Assembly (NCBI GenBank): GCA_027491435.1
Contig: JAOZFG010000006.1
Location: 1 to 38,870 of the forward strand
Direction: 5' to 3'
DNA: 38,870 nucleotides
Source of the DNA: Thermoproteota archaeon
GTDB lineage: Archaea; Korarchaeota; Korarchaeia; Korarchaeales; Korarchaeaceae
The translations under genes were made by a program, and so were the position numbers. The notes beneath the pieces are model-generated. The model was not told where the DNA came from. It did no database searches and saw nothing but the letters and a program-made list of their open reading frames with translations. Positions 1 to 38,870 of the stretch are shown one piece after another; the stretch's first letter is position 1; each line of letters starts with the position of its first letter.

Positions 1-902
1 TTGTAGAAAGGCTCCCTTAACATAACGGCCTTCTTGAATATTTCCTCTAGCTCCTCGTCGCTGGCCCCCATTCTCATAGCTGTTAGGAAATCCACCTTGT
101 CGTCGTCTCTCAGGAGGCACGTCTTGAAGTAGCCGTCATGGGTTATCCTTATCCTGGTACAGCTCATGCAGAAGCTCGGATTATCCACGTTCCTCACTAC
201 TTCAACAACCCCTCCGTTGGGCAGATAGTACCTAAACCTGCCGTGGAGCTCCCTCCTTTCAACCTTTACAGCGATCCTCCTAAGCTCCTCTTCAAGGCCC
301 TCTAGTGGGTAGTAGTACCTTTCGAACAGCTTTCTATCAGTGTAGAGCAGCTCTATGAGCTGAAGCTGTACCCCCATCTTGGAGAAGAATTTAATCGTAT
401 CCCATAGGTCGTCTGAGTTTACTCCCTTGAGCACAACCATGTCCACCTTGACAGGTTCTAATCCAGCCCTTTTAGCGGCCTTTATGGCCTCAATTCCCCT
501 GCTTAGTCCGTCAACCCCCGTTATAAATTCGTAAACATCTCTGTTTATGCTGTGCACGCTTATGTTTACCCTATCCAGCCCAGCCCTCTTCAAGTCCTCT
601 GCCAGCTCAGGGAGCCAGTACCCGTTGGTGACCATGGACACCTCCTCAGCGCCGGCCCTCCTTATGTTCCTGACCACCTCCACGATGTCTTCCCTGAGGA
701 GGGGTTCTCCCCCAGTTATCTTCACGGTCTTCACGTCGTGTTTGACCAGAACCCTAACTATCCTCCCTATCTCCTCTGGGGTCATCGCCCTGTCCGTAGG
801 CCTGTAACCTTCCCTGTGACAGAAGAAGCAGCTGTAGTTACACTCTGGCGTCACTGATATCCTCAAGTTGTTTACAGGCCTGCCCCACCTATCTCTAAGC
901 AT
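1..902 (-). CDS. moaA: GTP 3',8-cyclase MoaA (3' end runs off the window)
   Basis: Not in the ORF track. Manual translation from ATG at 902 gives MLRDRWGRPVNNLRISVTPECNYSCFFCHREG (radical SAM CxxxCxxC); a C-terminal FCMSCTRIR...KTCL cluster motif is also present. Overlaps the moaC stop. Confidence 0.93.
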   Translation of the reverse strand, partial: MLRDRWGRPVNNLRISVTPECNYSCFFCHREGYRPTDRAMTPEEIGRIVRVLVKHDVKTVKITGGEPLLREDIVEVVRNIRRAGAEEVSMVTNGYWLPELAEDLKRAGLDRVNISVHSINRDVYEFITGVDGLSRGIEAIKAAKRAGLEPVKVDMVVLKGVNSDDLWDTIKFFSKMGVQLQLIELLYTDRKLFERYYYPLEGLEEELRRIAVKVERRELHGRFRYYLPNGGVVEVVRNVDNPSFCMSCTRIRITHDGYFKTCLLRDDDKVDFLTAMRMGASDEELEEIFKKAVMLREPFY

Positions 903-1329
903 CCCCCTTCACCTTAGACACCACCTTAACGCCCTCTATCCTAGTAGTCGGATAGTTGCCGGTTTCGTCCTTCTCCAGGTATTTCACCATGTCCCATATG
1001 TTGAGTAACGCAGCCATGACGCCTGTCAGAGCCTCCATCTCCACTCCCGTCTTCTCCTGAGCCTTCACCCTAACTGAGACCTTCACATGATCCTTTGAAA
1101 CGGAGAATGAGACCTCCACTGAGGTTATCCTTATGGGGTGACATAATGGGAGTATCCTGGGGGTTCCCTTGACCGCCTGTATCGCCGCAACTCTGCTAAC
1201 TTCGAAAACGTCCCCTTTCTTCACCTTCCGGTCGACTATGGCCCTAATGGTCTCTTCCTTCAGGTATATGCTCCCCTCAGCTACGGCCTCCCTGTAGACC
1301 TCTGGCTTACCAGTGATGTCCACCATCAA
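895..1329 (-). CDS. moaC: Cyclic pyranopterin monophosphate synthase MoaC
   Basis: MVDIT.K, KKGDV, LPLCHP, TGVEMEAL and IWDMVK motifs; adjacent to moaA. Confidence 0.96.
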   Translation of the reverse strand: MMVDITGKPEVYREAVAEGSIYLKEETIRAIVDRKVKKGDVFEVSRVAAIQAVKGTPRILPLCHPIRITSVEVSFSVSKDHVKVSVRVKAQEKTGVEMEALTGVMAALLNIWDMVKYLEKDETGNYPTTRIEGVKVVSKVKGDA

Positions 1330-1545
1330 CTTGAATCCGTCAACTAACGCTCCATCTTACTAAAAAAGATAACTCTTAACTGTTTTATACAAAATATTTT
1401 TTGGATATACTAGGATTAACTATATATATTTATTTTCTTATGGGAGAAAGATGTATGCAATTTATTTAAAGTGAGAAGGGGGTTTAAGTTATATAGCTGG
1501 AGATTGAACGGCACCGCCGATCGATATTCAAAGAAAAGATAAGGG

Positions 1546-4191
1546 TCAGGACACTATGCAGGCTGACCAGCCGCAGTCCAGGCAGGTGACACAGTCCTCC
1601 TTGTAAACCAACCTCACGCTACCGCACTCCGGACACTTCTCTATGTGGTTGTGCCCCGTGGCTCCAACTGACGGTGGCTTGAAAACTGGCTTTATAGCCT
1701 TCCTTTCATCCTCCACCACCCTCTTGAGCAGGGGCTTGCCAACCCCCAGGAGTTCCATCATCTCCAGGGTCTTGTTTTCCGTCCTTATCACGTACTCCCC
1801 CTTCCTCTGTGAGGGGGTGACCAGAACCTGAGCCGCCTTAGAGCCGTCCCTGTAGACCGTTATGCCCTTAAGCCCGAGCCTGTGGGCGAACAGGTAGGCC
1901 TTCTCAACGTCATCCACGGACACCCAGCTGGGCATGTTTATGGTCTTGCTCACCGCCGCGCATATCCACTTGGCTATCTCCGCCTGGGCCCTGACGTGGT
2001 CCCACCAAGGTATGTCGTAGGCCACGAGGAAAACCTCCTGAAGCCTCTTAAAGGCCTCTTCCTTTCCTTCTGGCGGCTCTATTCCCTGTAAGGACCCTCC
2101 ATTGTCAGCAATCTCCTTGAGCAACCTCTCGTTGTACAGACCGTTCTCCTTTAGCTGCCTCTCAAGCTCCCTGTCCACGTAGAAGAAGGAGCCGACGGAC
2201 ACCCTCTTCTCATACACCAAGGCGAATTGGGGCTCTATCCCTGATGAGACGTCGGCTATCATTGAGATGGAACCTGTTGGGGCTATGGTCGTCACTTCGG
2301 CGTTCCTGATCCCGTACTTCATTATCTCCTCCCTCAGAGCATCCCAGTCAAGGTACCACCACTCCGGGTGGTAGAAGCCCTCGACGGGCATCTCCCCCTT
2401 CACGTAACCTGACTTCTCGTAGAGGGGGAACGGGCCCCTCTCCTTGGCCCTCTCCACGCTTTCCAGCATTGCGTAGTAGGTTAGGTGCTCGGTGACCTTG
2501 CGCATGAACTCAAAGCCCTCCTCGCTGTTGTAGGGTATGCCCAGGGCGAACAGGGTGTCGGCGAGGCCCATCATTCCCAGGCCCACCTTCCTGGTGGACT
2601 TCGTCCTCTCCTCTATCTCAGGGATGGGGAACTTGTTAACGTCTATGACGTTGTCTAGGAACCTGAGGGCCAGCCTCACGTCCCTCGCGAAGGAGTCCCA
2701 GTCGAAGTATGACCTGCCCAGCTCGTCGAATCTTATGTAGGCGTACAAGTTAATGCTTCCCAGGTTGCAGGAGCCGTAGGGATAGAGCGGCTGTTCGCCG
2801 CAGGGGTTGGTTGAAGATATCTCCCCCAAAAATGAGCGCATCACGTTCCTCCTGTTCATGTTGTCCTTGAACAGCACGCCCGGATCTCCGGTGCGCCAAG
2901 CCATGTCGGCTAACTTGCGGAAAAGCTCCCTGGGATTCGCAGTGCCCCAAACGCTAACGTCCCTGGGGTTGATCAGAGGGTAAGGTTCGTTCCTCTCGTA
3001 GTAATCCCAGAAATCTCCAGTTATCATCACCGAGATGTTGAAGTTCTCGAACTGGCCTGGCTTGGCCTTGGCCTCGATGAACTTCCATATGTCGGGGTGC
3101 CACACCTCCAGTATGCCCATGTTTGCCCCTCTTCTGCGCCCTCCCTGCTTCACCACGTCCGTGATCACATCTATTATTCTCATGAAGCTTACTGGACCTG
3201 AGGCCTGGCCTCCCGTGGATCTGACTATGTCTCCCTGGGGCCTGAGCTTGGAGTAGTTTATGCCAACGCCCCCGCCTGACTTGAATATTATTGCAGCATC
3301 CGTGGCGGCCTTCATTATCGACTCCAGGCTATCGTCTATGTCCAGGACGAAGCAGGCGGAGAGCTGCCCTATTCTGGTTCCGGCGTTGAACAGCGTCGGG
3401 GAGTTCGGCAGAAACCTCAGGTCCACCATCAGCCTGTAGTAGTTGAGGAAGTCCTTGTAGTGGTGGTCAAACTCCCCTCTAAGGAGCATTTCCCAAAACT
3501 GGGACCAGCTCACCTTCATCTTCCCCTGCTCATTCAGCTCGTCGTAGAGGGCCTTCATCCTCTCCAGGTGGTAGCGGTTCCAGGTGAAAGTAGGCTTCAG
3601 GTGATCCTCAGGGTGACCGTTCTTAAGCCCCACCTTCCCCTCCCACTCCTCGGGTGAGAACTCCTCCTTGGGGTGAATTGGCTGACTTCCTTCGGGGTCG
3701 AACACCTTCGGGTCGTAGAGCACGTCAGGGATCACTACAAGGGCAGCTACCCTTATGAACATCGACTTCGGATCCTCTATGAGCTTGCCTGAGGGATCCT
3801 TCTGCAGGTACCTGGCGGCTAGCAGCCTTATGGCGTTAAGGGAGAGCCTCTTATCCACGTCATCCACGTAGTCCTTGCCCAGAATGGCCATCTTCTCCTT
3901 CCTTATCTTCTCCCTCTCCTTCCTGTAGAGGATGTAGGCCTTGGCCACGTCAAACAGGTCGTACTTCATTAAAGCGAGCTCCACTATGTCCTGAATCTCC
4001 TCAACGTGTGGGGGCCTTTCATCCGAGTAATTCTTCCTGATTACCCTTAGGACGTAGTTAACCACCTTCTTCAAGATCTCCTCATCATATTGGCCTACCT
4101 CCAGCATCGCCCCCTTTATGGCCCTCTCTATCCTAGACCTATCGAAGGGAACTACTCTACCATCCCTCTTGACTACCTTAGTGACTGGCAT
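1546..4191 (-). CDS. nrdJ: Adenosylcobalamin-dependent (class II) ribonucleotide reductase with N-terminal ATP cone
   Basis: VVKRDG ATP cone; PNSPTL, LSACF, GGGVG, TNPCGEQ, CNLGS and TIAPTG motifs; C-terminal Cys cluster CPECG...CVTCLDCGWSAC. SD GGAGG upstream. No intein seen. Confidence 0.96.
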   Translation of the reverse strand: MPVTKVVKRDGRVVPFDRSRIERAIKGAMLEVGQYDEEILKKVVNYVLRVIRKNYSDERPPHVEEIQDIVELALMKYDLFDVAKAYILYRKEREKIRKEKMAILGKDYVDDVDKRLSLNAIRLLAARYLQKDPSGKLIEDPKSMFIRVAALVVIPDVLYDPKVFDPEGSQPIHPKEEFSPEEWEGKVGLKNGHPEDHLKPTFTWNRYHLERMKALYDELNEQGKMKVSWSQFWEMLLRGEFDHHYKDFLNYYRLMVDLRFLPNSPTLFNAGTRIGQLSACFVLDIDDSLESIMKAATDAAIIFKSGGGVGINYSKLRPQGDIVRSTGGQASGPVSFMRIIDVITDVVKQGGRRRGANMGILEVWHPDIWKFIEAKAKPGQFENFNISVMITGDFWDYYERNEPYPLINPRDVSVWGTANPRELFRKLADMAWRTGDPGVLFKDNMNRRNVMRSFLGEISSTNPCGEQPLYPYGSCNLGSINLYAYIRFDELGRSYFDWDSFARDVRLALRFLDNVIDVNKFPIPEIEERTKSTRKVGLGMMGLADTLFALGIPYNSEEGFEFMRKVTEHLTYYAMLESVERAKERGPFPLYEKSGYVKGEMPVEGFYHPEWWYLDWDALREEIMKYGIRNAEVTTIAPTGSISMIADVSSGIEPQFALVYEKRVSVGSFFYVDRELERQLKENGLYNERLLKEIADNGGSLQGIEPPEGKEEAFKRLQEVFLVAYDIPWWDHVRAQAEIAKWICAAVSKTINMPSWVSVDDVEKAYLFAHRLGLKGITVYRDGSKAAQVLVTPSQRKGEYVIRTENKTLEMMELLGVGKPLLKRVVEDERKAIKPVFKPPSVGATGHNHIEKCPECGSVRLVYKEDCVTCLDCGWSACIVS

Positions 4192-4357
4192 CTTCCTCCA
4201 GTATTCTTTGCCCGATGGAAAAATAAGCCTAGACGTCCGCTTTCAGGTCCGGCGTTTTTCAGAGCTGAAATAACTCCCCAAAAAAGTTATAGAAAAATTT
4301 TATGATGGATAGAGGGCTCCTTCCCAAGCCATTCGCTAGTAGAGGGGGCGATAAGGC

Positions 4358-4873
4358 TTGGTGGGTTTGGTACACCTTTACACGGGCAATGGGAAGGGTA
4401 AGACAACGGCCGCGTTCGGCCTTGCCCTCAGGATGGTCGGTAGGGGGAAGAGGGTTCTAATCATCCAATTTATGAAGGGCAGGCCCACAGGGGAGGTCAT
4501 AGCCTCCAAGAAGCTTGAACCTATGCTCGAGGTCAGACAGTTCGGTACCCCCAGATTCGTCGATCCGAAGAATCCGGATGAGGAATCTGTTAAGAGGGCT
4601 AAAGAAGGGTTAGAGCTCGCTAGGAAGGCTGTGAAAGGCGATTACGATCTAGTCGTACTAGATGAAGTCAACGTGGCCGTCTCCTTCGGCTTACTAGATG
4701 AGGACGAAGTCTTAGAAGTAGTTAGGGGAAAAGATAAGGATGTGGAGGTAGTTCTCACCGGCAGGTATGCGCCCCGATCGTTTTACGAGATAGCAGATTA
4801 CGTGACCGAGTTCAGGGAAGTGAAGCACCCCTTCGCTAGGGGGATAAAGGCTAGGGAGGGGGTGGAGTACTGA
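4358..4873 (+). CDS. cobO: Cob(I)alamin adenosyltransferase, CobO/BtuR type
   Basis: YTGNGKGKTTAA, QFMKG, VLDE, LTGR and KHPF..G..AR.GVEY motifs. Confidence 0.95.
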   Translation: MVGLVHLYTGNGKGKTTAAFGLALRMVGRGKRVLIIQFMKGRPTGEVIASKKLEPMLEVRQFGTPRFVDPKNPDEESVKRAKEGLELARKAVKGDYDLVVLDEVNVAVSFGLLDEDEVLEVVRGKDKDVEVVLTGRYAPRSFYEIADYVTEFREVKHPFARGIKAREGVEY

Positions 4874-7102
4874 TCATATGACGTAGCTCTCCTCCTTTCT
4901 CTCCTCCGGGGGAGTCACCGCCCTCAGGGTCTTCATTACCTCCTCATAATACTTAAGAAGGTCATCCGTTAAGCTCGGTTTTATCTTATGTAGGGCCATC
5001 TCGAAGTGCCTCATTTCCACCTTGGATGCGTTTAGGTCCTCTCTAAGGGCTGACATCGCCGCCTCCCTAACCAATGCAGCAAGGTCTGCACCGCTGAACC
5101 TATCGGTCATAGTCGCAATCCTCCATAGGTCTACGTCTTCAGCTAACGGCATCTTCTTGGTCAAGACTTTCAAGATTTCGTGTCTGGCCTGCAGATCTGG
5201 TGGGCCCACGTATATCAATCTCTCTAACCTGCCCGGCCTTAGTATAGCGGGGTCTATCAGGTCGGGCCTGTTTGTAGCTCCTATTACCACTATGTCCCTG
5301 AGGGGCTGTATCCCATCTATCTCAGTCAACATTTGGCTGACCACTCTCTCCGTCACGCCTGAATCAAGTCCAGTGCCCCTCCTCGGGAATAGGGAGTCTA
5401 TCTCGTCGATGAATATTATGGCAGGGGCTACCTGCCTGGCCTTCTTGAACACCTGTCTTACAGCCTTCTCGCTCTCACCAACCCACTTGCTGAGCAATTC
5501 AGGGCCCTTTATGCTTATGAAGTTGGCCTCGCTCTCGCTGGCCACTGCTTTGGCTAGCAAGGTCTTCCCACAGCCCGGCGGGCCGTAGAGGAGTACACCC
5601 TTGGGGGGCTCTATTCCCAGCCTTCTGAAAGCGCTGGGATTCTTTAGAGGAAGCTCTACAACCTCCCTCAGCTCCTTTTTGACTTCCTCAAGTCCGCCAA
5701 CGTCGTCCCAAGATATGTTAGGTATCTCTATGGATATCTCCCTGAGGGCTGAGGGCTGTACTATCTTCAAGGCCTCCGAGAAGTCCTGCTTGGTCACCTT
5801 GAGCGCCTCCAATATCTCGAGAGGTATGGTGTCAGAGTCCAGGTCTATTTGAGGTAGCACCCTCCTCAAGGCCGCCATAGCCGCTTCCCTGACCAGGGCG
5901 GCTAGGTCAGCCCCCACGAACCCGTGAGTTATCTCAGCTATCTCATCCAAGTCAACGTCATCGTCCAGGGGGACGTTCCTGGTGTGTATCTGGAGTATCT
6001 CCTTCCTCCCGTTCTTGTCTGGCACTCCGATCTCTATCTCCCTGTCGAACCTGCCAGGCCTCCTGAGAGCTGGATCTAAAGCTTCTGGCCTGTTGGTGGC
6101 CCCTATGACTATGACTTCTCCTCTACCCTTGAGCCCGTCCATTAAGGCCAGGAGCTGGGCGACGACGCGCCTCTCAACCTCTCCAGTGACTTCATTCCTG
6201 TTAGGGGCTATTGAGTCTATCTCATCTATGAATATTATGGAGGGTGCGTTCTTCTCAGCTTCCTCGAATATCTCCCTTAGCCTCTTCTCGCTCTCACCGT
6301 AGTACTTGCTCATTATCTCGGGGCCCGATATGCTTATGAAGTGGGCGTTGCTCTCGTTAGCCACTGCTTTGGCTAGCAAGGTCTTCCCGGTGCCTGGCGG
6401 GCCGTACAGGAGCACTCCCTTGGGGGGCTCTATTCCCAAGTGTCTGAACAGCTCCGGGTGCTTAAGTGGGAGCTCGACCATCTCCCTTATCCTCTGAATC
6501 TCCTCTTTGAGGCCTCCGATGTCCTCATAAGTTATTGTGGGGATTGATATCTTGGAAGGCTCGACGGGCTTCTCCCTAACCTCTATAATGGTTGAGGGAC
6601 CCACCTTACCGAAGTTCCCCGGTGACACGCTCACCACGACAAGGGGAATGAACCTCTGGAATATTGGGATCAGTACTACATCTCCCTTGGTCACCACGTA
6701 GTCAAATATCCTCTTCTTAACCCAGTTGTGGAAGTCAGGAGCCACCCTGATCATGTGATCCTGTGGGGCCAGCACTATCTTAGATGCTTCGGAGACCTCT
6801 ACCGGCCTGACCCTGACCTTCTCCCCGGTCCTAACTCCGGCGTTCCCCCTGATTATCTTGTCCATCCTTATGAACCTGGTTCCTACGTCCATGCTCACTG
6901 ATGGCATGACCCTGGCGTGGGTTACCCTGGAGCCGTATATCCTGACGTAGTCTCCGCTGGTAAGGCCTATCTGCCTCATCACCTCTGGGTCTATCCTAAC
7001 AATCCCCCTGCCGAAGTCAGCTTGTTTTACCACATCAGCCACAATTAACGTGACGTCTTTGGGCTCTTTCTGACCCTTTTTAGCGGTGGGTTTTCTTCCC
7101 AA
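4874..7102 (-). CDS. cdc48: CDC48/VAT AAA+ ATPase
   Basis: N domain plus two AAA modules (GPPGTGKT and GPPGCGKT; IDEID; RPGRFDR and RPGRLER). Confidence 0.96.
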
Positions 7103-7220
7103 CTTCCCTACCTCCCATTAGTGGTGAGAATATCGCCTTATTAACCCTTGCATGGTACGAATTTCCTAAATGGCAGGGCTGCAATGGGCCCGGTACTTCT
7201 CCTTTAAATTTAGGTGAGAG

Positions 7221-8039
7221 GTGATCACGGGACCTGCAATGAGAGCCGTCGGCGTCATCGGAGCCGGTCAGATAGGTTCCGCTATAGCAAAGATATTGGC
7301 TGAAAGTGGCAGATGGGTCGTATACGCTTCAAGGAGGAAGATCTACAAGGTTGAGGGGCTCAGGGACTTGGGAGTTCACCTCACTGCAGACAATAGGGAG
7401 GTGGCGGAGAAGTCCAACATCATAGTGCTGGCGGTGAAGCCCTACAAGGTTATCGAAGTGCTGGAAGAGATCTCCGACCTGACAGATGGCAAGATAATAA
7501 TTTCAGTTGCTGCTGCAGTTCCAATAAGGAGGATAAAGGCCGTTTGCCCGAGGGCTAAGGTGATAAGGGCCATGCCCAACATAGCTTTGCTGGTCAAAGC
7601 CTCCTTCACCGCATACTCCAAGGACAAGGACGTGACCCCTGAAGAGGAGGCCCTCGTCTTGGAAATCTTCAAGGAGCTTGGGTACGCCCACGAAATCGAT
7701 GAAGAGTTGATGGACGCAGTTACAGCCTTGAGCGGGAGCGGTCCGGCTTATATAGCTACCTTGATAGAGGCTATGGCTTACGCTGGCCTCAAGGTAGGGC
7801 TACCCAGGGACTTCTCTTACTTGAGCTCAGCCTACACAGTTTATGGGACAGCTAAGCTCTACATAGAGTCTGGGAAGCATCCATCAGAGATTAAAGAGAT
7901 GGTCCTTACACCAGCTGGCACCACCATAGAGGGGATATTCTACTTAGAGGAAAGTGGGATAAGGACTGCGGTGATGAAGGCCGTGGAGGCGGCCACTAGA
8001 AGGGCTAAGGAGATAGCCAAGGCCCTTAATGACAAATGA
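7221..8039 (+). CDS. proC: Pyrroline-5-carboxylate reductase
   Basis: GAGQIG Rossmann motif; AVKP, RAMPN, TALSGSGPAY and TPAGTT motifs. The start may be the ATG at 7239. Confidence 0.95.
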   Translation: MITGPAMRAVGVIGAGQIGSAIAKILAESGRWVVYASRRKIYKVEGLRDLGVHLTADNREVAEKSNIIVLAVKPYKVIEVLEEISDLTDGKIIISVAAAVPIRRIKAVCPRAKVIRAMPNIALLVKASFTAYSKDKDVTPEEEALVLEIFKELGYAHEIDEELMDAVTALSGSGPAYIATLIEAMAYAGLKVGLPRDFSYLSSAYTVYGTAKLYIESGKHPSEIKEMVLTPAGTTIEGIFYLEESGIRTAVMKAVEAATRRAKEIAKALNDK

Positions 8040-8082
8040 ATAATCGTTAAAACTTACACCAGTATAAGATGGCGGTGGGACA

Positions 8083-9717
8083 TTGTCTCTGCCTTTTAAC
8101 AAGATAGTTAAGGCTGAAGAGGCGATCTCTCAAATTAAAGATGGATCTGTTGTGGCTATCTCAGGGTTTAACATGGCTACCACCCCAGAGTACCTGATTA
8201 TCAAGCTCTTCGAGAGGTACAAAAGCACAGGTCATCCTAAGGGGCTCTTCATAATATCTGATACCTATCCAGGAGCTCCAGGTAGGGGAATGGATGCCAT
8301 AGCCAAGGAACTCTATGAGAATAAGGACTCTGAGTTCATAAGAGGTATGTTGATGCCCTACCTGGGCTGGTCCCCCTGGCTTCAAAAGATAACCTCTGAG
8401 AACCTGATAGAGGTGCATACCTGGTCTATAGGAATAGCCGCTTACTGGTTCAGGGAAGTGGCGTCGGGAAGGCCTGGGCTGATAAGTAAGGTCGGCTTAG
8501 GCACCTTCCTAGATCCGAGACAGGACGGAGGGGCTTTAAATGACCTGGCCAAGGAAAGGAGAACGTGTAGAGTGAGTATAGTAAAACTTGAAGGCGAGAA
8601 GTACCTGTTTTACGAGGCCCCTAAACCTGATGTAGCCTTGATTAGAGGAACTACAGCTGACGAGCTCGGAAATTTGACCATGGAGAAGGAGGGTATTTTT
8701 GGAACTGTGTTGAACATAGCTCAGGCCGCTAAGGCCAGACCTAAGCCAGGCCTGGTGATAGCTCAGGTGGAGAGGGTAGCCAGATTTGGTTCCCTCAACC
8801 CTCAGGAGGTCCAAGTGCCCGGCCCCTTAATAGATTATGTGGTAGTAGCTCCCTTGGAGTATCAGTGGCAGACCAGCAACATTCAGTACGACCCCAGGAT
8901 TTCAGGTAGGATAATACCTCTGATAACTCCTGACCTAGTTCCTAAGCTTGAGCTTAACATAAGAAAGGTTATAGCCAGGAGAATACTCCTAGAGCTTGTA
9001 AAGCTCATAAAGGAGCGAGGAGGTCAAATAATAGTAAACTTAGGGATAGGAATACCTGCCTTAGTGGCCAACGTGGCCGCTGAAGAGGGTATATTGGACT
9101 ACATAGCGACCACAATTGAGTCAGGCCCTTGGGGAGGGATCGCTCTAACTGGCCCTGACTTCGGGGTTAGCATAGGCCCCTACGCTATAATACCAATGCC
9201 CGATCAGTTCACGATTTACGAAGGCGGCATAATAGATGCTGCATCCCTGGGCTTCCTACAGGTGGATGAGAGGGGAAACGTTAACCCCTCAATGCTTCCC
9301 GGCAGGATACCGGGGCCCGGTGGGTTCTCAGTAATAGCGGCAGGAGCACCTCGCCTCTACTTTGGCGGCGGGTTCACGGCTGGGAAGAGGGATATAAAAG
9401 TGGAAGACGGGAAGTTACTAATTCTAAGGGACGGCGACGTGGTCAAGTTCGTTAAGGAAGTTTACAAGATCTTCTTTAACGGAAAACTCGCTTTAAATGA
9501 AGGGAAGAAAGTTAAGTTCGTTACGGAGAGGGCCGTCTTTGAACTGACTGATAGAGGGCTTGAGTTAATAGAGGTGGCCCCCGGAGTCGATGTGGAGAGG
9601 CACGTGCTTGGTAGGATGGAGTTTAAACCTATAGTGAGGAAACCTGAAGAAATGGACAGATACCTATTCACTGAGGGAAGTATGAACCTAAAGGACAGAT
9701 TCAATTTTAGATCATAA
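8083..9717 (+). CDS. Family I acyl-CoA:acetate/3-ketoacid CoA transferase (fused alpha/beta, YdiF/Pct-like)
   Basis: VGLGTFLDPR, ALIRGTTADE.GN, NLGIGIP, catalytic ESG, GPGGF and TERAVF motifs. Confidence 0.9.
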   Translation: MSLPFNKIVKAEEAISQIKDGSVVAISGFNMATTPEYLIIKLFERYKSTGHPKGLFIISDTYPGAPGRGMDAIAKELYENKDSEFIRGMLMPYLGWSPWLQKITSENLIEVHTWSIGIAAYWFREVASGRPGLISKVGLGTFLDPRQDGGALNDLAKERRTCRVSIVKLEGEKYLFYEAPKPDVALIRGTTADELGNLTMEKEGIFGTVLNIAQAAKARPKPGLVIAQVERVARFGSLNPQEVQVPGPLIDYVVVAPLEYQWQTSNIQYDPRISGRIIPLITPDLVPKLELNIRKVIARRILLELVKLIKERGGQIIVNLGIGIPALVANVAAEEGILDYIATTIESGPWGGIALTGPDFGVSIGPYAIIPMPDQFTIYEGGIIDAASLGFLQVDERGNVNPSMLPGRIPGPGGFSVIAAGAPRLYFGGGFTAGKRDIKVEDGKLLILRDGDVVKFVKEVYKIFFNGKLALNEGKKVKFVTERAVFELTDRGLELIEVAPGVDVERHVLGRMEFKPIVRKPEEMDRYLFTEGSMNLKDRFNFRS

Positions 9718-9891
9718 ATTTATATCGGGGAAATCACGAGGTATTATTAAGTTATATTCCTGAAACCTCAAATAACTTTTGGGATATCAATAAATTACTT
9801 TTATAGTTAATTAATTAGTTCGGCGAGTAACTAAAGTAACAGTTATAAGTGTCTAATACGCCACCTCGATAGTTTCTTAGAGGGTGGTCAC

Positions 9892-12800
9892 ATGAATTAT
9901 CGAAAGGGCCTTTCTTTCACCTTACTAGTGGCGCTCTTAATAGCGATAAGGCTTATAGCGGTAACTGCTGAACCTATGAAGAAACCAAGCATCAAGATGC
10001 TTAAGGGAACCAAGGATTTTGAAGGCAAGCCAGTGGGGCCGCTGGACTTCACAATAAACGTAGTTGATAAGAAGTTTGAGCCACCGTCTTCCTTCGACCT
10101 CTCACAATTTCCTAAATCTGGACCGTACGTTAAGGCTATAGTTCAGTTCAAGGGACCCATACAGGAGCAATGGATTAAAGAAATAAGCAGTATGAACGTA
10201 AAGATAGAGAGTTACATACCTAACTTCGCCCTGCTGTTAAGCGTGCCCAGCGACAAGCTCGAGGCCTTAGCCAACAAGCCTTACGTTAGGTGGATGGGTC
10301 CCTACACCGAGGAGTACAAGGAGGGACCCCTGGTCAAGAAGATGTCGTTGCAGGCCGGGAAGCCAGTGACCCTTCTGGTCAAGGGATTCTCGACGTCTGA
10401 CGTCGAATCATTGAAGGCTGAAATAGAGGCTAAGGGTGGGAAAGTCATAAGGACTCTGCCCTTCAACGTTCTAATGGTAAGCATAGACGGGGGCAAGGTT
10501 CCAGAGCTCAAGGGAATTGAGTCGGTGATGGTATTCGACGTGATGAAGACAAAGACTTACTATGGTCCTCCTAAGGAGCTTAGAGGGAGGTTCTACGATC
10601 TGAATTTAACTAGGAACGAGGCTCCTAAGCCTAACAGCTACTTCGCCAACATGTTAACGGGGGTGCACTTCTTCACCTTGCTGACCGGCCTGAACGGGGC
10701 AGGTGAGGTAATAGCTATAGGGGACACTGGGCTTGACACGGGGGACGCCTTAGGAGTTGATGACGACGGCGATGGGTTGGTGGATGAGGACGGACCTGAC
10801 GGCACCTGGGTTAACAACGACGGTGACTACTTCATCAATGAGGATCCTCAGGACGACGATGGGGATGGGTTGGTGGATGAGGATCCCGTGAACGGGGTGG
10901 ACGATGATGGGGACTTCTACGTGGATGAAGACCCTGCACAAGGCGTAGATGAAGATAGTGATGGGTTGGTGGATGAGGATCCAATAAATGGTGCTGATGA
11001 TGACGGCGATGGGTTGGTGGATGAGGATCCTGCTGGCATTGACAACGACTGGGATGGGTTGGTGGATGAGGATCCCGTTGAGCTTGGCGTGGACAATGAC
11101 GGCGATGGGTTGGTGGATGAGGATCCTGCTGGCATTGACAACGACGGTGACGGGCTTGTAAATGAGGATCCTTACGACGACGATGGAGATGGAAGGTTAA
11201 ACGAAGATCCAATGAATTATGGAGACAACGATGGTGACGGAAATACTGATGAGGATGGCATGTCTGACGACGCCTCATGTGGTCTGCCAGATCTTGATGG
11301 GGACAGGTTCTGGTGGTACGACAACGACGACGGTGATTTCTTCATCGATGAAGATGGAATAACTCCGGGAGTTGACGGCTATCCTGGCGTTGATGATGAC
11401 GGCGATGGGTTGGTGGATGAGGATCCTGCTGGTTGTGACAACGACGGTGATGGATTAGTTAATGAAGATCCTGCTCCTGGCGAAGACGATGACGGTGATG
11501 GGATCGCAGATGAGGATCCGATACCTTACTTCGACGAGGATAACGATGGGTTGGTGGATGAGGATCCAATAAATGGTGCTGATGATGACGGCGATGGGTT
11601 GGTGGATGAGGATCCTAAAGGAATTGACAACGACGGTGATGGGTTGGTGGATGAGGACACCGAAATATGGCCTGATTTCGTGGGCAAGATAGTAGCTGCT
11701 TATGACGCCACTGAGCTATATTCCAGCGACGGAGCCTTTGAGGACTTCCATTACCACGGAACTCACGTGGCTGGCACAGCTGCAGGTTATGGGCTAAGCT
11801 CCCTAGGCAAGTATGGGGGGGCTGGAGCTAAAGCTTTCTTCCCGCCAGTTACCGGAGCTGCTCAAGGGGCTAAAATAGCGGTAGTCAGGTTATTCGGCGA
11901 CTTAACCAGGTGGGAAGTCAATTACTTGTACACTGATGAGTGGTCCGCCTTTGCCAGGGTTATGAGGGCCAGTGGAGCTAAGATATTATCTAATTCATGG
12001 GGATACCCAGCTGCTGGAGAGTACAGTCTATACGAGGCCTTATGGGATGCCTTCGTAAAGGGCGGAACTGACTGGGACGGTGACTCACTGCCTGAGCCCT
12101 CAGTCACGGTGGTGTTCGCGGCCGGCAATGAGGGACCTGGTCCAACCACCATAGGAGGGCCTGCAACTGCTAAGAACGTCATAACAGTTGGGTCCACCAG
12201 AAACGTATGGTTTGGCTTAGATCCAACTACGGTATCTGATTTCAGCTCGAGAGGGCCAACGGCTGACGGTAGAATAAAGCCCGACGTGTGCGCTCCCGGT
12301 GAATACGTGATGAACGACTTTACCGGCATGTACTACTATGGTTGGTACCTTCCCGAGCCCATTCAGAGATATCATATCTGGCTAGCTGGAACGAGCATGG
12401 CCACTCCTCAGGTAGCTGGGATCGCAGCGATTGTAAGGCAGGCCTTCAAGCTCCTCTATGGGGTAGACTTGCAACCTCCAACCGTGAAGGCCATACTGGT
12501 TGCCTCAAGCGATTGGATGGGACGTGATCCCACAGCGGACTCTGACGGAAATGGCGTGCCTGACATTTACGACTACGGCTTCGGCAAGGTTGACATGATA
12601 TACTTCCTCAACTACTTAGCGAGCATAAATAGTGGCTTGGCAGTCTGCGATGAGTGCCTCGAACTTTCTACAAACTGGACCGCCAACTTTGAAATAACTG
12701 TAGAGGACTCAAGCATGCCCTTAAGGGTAGCTATAGCCTGGAACGATCCGCCTCAGTGGGTTCCCAGCGAGAAGGCCTTGGTAAACGACTTCGACCTTAT

Positions 12801-13143
12801 AGTCATAGCCCCTGACGGCACTGAATACCACGGCAATGACTTCACCGCCCCCTACAACGACTACACAGATCACGTGAACAACGTGGAGCTCGTTCACATA
12901 AATAACCCGACTCCTGGGACCTACAAGATAAAGGTGTTCGCCTACAACATGGTCGGAGATCCTCCGTTCTCATTGTCAGTGGCCGGAAGCATCTCAGGAA
13001 CTAACATAGGGGTTGGAAACTTCATAGGCCTGCCCAACGTGTATGTGGGTGGGGTGGCCGAAGTGGACACCGCTACAATAGTTGCAGTGATACTGCTGCT
13101 TCTCATGGCTGCTGTGGCCATTTACTTAGTGAGAAAGTCTTAA
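9892..13143 (+). CDS. Secreted, C-terminally anchored S8 subtilase (KP-43-like) with a large Asp-rich repeat insert
   Basis: Signal peptide and propeptide; catalytic D278 (IGDTG), H622 (HGTHVAG) and S835 (GTSMATP); AAGNEG oxyanion motif; KP-43-like C-domain (IAWNDPP...LVNDFDL...NNVE); C-terminal TM helix plus RKS. Confidence 0.92.
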   Translation: MNYRKGLSFTLLVALLIAIRLIAVTAEPMKKPSIKMLKGTKDFEGKPVGPLDFTINVVDKKFEPPSSFDLSQFPKSGPYVKAIVQFKGPIQEQWIKEISSMNVKIESYIPNFALLLSVPSDKLEALANKPYVRWMGPYTEEYKEGPLVKKMSLQAGKPVTLLVKGFSTSDVESLKAEIEAKGGKVIRTLPFNVLMVSIDGGKVPELKGIESVMVFDVMKTKTYYGPPKELRGRFYDLNLTRNEAPKPNSYFANMLTGVHFFTLLTGLNGAGEVIAIGDTGLDTGDALGVDDDGDGLVDEDGPDGTWVNNDGDYFINEDPQDDDGDGLVDEDPVNGVDDDGDFYVDEDPAQGVDEDSDGLVDEDPINGADDDGDGLVDEDPAGIDNDWDGLVDEDPVELGVDNDGDGLVDEDPAGIDNDGDGLVNEDPYDDDGDGRLNEDPMNYGDNDGDGNTDEDGMSDDASCGLPDLDGDRFWWYDNDDGDFFIDEDGITPGVDGYPGVDDDGDGLVDEDPAGCDNDGDGLVNEDPAPGEDDDGDGIADEDPIPYFDEDNDGLVDEDPINGADDDGDGLVDEDPKGIDNDGDGLVDEDTEIWPDFVGKIVAAYDATELYSSDGAFEDFHYHGTHVAGTAAGYGLSSLGKYGGAGAKAFFPPVTGAAQGAKIAVVRLFGDLTRWEVNYLYTDEWSAFARVMRASGAKILSNSWGYPAAGEYSLYEALWDAFVKGGTDWDGDSLPEPSVTVVFAAGNEGPGPTTIGGPATAKNVITVGSTRNVWFGLDPTTVSDFSSRGPTADGRIKPDVCAPGEYVMNDFTGMYYYGWYLPEPIQRYHIWLAGTSMATPQVAGIAAIVRQAFKLLYGVDLQPPTVKAILVASSDWMGRDPTADSDGNGVPDIYDYGFGKVDMIYFLNYLASINSGLAVCDECLELSTNWTANFEITVEDSSMPLRVAIAWNDPPQWVPSEKALVNDFDLIVIAPDGTEYHGNDFTAPYNDYTDHVNNVELVHINNPTPGTYKIKVFAYNMVGDPPFSLSVAGSISGTNIGVGNFIGLPNVYVGGVAEVDTATIVAVILLLLMAAVAIYLVRKS
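10759..11658 (+). repeat. In-frame acidic tandem repeats (about 18 x DxDGDGLVDEDP), including ten identical GATGGGTTGGTGGATGAGGA 20-mers
   Basis: Identical 20-mers at 10771, 10864, 10960, 11008, 11053, 11104, 11404, 11545, 11593 and 11638; all spacings are multiples of 3. Confidence 0.95.
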
Positions 13144-13149
13144 CTCTTC

Positions 13150-14130
13150 CTACTTTTTTAATATGTAGTACTTTGTTGGAATAAACCTAAACGTAGTTTC
13201 AGGTTTTTCCTTAAGCAGCACTTCTACGATCCTCCCTAGGGCGTTCGCCTTGATCCTGTAGCCCGCCTTGTCACGGGCCATCACCTTAACCCTAGCTTCT
13301 ATACCTTCTTCGGAAAGTTCAACGTTTTCTGGGAAGAAAGCTATCTTCAACCCCCTAAGATCCTTAGGAAAGCCTCCTCTCTCTGGAATCGAGAGAACGT
13401 TGGCCCCCAGAAATAAGGCCACCTCCTCATACCTTGGGTCCGATAGGACCTCCTCTACAGGGCCCTCCCTCACAACCCTACCTTCCATCATAAGGACAAG
13501 TTTTTCCGCCAAGGTTAGGGCCTCATGATGATCGTGTGTCACGTAGATCACGGTAAACTTGTTCTCGCTGAAGAGCTCCCTCATTTCCCATAATAGCTCC
13601 TCCCTGAGCATGTAATCTAGTGAACCGAAAGGCTCATCCATTAGGAGTACCTCTGGTCCCGGCGCCAGGGCCCTGGCTATGGCTACTCTCTGCCTTTGAC
13701 CTCCGCTAAGCTGATGTGGGTACCTGTCATCTAGCCCTTCCAGCTTGAGCATCCTCAAGTATTCTCGGGCTATAAGCTTAGCTTCGGAGAAGCTTTTTCC
13801 CCTAACTTCTAACCCGAAAGTCACGTTTCTCAGCACCGTTAAGTGGGGGAATAGGGCTAGGTCTTGAAACACGAAGCCTACATTCCTTTTGGCCGGTGGC
13901 AAGCTTAATACAGAACTTCCATCGAATAGAACGTCTCCCTCATCGGGAAACTCCAGTCCAGCTATCACTCTTAGTGTGGTGGTTTTACCGCAGCCGCTAG
14001 GCCCTAGGAGGGCGGTAATGCCTGTGTGAGCTGTAAAGCTAACACCCTTTAAGACCTGTTGTCTCCCGAACCTCTTGTGAACCCCTTTCACTTGGACTTC
14101 AACCACTTCATCCTCGCCTCCACAGCCCAC
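13150..14130 (-). CDS. thiQ: Thiamine ABC transporter ATP-binding protein
   Basis: GPSGCGKT, LSGGQRQR and LLMDEP motifs; last gene of the TPP-riboswitch operon. The true start is probably slightly downstream. Confidence 0.85.
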   Translation of the reverse strand: MGCGGEDEVVEVQVKGVHKRFGRQQVLKGVSFTAHTGITALLGPSGCGKTTTLRVIAGLEFPDEGDVLFDGSSVLSLPPAKRNVGFVFQDLALFPHLTVLRNVTFGLEVRGKSFSEAKLIAREYLRMLKLEGLDDRYPHQLSGGQRQRVAIARALAPGPEVLLMDEPFGSLDYMLREELLWEMRELFSENKFTVIYVTHDHHEALTLAEKLVLMMEGRVVREGPVEEVLSDPRYEEVALFLGANVLSIPERGGFPKDLRGLKIAFFPENVELSEEGIEARVKVMARDKAGYRIKANALGRIVEVLLKEKPETTFRFIPTKYYILKK

Positions 14131-15623
14131 TTCAGGCCCAAGTAGAGGGAAGTCAGGAACACAACCAATACGGACATTATAGAGGCCATCTGAAACCTCC
14201 TGGCCCCAGCGTACTTCAAAGTGGCTACTGTCAGCGTTTGTGTCTCTGTTGAAGCTAGGAAGTAGCTGGCCGTGGTCTCCGAGGTGGCCAACGCCAGTGA
14301 GTAGAAGAGCCCTACCATAAGTGCTGGCCTAGCTACGGCCAGGCCTACCTTAATTAGGGCGTCATGCCTAGACATTCCAAGGGTTTCGGCCGCCTCGATT
14401 ACCTCCGGGGAGAGCCCAGATATTCCGGCGTTGATGGCCCTCAAGGTGAAGGGCAATGCTATGAATACGTAGGTCAAGATCATGAGGATCCACCTGGGCA
14501 TCGACCTGGATAGCATGAAGAGACCTAGAGCCAGAGTTATGGAGGAGGTTCCCAAGGGAAGGGATGTTGTAGCTAGGATAGCTTTTCTCATCCTGGATGA
14601 GAGCGCGAACAGCGTGCTCAGCAGAAACACCATCAGGGTGGACTCAGTGGAGAGCACTATCGTGTTGACCAGAGGGACCAGGGGGTGGGTTCCGAGGGTG
14701 GGATCGTAGCTGAGGAGCTTGGCCCACTCACCCAAGTTCAAGGAGCCGGACATAGGATCGTAAAGAGACCTAATTAAAAGGTAGGAGAGGGGCAGTAAAG
14801 AGAAGGTGGCCGTGAGCCAAGGGTACACTGAGGCCAGCATCGACTTCTTCCTCCTCCTGACCTCTAAGGTGCTGACCTCCCTCTCCCTCATGAAGAGTAC
14901 GAGGGACATGGTCACGAGCAATTGTAGAATTGCCACGGCTGACGCCTTGTTAGGGTTCATGAGCACCTTGTAGAGGGAGTATATCTCCACCTCCAAGGTC
15001 CTGTATCTGGGGCCACCGAGTAACAGGGGTATGGCAAAGCTGGTGAAGCTTAGGGCAAACGTCAGGAGGAACCCGTAAGCGATCCCCTTGATAGCTAGTG
15101 GTGCTATCAGCCTTCTGAACCTATCAAACCAGTCAGCCCCTAGTACCTCGGCTGCCTCCTCTAGCCTCTCACTAACCGTGGACAGGGAAGATGATACCAT
15201 CTGAGCTACCATCCCAAAGTTGAAGTAAGCGTGGGCCAGGACTATTGGGATCCAACCTCTAGGCATGAGGCCAGCGTTAACCAGAAGTAAGAATGCCAGA
15301 GCTACCGTGGATGAGGGGAGTGTGAAGGGTAAGGTGGTGAAGGCTTCTACCAGCTTTCGGCCGGGGTAATCGTAAGTGGAGTTCACGTATCCCAGAGGAG
15401 TGGCTATCATCACGGTTATAAGGCCGCTCAACAGGGCTTGCCACACAGAGAAGCGGAGGGACCTAATCACAGCTGGGTCCAGGATTTCTCCTAAATGAGG
15501 CAACCCTTCCACGAGTATCCTACCTGAGGACAACGCCCAAAAAAGTAGGATGAAGGTGAGCACGGATAGACCAGCGATTAATTCCAGAAATCCTGCCCTC
15601 AAGACCCTACTACCTTCCTCCAC
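14088..15623 (-). CDS. thiP: Thiamine ABC transporter permease (two fused TM modules)
   Basis: Multiple TM helices, two EAA loops (EEAAEVLGA, IEAAETLGM) and the ThiP-like LAHAYFN and TLEVEIY motifs. Confidence 0.87.
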   Translation of the reverse strand: MEEGSRVLRAGFLELIAGLSVLTFILLFWALSSGRILVEGLPHLGEILDPAVIRSLRFSVWQALLSGLITVMIATPLGYVNSTYDYPGRKLVEAFTTLPFTLPSSTVALAFLLLVNAGLMPRGWIPIVLAHAYFNFGMVAQMVSSSLSTVSERLEEAAEVLGADWFDRFRRLIAPLAIKGIAYGFLLTFALSFTSFAIPLLLGGPRYRTLEVEIYSLYKVLMNPNKASAVAILQLLVTMSLVLFMREREVSTLEVRRRKKSMLASVYPWLTATFSLLPLSYLLIRSLYDPMSGSLNLGEWAKLLSYDPTLGTHPLVPLVNTIVLSTESTLMVFLLSTLFALSSRMRKAILATTSLPLGTSSITLALGLFMLSRSMPRWILMILTYVFIALPFTLRAINAGISGLSPEVIEAAETLGMSRHDALIKVGLAVARPALMVGLFYSLALATSETTASYFLASTETQTLTVATLKYAGARRFQMASIMSVLVVFLTSLYLGLKWAVEARMKWLKSK

Positions 15624-16702
15624 TCCTCCAACCAGCTCTTAAGTTCTTTACCGATTTCCTCTGTGGAGATGATCTTATTCATTAGCTCCACCTTCAGCGG
15701 ATCTATTGCGTACTTCTTGAACTCATTGGGCAGTTCCACCTTGGAGCTGGCAGGATACATCCAGTTGTTCAAGGGGATGAGCGACTGCACCCTCGGCGAG
15801 AGGAAGTAATCTATGAACTTCTTAGCCAGCTCCGGGTGCTTAGATCCCTTTACAAGCCCTATGCCTTCTATCTGCAGCCACCCGTAGCTCTTCCCCTTAT
15901 ACTTTATCAGGGTGGCCCTGTACCTGGTCTCGTTGTAAAAGTGATAAGAGTAGGCTCCATCGGTTCCGTAACTGATCACTATAGGCCTGCCCTGCTTCTC
16001 GTCCAGGAAGACGTCATAGGCGTCTCCCCAGCTACCGACTATCATTAACCCGTTGTCAACTGCCTCTTTCCACCACTGCCTCCAGTCGCCCCCGACCATC
16101 TTATAGTAAGCTATTTCCCATAGCAGGAAGCTGAGTCCCGTGCTACTTAGAGTTGGATCCTCGGCGACCAGCTTGGAGGCGAGCTCTGGTGATTTGAGAT
16201 CGTCAAAGGACAGGGATTCTACTAGATCCGGCGAAATTCTCTTGGAGTCGTACACCAGAGCTATTAACCCGTAGTCGTAAGGAACCACGTGAAGCGATGG
16301 ATCCAAAGACTTTACAAGCCAATCGTACACGTCGTCCAAGTTTGCTGGCCTATAAGGCTCTAAGACCCCTGCCTGTATAGCTTCATGCACGAGCACGTTG
16401 TCAATCCCTATTATCACGTCAGCCTGAGGATCGTCCTTCTCTTCGATCAAAGCTAAAAGCGCCGACCTGGCATCGTCAAATTCTCTAACCTCCACCTTAC
16501 AGTTGTATTTCTCTTCGAAATAACCAAAGACTGCCTGTCTAGTGGCGTTGGGGTCATCTCCCCATTTTAGGAGGCTCTCGTATGTGTATATGACCAGCCT
16601 GTCCTCTCCCTTGCTTCCTCCCAAGTAAAGCCAGTAAGCAACTCCTATGGCAAGTATCACCAGTAAGAGAGCCAGGATCACCTTAGACGTGCTCCAGCTC
16701 AC
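15599..16702 (-). CDS. thiB: Thiamine ABC transporter substrate-binding protein
   Basis: N-terminal membrane anchor; IYTYES, ADVIIGIDN, PYDYG, DPTLSSTG, QIEG and NNWMYP (TbpA-like). I prefer GTG at 16702 as start over 16726 because a GGGAGG SD lies about 10 nt upstream. Confidence 0.9.
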   Translation of the reverse strand: MSWSTSKVILALLLVILAIGVAYWLYLGGSKGEDRLVIYTYESLLKWGDDPNATRQAVFGYFEEKYNCKVEVREFDDARSALLALIEEKDDPQADVIIGIDNVLVHEAIQAGVLEPYRPANLDDVYDWLVKSLDPSLHVVPYDYGLIALVYDSKRISPDLVESLSFDDLKSPELASKLVAEDPTLSSTGLSFLLWEIAYYKMVGGDWRQWWKEAVDNGLMIVGSWGDAYDVFLDEKQGRPIVISYGTDGAYSYHFYNETRYRATLIKYKGKSYGWLQIEGIGLVKGSKHPELAKKFIDYFLSPRVQSLIPLNNWMYPASSKVELPNEFKKYAIDPLKVELMNKIISTEEIGKELKSWLEEWRKVVGS

Positions 16703-16759
16703 TCCCCCCAACCCTCCCGCAGACACCGGGGGGAGTTGGGATCGGCATAAGGAGCTGCC

Positions 16760-16864
16760 GCGGGCACGCTCCCTACGCCGGCATTACCCGGATCAGGTTC
16801 GAGGGGTCGGCGGCAGACTAGCCGCCCTCTCAGCCGGGTTCACCCCAGCTCCCCCGGTGCCCGC
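16760..16864 (-). ncRNA. TPP riboswitch (THI box) aptamer
   Basis: Minus strand reads GCGGGCAC-CGGGGGAGC...GCTGAGAGGGCGGC...GCCGCCGACCCCTCGAACCTGATCCGGGTAATGCCGGCGTAGGGAGC-GTGCCCGC. It has the conserved CUGAGA and ACCUGAU/UAAUGC/GCGUAGGGA cores, a perfect 8-bp P1, and lies directly upstream of a thiamine transporter. Confidence 0.95.
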
Positions 16865-16884
16865 CACTAAAGTGGGAAGTAAAG

Positions 16885-16900
16885 AAATAAAAATCCTTAC
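16885..16900 (-). promoter_or_regulatory. Putative BRE/TATA promoter of the riboswitch-thiBPQ transcript
   Basis: Minus-strand GTAAGGA-TTTTTATTT about 20-30 nt upstream of the aptamer P1. Confidence 0.45.
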
Positions 16901-16923
16901 CGGCGACTAGGTGGGGACCCTAC

Positions 16924-18252
16924 TTGTGGAGAGTAGCCCTTATATCTCTAATTTTTCTAATTTTAAGTCAGGGATGGGTCGTAGTAATCGATAGGAATGG
17001 CTATGAGGAAGTTAAAGATATAGAGATTATAGACAATGGTTTAGTTGTCGTGGGCCACGTGGTCTACTCTAAACAGGTGGACGGTATCGTGCTCTTTCTT
17101 GATGATTCGGGCAGTCTAGAGAAGTATCTTAGGGTAGACGTTGGATATGATGAGTACCTCACGTCTATCTGCGATCTGGGAAATAGGATTGTCATAGCTG
17201 GGTATGTTAAGGGTAGGGAAAAGGCAGGCGTGATAGCCCTGAGCCTGAGCGGTAAGGGCGACCTCATTTGGGGAAGGATTTATAATGTTAAGGCTAAAGA
17301 TCTTAAAATATTCTCATGTAGTAGGCTCAACAATTACTTAGTGCTGACGGGAAGCGTGTCTACAGGAGGTGATATGAACGCACTCATAGCCTTCCTTAAG
17401 GAGGACGGATCTCTGGTTAACATGACCTCCTTTGGGACGAACCTAGTTGAATGGGTCAACTCAGCCTACTCCACTGGAGGTAAACTCTTCTTAGCTGGAG
17501 GGGCCCTGACTGACTCCTCGGCGGACTTATGGTTGGCCGACTTTAAGCGAGGCAGAGTTTATCTGTTTAGTGAGGAGGGCTGGCAAGAGGCGTACTCCGT
17601 TAACGTCAGAGGCGATAAGATCCTGTTAGTGGGATCTACCAGCGACGGAGGGTGGGACGTCACGGCTTTAATGATCAAGGGGGGAGAGATACTCTGGGGA
17701 AAGAGGTACGGAACTCCTTACATGGATTTGGGATACGATAGTTGGCTAGGAGACAGCATCTACATCACCGGAGAAGTCAGATGCTTCGGGGGCGGATGTA
17801 ACGCCCTGTTAATGGAACTGAATGAGGATGGAGGTTTGATGAGCTCAACGGAGGTTGGAGGAGAGAACATGGAAAGGGGATACGCCTTGGATTCTGATGG
17901 GGAAAGGGTTTTCATTGCGGGCTACTCCGACTCATTCAGCCTAGACGTGTGGGGCGGAATACTAGTGGTTTCGGGAAGGGGCGGGTGTAAATCTGAGGAA
18001 ATCAACGTTACCTCTTTTGATGAGAATTATGATAAAAGGGTCCTTGAAGCTCATGTTAAATTAATTGAATGGAATGAAGAAAAAACAAGAGTGAAACTGA
18101 GTCAAGAGAGCCCTCACGTCAGGAATCCATGTCAAACAGACTTAGATAGGTTAATGGAGATTGTGGTTCCTTTACTGGCAATTATGGCATTTATGATTAC
18201 AATATACCTGAGTTGGAGGTTAATATTCAAAAGGTCAGGAGAAAGCAGTTAG
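16924..18252 (+). CDS. Secreted, membrane-anchored beta-propeller-like repeat protein
   Basis: Signal peptide; repeated blades (WGRIY, WGKRYG..D.GY, I.IAGY/ITGE); C-terminal TM helix plus basic tail. Confidence 0.7.
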   Translation: MWRVALISLIFLILSQGWVVVIDRNGYEEVKDIEIIDNGLVVVGHVVYSKQVDGIVLFLDDSGSLEKYLRVDVGYDEYLTSICDLGNRIVIAGYVKGREKAGVIALSLSGKGDLIWGRIYNVKAKDLKIFSCSRLNNYLVLTGSVSTGGDMNALIAFLKEDGSLVNMTSFGTNLVEWVNSAYSTGGKLFLAGGALTDSSADLWLADFKRGRVYLFSEEGWQEAYSVNVRGDKILLVGSTSDGGWDVTALMIKGGEILWGKRYGTPYMDLGYDSWLGDSIYITGEVRCFGGGCNALLMELNEDGGLMSSTEVGGENMERGYALDSDGERVFIAGYSDSFSLDVWGGILVVSGRGGCKSEEINVTSFDENYDKRVLEAHVKLIEWNEEKTRVKLSQESPHVRNPCQTDLDRLMEIVVPLLAIMAFMITIYLSWRLIFKRSGESS

Positions 18253-18765
18253 AAACTTTGACAGAGCTCTCCTAATGTTACGACTAACGGTGGACACGTG
18301 AACGCCCAGTTCATTTGCTAATTCAGTAAGGGATGTCCCCCTTCCATTTATGTTAAATAGCCCCCTTTCCAGCGCCATCTTTATGTATTTTATCTCAGTT
18401 TCAGTTATCTTTATTCTTTTTGTTAGCTCAGCAAATGGAAAATCTTTTCTAAATTCATCCGGATCACCTATGATGGTAACCTTAAGCCTTTCATTTCCTA
18501 GATCAGATACGTGTATTAATGTATAATTCTTAAATGATGCGTTGGCAAATAGGCACCTTTTCGATTTAACAGCTACTATATTTCCCTTTTGTGCAATAAT
18601 TTCATCCTTTATCTGATGACCGTTTTCACCTAGGACCTCCAGCCACAATATGGCAGAATCCTCCCTCTTCTCTATAAATAAATGTCTAACTTTACCTTCT
18701 AAATCAGTGTAAGGGCAATCGGTGTTATGGTATTCTGGAATTTCGAAGACGTGAAGGCACACCAA
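18235..18765 (-). CDS. HTH transcriptional regulator (Bat/HTH_10-like C-terminal domain)
   Basis: C-terminal ITETE...ALERGLF...SLTELANELGVHVSTVSRNIRRA. Confidence 0.8.
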   Translation of the reverse strand: MVCLHVFEIPEYHNTDCPYTDLEGKVRHLFIEKREDSAILWLEVLGENGHQIKDEIIAQKGNIVAVKSKRCLFANASFKNYTLIHVSDLGNERLKVTIIGDPDEFRKDFPFAELTKRIKITETEIKYIKMALERGLFNINGRGTSLTELANELGVHVSTVSRNIRRALSKFLTAFS

Positions 18766-18827
18766 CTTACATACCCGTTTAGTAATATCAAGCTTAATTT
18801 AAATGTGTCATCTTTGAATGTGAAGCG

Positions 18828-19538
18828 ATGGCCAGACTGAAGCTAGCAGTACCCCTGGCCCTGCTGGTTGTTTTGGGATTAGCCCTAACTGTAAAGAAGG
18901 AAAGACGTGATGGGGCCGTGATAATCGATGGTTTGGCTTCGGACTACCCCAATCCTGAGCTGATAGAGAAATTGAAGGATTACCTGAGGAAGTCAGGATA
19001 TGAAAGGGTGGACGTCTATAATGGAAGGGAGGTCACCGTATCCCTTTACCAGGAGCTTCCCAAGAGGGGCTACAAGCTAATCCTGATAAGGGCTCATAGC
19101 GCCCCGGCTCCGAGCGGAGGAGGCACAGTGATTTTCACAGGAGAACCAGCTAACAGCTCCGCCTACATATTCGAGAGGATAAGTGGTTTCGTCGTGAAAG
19201 CTAGAACTTTGGAAGGCAATAGAACTTATTTCGCTGTAACTCCTAAGTTTTGGATGGAAAAGGCTAAGGGAAACTTTGACAGTGCAATAGTAGTCATGAT
19301 GAGCTGCTACGGGTTCCTGGATGATGTCCTTCCTAAGGTGTTCATCATGAAGGGGGCCTCCTACTACGTGGGGTGGGAGGAGAAGGTCTCCCTCACCTAC
19401 GTAGACGAAGCGGTCGAGGTCTTCGTTAAGAAGTTGTCAGAGGGAATGAGTATAGAAGATGCTGTGAAATACGTTAATGAGGTGCTTGGCCCAGACCCTT
19501 CCACCAACAGCTACATGAGGTACGCTAAGAGGCCTTGA
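18828..19538 (+). CDS. Membrane-anchored or secreted hypothetical protein, possible clan CD (caspase/gingipain-like) fold
   Basis: N-terminal hydrophobic helix; LILIRAHS and VVMMSC strands; GA..YVGW motif. Confidence 0.6.
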   Translation: MARLKLAVPLALLVVLGLALTVKKERRDGAVIIDGLASDYPNPELIEKLKDYLRKSGYERVDVYNGREVTVSLYQELPKRGYKLILIRAHSAPAPSGGGTVIFTGEPANSSAYIFERISGFVVKARTLEGNRTYFAVTPKFWMEKAKGNFDSAIVVMMSCYGFLDDVLPKVFIMKGASYYVGWEEKVSLTYVDEAVEVFVKKLSEGMSIEDAVKYVNEVLGPDPSTNSYMRYAKRP

Positions 19539-20643
19539 CTAGCACCATTCTCCTGGTAACCGTAGATAGGACGTGTTTTAACCTCTTTGTAGCCTTCCTA
19601 GAGCCCTTACCTAACACCTTAATCTTGGGCCCTTTCAGGTAGACCTTAGTCACCTTGAAACCTAAAGCTGCGCCTAAAAGGGGAACTTCCTCAACGTCAA
19701 ACTCAGGTAAACCGGGATAGCAGGGACCCATGTTGCACATGTGACAGGGCAATCTGTGGGCAAGGGAGTTAGCGGCGCAGGCCGACGGGAGCACCTTGAA
19801 ACCCAGATCCTTGGCAACCTTTGTAAGGAACCTCTTTACGTCGTCCACCCTGACGGGCACCTGCTCATTCCCCTTAACCTCCCTGATAGCCCTGCTCTCT
19901 ATCTCTTCCGTGGAAACCCCGGCGAAATTCAGCCTCCTGAGAATTCCCTCGGTGACCCTTAGCCCGCCTATTATCACGTTATCGGTGAACTCCCTGGCCG
20001 CTTGCAATATTTTAGGTCCATCCTCCTCTGATATCCCCGGGATAACAGGCCTCATGAAAAGAGTAACGTGTAGGCCTTTAGATGACAGGTTTCTAATAGT
20101 CTCAAATCGGGCCTCAGGGGACGGGGCTCCTGGCTCCAATTCCCTCCTTAAGGTAGTTATTGAGACCAGCAGGCTAGCTGACGGGTCAATCTCTTTTATT
20201 TTAGAGGCCAAGCTCTCGTCTATGTGTGCCTTGGTGGACACCTGCACCGGGTTCTTGAGGAAGCGGCTGACGGCCCTCATGTACTCCAGCGTCCTCTCAG
20301 TAGTCTCTCGGAGAAAGGGTTCCGTCACGGACCCGAAGGCCAGGTAGGTGCCTGACTCCCCCAGGACCGTGTAAGGGTTCACCGCTATGGCGTAGGCCAG
20401 CTGTGTTCCCGAAAGCCTGTAGGGTTTAGGGGACATGGGAATTCCCATGTCAGGCACGTAGCAGTAGACGCAGGCGAAGCTGCAGCCAGTGCCCGCGTGG
20501 ACGGTCAGCCCACAAGGCCTCGGCTCCCTCTTAGCGTGAGGGTCTTTCCTGGCCTCTCTGGCCTCCCTTTCAGTTAACTCGCCTCTAATCCTCTCGGCCA
20601 CCCTGTGCTTAAATTCTAAGGCCTTGAGCAGCTCCACCTTCAT
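19525..20643 (-). CDS. Radical SAM protein (SplB/spore-photoproduct-lyase-like archaeal family)
   Basis: GCSFACVYCY, GSVTEPF, STK, SITT, EPGAPSP..RF and RPVIPG motifs; additional C-terminal Cys cluster. Confidence 0.8.
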   Translation of the reverse strand: MKVELLKALEFKHRVAERIRGELTEREAREARKDPHAKREPRPCGLTVHAGTGCSFACVYCYVPDMGIPMSPKPYRLSGTQLAYAIAVNPYTVLGESGTYLAFGSVTEPFLRETTERTLEYMRAVSRFLKNPVQVSTKAHIDESLASKIKEIDPSASLLVSITTLRRELEPGAPSPEARFETIRNLSSKGLHVTLFMRPVIPGISEEDGPKILQAAREFTDNVIIGGLRVTEGILRRLNFAGVSTEEIESRAIREVKGNEQVPVRVDDVKRFLTKVAKDLGFKVLPSACAANSLAHRLPCHMCNMGPCYPGLPEFDVEEVPLLGAALGFKVTKVYLKGPKIKVLGKGSRKATKRLKHVLSTVTRRMVLVKAS

Positions 20644-20729
20644 CTAGGCTGAATCGTAGTGGTCACATAAATGGTTATCATGAATGGAGACACCTTTAAG
20701 TTAAAGGGACCGTATCACCAGGTGATAGT

Positions 20730-21143
20730 ATGCCCAAGGTAGAGCAAATCAAAGTCAAGGATTTGATAAGCAGGCCTAAGCCGATTACCGTTAGGAGGGA
20801 CGCCTCCTTAAAGGAGGCGGCTAAGTTGATGGCCGATGAGAGGATAGGCTTCCTAGTCGTGGTGGCCGACGACGACGAGAGGGAAGTTATAGGGGTCATC
20901 TCAGAAAGGGACATAATTAATGCCTTCGGCTACGGGAAGGACGACATTAAGGTCGAAGATATGATGAAGACCAACATCGTACACGTCTACGAGGACGACC
21001 CCATAAGCAAGGCGGCTAAGCTCATGAAGGAGCATAACATAAGGCACCTGGTGGTTCTAGACAGAGATGGAAAGCTGGCTGGAGTGCTTTCCATAAAGGA
21101 CCTAACCTACAAAGAGGGAGCCCTGTTCTCACTAATATTCTAG
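20730..21143 (+). CDS. CBS-domain pair protein
   Basis: Two CBS repeats (GVISERDI, GVLSIKDL); SD AGGTGA upstream. Confidence 0.9.
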   Translation: MPKVEQIKVKDLISRPKPITVRRDASLKEAAKLMADERIGFLVVVADDDEREVIGVISERDIINAFGYGKDDIKVEDMMKTNIVHVYEDDPISKAAKLMKEHNIRHLVVLDRDGKLAGVLSIKDLTYKEGALFSLIF

Positions 21144-21923
21144 GCCGTAATCACTAGGAGTAACGTAAAAGGTCAACTTTGCCCTGTGATAATCCCTTAT
21201 GACTTGCCTAGCGGCCTCATCAACGTCTGGCTCCCTACCCCTAACCCAACCCCTCTTTACGGCCAGCGCCTCCAGTACTTTTACTGGATCCCTCTCATCT
21301 ATCCTGTAGGCTCTCCAAACTGATGAGGGGTCTACTTGCAGGGCTCTTTCAAGCAGTTTGACCGCTACCTCTATAGGATTCCTCATTTCCTCCGGAGGGA
21401 CCCCCCTCACAGCTATCTCTAGGGGATTGCCTTCAGCGGGAACTATGCCCGGAGAGTCAAGTATGTAGAGCTTGCTGTCTATTCTGTAAAGCTGAAAATG
21501 CCTGGTGTACCCTGGGTTACCCGGTATTGGGCTTGTTGAAGCTGAGCTCCTCCCCTTTAACACATTAATTATTGAGCTCTTACCGACTTTAGGGTATCCA
21601 GCTATTAGAGCTTTAACGGGAAGTTCTGGGGCCTCCCTCTTTATGAACCTCCTGAGCCTTAGGGTGCCCAACCTTTCCCTGGCGCTCACGTATATCGACT
21701 TGAGGCCCATAGAGTCGAACAATCTCTTCCACTCATCAAGCACGTTCTTAGGAACTAGGTCAGATTTATTCATCACCAGTATTAGCTTCTTTCCCTTCTC
21801 CCCGGCCATCCTCTCTAGCTTCTCGCTTCTAGTGGTCCAGGGATCTCTAGAGTCCAGCACCTCAATTACCATGTTTACCTGATCCATAGCCTTTGATAGA
21901 TCCTTCCACGTGGCTATCTTCAT
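21132..21923 (-). CDS. Circularly permuted ribosome-biogenesis GTPase (YlqF/RbgA family)
   Basis: Motif order NKSD (G4), SARE (G5), GYPKVGKS (G1), PGYT (G2), DSPG (G3). Confidence 0.9.
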   Translation of the reverse strand: MKIATWKDLSKAMDQVNMVIEVLDSRDPWTTRSEKLERMAGEKGKKLILVMNKSDLVPKNVLDEWKRLFDSMGLKSIYVSARERLGTLRLRRFIKREAPELPVKALIAGYPKVGKSSIINVLKGRSSASTSPIPGNPGYTRHFQLYRIDSKLYILDSPGIVPAEGNPLEIAVRGVPPEEMRNPIEVAVKLLERALQVDPSSVWRAYRIDERDPVKVLEALAVKRGWVRGREPDVDEAARQVIRDYHRAKLTFYVTPSDYGLEY

Positions 21924-22243
21924 TTTAACACGCTCATCAGCCTCTCCTTTATCATTTCCTTAGGAGGCCTGTCGTAAATGGAGCCCTTCCACTTGTAGAG
22001 CCTCGTGCATGAAGCCTTGTACTCTCCCCTATCCTTGAAGTTGGGGTCTAGGTCTTCCCCGTTTATCCTGATCGTGGGCACCCCCATGACCCTGTGTTGC
22101 CTGGCCTCATAATCGTTGGCTAACATAACCTCCTCTATTTCGTAATCCTCGACTCCCAGCTCGCTCAGTGCATCTTTAATATCTTTTATAATGGGATCTC
22201 TAGGACACTCTGGGGTATAGTAAAGCTGAATCTTAAGCCTCAT
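21920..22243 (-). CDS. Small thioredoxin-fold protein (DUF2703-like)
   Basis: YYTPECP, GVPTIRING.D and SCTRLY motifs. Confidence 0.7.
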   Translation of the reverse strand: MRLKIQLYYTPECPRDPIIKDIKDALSELGVEDYEIEEVMLANDYEARQHRVMGVPTIRINGEDLDPNFKDRGEYKASCTRLYKWKGSIYDRPPKEMIKERLMSVLK

Positions 22244-22275
22244 CGCTAATTCAACCGATGCACGAATTTAAATGT

Positions 22276-22698
22276 TTATTCATTCTTTTCCTCAGGCTCC
22301 TTTATTCCCAGGTACTGTCTGACCATCTTGTAATAGTTCTCGACGCTCCCGTATCTCTTCAGAAAGCTCTCGGCGATGTCGTACCCGAACTTCTTCTTGA
22401 ACTCCTCCCTGCCCTCAGGGGTCATGTCGAAGGGAGTCCACGGGGGGTACCACTCTATCTCCACCTCTACATCTTTAAGCTCGGGTATGGCCGCCTTTAA
22501 ACTGTCCTTAACCATTTGAGCCAACATCTGGTAGTACGGACAACCGGGAGCTGTCATGGTCATTCTAACCTTGAGGACGCCATCTTGAAGTTTTAGCTCC
22601 CTTATCAGCCCAAGGTCCACCACGTTAACTGGTATTTCGGGATCAAATACCATCTTGAGGGCTGCTAAGGCCTTAACTCTCACTTCTTCCTCGTTCAT
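22276..22698 (-). CDS. DUF59/SufT-like Fe-S cluster assembly factor
   Basis: VFDPEIPVNVVDLGLI, MTMTAPGCP and WYPPWTP..MT motifs. Confidence 0.92.
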   Translation of the reverse strand: MNEEEVRVKALAALKMVFDPEIPVNVVDLGLIRELKLQDGVLKVRMTMTAPGCPYYQMLAQMVKDSLKAAIPELKDVEVEIEWYPPWTPFDMTPEGREEFKKKFGYDIAESFLKRYGSVENYYKMVRQYLGIKEPEEKNE

Positions 22699-22736
22699 GG
22701 TTATCGGTATAACACCCGTGATCCCTAAATAAAGGT

Positions 22737-22946
22737 TTAGGTTACCCTAATTAGTAACACGGGTCCGGGGTAGAGCCCTCTAACCCAGAGCCTGCTTAGA
22801 AGCCTAGCCCTGTCCTTATCGTGATCTATCACGCTACCATCAACTATAGCGACGAACTCGCCCCTGTACTTCCTCAAGGCGTGCATGTTCCTTTTGGCCC
22901 ATACCTTGCTCATCCTATAACGTTGAAGGTCCCTAACAAGAGACAA
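22737..22946 (-). CDS. Small hypothetical protein (DUF5678-like)
   Basis: KYRGEFVAIVDG.VIDHDKD pattern. Confidence 0.65.
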   Translation of the reverse strand: MSLVRDLQRYRMSKVWAKRNMHALRKYRGEFVAIVDGSVIDHDKDRARLLSRLWVRGLYPGPVLLIRVT

Positions 22947-23009
22947 CCTTTCACCTAATCGATGGCCAGACGGTCAATAAAAGGCAATAAAGAGGGAAGT
23001 AATAAGGGG

Positions 23010-24956
23010 TTAATGCCTCCTACCGGCTAAGTATCCTAAAGCCAATCCCACCAACAACGGGAGGAAGGCCCCCATGACATAATTGATTAACTTCTCAGGG
23101 GCTCTTTTGGTCAACACTTTAGTTACAGTTTCCGTTTTAGTCTGGGTTTCGGTTATCGTGGTTGGCGAGCTCCTAGTAACCGTTTTTCCGCTGGCTTTCT
23201 CAGGTTGTTTATACTTGGTTATAGAGAGCATAATTAGCATCTGTGAGTGCGCTGAAGACATCTCGTAATAGGTTATAGCTCCGAAGACATCTTTTTGAAG
23301 CTCTAACTCAGATGCCGTCTCGTAGTAACTCAAAGCTAAGACGGGGACTACTCCCTTATTCAACAACTTCTTTATGGATGATGAGGCGACTCCCTTCACG
23401 GCATTTAGAGCCGCTAACGGGTCGCTGGTGAACAGTTGATGAATTGTAGTGGTCGCCTTAGCTAGGGACATGGCGGCCAACCCTATGGCCCCATAAGAGT
23501 CTCCTGAAGAGAGAGCTGAGTTAGCCATGTCCAAGTCAGCGTTTACGTCTGATAGAACGGATGAAGAAGATACCTCTGTGGCCAAGCTTAGGGCGTAGGA
23601 TATGACCCCCTCTGCCTCGTATATCATGGTGGATGCCACTTTTCTTAACCTATTCTGATCTACCTTGCCTTCCTTAGAGACGTTAAGTAGCCAAAGCCAG
23701 GTTTTGGCTGTTTCTGCCCTCCATATTGTGTAGGACAGTGTGTGTATAGCCCCCCAGCTGTCATAACCGTCCAACAGGTCTCCTCTAGATATCATTTCAG
23801 CTCCCTGCTTTAACGAGTTTCTGGCCGTGTAATACCTGACCTTAGCGGCCACTAGGGCCTCTAAACCGGATAATGAATCTGGTTTTGTCGAGTTAACTAG
23901 CTTGCCGACAGACTCTACTACAGAGGAAGCCTTGTCAGCTAGTTCCTCTACAGCCTTGTTGCCCTTTCTGACGTACATGGTAAGCCAGTAGGCGTATTCG
24001 GCTTCGTAAGCGGACTGGAACGCGAGGCTGGAAGCCGTGTACAGATTTCCTTCCTTCCTCTGATCACGCGCTTGCATGGCCAGGCTTTCTGAGTCTTTTA
24101 GGACTGATTTTATAGCCCTAGCCGATATTGGATCCACTCCCTTAGAGCTCAGAAGCTCCTCAACTTTAACTCTTAGATGGAATGACGCGTTGAGGTAATG
24201 TTCAACCCAGCCCTCTAGCAGGTCCCTTATGGATTCGGGAAACTCGAAGTTGGTGACAGTTGGTTTTGGGAACTCAACTCCTAAGAAGTACTTGGCGGCC
24301 TCGGCTATGGTCGATACTTCCTTCACCTCAACGCCCAAGCTCCTCCCCAGCTCTATCAGGTCGACAGTTTTTGTCTCCACAGTAGTTATCACCAGGGGCC
24401 CTATCTTCTTCCTTTTGGGGATTGTCTCCACAACCTTCCTCTGACCCGCAGGTATCAGGAATATTTTGGCACCTCCTTCGGCCGCGGCCTTCAGCTTCTC
24501 TGGTATGCCTCCCACGGGACCTACTGTTCCATCTGGATTCACCATGCCGGTCATTATTACGTCTTTCCTCATCTGCTTACCCAAGATCGCCGCTATCGTG
24601 GCTACTGTCATGACGGCTCCAGCGCTAGGCCCTCCTATTATCATGCTGTCGGATTCCAAGCTGTAGTAGAAGTTGTACGACATGGGGTCCACTCCCAGCA
24701 GGTTGCAGGCTACCAGAGCAGCTGTCCTGGCAGCCCCCTGGGTATCCAGCTGTGTCAGAGGGTCTGCCGAGAAATACACCTTACCAGTACCAGAAGTCAC
24801 TTCCACCGTCAAATTGCTAAGAGAACCCTTCATTACTCCCTCAGGCGTCTGATAAACTGCTGGAACTTTTGCTATAACGGCTGGAGAGCCGGAAACTTGA
24901 ATAGATGGTAGAACGAGCATCGCCAATAGGAGAGCTAGAGTTCTCGACGACATCAC
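23010..24956 (-). CDS. Secreted, membrane-anchored S16 Lon-like serine protease (no ATPase domain)
   Basis: Signal peptide; Ser-Lys dyad (GGPSAG, VGGIPEK); TGMVNPDG; helical C-domain, Thr-rich linker, TM helix and RRH. Confidence 0.88.
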   Translation of the reverse strand: MMSSRTLALLLAMLVLPSIQVSGSPAVIAKVPAVYQTPEGVMKGSLSNLTVEVTSGTGKVYFSADPLTQLDTQGAARTAALVACNLLGVDPMSYNFYYSLESDSMIIGGPSAGAVMTVATIAAILGKQMRKDVIMTGMVNPDGTVGPVGGIPEKLKAAAEGGAKIFLIPAGQRKVVETIPKRKKIGPLVITTVETKTVDLIELGRSLGVEVKEVSTIAEAAKYFLGVEFPKPTVTNFEFPESIRDLLEGWVEHYLNASFHLRVKVEELLSSKGVDPISARAIKSVLKDSESLAMQARDQRKEGNLYTASSLAFQSAYEAEYAYWLTMYVRKGNKAVEELADKASSVVESVGKLVNSTKPDSLSGLEALVAAKVRYYTARNSLKQGAEMISRGDLLDGYDSWGAIHTLSYTIWRAETAKTWLWLLNVSKEGKVDQNRLRKVASTMIYEAEGVISYALSLATEVSSSSVLSDVNADLDMANSALSSGDSYGAIGLAAMSLAKATTTIHQLFTSDPLAALNAVKGVASSSIKKLLNKGVVPVLALSYYETASELELQKDVFGAITYYEMSSAHSQMLIMLSITKYKQPEKASGKTVTRSSPTTITETQTKTETVTKVLTKRAPEKLINYVMGAFLPLLVGLALGYLAGRRH

Positions 24957-25042
24957 TTATACAGCTTAAGGAACCCTATTTACCCTTTTTCCGCAAGGTG
25001 ACGTTTATAGCTAAGACTAGGAGTTTCTTTTTAGGTGATATC

Positions 25043-25480
25043 ATGGCCCCGATGTGGAAGCCAAGGAGGAAAATACCCCTAAGAGTTGAAGATATAATGA
25101 GTAAGCCTCCAATAACGGTGACCACTAACTCCACAGTAGATGACGCCGTTAAGTTAATGTGGGAGAAGCAGATCGGCAGCGTGCTGGTAATTGACGACGA
25201 GGGCAAGTTGAGGGGGATAGTGACCCAGAGGGATGTCCTCTACGCCGGCTACAGGGGACTCTGTGGTAAGGGCATACTGGTAACTGACATAATGACTGAA
25301 AATCCCATAACTGTTAAACCGGATGACACCATAGAAGAGGCCGTGAGAAAGATGAGGGAGGCTGACGTCTCACACCTGCCGGTGGTGGACAATGAAGGGA
25401 AGCCCGTGGGAGTCCTATCAATGAGGGATATAATGGACGCGTCAACCTTGCTGCTCAGAGTGTTCTTAGGGGGTGAATGA
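25043..25480 (+). CDS. CBS-domain pair protein
   Basis: Two CBS repeats (GIVTQRDV, GVLSMRDI). Start reassigned to ATG 25043 (AGGTGA SD upstream); the longer ORF overlaps the protease start. Confidence 0.88.
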   Translation: MAPMWKPRRKIPLRVEDIMSKPPITVTTNSTVDDAVKLMWEKQIGSVLVIDDEGKLRGIVTQRDVLYAGYRGLCGKGILVTDIMTENPITVKPDDTIEEAVRKMREADVSHLPVVDNEGKPVGVLSMRDIMDASTLLLRVFLGGE

Positions 25481-25894
25481 GAGCTCCCTCAACCTCGCCT
25501 CAATGTATTTGAGCCTTTCCTCAATCCACCTTTTTCTCTCCCTTAACATCTCCACATCGTCTTTAGGGACAACTGATTTTATCGCCTCATCAGCGGGTAT
25601 CCCGGGGCTTACTTCCTTGTAGGAAATGCCTAAGCTCAACAAGGCTCCCTGAGCGTTTGGCCCTATCATGCTGGCCACTATGACGTTGACGCCTTGGTCG
25701 TAGAGGAACTGTATGGCCATGGGTCCGGCCCCTCCTGGGGAGTTGAAATAGGGGTTCCTGATTAGCTTCCAGCTGGTTATCTTTCCGTCCGCTAGGTCTG
25801 CTATTAGGAAGTAAGGTGCCCTGCCAAAAAGTGATGAGACGGGCGAGTTAAGCCCTCTATCCTCGTCACAGGGAACCGCTACCCTCACCTTCAA
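25466..25894 (-). CDS. NifB/NifX-family (FeMo-co/IssA-like) protein with C-terminal coiled coil
   Basis: VAVP, S.VS..FGRAPYF, NP....GGAG and IGPNA...L...GI motifs; tail EMLRERKRWIEERLKYIEARLREL. Confidence 0.85.
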   Translation of the reverse strand: MKVRVAVPCDEDRGLNSPVSSLFGRAPYFLIADLADGKITSWKLIRNPYFNSPGGAGPMAIQFLYDQGVNVIVASMIGPNAQGALLSLGISYKEVSPGIPADEAIKSVVPKDDVEMLRERKRWIEERLKYIEARLRELSFTP

Positions 25895-26300
25895 GCTCCC
25901 TTAACCTCCTCTTCAATTCCTCTAACTCCCTCTCTAGTTCCTCCTTCTCTCTGAGTAATGCTTCTCTTTCCTCGTTAGGATCGTAGTACTGGTAGGGGTA
26001 TCTCCAAGTAGTCCATGGGCCGCCGAGGATCTCCCAAGCATGTACGATCCTGCCTGATGGATCCATGTAAAAGGCCATGGGCCCTACACCACTCCTGCAT
26101 GGACCTATATACCTGTAGCCTCTTCTAGCGGCGTATTCTACCGCTGGATAGCCTATAATTGGCCCCCACGGTCCGGGACCCCATCCAGGTCCCCAGCCAG
26201 CTCCCCAACCTCCGCCCCATCCTGCTCCACCCCGGCCTCCGCCCCAACCTCCTTTCCTACCTCCTCTCCACCTTCTACCTCTGCCGCCCCATCCGAACAT
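25866..26300 (-). CDS. Gly/Trp/Arg-rich protein with C-terminal coiled coil (DUF5320-like)
   Basis: Low-complexity GW/GR N-terminus; YRYIGPCRSG.GP.AFY core; EEREALLREKEELERELEELKRRLREL tail. Confidence 0.8.
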   Translation of the reverse strand: MFGWGGRGRRWRGGRKGGWGGGRGGAGWGGGWGAGWGPGWGPGPWGPIIGYPAVEYAARRGYRYIGPCRSGVGPMAFYMDPSGRIVHAWEILGGPWTTWRYPYQYYDPNEEREALLREKEELERELEELKRRLRELEGEGSGSL

Positions 26301-26310
26301 GGTCTCACCA

Positions 26311-26337
26311 TGATATAGGTATCAAAGTAACCTATAT
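26311..26337. promoter_or_regulatory. Candidate PadR operator in the divergent promoter
   Basis: Palindrome TGATA-TAGG-TATCA (26311-26324) overlaps the inverted repeat ATATAGGT-N9-ACCTATAT (26313-26337) and the TATA-like TATATAA. Confidence 0.5.
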
Positions 26338-26367
26338 AATTGTATTGCTCCCCTGTGAGGTCGCGAG

Positions 26368-26727
26368 ATGGGTCGCAGGTGGAGGTGGGGAAAGCGAAGA
26401 GAATGGGGCATTTCAGGCCTCTACCCTACCCTAGTTCTGCTTATGATCTCTAAGGGGATAACTCATGGATACGACATAAGGAGGAAAATAGAAGAGGCAA
26501 TAGGTGCTCCTCTACCTGACGGCTTCATCTACGTTACCCTAGCCAGGCTGGAGGCTTCAGGTCTCATAATCTCCACGAAGGTTGTTGGGGATCCTCGAGG
26601 GAAGAAGCTCTACGATCTAACCCCTCTGGGCAGGCAGGAACTAGCTATGAGGATAAATGAGCTAAAAAAATTAAAATATTTAATAGATTGGATGATCTCG
26701 TTTTATGAATCAGGGGCGGGTCTCTAG
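26368..26727 (+). CDS. PadR-family transcriptional regulator
   Basis: HGYDI, G.IY..L.RLE..GLI and KKLY.LT..GR motifs. Confidence 0.9.
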   Translation: MGRRWRWGKRREWGISGLYPTLVLLMISKGITHGYDIRRKIEEAIGAPLPDGFIYVTLARLEASGLIISTKVVGDPRGKKLYDLTPLGRQELAMRINELKKLKYLIDWMISFYESGAGL

Positions 26728-26940
26728 CTCTTTCAGCCTCTTGTCTATCTCTTCCAGCCTCTTAAGCAAGTACTCCTTTTCCCTCTTAAGGTACTCCCTC
26801 TCAACCTCAGGAGTAATCCATGAGCTCAACCAATAAGGCCACCATGGCACAGGAATCGTCCCGTATCTGCTCAACCAGTTGGCCGCCCAGAACCAGCACC
26901 AACCTCTACCCCAAGGCCTGCCCCACCAAGCCCACCACAT
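26710..26940 (-). CDS. Small Trp-rich protein with C-terminal coiled coil (DUF5320-like)
   Basis: MWWAWWGRPWGRGWCW...TPEVEREYLKREKEYLLKRLEEIDKRLKEL. Start set at ATG 26940 (GGGGTGGGAG SD). Confidence 0.75.
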   Translation of the reverse strand: MWWAWWGRPWGRGWCWFWAANWLSRYGTIPVPWWPYWLSSWITPEVEREYLKREKEYLLKRLEEIDKRLKELETRP

Positions 26941-27002
26941 GCTCCCACCCCTTATATTGATACCCATGTAAAAGATATATATGTGTTAGCTTCAGAAGGC
27001 CT

Positions 27003-27242
27003 GTGAGGGTTCGGGTCATCGTCAGGCCGAATTCGAAGAGGGATGGTGTAACCAAAGAGGGGGACGTCTTGATAGTATCGGTCACGGACCCTCCTAGGAA
27101 GGGGAAAGCTAACAGGAAGGTTATAGAGCTCCTGGCCAGCTACTTTAAGGTTAAACGGTCTCAAGTTTCCATAATCTCCGGGTATAAGTCTAGAGAGAAG
27201 GTAGTTGAGGTAGAAGGCCTCAACGAGAAGTTTATATCGTGA
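27003..27242 (+). CDS. DUF167/YggU-family protein
   Basis: V.PNS, PP.KGKAN..VI..LA.YF and I.SG..SR.K motifs. Confidence 0.9.
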   Translation: MRVRVIVRPNSKRDGVTKEGDVLIVSVTDPPRKGKANRKVIELLASYFKVKRSQVSIISGYKSREKVVEVEGLNEKFIS

Positions 27243-28033
27243 TGGCGCGTCAAGATTTTATGAACGGGCTGGTCAGAAAGCTAGACGAGGAGATAGCTGA
27301 AAGACTCAAAGGGGATGATGCTCTCCTTTCTGTCTACGAGTACCTGTCAAGCAATAAGAGGATAGCCGCTCTGCATGATATGGCCAATATCGTGCTTGTT
27401 CAGAGGCTTAAGTACAATGATCACGGTAGAGTTCATGCTAGAATTACCACCCTCAACGCCCTGAAGATCATAGACATCTTGGGGGAAAGGGTCGTCAAGG
27501 AGAGCTGGAGGACGTTCAGGGACTCTAAACTCATAGTCATGGTTGCCTCCTTCCTTCACGACATTGGGAATGCTATAAACAGGGAGGACCATGAGCTCTT
27601 AAGTGTTTTCCTATCAAGGCCCTTTGTGGAGGAGATCATGAACATGTTCTACGAGGACGAGCAGATGAAGGTGAAGATCAGTAGCATGATATACGAAGCT
27701 ATAATGTGTCACATGGGCAGGTACAGCCCAACTAGTTTGGAGGCAGGGATAGTAGCTACGGCAGATGGGTGCGATATGGAGGAGGAGAGGGCTAGGCTTC
27801 CCTTCAAGATGGGGGAGAAGGACATACACAAGTACTCCGCCTTGGCCATCCAAAAGGTCAATATAGTCCATGGTGAACAAAAGCCCCTGAGAATTGAGGT
27901 CAAGATGAAGGACCCAAGCGGCGTGTTTCAGATACAAGAGATATTAATGAAGAAGATTAAGGGGACTAACTTTCAGGATTACGTTGAAATAATTGCCGTA
28001 ATAAACGATAAAGAGATAATAAGGTTTATATAA
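27239..28033 (+). CDS. HD-superfamily phosphohydrolase (COG3294-like)
   Basis: YNDHG.VH, LHDIGN...R..H, CH, ADGCDM...RAR and IH..SA motifs. Confidence 0.85.
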   Translation: MMARQDFMNGLVRKLDEEIAERLKGDDALLSVYEYLSSNKRIAALHDMANIVLVQRLKYNDHGRVHARITTLNALKIIDILGERVVKESWRTFRDSKLIVMVASFLHDIGNAINREDHELLSVFLSRPFVEEIMNMFYEDEQMKVKISSMIYEAIMCHMGRYSPTSLEAGIVATADGCDMEEERARLPFKMGEKDIHKYSALAIQKVNIVHGEQKPLRIEVKMKDPSGVFQIQEILMKKIKGTNFQDYVEIIAVINDKEIIRFI

Positions 28034-29324
28034 GTAGGTACGAGTCGTACTCCAGCTTGCTTGGGTAAGAACCTATCCTGCTGGCCTCATCCCTTTTAAG
28101 CGATATGTAGGTCTCCAAGGCCTCCTTTGACATAACCTCCTGTAGATAGGAGTTATCAGACTCTAGCTCATCGAGGGCTTCGTGGAGGCTCCTAGGAAGC
28201 CTTTTGACTGGTGGTTTGCTGGAGTAAACGTTCTTATCGTAGGGATCGCCCGGGTCTATTTTCTTCTTTATCCCATCTAGACCAGCGGCAAAGGTCGCTG
28301 CGAAGGCCAGATACGGGTTCGCTGACGGGTCAGGTACCCTGAACTCTATCCTCTTTCCGCTGTGATCCCCCTTCCTGTAAACTGGAACCCTTACAGCAGC
28401 GCTCCTATTGGCCCTACCCCACACAGCGTAGATTGGCGCTTCAAATCCAGGAACTAACCTCTTATAGCTGTTAACGGTTGGAGCCACAAATGCGGCTAGA
28501 GATCCTATGTGCTCTAGAAGTCCGCCTATAAAGTACCTGCCAAGCTGACTAAGCTCAGCGTAATCATCGTCAGGGTCGTAGAACAGGTTCTTGCTGTCAT
28601 CCCAAAGGCTTAGGTGTAGGTGCATTCCACTCCCATTGTCGTGAGCTATTGGCTTAGGCATGAAGGTAACTATTATTCCCTGCCTCTGGCCCTCCTCCTT
28701 GAGAAGCCTCTTTATCCTGACCACATCGTCTGCTGCCTTGAGCGGGCTCTTTGACTCCGTGCTGACCTCTGACTGGCCTACTCCTACCTCATGGTGAAAA
28801 GATTTCACTTTAAAGCCAGCAGCCTCAAGCCTCTCCACCGAGGACAGCCTAAAGTTGTATAGCGGATCTGAAGGGGAGGCGTTGTGATAATTGGCCTTTG
28901 GAATTGCTGCAGGAGATGCTATCGGGTTCAGGTCCTTGTCCAAGGTCATAAATTCAAGCTCTGCTCCTATCACTCCTCTATATCCCTCCTCCTCCAGCTT
29001 CTTTTCAAGTAACTCAACTATGTACCTGGGATCCTTGGGAGACCTCCTAGATTCGAAGGGTTCCCATATCTCGCATAACAACCTGACTACCTTGTCCAAG
29101 TAAACGGCCGTGTCCGGCGAAGGTTTCAGAGTGTAATCGCTCCACTCTATAACGGAAAGTCCAACGCTGCTGGCGTCAAATGAACCGCTCTTCTTTAGGG
29201 CTAAAAGGTTGAGGGAAGTCATGGTACTCCTTAGAGTCCCTAAAAGGTCCATGTACTCTAGTTCAGCCCACCTTATGCCCTTGGAAGCGGCTTCTTCAAT
29301 AACCTCTTCTAGGTTAGCTGGCAT
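28026..29324 (-). CDS. glnA: Glutamine synthetase type I
   Basis: FDASS, ELEF, HHEV..GQ.E, TFMPKP...NGSGMH.H, NSYKRLVPGFEAP, NRSA.VRVP and EFR.PDP.ANPY motifs. Confidence 0.95.
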   Translation of the reverse strand: MPANLEEVIEEAASKGIRWAELEYMDLLGTLRSTMTSLNLLALKKSGSFDASSVGLSVIEWSDYTLKPSPDTAVYLDKVVRLLCEIWEPFESRRSPKDPRYIVELLEKKLEEEGYRGVIGAELEFMTLDKDLNPIASPAAIPKANYHNASPSDPLYNFRLSSVERLEAAGFKVKSFHHEVGVGQSEVSTESKSPLKAADDVVRIKRLLKEEGQRQGIIVTFMPKPIAHDNGSGMHLHLSLWDDSKNLFYDPDDDYAELSQLGRYFIGGLLEHIGSLAAFVAPTVNSYKRLVPGFEAPIYAVWGRANRSAAVRVPVYRKGDHSGKRIEFRVPDPSANPYLAFAATFAAGLDGIKKKIDPGDPYDKNVYSSKPPVKRLPRSLHEALDELESDNSYLQEVMSKEALETYISLKRDEASRIGSYPSKLEYDSYLLI

Positions 29325-29411
29325 AAGGATTAGGTAACCCTCCCTTAAAATAGGTTAACTGTGAAAAGGAGGAAATGGTGTTTATCTGTCAATTTCATAT
29401 TTTGTTTTGAA

Positions 29412-30014
29412 TTATAAGTACGATTCAAGGCCCTGAGATGACCTTTTTATAAGATTCCTTAACTTTAAAAAGTCATCTTGGAGCAGGGATCTCAGGTTAG
29501 GATTATAAAGAGCTGCTGCTGGATGCAGCGTTGGCATTATGGTCCTTTCCCTATCGACCAGCTTTCCCCTAAATATTCTTCCCCTAATTGCCATAATTGA
29601 TTTGAATTTACGACCCATCAAACCGAGAATGAATTTGGTGCTGTGCCTTCCCAAGGTAACTATTATTGACGGGTCTATTAGCTCTATCTGCTTGAGGAGG
29701 TAGGGTGAACAGGCCCTGATCTCCCCTTCACTAGGATCTCTGTTACCGGGGGGCCTGCATTTAACCAGATTAGTTATGTAAACGTCAGATCTAGTAAGTC
29801 CTATGCTTGTCAGCAACTCGTCTAGCAGTTTCCCAGCAGCTCCAACGAAAGGTCTTCCTTGAAGGTCTTCGTTTCGCCCTGGAGCCTCTCCTATAAAGAA
29901 AACCTTTGGCGTGTAGCTCCCCTCCCCGGGAACAGCGTTAGTCCTGGTCTCGTGGAGGGGACACCTCTTGCAGCCCCTTATCTGTTCCTCTAATCTTCTG
30001 AGCTCGTCTATCAA
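29412..30014 (-). CDS. udg: Family 4 uracil-DNA glycosylase
   Basis: C..C.L 4Fe-4S ligands; GEAPG..ED..G.PFVG, N.VKCRPP.NR.P and HPAA motifs. Confidence 0.95.
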   Translation of the reverse strand: MIDELRRLEEQIRGCKRCPLHETRTNAVPGEGSYTPKVFFIGEAPGRNEDLQGRPFVGAAGKLLDELLTSIGLTRSDVYITNLVKCRPPGNRDPSEGEIRACSPYLLKQIELIDPSIIVTLGRHSTKFILGLMGRKFKSIMAIRGRIFRGKLVDRERTIMPTLHPAAALYNPNLRSLLQDDFLKLRNLIKRSSQGLESYL

Positions 30015-30802
30015 AGCCTCACCCTGACTATTGGAGGCATGGTCCTCTTGTGAGCTGACTTAGAGTGAAGGTCAAGCACTCTATTAACTGCCTCCTCCCC
30101 GAACATGGAATAGACCATCTTTACGTCAAGCCTTAAGTCGAATAGAGAGTGTAGGATCAGGTCTATTTTCTCGTAAGGTAAGCCCAGCTCCCCTTCAGCA
30201 GTTTGACCCTCCCACAACCTGGGGCTGCTGGGCTTCTTCACTATGTTCTCGGGGACCCCTAGGTATTCCCCAAGCCACCTAACCTGAGTTTTGTAAAGGT
30301 CCCCTATAGGAAGGAAGTCTACGCCTCCGTCCCCGTACTTGGTGAAATAGCCCAACAGGATCTCGCTTCTATCGCCAGTCCCGACAACCAGCAGGTTCTT
30401 AGTGTTTGCCACGAAGTAAAGAAGGGCCATCCTTATTCTAGCCCGCAAGTTCCCCACAGCCACTTTATCGCCCCATTTGAAGATCTTGGTCTCGGAGAAG
30501 GCCCTCACTATGCTGGAGATCTCTATTATCTCGTACTTAACCCCTAACTCTCTTACGACCAATAGGGCGTCTTCTATGTCCTCATTGGGCGTCACTTCAG
30601 AGTCTGGCATTATCAGTGCCATCACCCTGTCCTTTCCTAGGGATCTAGCCATAAGGTAGGCTGTAACGGCAGAGTCAACTCCTCCGCTGACCCCCAGAAC
30701 TACCCCATTTGACTTAGCCCCTGCTACCATGCCCTTAACGAACCCAGATATCCTCTCAACTACGTCTTTCCACTCCAGCCTCAGGTCGTCAAGCGATACC
30801 AT
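30011..30802 (-). CDS. nadE: NH3-dependent NAD+ synthetase
   Basis: SGGVDS, N..ARIRM, GYFTKYGDGG, LYKTQV and K.SSP.LW.GQT.E motifs. Confidence 0.96.
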   Translation of the reverse strand: MVSLDDLRLEWKDVVERISGFVKGMVAGAKSNGVVLGVSGGVDSAVTAYLMARSLGKDRVMALIMPDSEVTPNEDIEDALLVVRELGVKYEIIEISSIVRAFSETKIFKWGDKVAVGNLRARIRMALLYFVANTKNLLVVGTGDRSEILLGYFTKYGDGGVDFLPIGDLYKTQVRWLGEYLGVPENIVKKPSSPRLWEGQTAEGELGLPYEKIDLILHSLFDLRLDVKMVYSMFGEEAVNRVLDLHSKSAHKRTMPPIVRVRL

Positions 30803-30849
30803 ATTAAGTTCGGTCCGCCCAATATTTTAAACGTCTTAGGGGGTAAGAG

Positions 30850-31434
30850 TTGAACTGGCTCGGCTTGGCGTCCCTGATAGTCTTGTTGAGCGCTATAGGC
30901 GTAACCTGGTGGAGTGTGGAAGGCTACCTAGCTGAGCCTGTAAGCGCCTTCAGTTATAACGGAAATCCCTTAACTTTCGTGTGGTCCTCTAAGAAAGGCG
31001 GGTTGGAACTAACTCTAAAAACCCTGGCCAAGCTCTCTAGCGAGGGCAAGCTCCCCCCAGGGGTGAGCCATAGGACGGGCCTGATAAGGCTCTTTCTCTA
31101 CCTAGTCACGGTGTCTCTGGTGATCTCCTTAATACTGGCCATAGTGGCTTTGATATTCGAATGGCCAGAGGGATATTTTTTAGCGGCCCTCTTCTCACTG
31201 CTAGCGTTGACGTTTTATGAGCTAGCCTTCATAACAGCGGAGATACCGAGGAATTTCATGCTAACCTTCGGCGATGACTTTTGGATAAGGTGGCACGAGG
31301 GCTCTGGCAAGTTCGTCGACGTGTTGGCCACCATACTCCTGGCTGCCTCAGGAATCTTAGGCAAGGTTATCAGAGAGAGGAGCTTTGTAGGGCCTAGAAG
31401 GCCGCCCAGGAGGAGGGCCAGGTATTGGTGGTAG
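30850..31434 (+). CDS. Hypothetical membrane protein (about 4 TM helices)
   Basis: Hydrophobic segments and an Arg-rich tail; fills the gap between nadE and argS. Confidence 0.7.
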   Translation: MNWLGLASLIVLLSAIGVTWWSVEGYLAEPVSAFSYNGNPLTFVWSSKKGGLELTLKTLAKLSSEGKLPPGVSHRTGLIRLFLYLVTVSLVISLILAIVALIFEWPEGYFLAALFSLLALTFYELAFITAEIPRNFMLTFGDDFWIRWHEGSGKFVDVLATILLAASGILGKVIRERSFVGPRRPPRRRARYWW

Positions 31435-31435
31435 C

Positions 31436-33367
31436 CTACATCTTCTCTACCCTAGGAATTCCTAAGAGATCCATGGACACCCCAAGGACTCCCTTGAAGG
31501 CCTTAACCAAGGCCAGCCTCGCTGGCTCATACTCCCCTGACCCGACTACCTTGTATCTCTCGTAAAACCTGTTGAACAGCATACATAGCTCGTTAGCGTA
31601 TTGTGATACCAAGTCTGGCCTCATGAACTCTATGGCACCCCTGACAACCTCAGGAAACTCTCCTATCTTGAACATGAGCTCCCTTTCCAGCTCTGAAGAT
31701 AGCAGAGATACGTCATACTTCACTACTTCCTTAGAAGCCTTCCTTAAGATGCCTAAGGCCCTCGTGTAAGAGTACTGTATGAAGGGGCCGCTGTTGGACT
31801 CGAAGTCCAGCACCCTGTCCCAGCTGAACTGGATAACCTTTATCGGGGATACGCTAACTAGGGCGTACCTTACAGCCCCCACCGCCACCTTCTCAGATAT
31901 TTCCTCTACCTCCTCCTCGCTAAACTCTCCCCTGTTGGACAATATTTCCTTCACTTTTGCTTTGGCCTCATCTAGTAGATCGTCCAGAGTGACGTACCTG
32001 GCCTTTCTACCGGACATTCTCATGCCCACAAGGTTTACCATCTCGTAAGCCAGGTGTACTATCTTGTCAGCGCTGTACCCCATTAACGCCACGCTAGCTC
32101 TGACCTGTTTCTGCTCCAACGTTTGTTCAGTTGCTATTACGTTGTAGCACCTCTCAACTCCAACTCCCTCGATCTTGTATAGGGAGTAAGCTACGTCGGT
32201 GCCCGTGTAGAGCCAAGTACCGTCAGACCTCGTCAGGTAGAATTTCTGAGGGACTACTTGATCTAGTGAGCCTTCCTCAACGAGCTCCTTCACCTGCTCT
32301 TCCGATAAACCGAATATCTTTCTCACGTCATCTCTTTCGAGGAGGGCCTTCCTCAGGTCTACGTATATAGCTTTACCCTCCCTCCCCAAGTATCCGGATT
32401 CTTCCAGCTTTTTCAACGCCTTTTCCGTCCACCCTCTCCAGATGAGCTCGCTTTCCCAGTCCAGCGAGTCATACCTTATGCCCATCCTGCCCAGAGTCTG
32501 GAGGAAGCCCTCCATGACCGATTCGGCTACTTCCCTGAATATCGGCTTTACCTCCTCATCCCCCCTTTGATACCTCTTTAACAGCTCTGCTGTCTCCTCT
32601 AGAGATACCTTGCCCAATATGAGGTCCACCATCTCGGGCTCCTTCTCCCTTATCCTGTTCACCGCCTCAAGCCAATCTTCATACTCCCTCCTGGCCTCCT
32701 TATCATCCAACTTGCTTTCTAACTCCTTCATCTCCACTGAAGCGTTAGCTAAGGCGTATATGAGGCCGAACCAGTGGTCCAGTTTCCCCTTAGGCTTGAG
32801 ATTCCTGGCCTTAATCCTACCGGCTGCCGCCAGGGCTACCTGTAGGTTGCAGTCGTTCACCAAATAGTGAACAGTCACGTTGTAACCGGAAAACCTGAGT
32901 ATTCTGGAGTAGGAGTCCCCTATAACCGCATTTCTTCCACCTCCAACGTGAAGCGGGTGTACTGGATTGACGCTCGTGTGTTCGACCATCACGAAGTTCA
33001 GCTTCAGGGAGTCTGGCTTTACCCCCCTGCCCAGGTTCCCTGAGGAAGCCAGGGATAGCACGTCCTTGAACAGGGACTCGCTTACCTTAAGGTTTATGTA
33101 GCCGCCCACCGGCTTAATCTCCTCAGCGTAAAGTATGTCCTCAACTTTCAGCGATTCGGCCACCTTCCTAGACGCCTCATCGGGCCTTAAACCCAGTTTC
33201 TTAGCTAGTTTAAATCCTACGGGTAATCCTAGCATGTCTGTCGTCTTGGGAACCCTGCTAACGTGGAATGGCTTGAAAATGGGCTCTAGGCCCACACCCC
33301 TAAGGGCCTCGTTAACTGCGGTGGCGAAGCTTTTCTTTAGGGAACCTACAGGGTCCATGTCCAGCAC
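31436..33367 (-). CDS. argS: Arginyl-tRNA synthetase
   Basis: EHTSVNP..PLHVG..RN (HIGH), RSDGT.LY...D.AY, MSGRK and GPFIQYSY.R motifs. The start may be ATG 33358. Confidence 0.96.
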   Translation of the reverse strand: MLDMDPVGSLKKSFATAVNEALRGVGLEPIFKPFHVSRVPKTTDMLGLPVGFKLAKKLGLRPDEASRKVAESLKVEDILYAEEIKPVGGYINLKVSESLFKDVLSLASSGNLGRGVKPDSLKLNFVMVEHTSVNPVHPLHVGGGRNAVIGDSYSRILRFSGYNVTVHYLVNDCNLQVALAAAGRIKARNLKPKGKLDHWFGLIYALANASVEMKELESKLDDKEARREYEDWLEAVNRIREKEPEMVDLILGKVSLEETAELLKRYQRGDEEVKPIFREVAESVMEGFLQTLGRMGIRYDSLDWESELIWRGWTEKALKKLEESGYLGREGKAIYVDLRKALLERDDVRKIFGLSEEQVKELVEEGSLDQVVPQKFYLTRSDGTWLYTGTDVAYSLYKIEGVGVERCYNVIATEQTLEQKQVRASVALMGYSADKIVHLAYEMVNLVGMRMSGRKARYVTLDDLLDEAKAKVKEILSNRGEFSEEEVEEISEKVAVGAVRYALVSVSPIKVIQFSWDRVLDFESNSGPFIQYSYTRALGILRKASKEVVKYDVSLLSSELERELMFKIGEFPEVVRGAIEFMRPDLVSQYANELCMLFNRFYERYKVVGSGEYEPARLALVKAFKGVLGVSMDLLGIPRVEKM

Positions 33368-33399
33368 CTTTCCTTGGTAGTGGGAGAGGTCCCGATAAA

Positions 33400-34290
33400 A
33401 TGTTGACCCCGTTCCAGTTGGCTTTGATCAAGGTGCTCTCTTCAATTCCACCCGGCAAGGTGGCCAGCTTTGGCTCTATAGCTGAAGCTTTGGGAGATAG
33501 AAGGGCTGCTTTAGCCGTGAGGAGCGAGTGTTTGAGGTTAAGGAAACTTAACGTTGAAGTTCCCTGGTGGAGGGCCGTAAACTCTGATGGAGTTCCGTTA
33601 AAGGAGGCCATCCCTTTCCTTAAGAGAGAAGGGGCTTTGAGGGGGAGTGTTGTAGAGAGGGAGCTCTTCGTGGATCCTCCGGAGAAGGAGCCTTTCCTCT
33701 CCAGGCTTAGGGCCATCCAAGAGAAGCTCTCTGAGAGGCTGGTGATAGGGGGCCTCCCAGATTCTGAGGTCGCTGGTGGCTTGGACGTCTCCTACTCCTT
33801 AGTTAACGGGATAGAAGTGGCCTACGCCTCCTGCGTCTTAGTGGACGAAAGGTTAAGGGTCGTGAAGGTGGAGAGGTTCAGCTACGTCCCTCCTATGCCT
33901 TACGTGCCCACATACTTGGCGTTTAGGGAGATAAGGGGCATGCTCGTAACCGCCAGAAGATGTAAGCCCGACGTGCTCTTCGTGGACGGTCAGGGAATCC
34001 TTCACCCTAGGCTGCTAGGGGAGGCCAGTCACGTGGGACTCGTAGCTGGGATCCCATCAATAGGGGTGGCTAAATCTAAGTTGGTGGGCAATCTTAAAGG
34101 GAACAAGATTTTCGTAGGGAAGGAGCACAGGGGGTGGCACTTCAGGGGGGGTTTCGTCTCCCCCGGTCACATGGTGGGCGTTAAAGAGTCTTTAGAGATA
34201 GCTAAGAAGTTCTGGTTGCCAGGGGAAAAGCAACCTAGGCCGCTAATACTGGCTCACAGGGACTCAAAATCTAGTAGACGTTTGGCTTGA
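33400..34290 (+). CDS. nfi: Fusion of an alkyltransferase-like DNA-binding domain and endonuclease V
   Basis: N-terminal IPPGKV.S.G.IA..LG...VPWWRAV (AGT/ATL fold); C-terminal EndoV motifs GLDVSY, PYVPTYLAFRE, VDGQGILHPR..G.A.H, IGVAKS and FVSPGH. Confidence 0.88.
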   Translation: MLTPFQLALIKVLSSIPPGKVASFGSIAEALGDRRAALAVRSECLRLRKLNVEVPWWRAVNSDGVPLKEAIPFLKREGALRGSVVERELFVDPPEKEPFLSRLRAIQEKLSERLVIGGLPDSEVAGGLDVSYSLVNGIEVAYASCVLVDERLRVVKVERFSYVPPMPYVPTYLAFREIRGMLVTARRCKPDVLFVDGQGILHPRLLGEASHVGLVAGIPSIGVAKSKLVGNLKGNKIFVGKEHRGWHFRGGFVSPGHMVGVKESLEIAKKFWLPGEKQPRPLILAHRDSKSSRRLA

Positions 34291-34672
34291 GCCTGTACAC
34301 CTTGCCCCTTCCCTCACCACTGATCCTTTCCACTATCCCTTTCCTCTCCAGGGCTAACAGCCTTTTCGCTACGATCCTCCTTGAGGCGGATCCTCTCACC
34401 CTCCTGACCTCTTCAGTTATCTGGGATATGTTCATTGGGCCTCTGCTGGCCAGGGTTCTGACTATTGCTTTATCTATGTCGTCGACCACTTGTTGGGCCA
34501 GCCTCTCTATCCTGGCCACACTCCCTAACACGGCAGTGTAGGACCTCAGCAAAGATTTGTAGCTCTCAATTACCTTCTCCTCGACCTCCAGTTTATTAAG
34601 CCTCTTCTCAAGGCTGTCCAACCTTTCTATTACCTTCAGCAGCAGTTCTCTGATTTCATCAAGTTCACCCAT
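34271..34672 (-). CDS. Coiled-coil plus winged-helix DNA-binding protein
   Basis: N-terminal heptads; GPMNISQIT...RGSASRRIVAKRL..LE.KGIV wHTH. Confidence 0.75.
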   Translation of the reverse strand: MGELDEIRELLLKVIERLDSLEKRLNKLEVEEKVIESYKSLLRSYTAVLGSVARIERLAQQVVDDIDKAIVRTLASRGPMNISQITEEVRRVRGSASRRIVAKRLLALERKGIVERISGEGRGKVYRLKPNVY

Positions 34673-34896
34673 TCTAGAAGACCTCCTACGTCAGGCACTA
34701 AGATCTCTAAGAGTTCTCTAGCCGTATTCTCAGGTAATCCATGGGCATTGAACACTTTCTGAGCCTCTCTCCTGACCCTCCACCTCTTGTAGACGTATTT
34801 CAGGTATAGGAAGAGCGCAAGCGAGGCAGGTAACGCTAGTAACAGGATCGCCCTTATCAGAGAGAGGGTCAGCTTAAGGGCCTTTAAGGCCCTCAA
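34636..34896 (-). CDS. Small membrane protein
   Basis: Hydrophobic N-terminal helix; ATGA overlap with the upstream gene. Confidence 0.65.
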   Translation of the reverse strand: MRALKALKLTLSLIRAILLLALPASLALFLYLKYVYKRWRVRREAQKVFNAHGLPENTARELLEILVPDVGGLLEWVNLMKSENCC

Positions 34897-35186
34897 TCCT
34901 CCTCTTCCCTCCCGCTAGACATTATGTATTTTACCAAAGCAACTGGGTTTACGAAATGTTCCCTTACCAGCTTGAGGGCTAGATTTTCAGGTACGCCGTT
35001 ATTTATCAGCTCCTTGTAGAATATGGCTATGGCCTTAGCCCTCTCCCTAGCGCTCTCAGCGTCGTAAGTTATTTCCATGAGTTCCTTCAAGGACTCTATA
35101 ACATTTCTCACGAGCCTGGGCAACTCTTCCCCTACTACCTTCAACACTTCCTTGAGCTCTTCAACGTCCTCTGAGGAGTCCTCCAT
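34893..35186 (-). CDS. Small helical hypothetical protein
   Basis: ATG 35186 with GGTGA SD; A.AIA.FYKEL...GVP...A..L motif. Confidence 0.7.
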   Translation of the reverse strand: MEDSSEDVEELKEVLKVVGEELPRLVRNVIESLKELMEITYDAESARERAKAIAIFYKELINNGVPENLALKLVREHFVNPVALVKYIMSSGREEED

Positions 35187-35250
35187 CTTATCACCAGTTA
35201 TACAAGTGTTCACGAATTAAAAGCAATTTGGGCAAGGGTGAGCAGGTATT

Positions 35251-36330
35251 TCACAGGGGCATTATGTTGCCGCTGCTCTCCCTACATTTGCCAACGATGG
35301 GTATCTTCTCCCCACACCTGGGGCACCTGTTATCCTCCGTCAGGTTGCACCTGAGAATGCTGAACCCCCTCCTCTCTATCAACAGCTCACCGCACTTTGG
35401 GCAGTAGGTGTTCTCATTTGGATCACCAGGGACGTTACCTGAGTAAACGTACTTGGCTCCCTCCTCCCTGGCTATTTCAACCGCCATCTTAACTGTACTC
35501 ACGGGAGTAGGTGGAACGTGTTGCATCTTGTACATTGGGTAAAACCTGGAGAAGTGTATGGGCACGTCCTCACCCACTTCGTTGACGACCCACCTGGAGA
35601 AGTCCCTTATCTCCTTCGGATCGTCGTTTAGGGTGGGTATTATCAGGTAGGTGACCTCCACGTGCTTCCCCTTCTCCTTTAACTCCACCACCGTGTCTAA
35701 CACGGGCTGCATTGAGGGAGCCTTCGTCACTTTCCTGTAGAAATCGTCTCTAAATGCTTTGACGTCGACGTTGGCCCCGTCTATCAGGGGTATTAACATC
35801 TCTCGAGACTCCTCGCTCCAGTATCCGTTGGTCACGCTTAGCGTGTGAATTCCCCTTTCCTTTGACAGTTTTGCCGTGTCTAATACCCATTCAAAGCTTA
35901 CTATGGTCGGCTCATTGTAAGTGAACGCTATACTCGACGCTCCGAGCTCCACAGCCTCTTTTACAGCTTCCTCCGGAGAGAGCTCCTTCAACCAGGGGTA
36001 GCTCTCAGGATCCTGCTGACTTATCAGCCAGTTTTGACAGTGCTCACAGAAGAGGTTGCACCCCACGGTGCCGACGCTGTAGGCCCATGTACCTGGCATG
36101 TAGTGGAAGAAGGGCTTCTTCTCTATGGGGTCCAAGGCCACGCTGCTAACCAACCCGTAATTGACCTCACACAATATCCCGTTTACATTTATTTTTGTCC
36201 TGCATAGACCGTAGAATCCTTCAGGAATTATGCATTTTCTGGGACAAGTCAGGCATCTAACCCTGTTATCATCCAGCTTCTGGTAAAGGGAGGATTCAAC
36301 CCTATACTTTTCAGAACACCTTCCCGGCAT
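35251..36330 (-). CDS. amrS: AmmeMemoRadiSAM system radical SAM enzyme
   Basis: N-terminal C..CP..C...G.C; DPIEKKP; GCNLFCEHCQNW.ISQ; TYNEP; HFSRF.P; C-terminal zinc ribbons. Confidence 0.9.
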   Translation of the reverse strand: MPGRCSEKYRVESSLYQKLDDNRVRCLTCPRKCIIPEGFYGLCRTKINVNGILCEVNYGLVSSVALDPIEKKPFFHYMPGTWAYSVGTVGCNLFCEHCQNWLISQQDPESYPWLKELSPEEAVKEAVELGASSIAFTYNEPTIVSFEWVLDTAKLSKERGIHTLSVTNGYWSEESREMLIPLIDGANVDVKAFRDDFYRKVTKAPSMQPVLDTVVELKEKGKHVEVTYLIIPTLNDDPKEIRDFSRWVVNEVGEDVPIHFSRFYPMYKMQHVPPTPVSTVKMAVEIAREEGAKYVYSGNVPGDPNENTYCPKCGELLIERRGFSILRCNLTEDNRCPRCGEKIPIVGKCRESSGNIMPL

Positions 36331-36460
36331 TTCCCCCTTAAATACGCCCTCCCTAGCTTATAACGACAACACGTCTCTGAGAAAAGCGCTATCCCCTGCA
36401 GGGGCTAGCCCGGGAAAAGGGCCTTTAGCTTACCTTGCCCCTAGGTTAAGTCCTTATTTA

Positions 36461-37219
36461 TTGACCAGGGTAATACTGGGTGATACCATAGACGTTGAAA
36501 TAGTGGAAACTGCTGTTGAGGTGAGAAACCCCCTACTAATTCTGGCCGTCCCCGGCGCTGGATTGGTTGGGGTAATAGCGGCCGATCACCTAATTAAATC
36601 AATGGGTCTAAAGGAAATAGGTAAAGTGGATTCTCCCACCTTCCCGCCAGTTATAGCGATAAAGGACGGAGTGGCCAAGGACACCATAAAGATATACGGA
36701 GGAAATAACGTGTACGTGGTCAAGGCAGACGTCCCCTTGCCTATCACATCCCTCGCTCAGCTTACCACAGCTGTCTTGGACTGGATAGCTAAGAAGAGAC
36801 CCAGGTTAGCCATGGTGATCGGGGGGATACCTGAGGAGGAGAGGCTGAAGATAGCCACCCCGACTGTGATGAAGGTCTACAACAGTGACGAGGCAAAGGC
36901 AGCTGGGGAGAAGATAAGGGGGGAGTTCATGAAGGACGGATACCTATCGGGCTACGCGGCCTTCTTCCTGAGGGAGGCCTCTAGGCGTGGGGTGCCAGCG
37001 GTGGCGTTGATAGTTCAGTCTTTTGCCGTATATCCAGATCCAGGAGCCGCCGCTGAAGCGTCGAGGGCCATAGAACCTCTGTTAGGAGTAGAACTTGACA
37101 TATCAAAATTGGAGGAGGAGTCCGAGACGATAAGGCTGAAGCTGAAGGAGCTCATGAGCCAGACCATGAAAGCCATGCCGAAGGAGGAGTTATCTGCAAC
37201 TCCCATGTATATAGGGTGA
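36461..37219 (+). CDS. PAC2-family proteasome assembly chaperone
   Basis: PG.GLVG.IA..HLI, PPV and YPDPGAA motifs; helical C-terminus ending MYIG. Confidence 0.88.
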   Translation: MTRVILGDTIDVEIVETAVEVRNPLLILAVPGAGLVGVIAADHLIKSMGLKEIGKVDSPTFPPVIAIKDGVAKDTIKIYGGNNVYVVKADVPLPITSLAQLTTAVLDWIAKKRPRLAMVIGGIPEEERLKIATPTVMKVYNSDEAKAAGEKIRGEFMKDGYLSGYAAFFLREASRRGVPAVALIVQSFAVYPDPGAAAEASRAIEPLLGVELDISKLEEESETIRLKLKELMSQTMKAMPKEELSATPMYIG

Positions 37220-37563
37220 GGATTATGGGGTGGTTTTATAGGGAAGTTAGGTGGGGATATTTCGCCGTTAGAGGTGCTGTCGAACCATTATCGGAGATAA
37301 GGCTTGTCAAGGATGGCGTCGAGGTTACCGTAGACCTGCCGGGGGTAAGCAAGGAGAACCTGACCCTCAGTGCAAGCGAAGACGCCATACTCTTGGAGGC
37401 CACCAGTATGGTTGGAGGAACGCCTGTCAAGTACAGGAAGCTCATCAAGATGCCAATACCCATAGACCCCGATGGCGTCAAGGCTAAGCTCTCGGACAAT
37501 GGAATACTCTACATATACGCCCCCGCCAAGGCGAAAGGGTTTAGGAGGGTGGAGGTGGAGTAG
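37216..37563 (+). CDS. Small heat-shock protein (Hsp20)
   Basis: EPL, VDLPGV.KE and A.L.NGIL.I alpha-crystallin motifs. Confidence 0.88.
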   Translation: MRIMGWFYREVRWGYFAVRGAVEPLSEIRLVKDGVEVTVDLPGVSKENLTLSASEDAILLEATSMVGGTPVKYRKLIKMPIPIDPDGVKAKLSDNGILYIYAPAKAKGFRRVEVE

Positions 37564-37578
37564 ACGAGCCACCAAGAC

Positions 37579-38870
37579 ATGCCTTTCATAAAGGTAGCTA
37601 GGTACTATGACAGGATAGAGGCCACCACAGGCAGGCTTGAGATGATAGAGATCTTGGAGAAGCTCCTGAGGGAGACCCCTCCCGACATAATAGACAAGGT
37701 GGTCTACCTCACCCTAGGATCCATAGCTCCAGCGTACGAGGGGCTGGAGCTGGGCGTCGGTGAGAAACTAGCTTTAAAGGCCATCTCCCTAGCCACGGGT
37801 ATACCACAGAAAAGGGTTGAGAGTAAGTACCTTGAGCTGGGGGACATAGGAAGGCTTGCGGAGTGGGCCGTCTCCCACAAATCGGTTCTGGCGTTTGCCA
37901 AGGAGGAGTTGACAGTCAACAGGGTTTATGATTCTCTGGTCAAGATAGCTAAGACGACGGGAGAGAGATCTCAGGACATAAAGATCAGGATATTAACTGG
38001 CTTATTCAGCGACGCTGAACCTTTAGAGGCCAGGTACATCGCGAGAATTGTGACAGAGAAGCTGAGGATGGGAGTTAGGGACATGACCATACTTGACGCT
38101 TTGGCGGAGGCTTTTTTGGGCTCTAGAGCACTTAGGGACAAGCTGGAGAAGAAATACAACGTTTATCCTGACATAGGTAAGATAGCAAAGATCGTAGCCG
38201 CTAAAGGGGTTAAAGGATTGGAGGAGATCGGGATCACCTTGGGAATCCCTGTCAGGCCAATGCTAGCTCAGAGGCTGAGGTCGGCCAAAGAGATAATGGA
38301 GAAGATAGGGCCTAGGGTATACGCCGAGTTCAAATATGACGGGGAGAGGATGCAGGTACACGTTTGGAAGGACGGGAAGGTCAAGATATTCTCCAGGAGA
38401 ATGGAGGACATCTCCCACCCTTATCCTGACGTCGTGTCAGCGACTTCAGAGGCTGTCAAGGGAAGGGATGTCATACTAGATGGTGAAACTGTAGCTATCA
38501 ACCCTAACACTGGGGAGATACTGCCGTTCCAGGAGCTAATGCATAGGAGGAGGAAATATGGTATAGAGGATGCAATGAAGGAGTACCCCACGGTAACCTA
38601 TTACTTCGACGTACTCTACCTAGACGGTAAGGAGCTTCTAGATGTACCTCTAGAGGAGAGGAGGAAGATACTGAAGGAAATACTGAAGGAAAATGAGGGA
38701 GCCAGGCTCGTCGAGTACGAGGAGATAGATGGTGATGTGGAGGAGCTGGAAAGGTTCTTCGAGTATGCCGTGGAGAGGGGCACCGAGGGGCTAGTGGTGA
38801 AGGGGGTGAAATCAGTTTACCAAGCGGGAGTGAGAGGGTGGAACTGGATAAAGCTCAAGAGGAGTTACAT
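37579..38870 (+). CDS. lig: ATP-dependent DNA ligase (3' end runs off the window)
   Basis: Not in the ORF track. ATG 37579 gives MPFIKVARYYDRIEATTGRLEM...; PMLAQR, motif I EFKYDGERMQVH, ILDGE, FDVLY, EGLVVK and YQAGVRGWNWIKLK. Confidence 0.96.
   Translation, partial: MPFIKVARYYDRIEATTGRLEMIEILEKLLRETPPDIIDKVVYLTLGSIAPAYEGLELGVGEKLALKAISLATGIPQKRVESKYLELGDIGRLAEWAVSHKSVLAFAKEELTVNRVYDSLVKIAKTTGERSQDIKIRILTGLFSDAEPLEARYIARIVTEKLRMGVRDMTILDALAEAFLGSRALRDKLEKKYNVYPDIGKIAKIVAAKGVKGLEEIGITLGIPVRPMLAQRLRSAKEIMEKIGPRVYAEFKYDGERMQVHVWKDGKVKIFSRRMEDISHPYPDVVSATSEAVKGRDVILDGETVAINPNTGEILPFQELMHRRRKYGIEDAMKEYPTVTYYFDVLYLDGKELLDVPLEERRKILKEILKENEGARLVEYEEIDGDVEELERFFEYAVERGTEGLVVKGVKSVYQAGVRGWNWIKLKRSY

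Follow-up and report, generated by a model that had tools for sequence, protein, structure and literature searches.

A KP-43-like archaeal subtilase with a 305-residue acidic repeat insert between its catalytic Asp and His, a putative Ca2+-binding array

Results

Gene and domain organisation

The window analysed here is a stretch of archaeal DNA of 38,870 nucleotides, in which an open reading frame with zero internal stops, open throughout positions 9892..13143 of the + strand, encodes a subtilase. A CoA-transferase gene lies upstream, 174 bases away from the subtilase gene, and a convergent ABC ATPase gene lies 6 bases from it. An antisense ORF at 10835-11278 (147 aa) was rejected as a gene, being a His/Pro-rich mirror of the repeats described below. 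The gene and its features are as follows:

9892..13143, + strand: pre-pro-subtilase gene (S8), 1083 aa, with a TAA stop at 13141-13143
9892..9972, + strand: N-terminal hydrophobic helix, residues 1-27, probably signal-peptide-like (AF2 helix 2-26, sequence)
10126..10542, + strand: two tandem beta-alpha-beta-beta-alpha-beta units, residues 79-217 (AF2 model, fold alignments)
10687..10743, + strand: first piece of the catalytic domain, residues 266-284, with the Asp278 codon at 10723-10725 in IGDTGLDTG
10744..11658, + strand: acidic insert, residues 285-589, 305 aa (alignment to KP-43)
11659..12606, + strand: remaining catalytic domain, residues 590-905, with His622 at 11755-11757, Asn746 at 12127-12129, and Ser835 at 12394-12396
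12634..12984, + strand: KP-43-like beta-sandwich domain at the C-terminus (jelly-roll, PPC-like), residues 915-1031 (AF2, sequence and fold matches)
13069..13137, + strand: C-terminal transmembrane helix, residues 1060-1082, then R-K-S (AF2 model)

The active-site residues occur in the canonical order, with D278 in IGDTG, H622 in HGTHVAG, the oxyanion residue N746 in AAGNEG, and S835 in GTSMATP, all four being invariant in the four aligned members of the group described below. The Peptidase S8 profile (PF00082) matches with an E-value of 6.1e-41 and a score of 141 bits (cut-off 21.8), over profile positions 50-284 only, since the Asp region is detached from the rest by the insert. The closest solved relatives are KP-43 (1wmd) and SubHal (5fax), with E-values of 3.4e-57 and 1.4e-57 respectively by sequence, and TMt values of 0.79 and 0.78 by Foldseek. 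Both share with the archaeal protein a catalytic domain followed by a C-terminal beta-sandwich, at ~34% identity and with an identical DTGLDTG around the Asp, the alignment continuing through residues 906-1030 of the archaeal protein; they differ in being bacterial, secreted enzymes that possess neither the repeat insert nor the C-terminal membrane anchor. The top sequence and fold matches place the protein in the KP-43 branch of S8, with KP-43-type enzymes named the ‘oxidatively stable protease’ (OSP) subgroup of the pyrolysin-type subtilases in a passage of PMC9549277. The protein is an intact subtilase of this branch, probably secreted and anchored to the membrane at its C-terminus.

Residues 79-217 gave zero matches in our local copy of Pfam, with long fold alignments of this region to ProN-Tk-SP (3afg) and fervidolysin (1r6v), and the fold pattern suggests a propeptide/I9-like region. 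A precomputed label, PF26036, is carried by the full-length proteins P0001-P0003 and is missing from the N-truncated P0004; our guess is that it denotes the N-terminal domain. The C-terminal transmembrane helix of the model is read as a membrane anchor, with this helix and the signal-like N-terminal helix, both predicted by AF2, agreeing with an initial reading of the sequence that the protease is cell-anchored. No profile match to the PGF-CTERM signature was obtained for the C-terminal tail, and the genome, at 99.5% completeness, yielded no archaeosortase (PF09721). A VGG motif is conserved ahead of the transmembrane helix.

Extent and composition of the acidic insert

The sequence-only reading had described a subtilase with a repeat insert between the catalytic Asp and His, residues D278 and H622 being 344 residues apart, and both the arrangement and the distance are confirmed by the motif positions and by alignment to KP-43. 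Its placing of the repeats within this gap also holds, however the true insert is limited to residues 285-589, with residues 590-621 forming part of the normal Asp-His segment. KP-43 residues 18-36 align with residues 266-284, including the identical DTGLDTG, and KP-43 residue 40 onward aligns with residue 590 onward; in KP-43, DTGLDTG runs to residue 36 and the alignment returns at residue 40, such that the 305-aa insert takes the place of ~3 residues just past this motif. A catalytic Asp downstream of the insert, the arrangement that would have undone this description, was ruled out, with no D[ST]G present within residues 590-622. In the AF2 model, the strand comprising residues 273-278 lies inside the fold (block pLDDT of 91).

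The insert is 33% Asp and carries a net charge of -121, with residues 279-621 (343 residues) containing 107 Asp and 25 Glu, only 4 Lys and Arg combined, and 2 cysteines, none of which falls within a unit. Sixteen regular units and 2-3 degenerate ones (around residues 308, 467, and 479), each of 15-16 residues, follow the consensus G-[VI]-D-[DN]-D-G-D-G-L-[VI]-D-E-D-P, and are partly paired as a 31-residue double unit with a 96-base period in the DNA. An earlier estimate of about 18 repeats was a fair one, since a search with the loose pattern D.[DN].D[GF] yields 16, to which the degenerate units are added. At the DNA level, TRF reports tandem periods of 45, 48, and 96 bases with 67-85% matches. 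The strict motif Dx[DN]xDG occurs 15 times in the insert, whereas 2000 shuffles that preserved its composition averaged 2.2 occurrences and never exceeded 7. A longer pattern, of 11 residues, is likewise present 15 times, compared with a shuffle mean of 0.03; the repeat array is beyond chance. Across 69 units, conservation by position is 66 for G6, 53 for V/I8, 66 for D/N9, 66 for E10, 68 for D11, and 51 for P12, a pattern that points to site-specific constraint rather than to charge alone.

AF2 builds the protease fold around the insert, leaving the insert itself without confident structure or regular secondary structure. Confidence within the insert is low, with pLDDT values of 25-42 per 10-residue block in the full-length model, and a mean of 51 with a pTM of 0.17 for the insert modelled alone, and the models therefore show neither a compact module nor array ends meeting through it. 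The lack of predicted secondary structure is as expected for a metal-organised or a disordered segment.

Relationship of the repeat unit to known Ca2+-binding motifs

The sequence-only reading had likened the repeats to Ca2+-binding loops, which the 15 strict matches to Dx[DN]xDG, the calcium-binding linear motif of Rigden and co-workers, bear out at the level of sequence pattern. In this motif, positions 1, 3, and 5 hold the ion together with the backbone of position 7 and acidic ligands further on. The unit does not belong to the EF-hand family, whose loop lies between two helices and bears a bidentate acidic residue at position 12: it has no predicted helices, a Pro at position 12 in 51 of the 69 units, and no Pfam match. 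Likewise, it falls outside the thrombospondin type-3 (PF02412) and bacterial TSP3 (PF18884) repeat families, matching neither profile and lacking the conserved cysteines of PF02412, the likeness residing at the motif level only in DxDGDGLxD, which is also present in the C-terminus of P0009, a protein labelled PF18884.

Searches of the insert against the Pfam families TSP_3, TSP3_bac, EF-hand, Excalibur, and MopE returned no match even at E<=10, phmmer against the PDB returned 0 matches at E<=10, and the ESM Atlas gave no usable match. A double-unit profile searched against the PDB returned teneurin-4 (7plp, through DNDGDGLVD), oncomodulin EF loops, and a lanthanide-binding-tag construct, none of these matches being significant (E-values of 0.46 to 9.8), and only the best, at 0.46 in the teneurin-4 C-rich domain, coming near to significance. 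This teneurin-4 structure contains, as its thrombospondin-type-3-like Ca2+ I/II site, the same nine residues, DNDGDGLVD, that form the core of the array, and the residues of this site are described in an excerpt of PMC9058538 as coordinating Ca2+ I and II in the thrombospondin T3 manner. The array differs from thrombospondin T3 repeats and teneurin in lacking cysteines and disulfides, in its 15-16-residue unit, and in bearing a Pro in place of the acidic residue three after D9. The T3 ‘wire’ is devoid of regular secondary structure, and the array is likewise predicted by AF2. Kinship to the DNDCDG, or MopE-type, metal-binding motif had also been proposed; the Cys pair of PF11617 (C.DG.DN.CDG) is absent from the units, and the link is reasonable solely through the teneurin-4 C-rich match (E-value of 0.46), the teneurin C-rich domain having been aligned by its authors to Pfam Cu-binding_MopE in a passage of PMC3278476.

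Distribution of the insert and of the repeat

The insert was found in six distinct members: the protein described here, P0002, P0003, P0004, the fragment P0124, and genome G021, in which the orthologue lies on two contigs with the break inside the array. Comparison of homologues, proposed at the outset as a check on insert length, gave Asp-His spacings of 355, 324, and 366 residues for P0002, P0003, and P0004 respectively, compared with 31-41 residues in 111 of the other 116 of the 119 nearest catalytic-domain relatives, the remaining 5 having no recognisable motif. The insert-bearing members share pairwise identities of 47-82% and differ from one another in length by whole units, with identity between members of 79-81% within the insert compared with 51-57% elsewhere in the protein, although low complexity inflates the figure for the insert. 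These comparisons indicate an insert that is rare but conserved, real and selected, and confined to a tiny clade.

The gene was absent from all 20 of the same-genus genomes searched, and is therefore dispensable for close relatives, and its neighbours were not seen within 1.5 kb around the CoA-transferase gene in four congeners. The genome gave no rRNA match to an archaeal SSU model. The proteome of the host archaeon looks (hyper)thermophilic, with a thermophile-like IVYWREL fraction of 0.453, as calculated from a crude ORF set, from which a formula gives an approximate temperature.

The acidic repeat itself is a widespread module of secreted and surface proteins, occurring in 204 cluster representatives of a library of 1.84 billion proteins, including as N-terminal arrays in T9SS cargo, an S-layer-family protein, and a PGF-CTERM protein, and it apparently lacks a curated family. 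A genome-contig scan with the single protein gave zero matches, whereas a scan with an alignment, which relied on repeat-derived patterns, gave 69 loci, mostly repeat regions of unrelated genes, with a few loci matching in the catalytic region. Literature searches on the repeat motif and on Asp-His insertions in subtilases found no published description of the insert, with the matches to the motif confined to eukaryotic EF-hand, teneurin, or peptide papers.

Discussion

Ca2+-binding loop insertions are a known route to folding and heat resistance in the subtilases of hyperthermophiles, with a passage of PMC12838322 describing loop insertions and Ca2+ sites as stabilising hot spots of hyperthermostable subtilases. 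A precedent is Tk-subtilisin of Thermococcus kodakarensis (2z2x), in which, according to excerpts of PMC3123361, a 25-residue insertion containing Dx[DN]xDG and binding four Ca2+ ions is required for folding, with the motif placed at residue 212 in Table 1 of that paper. In both cases, a subtilase of a thermophilic archaeon has its catalytic domain interrupted by an irregular insertion that contains Dx[DN]xDG, however the insertion of Tk-subtilisin comprises 25 residues and one motif, compared with 305 residues and ~18 units here. We take residue 212 of 2z2x to lie between the catalytic His and Ser, and not between the Asp and His. No sequence relationship was found between the Tk-subtilisin insertion and the acidic insert, and the parallel is one of analogy, not homology. 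We regard the insert as an extreme variant of the Ca2+-binding loops known from other heat-stable subtilases.

The reading that we prefer, to which we give a probability of roughly 0.55, is that the insert binds Ca2+ as an array, becoming compact once exported and helping the enzyme to fold and to stay stable. Within one small group of the KP-43 branch, a surface loop past the Asp-bearing strand would have been expanded by tandem duplication, giving a 305-residue array of Cys-free units like thrombospondin type-3 and EF-hand loops, each of which may bind one or two Ca2+ ions. Without metal, this array would be an expanded polyanion, unable to fold in the low-Ca2+ cytoplasm, and Ca2+ encountered after export would condense it into a compact module, looped out from the fold, with its two ends brought together. 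The Asp strand could thereby pack onto the His/Ser part, with the enzyme then stabilised at high temperature. A counterpoint is provided by loop position 12, which is Pro, whereas canonical EF-hand and dockerin loops close with Glu or Asp; it would fall to E10 or D11 to supply the later ligands.

A bolder form of this reading, which we hold tentatively and regard as possible rather than probable, treats the array as a Ca2+-gated clamp in a split catalytic domain, a Sec-exported archaeal counterpart of the RTX-type ‘fold only outside the cell’ strategy. The ~18 T3-like sites would remain uncondensed in the cytoplasm, with the expanded polyanion keeping the Asp strand hundreds of coil residues from the His and Ser, and cooperative condensation by Ca2+ outside the cell would switch the protease on. 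The unit would then represent an uncurated, widespread prokaryotic Ca2+ (or lanthanide) repeat that extracellular enzymes have acquired in their loops on repeated occasions.

The most serious alternative, although an unlikely one, is that the array functions mainly as a surface polyanion, either tethering the enzyme through Ca2+ bridges to the envelope or S-layer, minerals, or cationic polymers, or serving as bait by which basic proteins are concentrated beside the active site, with any effect on folding being incidental. A net charge of -121 over 305 residues on an enzyme that is predicted to be membrane-anchored is in keeping with such a role, as is the use of the repeat as N-terminal arrays in T9SS cargo, S-layer-family, and PGF-CTERM proteins, in which it could plausibly serve for adhesion or as a spacer. 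Those same proteins, however, illustrate that a terminal array would suffice, leaving no need for an insertion within the domain, and the strict Gly6, the hydrophobic pair at positions 7-8, and Pro12 point to a defined local structure. A polyanion is also compatible with Ca2+ binding, and hence overlaps with the Ca2+-array reading. Between the functions first suggested for the insert, the precedent of Tk-subtilisin and the thermophile-like proteome favour, by analogy, a folding switch or thermostabiliser over a polyanion bait.

A metal-independent disordered spacer that binds no particular ligand, and that would act as an ‘entropic bristle’ or as a tag to promote solubility or prevent aggregation, is decidedly improbable. 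Whilst the low pLDDT, the lack of secondary structure, the extreme charge, and the absence of a curated family match would all suit such a segment, conservation is position-specific within the units and across the six members, insertions and deletions are unit-wise only, and the core is identical to the solved Ca2+ site described in the excerpt of PMC9058538.

We consider it more doubtful again that the insert is an internal pro-segment, which would hold the domain open or inactive during export and then be excised to leave a non-covalent two-chain enzyme. The insert is a long, low-confidence loop with both of its ends at the domain surface, and the protease has to process itself to reach maturity, yet the insert contains no cleavage motif and is conserved at least as well as the catalytic domain, which would be unusual for a discarded segment. 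Asp/Gly/Pro-rich sequence is, moreover, a poor substrate for subtilisins. Finally, an assembly artefact or a decaying gene has next to no likelihood because six distinct members carry the insert: repeats do break assemblies, as in the split orthologue of G021, but the frame is open, all catalytic residues are retained, and the same site and unit order recur in independent assemblies from different sources.

Under the preferred Ca2+-array reading, this clade would push a known route to an extreme, with a 33-kDa array of ~18 sites placed between two catalytic residues of one domain. Should the array condense with Ca2+, it would provide a modular switch of natural origin and free of disulfides, through which Ca2+ could control a very stable protease, a system for probing the length of insert that the subtilisin fold accepts at this loop, and an entry point to an acidic repeat that apparently lacks curation; should it not, the protein is simply a decorated KP-43-like protease.

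A long insertion between the catalytic Asp and His is known elsewhere in S8, tripeptidyl-peptidase II bearing one of ~200 residues, although this enzyme is a eukaryotic cytosolic giant complex whose insert folds as a domain instead of consisting of acidic repeats; our literature search returned no passage confirming the insert. The repeat described here also occurs in three other, extracellular peptidases. The S8 protein P0137 carries 1-2 units straight after DTG, at the same site as the archaeal insert, whereas a subtilase from a Thermoplasmatales MAG (L010) carries ~4-5 units between its Asp and His (spacing of 160) that sit past the HPD..N.W segment, and hence at a different site. Far fewer units are present in these proteins and in an M14-like peptidase from a Thalassarchaeaceae MAG (L017), and none of the three has a catalytic domain closely related to that of the subtilase described here; in all of them, the DxDGDGLxDED units lie in surface loops.

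Domain layout and limits of the insert

The sequence-only reading gave coordinates and residue numbers that proved exact, with the four functional motifs IGDTG, HGTHVAG, AAGNEG and GTSMATP all found in a single frame:

9892-13143 (+), subtilase gene, one open frame of 1083 codons, stop TAA
D278, catalytic Asp, motif IGDTG
H622, catalytic His, motif HGTHVAG
N746, oxyanion Asn, motif AAGNEG
S835, catalytic Ser, motif GTSMATP

Pfam places the subtilase domain (PF00082) at residues 616-892 (E 6.1e-41), with the match starting only at profile position 50, and gives a weak PPC-type beta-sandwich match at residues 959-1016. Among solved structures, two Bacillus alkaline proteases align best, SubHal (5fax, E 1.4e-57) and KP-43 (1wmd, E 3.4e-57). 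HMMER pairs residues 266-284 with KP-43 residues 18-36, with DTGLDTG identical in both, and the alignment restarts only at residue 590, opposite KP-43 residue 40, so that the foreign segment comprises residues 285-589; KP-43 shares the motif but lacks the insert, having about three residues in place of 305. Residues 590-621 form the normal Asp-to-His stretch, and as no D[ST]G motif occurs between residues 590 and 622, the catalytic Asp is the one preceding the insert, ruling out the contrary placement considered in the sequence-only reading.

An AlphaFold2 model of the full-length protein, built from a 36-sequence alignment, confidently places two tandem beta-alpha-beta-beta-alpha-beta units (residues 79-217), the catalytic domain (with D278 on strand 273-278, in a block of pLDDT 91), a beta-sandwich (915-1031) and a C-terminal helix (1060-1082), with residues 284-590 at pLDDT <50 throughout and devoid of secondary structure. 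In a Foldseek search the model paired with KP-43 (E 2.6e-33, TMt 0.79), SubHal and ProN-Tk-SP. The prediction therefore agrees with an ordinary subtilisin core from which the insert loops out, the arrangement for which the sequence-only reading had proposed structure prediction as a check. Modelled alone from 14 sequences, the insert again has no secondary structure (mean pLDDT 51, pTM 0.17), a result that would fit disorder and a metal-organised irregular structure equally.

At the C-terminus (13021-13140 (+); columns about 1120-1170 of the family alignment A1), a V-G-G immediately before the transmembrane helix is invariant in all four family members and a basic tail follows the helix, the region resembling a sorting signal. 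The tail gave no PGF-CTERM match, and a search of the genome for archaeosortase (PF09721) yielded no hit.

Family members and the reality of the insert

With the catalytic half as query, a word-indexed search across 5.8 billion protein clusters yielded three close relatives: P0002 (1087 aa), P0003 (1022 aa) and P0004 (871 aa, N-truncated) are 51-57% identical over that half, and all remaining matches are at most 37% identical. In each of the three the insert occupies the identical place with unit order kept, the differences being gains and losses of whole units and one extra 12-residue piece. Comparison of insert length, another check suggested from the sequence, sets these relatives apart, with Asp-His spacings of 355, 324 and 366 respectively, against 31-41 in 111 of the 116 other matches (in the remaining five, the Asp or the His motif could not be recognised). 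Searching 1.84 billion cluster representatives exhaustively by HMMER with just the insert added, among the matches listed, a 393-aa fragment from one more member (P0124), and a search of 40 related genomes added one from another genus of the family to which the window's organism belongs (G021), which, being 82% identical to P0002, is a distinct member.

The G021 gene is split at two contig ends within the array (C27:85191-86777 and C4:2-1555); the array evidently breaks short-read assemblies, and members in metagenomes may therefore be under-counted. At least six distinct members, 47-82% identical, all bear the insert, and the four alignable at full length keep the triad and oxyanion Asn without exception. 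An assembly artefact is very unlikely in the face of this comparative evidence, which argues strongly that the insert is real. The gene is nonetheless patchy, since this query found no orthologue in 20 other genomes of the same genus.

Composition and identity of the repeat unit

Across residues 279-621 there are 107 Asp, 25 Glu and four Lys+Arg; the insert proper (285-589) is 33% Asp and carries a net charge of -121. A loose pattern finds 16 units, mostly 15-16 residues apart, with two or three degenerate units between them. Matches to the strict Ca2+-loop pattern Dx[DN]xDG number 15, compared with 2.2 +/- 1.4 (maximum 7) when these residues are shuffled 2000 times, and an 11-residue version also occurs 15 times, compared with 0.03. 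Tandem Repeats Finder reports DNA periods of 45, 48 and 96 bases at 67-85% matches; the units form an old tandem array, in part organised as a two-unit super-repeat, the latter also visible in the double-unit alignment (A3). The 69 units of four family members give the consensus x-[NAD]-G-[VI]-D-[DN]-D-G-D-G-L-[VI]-D-E-D-P, with Gly6 conserved in 66, Val/Ile8 in 53, Asp/Asn9 in 66, Glu10 in 66, Asp11 in 68 and Pro12 in 51. A 147-aa His/Pro/Arg-rich antisense ORF inside the array (10835-11278 (-)) mirrors the GAT/GAC-rich repeats and can almost certainly be dismissed as a gene.

Neither Pfam nor NCBIfam models matched the insert even at E<=10, phmmer against the PDB returned nothing, and ESM Atlas gave no usable match. 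A double-unit profile retrieved three PDB chains, all non-significant: the teneurin-4 C-rich domain (7plp, E 0.46), identical at DNDGDGLVD, oncomodulin, through two EF loops, and ubiquitin with a double lanthanide-binding tag. In teneurin, three Ca2+ are held by D843, N844, D845, D847, the L849 carbonyl, D851 and further Asp residues, two of the ions being bound in thrombospondin type-3 fashion, and Ca2+ stabilises the protein (PMC9058538); the C-rich region had earlier been aligned to Pfam Cu-binding_MopE (PMC3278476). This is the Cys-containing DNDCDG.VDE motif to which the sequence-only reading had likened the units. Through teneurin the likeness is apt at the level of the motif; it does not extend to family membership, as the units lack Cys, have Pro at position 12 and match no profile.

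The repeat in other proteins

The insert matches 204 cluster representatives at E<=0.001. The best 150 were listed, P0003 and P0004 among them, and 27 of the other 148 listed were scanned with Pfam. No model fell on the repeat itself in any of the 27, and the companion domains are of secreted and surface-protein types.

Companion Pfam matches among the 27 scanned representatives
T9SS CHU_C/FlgD_ig tails: 6
BNR/sialidase-like: 2
Cadherin-like/Big_9: 2 (one also with WD40 repeats)
PD40: 2
S-layer: 1
PGF-CTERM: 1
DUF11: 1
N-methyl pilin-like: 1
S8 peptidase (P0137): 1
No Pfam match whatsoever: 10

P0137 (1208 aa) has one or two units right behind its DTG motif, the site shared with the window subtilase, and DNDGDGLVDED-type unit pairs in several other catalytic-domain loops and the C-terminal region. 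A giant subtilase from a Thermoplasmatales MAG (L010, 4237-9255 (+)) carries four to five units in its Asp-to-His stretch (spacing 160), following an HPD..N.W segment, a site neighbouring but different from that of the window insert. An M14 carboxypeptidase-like protein from a Thalassarchaeaceae MAG (L017, 5419-7620 (+)) has the same acidic units inserted in its loops. These three peptidases carry far fewer units. The window protein is thus the extreme of a series: the unit is a small module that has been inserted time and again into the surface loops of enzymes acting outside the cell, and here it has been amplified to 16-19 copies.

Proposed role of the array

The layout of the protein, the conservation of the insert and the motif are established, and from them the mode of action is inferred. 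The array probably binds Ca2+, with each unit a putative site. Without counter-ions, a 305-residue chain at a net charge of -0.4 per residue would be an expanded coil. Because residues 284 and 590 adjoin in the subtilisin fold, the array has to start and finish at neighbouring points; as long as no metal is bound, it should therefore hinder the catalytic domain from folding, a block that Ca2+-driven condensation would relieve. Subtilases with Ca2+-binding insertions are already known. A four-Ca2+ insertion of Tk-subtilisin is needed for folding (PMC3123361), and loop insertions and Ca2+ sites of hyperthermostable subtilases are described as thermostability hot spots (PMC12838322). Given the charge and end-meeting argument and these precedents, a Ca2+-dependent extracellular folding and stabilising module is the best-supported reading (overall confidence roughly 0.55), whilst the specific folding and stability role, taken by itself, is somewhat less likely than not.

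So acidic an array might instead act as a polyanionic tether or bait, which we consider unlikely. A metal-independent bristle is improbable, and excision of the insert as an internal pro-segment is more doubtful still. Large inserts between Asp and His also occur in tripeptidyl-peptidase II. The window subtilase lies within the field's expectations for thermophile surface proteases, and the insert-bearing subtilases are rare (six sequences), conserved and mechanistically suggestive. Searches of open-access papers and preprints turned up no account of acidic T3-like repeats arrayed at this site in a subtilase.

Genome and neighbourhood

The genome is 1.64 Mb, 51.8% G+C and 99.5% complete. Its IVYWREL fraction over 824 long ORFs is 0.453, which the relation of Zeldovich and co-workers reportedly converts to roughly 90 °C, a crude figure. 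Elsewhere in the genome the repeat does not recur. Three other of its proteins, putatively at the cell surface, contain 4-7 DxDGDG loops in a GDxDGDGxxE, calcium-blade/FG-GAP-like context:

C5:189285-191741 (-)
C21:9978-13016 (+)
C29:5546-6670 (-)

The C5 and C21 proteins end in a hydrophobic segment followed by a basic tail, suggesting anchoring like that of the window protease.

The genes around it are of archaeal kinds (CDC48 ATPase, archaeal family-4 UDG, proteasome assembly chaperone, ATP-dependent DNA ligase). A 647-aa ORF at 23010-24956 (-) matches only the Lon C-terminal proteolytic (S16) domain (residues about 73-192, E about 1e-13), with no AAA+ module detected in it. The protease gene is solitary: a gap of 174 bases separates it from the upstream CoA-transferase gene, whose orthologue in a congeneric complete genome (L084, G012:C1:241061-242665) has one in-frame TGA, and a gap of 6 bases from a convergent ABC ATPase gene. 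The latter closes a thiB/thiP/thiQ-like ABC transporter operon, preceded by a TPP riboswitch:

16752-16865 (-), TPP riboswitch (RF00059, 66.4 bits)
15599-16726, 14088-15623 and 13150-14130 (-), thiB/thiP/thiQ-like operon ORFs

Follow-up and report, generated by a model that had tools for sequence, protein, structure and literature searches.

In a thermophilic archaeon that has neither thiamine synthesis, nor precursor salvage, nor ThiR, a thiBPQ-like importer operon carries in its 5′ leader a TPP riboswitch that probably acts as a thiM-type translational OFF switch. The functional strand of the riboswitch is the minus strand of the window (the whole stretch of 38,870 nucleotides that was analysed), and the coordinates of the aptamer, of the leader segments around it and of the operon are collected in Table 1.

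Table 1. Features of the riboswitch leader and the operon behind it (positions are those of the window)
Feature	Position	Strand	Description
TATA-like A/T-rich box TTTTTATTT	16885..16893	-	20-28 nt upstream of the aptamer, centred ~25 nt before its first base
TPP riboswitch aptamer, RF00059	16752..16865	-	66.4 bits, E 4.7e-11, z -3.78
P1 5′ strand GCGGGCAC	16857..16864	-	Proposed partner-switching strand
P1 3′ strand GUGCCCGC	16760..16767	-	Pairs with the P1 5′ strand
Anti-aptamer strand GCUCCUUAUGCCG, conserved	16743..16755	-	In the ligand-free fold, predicted to pair with the P5/P4 3′ strand and junction (GCCGGCGUAGGGAGC)
C-rich anti-SD strand CCCAACUCCCCCC	16728..16740	-	Predicted to pair with the ribosome site when the aptamer is enforced, otherwise with the aptamer 5′ strand
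P1-3′-strand mimic GGUGUCUGC	16719..16727	-	Alternative partner of the P1 5′ strand
Shine-Dalgarno-like GGGAGGG	16712..16718	-	9 nt before the start codon
thiB start codon GUG	16700..16702	-	Probable; from the N-termini of relatives and SD spacing
thiB-like substrate-binding protein	15599..16702	-	367 aa, N-terminal membrane anchor; SBP_bac_1
thiP-like permease	14088..15623	-	511 aa, two BPD_transp_1 domains; start GTG 15623 or TTG 15602
ABC ATPase in the thiQ position	13150..14130	-	Generic ABC_tran; likely start GTG 14106

Identity and fold of the aptamer

When the window was scanned with cmscan against the 4227 families of Rfam 15, a single match was returned, to the TPP family RF00059. The comparison with the Rfam covariance model that the earlier note had proposed as a check gave 66.4 bits where the gathering threshold is 54.3, a margin of 12 bits, and the alignment spans model positions 1-105 of 105 and is not truncated. 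The same score was obtained when the whole 1.64-Mb genome (99.5% complete) was scanned, where this is the sole TPP match. The span noted earlier, 16760-16864, corresponds to the P1-to-P1 core of the match. The halves of each helix being reverse complements of one another, the P1 and P3 strands look identical on either DNA strand.

The strongly conserved stretches of the Rfam consensus, CUGAGA and GAACCUGAUCCGG.UAAU.CCGGCGUAGGGA, are all matched in the model alignment. The ligand-contact stretches of the THI box (CUGAGA; ACCUGAUC...UAAU...GCGUAGGGA) agree with the model consensus letter for letter, and they are invariant in an alignment of 26 sequences. P3 is formed by GGCGGC paired with GCCGCC. 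The canonical THI-box elements recognised in the earlier note are thus present within a full-length RF00059 match, and its P1 and P3 stems are as named there. By every feature testable in silico the element is a member of RF00059, and to judge by its sequence it is almost certainly a real TPP aptamer.

The 107-nt core alone folds canonically into P1-P5 (-63.8 kcal/mol, z = -3.78), a folding energy that was matched by 0/200 dinucleotide shuffles. In the MFE fold, P1 closes the junction of the P2/P3 arm, the pyrimidine sensor, and the P4/P5 arm, the pyrophosphate sensor. The G+C content of the core is 0.74, compared with 0.51 for the window, and its 35 pairs comprise 29 G-C, 3 A-U and 3 G-U pairs, in agreement with the earlier description of the stems as almost all G-C. 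Across 26 related leaders the aptamer pairs hold in 98.3% of cells, against 33-50% for a slid partner. Four aptamer pairs show changes on both sides among these relatives and, since most pairs never vary, the covariation support for the aptamer comes mainly from P1 and P3.

The 114-nt aptamer alone keeps the canonical fold in predictions from 37 to 80 °C. Its predicted energy is -19.2 kcal/mol at 80 °C and -11.2 kcal/mol at 90 °C, nearest-neighbour energies at 70-85 °C being extrapolations, whereas the aptamer of a Spirochaete MAG (L080), which also lies before a thiB relative, is predicted at -3.9 and -0.4 kcal/mol at the same two temperatures, and so as melted. The 16S rRNA of a genus-mate has a G+C content of 65%, a value typical of (hyper)thermophiles. 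It is reasonable to regard the aptamer as thermostable, as the earlier note had expected of it, and as folded at 90 °C in these energy models.

Promoter, leader and start site

The A/T-rich box upstream of the aptamer has counterparts throughout the related leaders. An 8-mer with at least seven A/T positions occurs between -45 and -15 in 26/26 related riboswitch loci, with its centre at -23 to -32 in 25/26; among 31-nt segments drawn at random from the window, 22% contain such an 8-mer. We infer that TTTTTATTT is an archaeal TATA box, and on the evidence of this A/T box the most probable transcription start is the first base of the aptamer (~16865) or a position only a few bases away. A scan not designed for archaea returned no sigma-70 promoter and no intrinsic terminator in the leader. 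For window 16400-17000, a search of sequencing runs gave 18 runs of DNA type, each with a small share (0.05-0.11), and no RNA run.

The aptamer match is separated from the thiB start codon by 49 nt. The 16S rRNA of a genus-mate ends in ...GGAUCACCUCC at its 3′ end, the anti-SD being CCUCC, and GGAGG also precedes the probable internal start codons of the operon by ~10 nt. The organism therefore uses GGAGG-type Shine-Dalgarno sites. The N-terminus VSWSTSKVILAL, read from 16702, lines up with those of relatives, which begin (V)MRWSGKVILAL, and because of this fit and of the GGGAGGG lying 9 nt upstream, 16702 is likely to be the true thiB start. Two mechanically called reading frames were rejected in this region, namely a thiB start at GTG 16726, which sits inside the platform hairpin, and an antisense ORF of 87 aa at 16647-16910, which overlaps the aptamer.

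The importer operon and the host genome

Three genes follow the leader on the same strand, the first encoding a solute-binding protein of the thiamine type, the second a permease with two domains and the third an ABC ATPase. The thiB-like protein passes the thiamine SBP subfamily model TIGR01254 (202 bits vs a cut-off of 93.4) and scores below the E. coli-type equivalog TIGR01276 (123.9 vs a cut-off of 317). The permease aligns end to end with ThiP models (13-492 of 511) and lies below the equivalog cut-off of the ThiP model TIGR01253 (74.7 vs 395); the TTG start at 15602 would overlap the thiB stop. The ATPase, at 157-165 bits, is under the cut-offs of the thiQ models (TIGR01277: 157.4 vs 245). 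Since the equivalog cut-offs for ThiB, ThiP and ThiQ are not reached, the operon is named 'thiBPQ-like'. With the name so qualified, the riboswitch does lie upstream of thiBPQ, as had been claimed for it, and it is very likely that the aptamer controls this operon.

The same contig encodes CDC48, an ATP-dependent DNA ligase and a PAC2 family chaperone, and the nearest thiB loci in public genomes are those of MAGs labelled Thermoproteota or Crenarchaeota archaeon. The archaeal origin assumed in the earlier note therefore stands.

The genome was also searched for thiR, as had been suggested. The ThiN domain (PF10120) has 0 matches in the 99.5%-complete genome, and five control genomes, including those of Sulfolobus acidocaldarius and Haloferax volcanii, were positive; the host therefore has no ThiR and no ThiN-type synthase. 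For each of ThiC, ThiE, thiamine pyrophosphokinase (TPK) and CytX there were likewise 0 matches in the genome, with control genomes positive each time. Searches for ThiD returned only sub-threshold kinase-fold matches and those for Thi4 only Rossmann-motif fragments, again with positive controls, and ThiL was found (217 bits vs a cut-off of 184). From the missing synthesis and salvage genes it follows that the host is a thiamine auxotroph dependent on the thiBPQ-like importer. As read from its gene content, the host could do no more than phosphorylate thiamine phosphate that it has taken up, and apart from the riboswitch-gated ABC system no route to the cofactor is recognisable. The presence of the riboswitch and the absence of ThiD, ThiN and ThiE suggest that the transported substrate is thiamine or its phosphates.

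Distribution of the riboswitch

The phylum, which is small and includes one relative labelled 'Kor2', is probably Korarchaeota. A TPP match was found in 27 of its 43 species genomes, and 25 of these are above the cut-off. Within the window's genus 16/20 other genomes are positive, as are 5/5, 3/4 and 2/2 genomes in three other genera. No TPP match was found in six further genera of the phylum (0/5, 0/2 and four at 0/1) or in nine genomes from elsewhere in the domain. A ThiR-like build of 315-318 aa, comprising a weak HTH and a ThiN domain, was observed in other genera of the phylum (L111, L113).

Among 28 related riboswitch loci, the aptamer is followed by a cytX-type gene, encoding a CytX-like NCS1 permease, in 13 cases (L002-L008, L010-L012, L083, L085 and L091), by a thiB-type gene in nine and by thiC in two; the other four loci are cut by a contig end. 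The cytX operon of a genus-mate continues with a ThiD-ThiN fusion and then ThiW, and the CytX of the cytX operon scores 292 bits on TIGR02358, just under the cut-off. In the window's genus, the seven genomes with a cytX-type leader alone all have ThiN, and the genomes with a thiB-type leader alone, including the host, have none. One genus-mate was also observed to carry a decayed partial copy of the cytX riboswitch (L112:1099-1210, 55.2 bits).

The thiB-type leader is kept in at least nine loci in two genera. Among 60 thiB-relative loci scanned with Rfam (L021-L080, out of 61 loci), nine have an upstream TPP match, eight of them in the closest group and one in the Spirochaete MAG. The Rfam scan gave no TPP match at the thiB loci of Desulfurococcales, Heimdallarchaeota or Thermoplasmata, and none was found at five close thiB relatives with 3 kb of upstream DNA (L032-L036). 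These TPP-negative loci show that the riboswitch does not accompany archaeal thiB in general.

Metagenome contigs were scanned for exact 28-base matches, which gave at least 120 stretches, with 80 loci among the matches listed. L138 alone among those listed (1/80) has both the P2 and the platform motifs of the clade, and it repeats the cytX type. Seven other loci among the matches listed have the P2 motif without the platform motif, and the remaining 72 listed loci, which do not have the P2 motif, are taken to be mostly bacterial or unrelated. The metagenome scan contributed nothing to the covariation counts.

Folding and covariation of the expression platform

In the MFE fold of the 150-185-nt leader at 60-80 °C an alternative structure is predicted, in which GGGAGGG and GUG are unpaired and the P1 5′ strand, extended by the CCGGGGGAG next to it, forms a helix with CUCCCCCCGGUGUCUGC (16734-16719). 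The GCUCCUUAUGCCG strand pairs into the aptamer 3′ half in most of 24 free-energy minima, as judged by eye and not by a scripted count, and in the two thiC leaders the anti-aptamer strand pairs with the CUGAGAGGGC segment instead. The leaders are G/C-rich with many runs of G and of C, in which alternative pairings are easily found, and in several of the thiB-type relatives L013-L017 the free MFE fold does not cleanly free the SD.

Enforcing the aptamer at 70 °C costs 5.7 kcal/mol in the window's leader and 1.0-9.1 kcal/mol over 24/24 leaders long enough for the calculation. The binding energy of TPP is of similar order and could pay this cost. With the aptamer enforced, the mean SD unpaired probability falls from 0.51 to 0.14. 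The SD is less often unpaired in 22/24 leaders at 70 °C, where L004 and L014 go the opposite way, in 23/24 at 85 °C and in 19/24 at 37 °C. For the window's leader the probability that the SD and start are unpaired changes from 0.86 to 0.29. The native SD difference was reached by 0/200 controls with a shuffled linker (mean -0.01, sd 0.05), and the coupling between SD and aptamer is therefore specific to the native linker.

The 26-leader alignment has a mean column identity of 75%, with an almost invariant aptamer core. Pairing between the P1 5′ strand and the mimic holds in 95.2% of cells across the 26 leaders, and two pairs of this helix change on both sides (C-G to A-U; A-U to G-C), double changes that represent perhaps two or three evolutionary events, chiefly in one 7-sequence cytX clade. 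The same two P1 positions covary with the true P1 3′ strand too, and these shared positions therefore mark the downstream stretch as a P1-3′-strand mimic whose sequence follows that of P1. In most leaders the mimic forms G-U pairs, which make it the weaker partner. For the anti-aptamer helix, pairing holds in 90.5% of cells, against 43-47% in slid controls. The covariation score for the P1/mimic and anti-aptamer helices was reached by 0/500 shuffles, a comparison in which related sequences can beat shuffles without any structure. For the SD-masking hairpin there is no covariation beyond shuffles (87.6% paired; 350/500 shuffles pair as well), and conservation is its only support, which is what a fixed SD would lead one to expect. 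In the window, the SD-masking hairpin has two mismatches in the register that most relatives use, and it has to take a shifted register, one that RNAfold predicts.

From the folding and covariation data we infer a two-state mechanism. With TPP bound, the aptamer would be locked as P1-P5, and the C-rich strand (16740-16728) would be freed and could pair with GGGAGGG ... GGGGGGAGU (16718-16701), including the first bases of the GUG. The ribosome site would thereby be masked and the importer would remain untranslated. In the ligand-free state, GCUCCUUAUGCCG (16755-16743) would pair with the P5/P4 3′ strand of the aptamer, and the freed P1 5′ strand and CCGGGGGAG would pair with the mimic and the C-rich strand (16734-16719). 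These two alternative helices would dismantle the aptamer and leave the ribosome site single-stranded, such that the importer would be made. Control by masking of the ribosome site is the reading that the folding models favour, with reasonable though not high confidence, and for the exact relay of strands the same models put the chances evenly.

A more specific proposal, which is tentative and has somewhat less than an even chance of being right, is that the leaders share a heat-adapted, equilibrium-type three-strand relay, a design undescribed for TPP riboswitches and common to the thiB and cytX leaders phylum-wide. In this relay, it is proposed, the P1 5′ strand has two covarying partners, namely the true 3′ strand and the weaker, G-U-rich mimic on the loop side of the SD-masking hairpin, and a second conserved strand unzips the pyrophosphate-sensor arm. 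If this is true, the relay would make the leader the first TPP riboswitch of archaea whose mechanism is defined, as well as a natural gene-control part for hyperthermophiles.

Alternative explanations

A real aptamer might instead act on the transcript, with TPP binding leading to premature termination or to RNase exposure and hence to less full-length thiBPQ mRNA. For archaeal termination U-runs suffice and no hairpin is needed, and the folding evidence does not speak against coupled mRNA decay. Moreover, the fluoride riboswitch of Thermococcus kodakarensis, the sole experimentally determined natural archaeal riboswitch as of 2021, is described as only 'presumably' translational in excerpts of PMC8241225. 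However, the leader is free of U-runs, with nothing longer than UU between aptamer and start codon, and it has no terminator-like site between 16700 and 16865. The gap between aptamer and start measures only 49 nt and is occupied by a strand whose sequence complements the ribosome site. Moreover, the coupling of SD to aptamer needs the native linker, as the 0/200 shuffles indicate. Because the leader has neither a U-run nor a terminator-like site, transcript-level control is ranked second to masking of the ribosome site, and it is considered unlikely.

It is less probable still, and indeed quite improbable, that the element is a conserved relic, an aptamer that binds TPP, or once did, with no regulation exerted and thiBPQ expressed constitutively in an obligate auxotroph. 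Such an organism might gain little from closing its sole importer, and the decayed cytX copy at L112 demonstrates that relics do occur among genus-mates. This explanation sits poorly with an aptamer that is intact over the whole model and has ligand-contact stretches nearly invariant in 26 leaders, with platform strands that are both conserved and covarying, and with the retention of the thiB-type leader in at least nine loci of two genera.

A chance match, or a bacterial contaminant contig in an archaeal bin, is scarcely credible even though the assembly is a bin of 43 contigs whose contamination is estimated at 2.5% and TPP riboswitches are overwhelmingly bacterial, and it is effectively refuted by a score 12 bits over the curated cut-off (E 4.7e-11), by CDC48, the ATP-dependent DNA ligase and PAC2 on the same contig, by near-identical leaders in 26 other genomes of the phylum, and by an upstream element that is an A/T box at ~-25 and not a sigma-70 promoter.

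Relation to known systems

Archaeal TPP riboswitches have reportedly been known since 2002, when Rodionov described them in Thermoplasmatales, and the abstract of a 2017 paper on ThiR by Rodionov and colleagues in J Bacteriol is said to restrict them to Thermoplasmatales. McCown et al. 2017 (PMC5473149) count 79 riboswitches for Euryarchaeota, 6 for Crenarchaeota and 1 each for Korarchaeota and Thaumarchaeota, and the classes that they name as most frequent are TPP and fluoride. These counts predate most genomes of the lineage, of which 27/43 are positive here. The scarcity of riboswitches in archaea that was asserted in the earlier note is thus overstated, in view both of that frequency within the phylum and of the Crenarchaeota and Korarchaeota entries that PMC5473149 had already counted. 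The thiB-type leader is not described in excerpts of PMC5473149 or PMC5397151. The word riboswitch is absent from a Korarchaeota phylogenomics preprint, and a literature search combining ThiR, thiamine, archaea and riboswitch as whole words gave no match. As archaeal TPP riboswitches are already catalogued, and the aptamer is common in the lineage of the host, the finding is solid rather than new, and knowledge of riboswitch families is unchanged by it.

One use of the finding is as a clean annotation that can be checked. An uncultured thermophilic archaeon would import the vitamin via one riboswitch-gated ABC system and would neither make nor salvage thiamine precursors, knowledge that helps in the choice of cultivation media and in understanding its dependence on neighbours. 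Within one phylum, one aptamer serves three thiamine strategies, namely whole-vitamin import, precursor salvage and de novo synthesis with ThiC. With sister genera that have ThiR-like proteins, the phylum forms a compact natural system in which the choice between an RNA and a protein regulator can be followed. With its predicted start site and short platform, the leader is also a practical candidate for the first high-temperature experimental case of an archaeal TPP riboswitch, since the fluoride riboswitch of Thermococcus kodakarensis is given in excerpts of PMC8241225 as the only experimentally determined natural one as of 2021. That riboswitch likewise belongs to a hyperthermophilic archaeon and is presumed to be translational; it differs in family and in ligand (PMC8241225, excerpts).

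Among the closest relatives of the thiB leader are the cytX-thiDN-thiW leaders of the same phylum, which have a near-identical aptamer, the same platform design and the same A/T box. The P1 and P3 helices of the two differ by compensatory changes. The cytX-thiDN-thiW leaders would control precursor salvage, and the leader described here would control import of the entire vitamin in a host that lacks both ThiN and ThiD.

ThiR, a transcription factor with a ThiN domain that acts on archaeal thiamine genes, has the task proposed for the riboswitch, which is to repress the genes for thiamine uptake and synthesis while the cofactor is abundant. ThiR is a protein and the riboswitch an RNA, and ThiR is absent from the host genome, which has 0 ThiN domains.

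The thiM TPP riboswitch of E. coli (RF00059) is a translational OFF switch. Like thiM, the leader described here carries an aptamer of the same family, and an anti-SD strand is predicted to be held by the aptamer region when TPP is absent and to be released, when TPP is present, to mask the SD and start. Unlike thiM, it stands in an archaeal promoter context and has a GGAGG site matching the archaeal 16S end. Its stems are nearly all G-C and are predicted to be stable to ~90 °C, and it differs further from thiM in having a covarying copy of the P1 3′ strand beside the anti-SD strand, as well as a separate strand that would pair with the pyrophosphate-sensor half of the aptamer.

Leader variation in related archaea

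In two loci of genus g5 (L082 and L090) the gene downstream of the aptamer encodes ThiC, and one of the two ThiC frames contains an in-frame TAG. Here the aptamer side to which the conserved anti-aptamer strand of the leader is predicted to pair is the pyrimidine-sensor side, CUGAGAGGGC, rather than the GCGUAGGGA side.

The same aptamer also heads an operon in L112, a locus of a genus-mate, with a gene content unlike that of the window's operon. A second TPP match (55.2 bits) is located 1.5 kb upstream of this cytX riboswitch. This second match is a partial copy: the 3' two-thirds agree with the cytX aptamer, and the P2 region and the 5' strand of P1 have been replaced. No thiamine gene was found downstream of the second match, where only two fragments of a PLP-dependent enzyme are present. 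The element looks like a relic of rearrangement.

Partial matches were also recovered from metagenome contigs. Among the matches listed, at least 11 loci (L114, L124, L126, L127, L155, L162, L168, L178, L183, L185 and L190) match the 28-base P4/P5 stretch exactly but do not have the upstream CUGAGA half of the aptamer; what they have in common instead is another conserved continuation, GAGGTAA...GTTAAGTGTACTG...CAGATGGTTTAAC. At least six more of the listed matches (L119, L123, L146, L175, L176 and L187) keep both the P2 motif of the window (CCGGGGGAGCTGGG) and the P4/P5 stretch, with a different P1 and platform; these may represent a kind of TPP riboswitch that belongs to a different lineage of archaea.

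Other genes in the window

A 442-aa ORF is oriented divergently from the riboswitch promoter region. It gave no matches in Pfam and NCBIfam profile searches, and its G+C content falls to 0.31-0.40 toward the 3' end. No thiamine link was seen for the HTH_10 (bacterio-opsin-activator-type) regulator, which is two genes away from the riboswitch. A single 296-aa ORF combines an O6-methylguanine-DNA methyltransferase DNA-binding domain with an endonuclease V domain.

Features of the window and of related loci
Feature	Location	Strand	Extent
442-aa ORF	window 16924-18252	+	442 aa
HTH_10 regulator	window 18235-18765	-	176 aa
Two-domain ORF	window 33400-34290	+	296 aa
O6-methylguanine-DNA methyltransferase DNA-binding domain	two-domain ORF	+	residues 4-65
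Endonuclease V domain	two-domain ORF	+	residues 122-287
Second TPP match	L112:1099-1210
Operon headed by aptamer	L112 (G015:C2:748500-756000), 2745-6541
cytX	L112 operon		436 aa
ThiD-ThiN fusion	L112 operon		450 aa
ThiW	L112 operon		169 aa
Overlapping ORF without Pfam family (last ORF)	L112 operon		187 aa
ThiR-like-build protein	L111:1332-2288 (genome G022)	-
ThiR-like-build protein	L113:1225-2172 (genome G024)	-

RNA and protein regulators

The related loci L111 and L113 encode proteins of ThiR-like build (315-318 aa), in which a weak helix-turn-helix at the N-terminus is combined with a ThiN domain at the C-terminus. In each case the gene adjoins one for a class I tRNA ligase. In genus g3, ThiN matches were found in four of the five genomes, whereas a TPP match was found in none of the five. 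This suggests that RNA and protein regulators may be interchangeable within one family, the one replacing the other.

Follow-up and report, generated by a model that had tools for sequence, protein, structure and literature searches.

A four-gene archaeal cluster joining a NifX-type protein, two DUF5320-type proteins and a PadR regulator: a possible three-subunit counterpart of IssA-like modules

A cluster of four genes, NifX-CC, LONG, a divergent PadR gene and SHORT, spans positions 25466-26967 of the stretch of 38,870 nucleotides analysed here (the window). We tentatively propose, as a reading that is quite possible, that it constitutes a three-subunit form, under PadR control, of the NifX-DUF5320 (IssA-like) module found in anaerobes. 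The IPR003731 domain found in IssA, ORP, NifX and MrpORP binds anionic iron-sulfur or metal-sulfide species. NifX-CC would supply this domain, and LONG and SHORT would supply the equivalent of the IssA tail, namely disordered, cationic, aromatic and Gly-rich segments carrying the only conserved Cys of the system, with LONG contributing a small Cys/His beta-core as well. A four-heptad amphipathic helix would bundle all three proteins into a hetero-oligomer in which, we infer, the cluster-binding domain and the cationic matrix jointly hold, store or hand on anionic Fe-S species, possibly as a thioferrate-like polymer or as clusters. PadR would repress the overlapping divergent promoters through a palindrome located between them, with its Arg/Trp/Gly arm perhaps linking it to the state of the assembly.

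The four genes and the helix common to three of their products

All four open reading frames were found as described in the initial annotation, and the three helix sequences quoted there correspond letter for letter to C-terminal stretches of the minus-strand proteins (Table 1). The module had been called ‘PadR-flanked’. A PadR gene is indeed present, but it is a single one, located between LONG and SHORT and not on both sides. SHORT is convergent with it, with an 18-nt overlap at the 3′ end of the PadR gene. In the window, the cluster neighbours are CBS, Lon_C membrane protein, DUF167, HD and glutamine synthetase genes.

Table 1. Features of the cluster and of its surroundings (window positions; residues numbered within each protein)
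Feature	Window positions	Strand	Size or residues	Remarks
NifX-CC	25466-25894	-	142 aa	NifX-type (PF02579) domain and DUF5320-type C-terminal helix
NifX-CC, NifX-type domain (IPR003731/PF02579)		-	about 4-108	
NifX-CC, C-terminal helix	about 25469-25570	-	34 residues	DUF5320-type; joined directly to the domain
LONG	25866-26300	-	144 aa	Gly/Trp/Arg-rich, DUF5320-like; overlaps the start of NifX-CC
LONG, Gly/Trp/Arg segment	26136-26300	-	1-55	disordered
LONG, conserved core		-	56-93	helix and three strands
LONG, Cys68	26097-26099	-	68	invariant; in core
LONG, His87	26040-26042	-	87	invariant; in core
LONG, C-terminal helix	25869-25976	-	109-144	
Candidate PadR operator	26316..26334	none		palindrome TAGGTATC-AAA-GTAACCTA; in the 67-bp divergent LONG/PadR promoter region
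PadR	26368-26727	+	119 aa	PadR-family winged-helix regulator; divergent from LONG
PadR, N-terminal arm	26368-26415	+	16 residues	Arg/Trp/Gly
SHORT	26710-26967	-	85 aa	Trp-rich DUF5320 protein
SHORT, N-terminal part		-	1-50	13 Trp; GRGWC motif
SHORT, Cys24	26896-26898	-	24	invariant; in GRGWC motif
SHORT, C-terminal helix	26713-26817	-	51-85	
DUF59 gene (FeS_assembly_P, PF01883)	22276-22698	-		71.8 bits; context only

The NifX-type domain assigned to one of the proteins was recovered with PF02579 (Nitro_FeMo-Co), which matches residues 16-108 of NifX-CC on profile positions 2-92 of 94 (E 1e-16, 61.4 bits, cut-off 26.3). The best solved relative of this domain is MTH1175 (1EO1, E 1.3e-30), which is placed among IssA-type proteins in the accessible text of Vaccaro et al. 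2017 (PMC5524996). From comparison with the relative P0002, the real start of NifX-CC is probably the GTG at 25888. Used as sole query in a word-based search, NifX-CC retrieved 3 proteins, itself among them. DUF5320 matches it partially (17.3 bits, residues 102-138 on profile positions 63-99), covering the helix part only. Residues 109-142 are helical, with 0% Gly and 9% aromatic residues, and include no Gly/Arg/Trp tail.

SHORT scores above the DUF5320 (PF17253) cut-off of 27 (30.5 bits) and LONG just below it (26.2 bits); P0122, a relative of LONG, reaches 32.5 bits. The ESM-Atlas clusters nearest to LONG are DUF5320 as well (score 0.89), a match that serves as a lead only. LONG and SHORT contain exactly one Cys each, as had been noted, and this residue is kept in 26/26 aligned relatives for C68 of LONG and in 9/9 for C24 of SHORT. 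In LONG, an aromatic/Pro linker connects the core to the C-terminal helix. The conserved Cys/His beta-core is a new feature, and a fold search with the LONG model gave no match at E <= 0.001 (top row SSSCA1, E 0.46). In the host genus, the widespread CRCG motif of LONG has Ser in place of its second Cys and a frequent His is gone, which weakens the reading of the core as a metal site. Of the other DUF5320 matches in the own genome, C5 is an ordinary coiled-coil protein of 166 aa and C17 sits in a frame of 504 aa. P0189 and P0196, among the representative matches, are repeat proteins matched over a short stretch only and were set aside. Judging by titles and abstract openings, no related literature on DUF5320 was found; for DUF134, none of the matches listed concerned such a system, judging from the listing alone.

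We examined the helix with an HMM built on the last 38 residues of 17 members of the LONG and SHORT families, including those of the window and no NifX protein, which was run against all 10,927 own-genome stop-to-stop frames of at least 50 aa. SHORT (1.3e-15) and LONG (1.4e-11) were followed by NifX-CC as third of the 10,927 frames (1.7e-7, 30.1 bits), and the first frame after it had an E of 0.14 (11.1 bits). The three small proteins end in the same type of coiled coil, as proposed in the initial annotation, and by this measure the helix common to them is specific and above chance. The hydrophobic spacing 7-4-3-4-3, read by eye from the sequences, is identical in all three helices.

Co-assembly through this helix, also part of the initial annotation, is in line with a complex prediction of NifX-CC with LONG 50-144, which scored 0.57 (runs 0.58, 0.56 and 0.57) against 0.00 for the best of 3 controls. 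Contacts agreed to at least 56% between runs, with a partner pLDDT of at least 58. The mark used was reached by 116/157 solved complexes and 2/215 mismatched pairs; scores of 0.60 or less that reached it came from only 18/157 solved complexes, together with both passing mismatched pairs. The controls were unrelated proteins and not other amphipathic helices, so that any two such helices might score alike. The prediction thus gives weak support to a hetero-oligomer of NifX-CC with LONG, but common descent from a NifX-DUF5320 protein also explains the likeness of the helices.

Conservation of the unit, its regulator and its fused relatives

Among 43 genomes of the host's small archaeal phylum, probably Korarchaeia, 19 encode a full LONG: 10/21 in genus g1, 4/5 in g2, 4/5 in g3 and 1/1 in g4. 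The PadR-LONG-NifX-CC unit recurs across this phylum. NifX follows the LONG-type gene within two genes downstream in 16/16 phylum loci and in 29/64 loci of other phyla, and most relatives show a 4-nt overlap between LONG and NifX-CC. Conserved co-localisation in other genomes, proposed initially as a check, is therefore observed. In 35/64 loci outside the phylum, including all 7 PadR-paired loci and those of Methanococcales, there is no NifX near the LONG-type gene, which implies that LONG-type proteins can work without an adjacent NifX. In addition, bacterial NifX proteins adjoining LONG relatives (125-138 aa) lack the helix, so that the partnership does not generally need it. A helix-less NifX is also paired with another DUF5320 type in four same-genus genomes. 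SHORT is found on a contig separate from LONG and NifX-CC in most same-genus genomes.

The regulator was identified with PadR PF03551 (51.9 bits, cut-off 27). A PadR ortholog (phmmer E 1e-41 to 1e-49) adjoins LONG in 6/7 loci of relatives, counted on the loci with full LONG of a first set of relatives, the seventh locus being a contig fragment. Within the own genome, the Arg/Trp/Gly arm occurs in only 1/5 PadR paralogs, and a comparable Trp/Gly/Arg/Lys arm is present in 7/7 bacterial PadRs adjoining LONG-type genes. A PadR with such an arm, found beside LONG relatives in bacteria too, is a new feature. The palindrome 26316-26334 overlaps TATA-like elements and is conserved in 7 same-genus sequences. 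It is likewise new, and represents a candidate PadR operator in the divergent promoter; upstream of SHORT, no operator-like site was found within 3 mismatches. The module was initially described as being under PadR control. Adjacency and candidate operator are conserved, in support of this; the control itself we infer.

In the sister genus g5, a full LONG is present in 0/4 genomes and a fused protein in 4/4, in which NifX, a Pro-rich part, a Gly/Arg/Trp part and the helix follow each other in a single chain. The three fused proteins tested, two of g5 and the third of a different family in the phylum, passed both Pfam cut-offs. Alignment A3 matches the helix of helix-only proteins with that of fused ones, the linker varying from 0 to about 80 residues. 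PF17253 and PF02579 occur together in 72 of the best 120 matches listed for the A3 profile, which itself contains fused rows; elsewhere, the NifX-DUF5320 fusion (PF02579 with PF17253) is common. In the window, by contrast with these fusions, the NifX domain and the cationic-aromatic segments lie on separate polypeptides carrying one specific helix, as judged by Pfam and the helix HMM and in agreement with the initial annotation.

That annotation also spoke of a ‘split’ system. We examined the origin of this arrangement in a NifX-domain tree of 48 phylum rows, drawn with midpoint rooting, from which rows with a domain match under 85 residues were dropped. NifX-CC of g1, g2 and g4 formed one clade (91/83). 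The fused proteins of g5 and g10 formed another (99/96), which grouped with the Gly/Arg/Met-tailed NifX of g3 and g6 (89/81). The branch of the window's own NifX-CC is very long (1.53 changes per column; the median is 0.073). A recent fission of a fused gene is not supported by the tree, which does not place host-genus NifX-CC next to the fused forms. ‘Split’ thus holds for the architecture, spread over separate proteins, but not as a demonstrated fission event.

Gene context of the wider LONG-core family was examined by Pfam on 128 of 169 candidate neighbours. Mrp/NBP35-type ATPases (PF10609) were found in 9 loci, DsrE in 6, NifU_N in 1 and rhodanese in 1. The DUF59 Fe-S gene, initially placed about 3 kb from the cluster, is present 2.8 kb away, but this nearness is not conserved for split clusters, the gene being at least 15 kb away or on another contig in the other relatives; its linkage to the split cluster was therefore rejected and we treat it as context only. 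In 4/4 g5 genomes, DUF59 is immediately upstream of the fused gene. The PF04060 Fe-S protein that adjoins SHORT in a same-genus genome had no homolog in the own genome in a search with one query.

Comparison with known systems and alternative readings

IssA (PF2025, Pyrococcus furiosus) was compared through the accessible part of its published description (PMC5524996). IssA and NifX-CC both have an IPR003731 domain, and this domain lacks a conserved Cys. The IssA tail (aromatic 20%, Gly 21%, cationic 10%, one Cys, pI 10.7) is a cationic, aromatic, Gly-rich segment of high pI that contains the only Cys. LONG 1-108 has nearly the same composition (aromatic 20%, Gly 30%, Arg and Lys 12%, one Cys, pI 10.3), and SHORT 1-50 is a more aromatic variant (aromatic 32%, Gly 14%, Arg and Lys 8%, one Cys, pI 10.8). 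The resemblance of the tails to IssA, claimed initially, thus holds for composition, pI and the single Cys as given in that description. The differences are in the arrangement. The IssA tail belongs to the NifX chain, whereas the tail-like segments are carried here by the separate LONG and SHORT, so that the single-Cys, high-pI feature is found in trans (LONG C68, SHORT C24). Furthermore, the available text describes the P. furiosus tail as being without predicted secondary structure, and the conserved amphipathic helix ending all three proteins is in this respect a difference from IssA. The folded Cys/His core of LONG and the PadR regulator are further differences.

The fused NifX-DUF5320 proteins, which are present in genus g5 of the same archaeal family and are widespread beyond it, share the NifX subfamily, the C-terminal helix and a Gly/Arg/aromatic segment with the cluster. 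They differ by having one chain instead of three, by the absence of the Cys/His core in those of g5 and by their place in the tree, where their clade is not sister to host-genus NifX-CC. Regarding regulation, PhaQ is a PHB-responsive PadR-family repressor acting by a granule-titration mechanism, and is similarly encoded beside storage-inclusion genes. The window PadR differs by its arm, whose role is hypothetical. It matches NCBIfam TIGR02719 (PhaQ) weakly, 28.4 bits for a cut-off of 139, so that the likeness is an analogy only. The ORP complex (Desulfovibrio vulgaris, Orp8, MrpORP) offers another parallel, with a NifX-like single-domain protein in a multi-protein Fe-S/metal-sulfide complex, as presented in the available part of PMC6345978. 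Mrp/NBP35 ATPases adjoin the wider LONG family, as noted above, whereas Orp3/Orp4-type ATPases or Mrp are absent next to the cluster. The same text does not describe a DUF5320 component for ORP.

This parallel supports an alternative that we consider unlikely, in which NifX-CC would be a carrier or maturation factor and not a store, the DUF5320 proteins serving as adaptors or chaperones in the delivery of the cluster to its targets. ORP (2WFB, E 2.1e-23) is the second-best solved relative of the domain, and the sole NCBIfam match for NifX-CC is the NifX-like part of MrpORP, with 27.8 bits for a cut-off of 450. As far as its available part shows, PMC6345978 reports that the Mo-Cu sulfide cluster of ORP is held by non-covalent binding and that MrpORP transfers clusters. 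Mrp/NBP35 carriers in 9 loci of the wider family point in the same direction, but no MinD-ferredoxin or Mrp ATPase gene was found by Pfam beside the cluster in the window, and the long disordered cationic-aromatic segments are closer to the IssA storage tail than to any known carrier. The helices could also self-associate only, their likeness reflecting shared ancestry, so that independent homo-oligomers and no joint particle would form; this is a somewhat unlikely reading. It would account for bacterial LONG-type proteins that retain the helix though their NifX neighbour has none, and for the location of SHORT on another contig in most same-genus genomes. The hetero pair is nevertheless weakly supported (0.57 against 0.00), LONG and NifX-CC are translationally coupled, and the heptad register is identical in the three helices.

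Another possibility, in our view quite improbable, is that LONG-type proteins have the adjacent PadR or DUF134 regulator as their main partner and modulate it in response to sulfide, metal or redox state sensed by the Cys/His core, with NifX as only one of several regulated cargos. Of the loci covered by the 128 neighbours scanned, 21 have a regulator gene immediately upstream of the LONG-type one (DUF134 in 14, PadR in 7). No NifX lies in the examined flanks of the 7 PadR-paired loci, and the PadR arm resembles the N-terminus of its LONG-type partner. However, autoregulated operons commonly start with their own regulator, which makes adjacency alone a weak argument. Moreover, NifX is found within two genes downstream in 45/80 loci, and the common NifX-DUF5320 fusions argue for the NifX domain as the target of the DUF5320 part. 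It is very improbable that these are nucleic-acid-binding or membrane-active Arg/Gly/Trp proteins devoid of an Fe-S role, such as RGG-like condensate formers or interfacial Trp-rich segments. Composition alone and the disordered N-terminus of LONG (residues 1-45) would suggest it, against the consistent linkage and fusion to NifX domains, the Fe-S/sulfur genes across phyla and the invariant Cys.

Within the proposal of a PadR-controlled, IssA-like module, a bolder version can be formulated, which we hold to be decidedly improbable in its full extent. The DUF5320 helix would serve for docking, allowing cells to build a multi-subunit Fe-S mineral-protein particle whose composition can be adjusted, with a NifX nucleator and interchangeable cationic-aromatic matrix subunits. 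This particle would be sensed by PadR partitioning into, or being titrated by, the loaded matrix via its arm, and the system would be common from the host phylum to Aquificota. If this is true, expression of the store would be set by its fullness, in a circuit analogous to that of PHB repressors but operating on an inorganic Fe-S polymer.

To our knowledge, no biological iron-sulfur (thioferrate) store other than IssA has been described, and IssA is known from one organism. Through the cluster and its relatives, both fused and split, DUF5320, a widespread family without assigned function, becomes linked to the IssA-type tail. The parts of the cluster are small and can be expressed separately (a domain, two tails and the helix in common), and it further provides candidate ligand residues in the invariant Cys68 and His87 of LONG and Cys24 of SHORT, and a dedicated repressor with a candidate operator. 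With parts so defined, storage, the role of the tail and regulation become directly testable. The questions addressed are those of protein-bound Fe-S storage in anaerobes beyond Thermococcales, of what the tail does and of how such a store may be regulated.

Gene content and the C-terminal helix

Inspection of open reading frames left four real genes in 25466-26967: those for NifX-CC (a NifX-type protein ending in a DUF5320-type helix), LONG (Gly/Trp/Arg-rich and DUF5320-like), SHORT (a Trp-rich DUF5320 protein) and a divergently transcribed PadR regulator. These genes and their pattern are real and conserved. Coordinates are collected in the table, together with side observations on the window and on related loci.

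Coordinates of the cluster, of other features of the window and of loci in related genomes (L-numbers)
Feature	Position	Strand	Description
NifX-CC	25466-25894	-	142 aa; Nitro_FeMo-Co (PF02579) 61.4 bits, residues 16-108
LONG	25866-26300	-	144 aa; DUF5320 26.2 bits, slightly below the cut-off of 27
Palindrome	26316-26334		candidate operator
PadR regulator	26368-26727	+	51.9 bits; between LONG and SHORT
SHORT	26710-26967	-	85 aa; DUF5320 30.5 bits
648-aa protein	23010-24956		signal or anchor-like N-terminus, C-terminal hydrophobic segment; sole domain Lon_C proteolytic (51.5 bits), without ATPase domain
DUF59 gene	22276-22698
DUF59 and DUF2703 genes	21920-22698		thioredoxin-like DUF2703 gene after DUF59, same strand; possible small Fe-S/thiol pair
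Low-G+C stretch	18001-19000		G+C 0.39 vs ~0.50 elsewhere; covers the HTH_10 gene and the start of the 236-aa ORF
HTH_10 regulator gene	18235-18765
236-aa ORF	18828-19538		no Pfam match
Cys-free DUF5320-like genes	L044:6582-6905, L053:5555-5935, L054:1493-1855, L057:5805-6101		same phylum, near NifX genes
Tailed NifX genes of genus g3	L044:3601-4020, L045:7388-7837, L047:7530-7973		without helix
PF04060 'putative Fe-S cluster' protein	L014:1012-1368		same-genus genome; Arg/Trp/Gly-rich N-terminus; next to SHORT homolog and TauE/SafE exporter; homolog not found in own genome with this query

The immediate flanks carry a CBS pair, DUF167 and an HD hydrolase (Pfam), and a Lon_C membrane protein, glutamine synthetase and the DUF59 gene lie farther away. 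In the own genome (1.64 Mb, 43 contigs, 99.5% complete), which encodes five NifX-type paralogs, the module is probably the sole true DUF5320 cluster; of two further DUF5320 matches, C5 and C17, C5 is rejected as a second cluster since it is a generic coiled coil.

The final 37 residues of NifX-CC matched the C-terminal third of DUF5320 only (Pfam, 17.3 bits). We built a helix HMM from the C-terminal 38 residues of 17 members of the LONG and SHORT families, including those of the window and excluding NifX proteins, and searched all 10,927 stop-to-stop frames of at least 50 aa in the own genome. SHORT (E 1.3e-15), LONG (1.4e-11) and NifX-CC (1.7e-7, 30.1 bits) were followed by a best further frame at E 0.14 (11.1 bits). 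The initial annotation, in which three small proteins end in one type of coiled coil, is thus confirmed, NifX-CC being retrieved by a model free of NifX sequences. Read by eye, all three helices space their hydrophobic residues in the pattern 7-4-3-4-3, and the core position that is skipped is occupied by a polar residue.

Fused relatives and distribution in the phylum

The NifX-CC helix is homologous to the C-terminal helix of longer NifX proteins (alignment A3), in which a Pro-rich stretch and Gly/Arg/Trp or Gly/Arg/Met repeats separate NifX domain and helix, the linker ranging from 0 residues (window NifX-CC) to ~80. Three such fused proteins, two of the sister genus g5 and one belonging to a different family in the phylum, scored above both cut-offs (PF02579 81-91 bits, PF17253 31-45 bits). 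By our count both domains occur in 72 of the best 120 listed matches to the A3 profile, which includes fused forms and therefore favours them in its ranking. The fusion is common outside the phylum, in Bathyarchaeota, Asgard, Acetothermia and Caldiserica. In a NifX-domain tree of 48 rows, NifX-CC of the own genus, g2 and g4 did not group beside the fused clade, a placement that suggests ancient shuffling of modules in this family rather than a recent split of a fused gene.

The terminal branch of the own NifX-CC is very long in this tree (1.53 vs a median of 0.073). The protein is close to P0002 alone (84% identity) and no longer has the Pro-rich linker, which all same-genus orthologs retain. 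In two metagenome proteins of 330-340 aa, P0004 and P0043, a single chain comprises NifX, a Gly/Arg tail, the helix and another NifX domain.

Among the 43 species genomes of the phylum in the collection, a LONG profile search found full-length LONG in 19: 10/21 of the own genus, 4/5 of g2, 4/5 of g3 (a shorter form of 103-107 aa) and 1/1 of g4. It found no full-length copy in g5 (0/4) or five other genera (seven genomes in total); all four g5 genomes encode a fused protein of 192-201 aa. In the first set of relatives, PadR, LONG and NifX-CC orthologs occurred together in six of seven full-LONG loci, the seventh being a contig fragment. LONG and NifX-CC usually overlap by 4 nt. The surroundings of this unit differ in relatives, where an acylphosphatase-like gene (named by eye) adjoins PadR; the unit therefore moves as a module. 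SHORT adjoins the cluster in the own genome, g2 and g4, and lies on a separate contig in most other genomes of the own genus. In four LONG-lacking genomes of the own genus, a helix-less NifX stands beside a different DUF5320 type.

In a further, Cys-free DUF5320-like type, a Pro-rich linker joins a conserved N-terminus (YRWRRMYY-TG-PGW-RFG-SPGW-GRSP-G-PP) to the same helix. The tailed NifX genes of g3, with a short Gly/Arg/Met repeat (GRGMGRGMG...), directly follow a helix-bearing NifX, so that both tail styles occur in one operon.

The LONG core and the armed PadR

LONG has few relatives: 1.84 billion representatives yielded 80 matches at E <= 0.001, of which 8 reached E <= 1e-10. The relatives share the motif GY-x-Y-[IV]-G-P-C-R-C-G-x-G-P-x-A-F-Y ... 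G-x-[IV]-V-H-A-[WS], followed by linker and helix; Y64, G66, C68, G71, A76, H87 and A88 are invariant in 26/26 relatives, and the second Cys is Ser in the own genus. The AlphaFold model (26-row alignment, mean pLDDT 69) predicts disorder (residues 1-45), a helix (46-59), three short strands (63-87, pLDDT 76-89) and the C-terminal helix (108-142, pLDDT 93-98). A fold search with this model matched no solved fold.

Across 185,579 species genomes, 80 LONG-core loci were found, in Baldr-, Odin- and Asgardarchaeota, Methanococcales, Thermoplasmata and ethane-oxidising archaea besides the own phylum, and in Aquificota, Caldisericota, Aminicenantes, Omnitrophota, WOR-3 and Caldatribacterium. A NifX gene lies at most two genes downstream in 16/16 phylum loci and in 29/64 others, 3 of these 64 stopping before any downstream gene; Pfam, run on 128 of 169 candidate neighbours, added one more. 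Neighbours include Mrp/NBP35-type ATPases (PF10609, 9 loci), DsrE (6), NifU_N (1) and rhodanese (1). In 4/4 g5 genomes the fused gene is immediately preceded by a DUF59 gene and accompanied by a ferredoxin-bearing protein, and in one same-genus genome SHORT adjoins a PF04060 Fe-S protein and a TauE exporter. Fe-S and sulfur handling is therefore the setting in which the family occurs. The DUF59 gene pointed out earlier is present 2.8 kb from the cluster; this distance is not conserved, other split clusters having it at least 15 kb away or on another contig. In Methanococcales (L125-L147), LONG-type genes have no NifX neighbour; an unannotated ORF of 55-70 aa comes after each of them, and the neighbouring Memo, DeoC and TatD genes look unrelated.

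In the Pfam run on the 128 neighbours, DUF134 regulators (14 loci) or PadR (7) stood directly upstream of LONG-type genes. The window PadR begins with a 16-residue Arg/Trp/Gly arm, present in 1/5 PadR paralogs of the own genome and in the orthologs of relatives; bacterial PadRs beside LONG-type genes bear a comparable Trp/Gly/Arg/Lys arm in 7/7 cases. At these loci (L089, L092, L099, L105, L114, L123 and L124; Aquificota and unclassified bacteria) the LONG-type gene comes directly after the armed PadR and the retrieved flanking sequence showed no NifX gene; the two genes thus resemble a self-contained module. Between the divergent LONG and PadR genes of the window, the 67-bp spacer contains a palindrome, TAGGTATC-AAA-GTAACCTA, which overlaps TATA-like elements; nowhere else in the window is the derived pattern matched exactly. 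Seven same-genus sequences preserve the palindrome in the form TTATAGGTTAC-nn-TG-n-TA-y-CTA, two g2 sequences less well, and we infer it to be the operator.

Resemblance to IssA and competing readings

IssA is described as a 179-aa protein in which 109 residues make up an IPR003731 domain and the other 70 a tail, Pro-rich at its start, then cationic, aromatic and Gly-rich, and predicted unstructured (PMC5524996). This tail has 14/70 aromatic (20%), 15/70 Gly (21%) and 7/70 cationic residues (10%), its sole Cys and a pI of 10.7; Trp, Gly and Arg predominate in long-tailed relatives (PMC5524996). LONG 1-108 (aromatic 20%, Gly 30%, Arg+Lys 12%, one Cys, pI 10.3) and SHORT 1-50 (32%, 14%, 8%, one Cys, pI 10.8) are alike in composition, pI and single Cys to the IssA tail as published. 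The closest solved relative of the NifX domain of NifX-CC is MTH1175, called IssA-type in the same source (PMC5524996). The resemblance is real; however, the module differs from IssA by its conserved helix, three-chain layout, folded LONG core and PadR regulator.

The chains had been proposed to co-assemble, and multimer prediction was run on NifX-CC (17-row alignment) with LONG 50-144 (26 rows). The pair scored 0.57 (runs 0.58, 0.56 and 0.57) against at best 0.00 for three controls, which were unrelated proteins rather than other amphipathic helices. The runs share at least 56% of contacts, partner pLDDT is at least 58, and the verdict is weak support. The tool's mark is passed by 116/157 solved complexes and 2/215 mismatched pairs, and at scores of 0.60 or less is reached by only 18/157 solved complexes together with both passing mismatches; according to the tool, a pass of this kind is likelier to be false than true except where the pairing was already probable. 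We treat the prediction as a mild increment, and hetero-assembly is weakly supported, independent homo-oligomers being the competing reading. For function, the module may instead be a carrier of the ORP type, or LONG a sensor or co-regulator.

Identity as a NifX-DUF5320 (IssA-like) module is well supported, and we infer the anionic Fe-S ligand and the storage role. That the whole is a three-subunit, PadR-controlled variant of this module, holding anionic Fe-S species, is a reading to which we give slightly less than an even chance. What the window newly contributes is a helix-only NifX, a Cys/His core subfamily and an armed PadR with a candidate operator.
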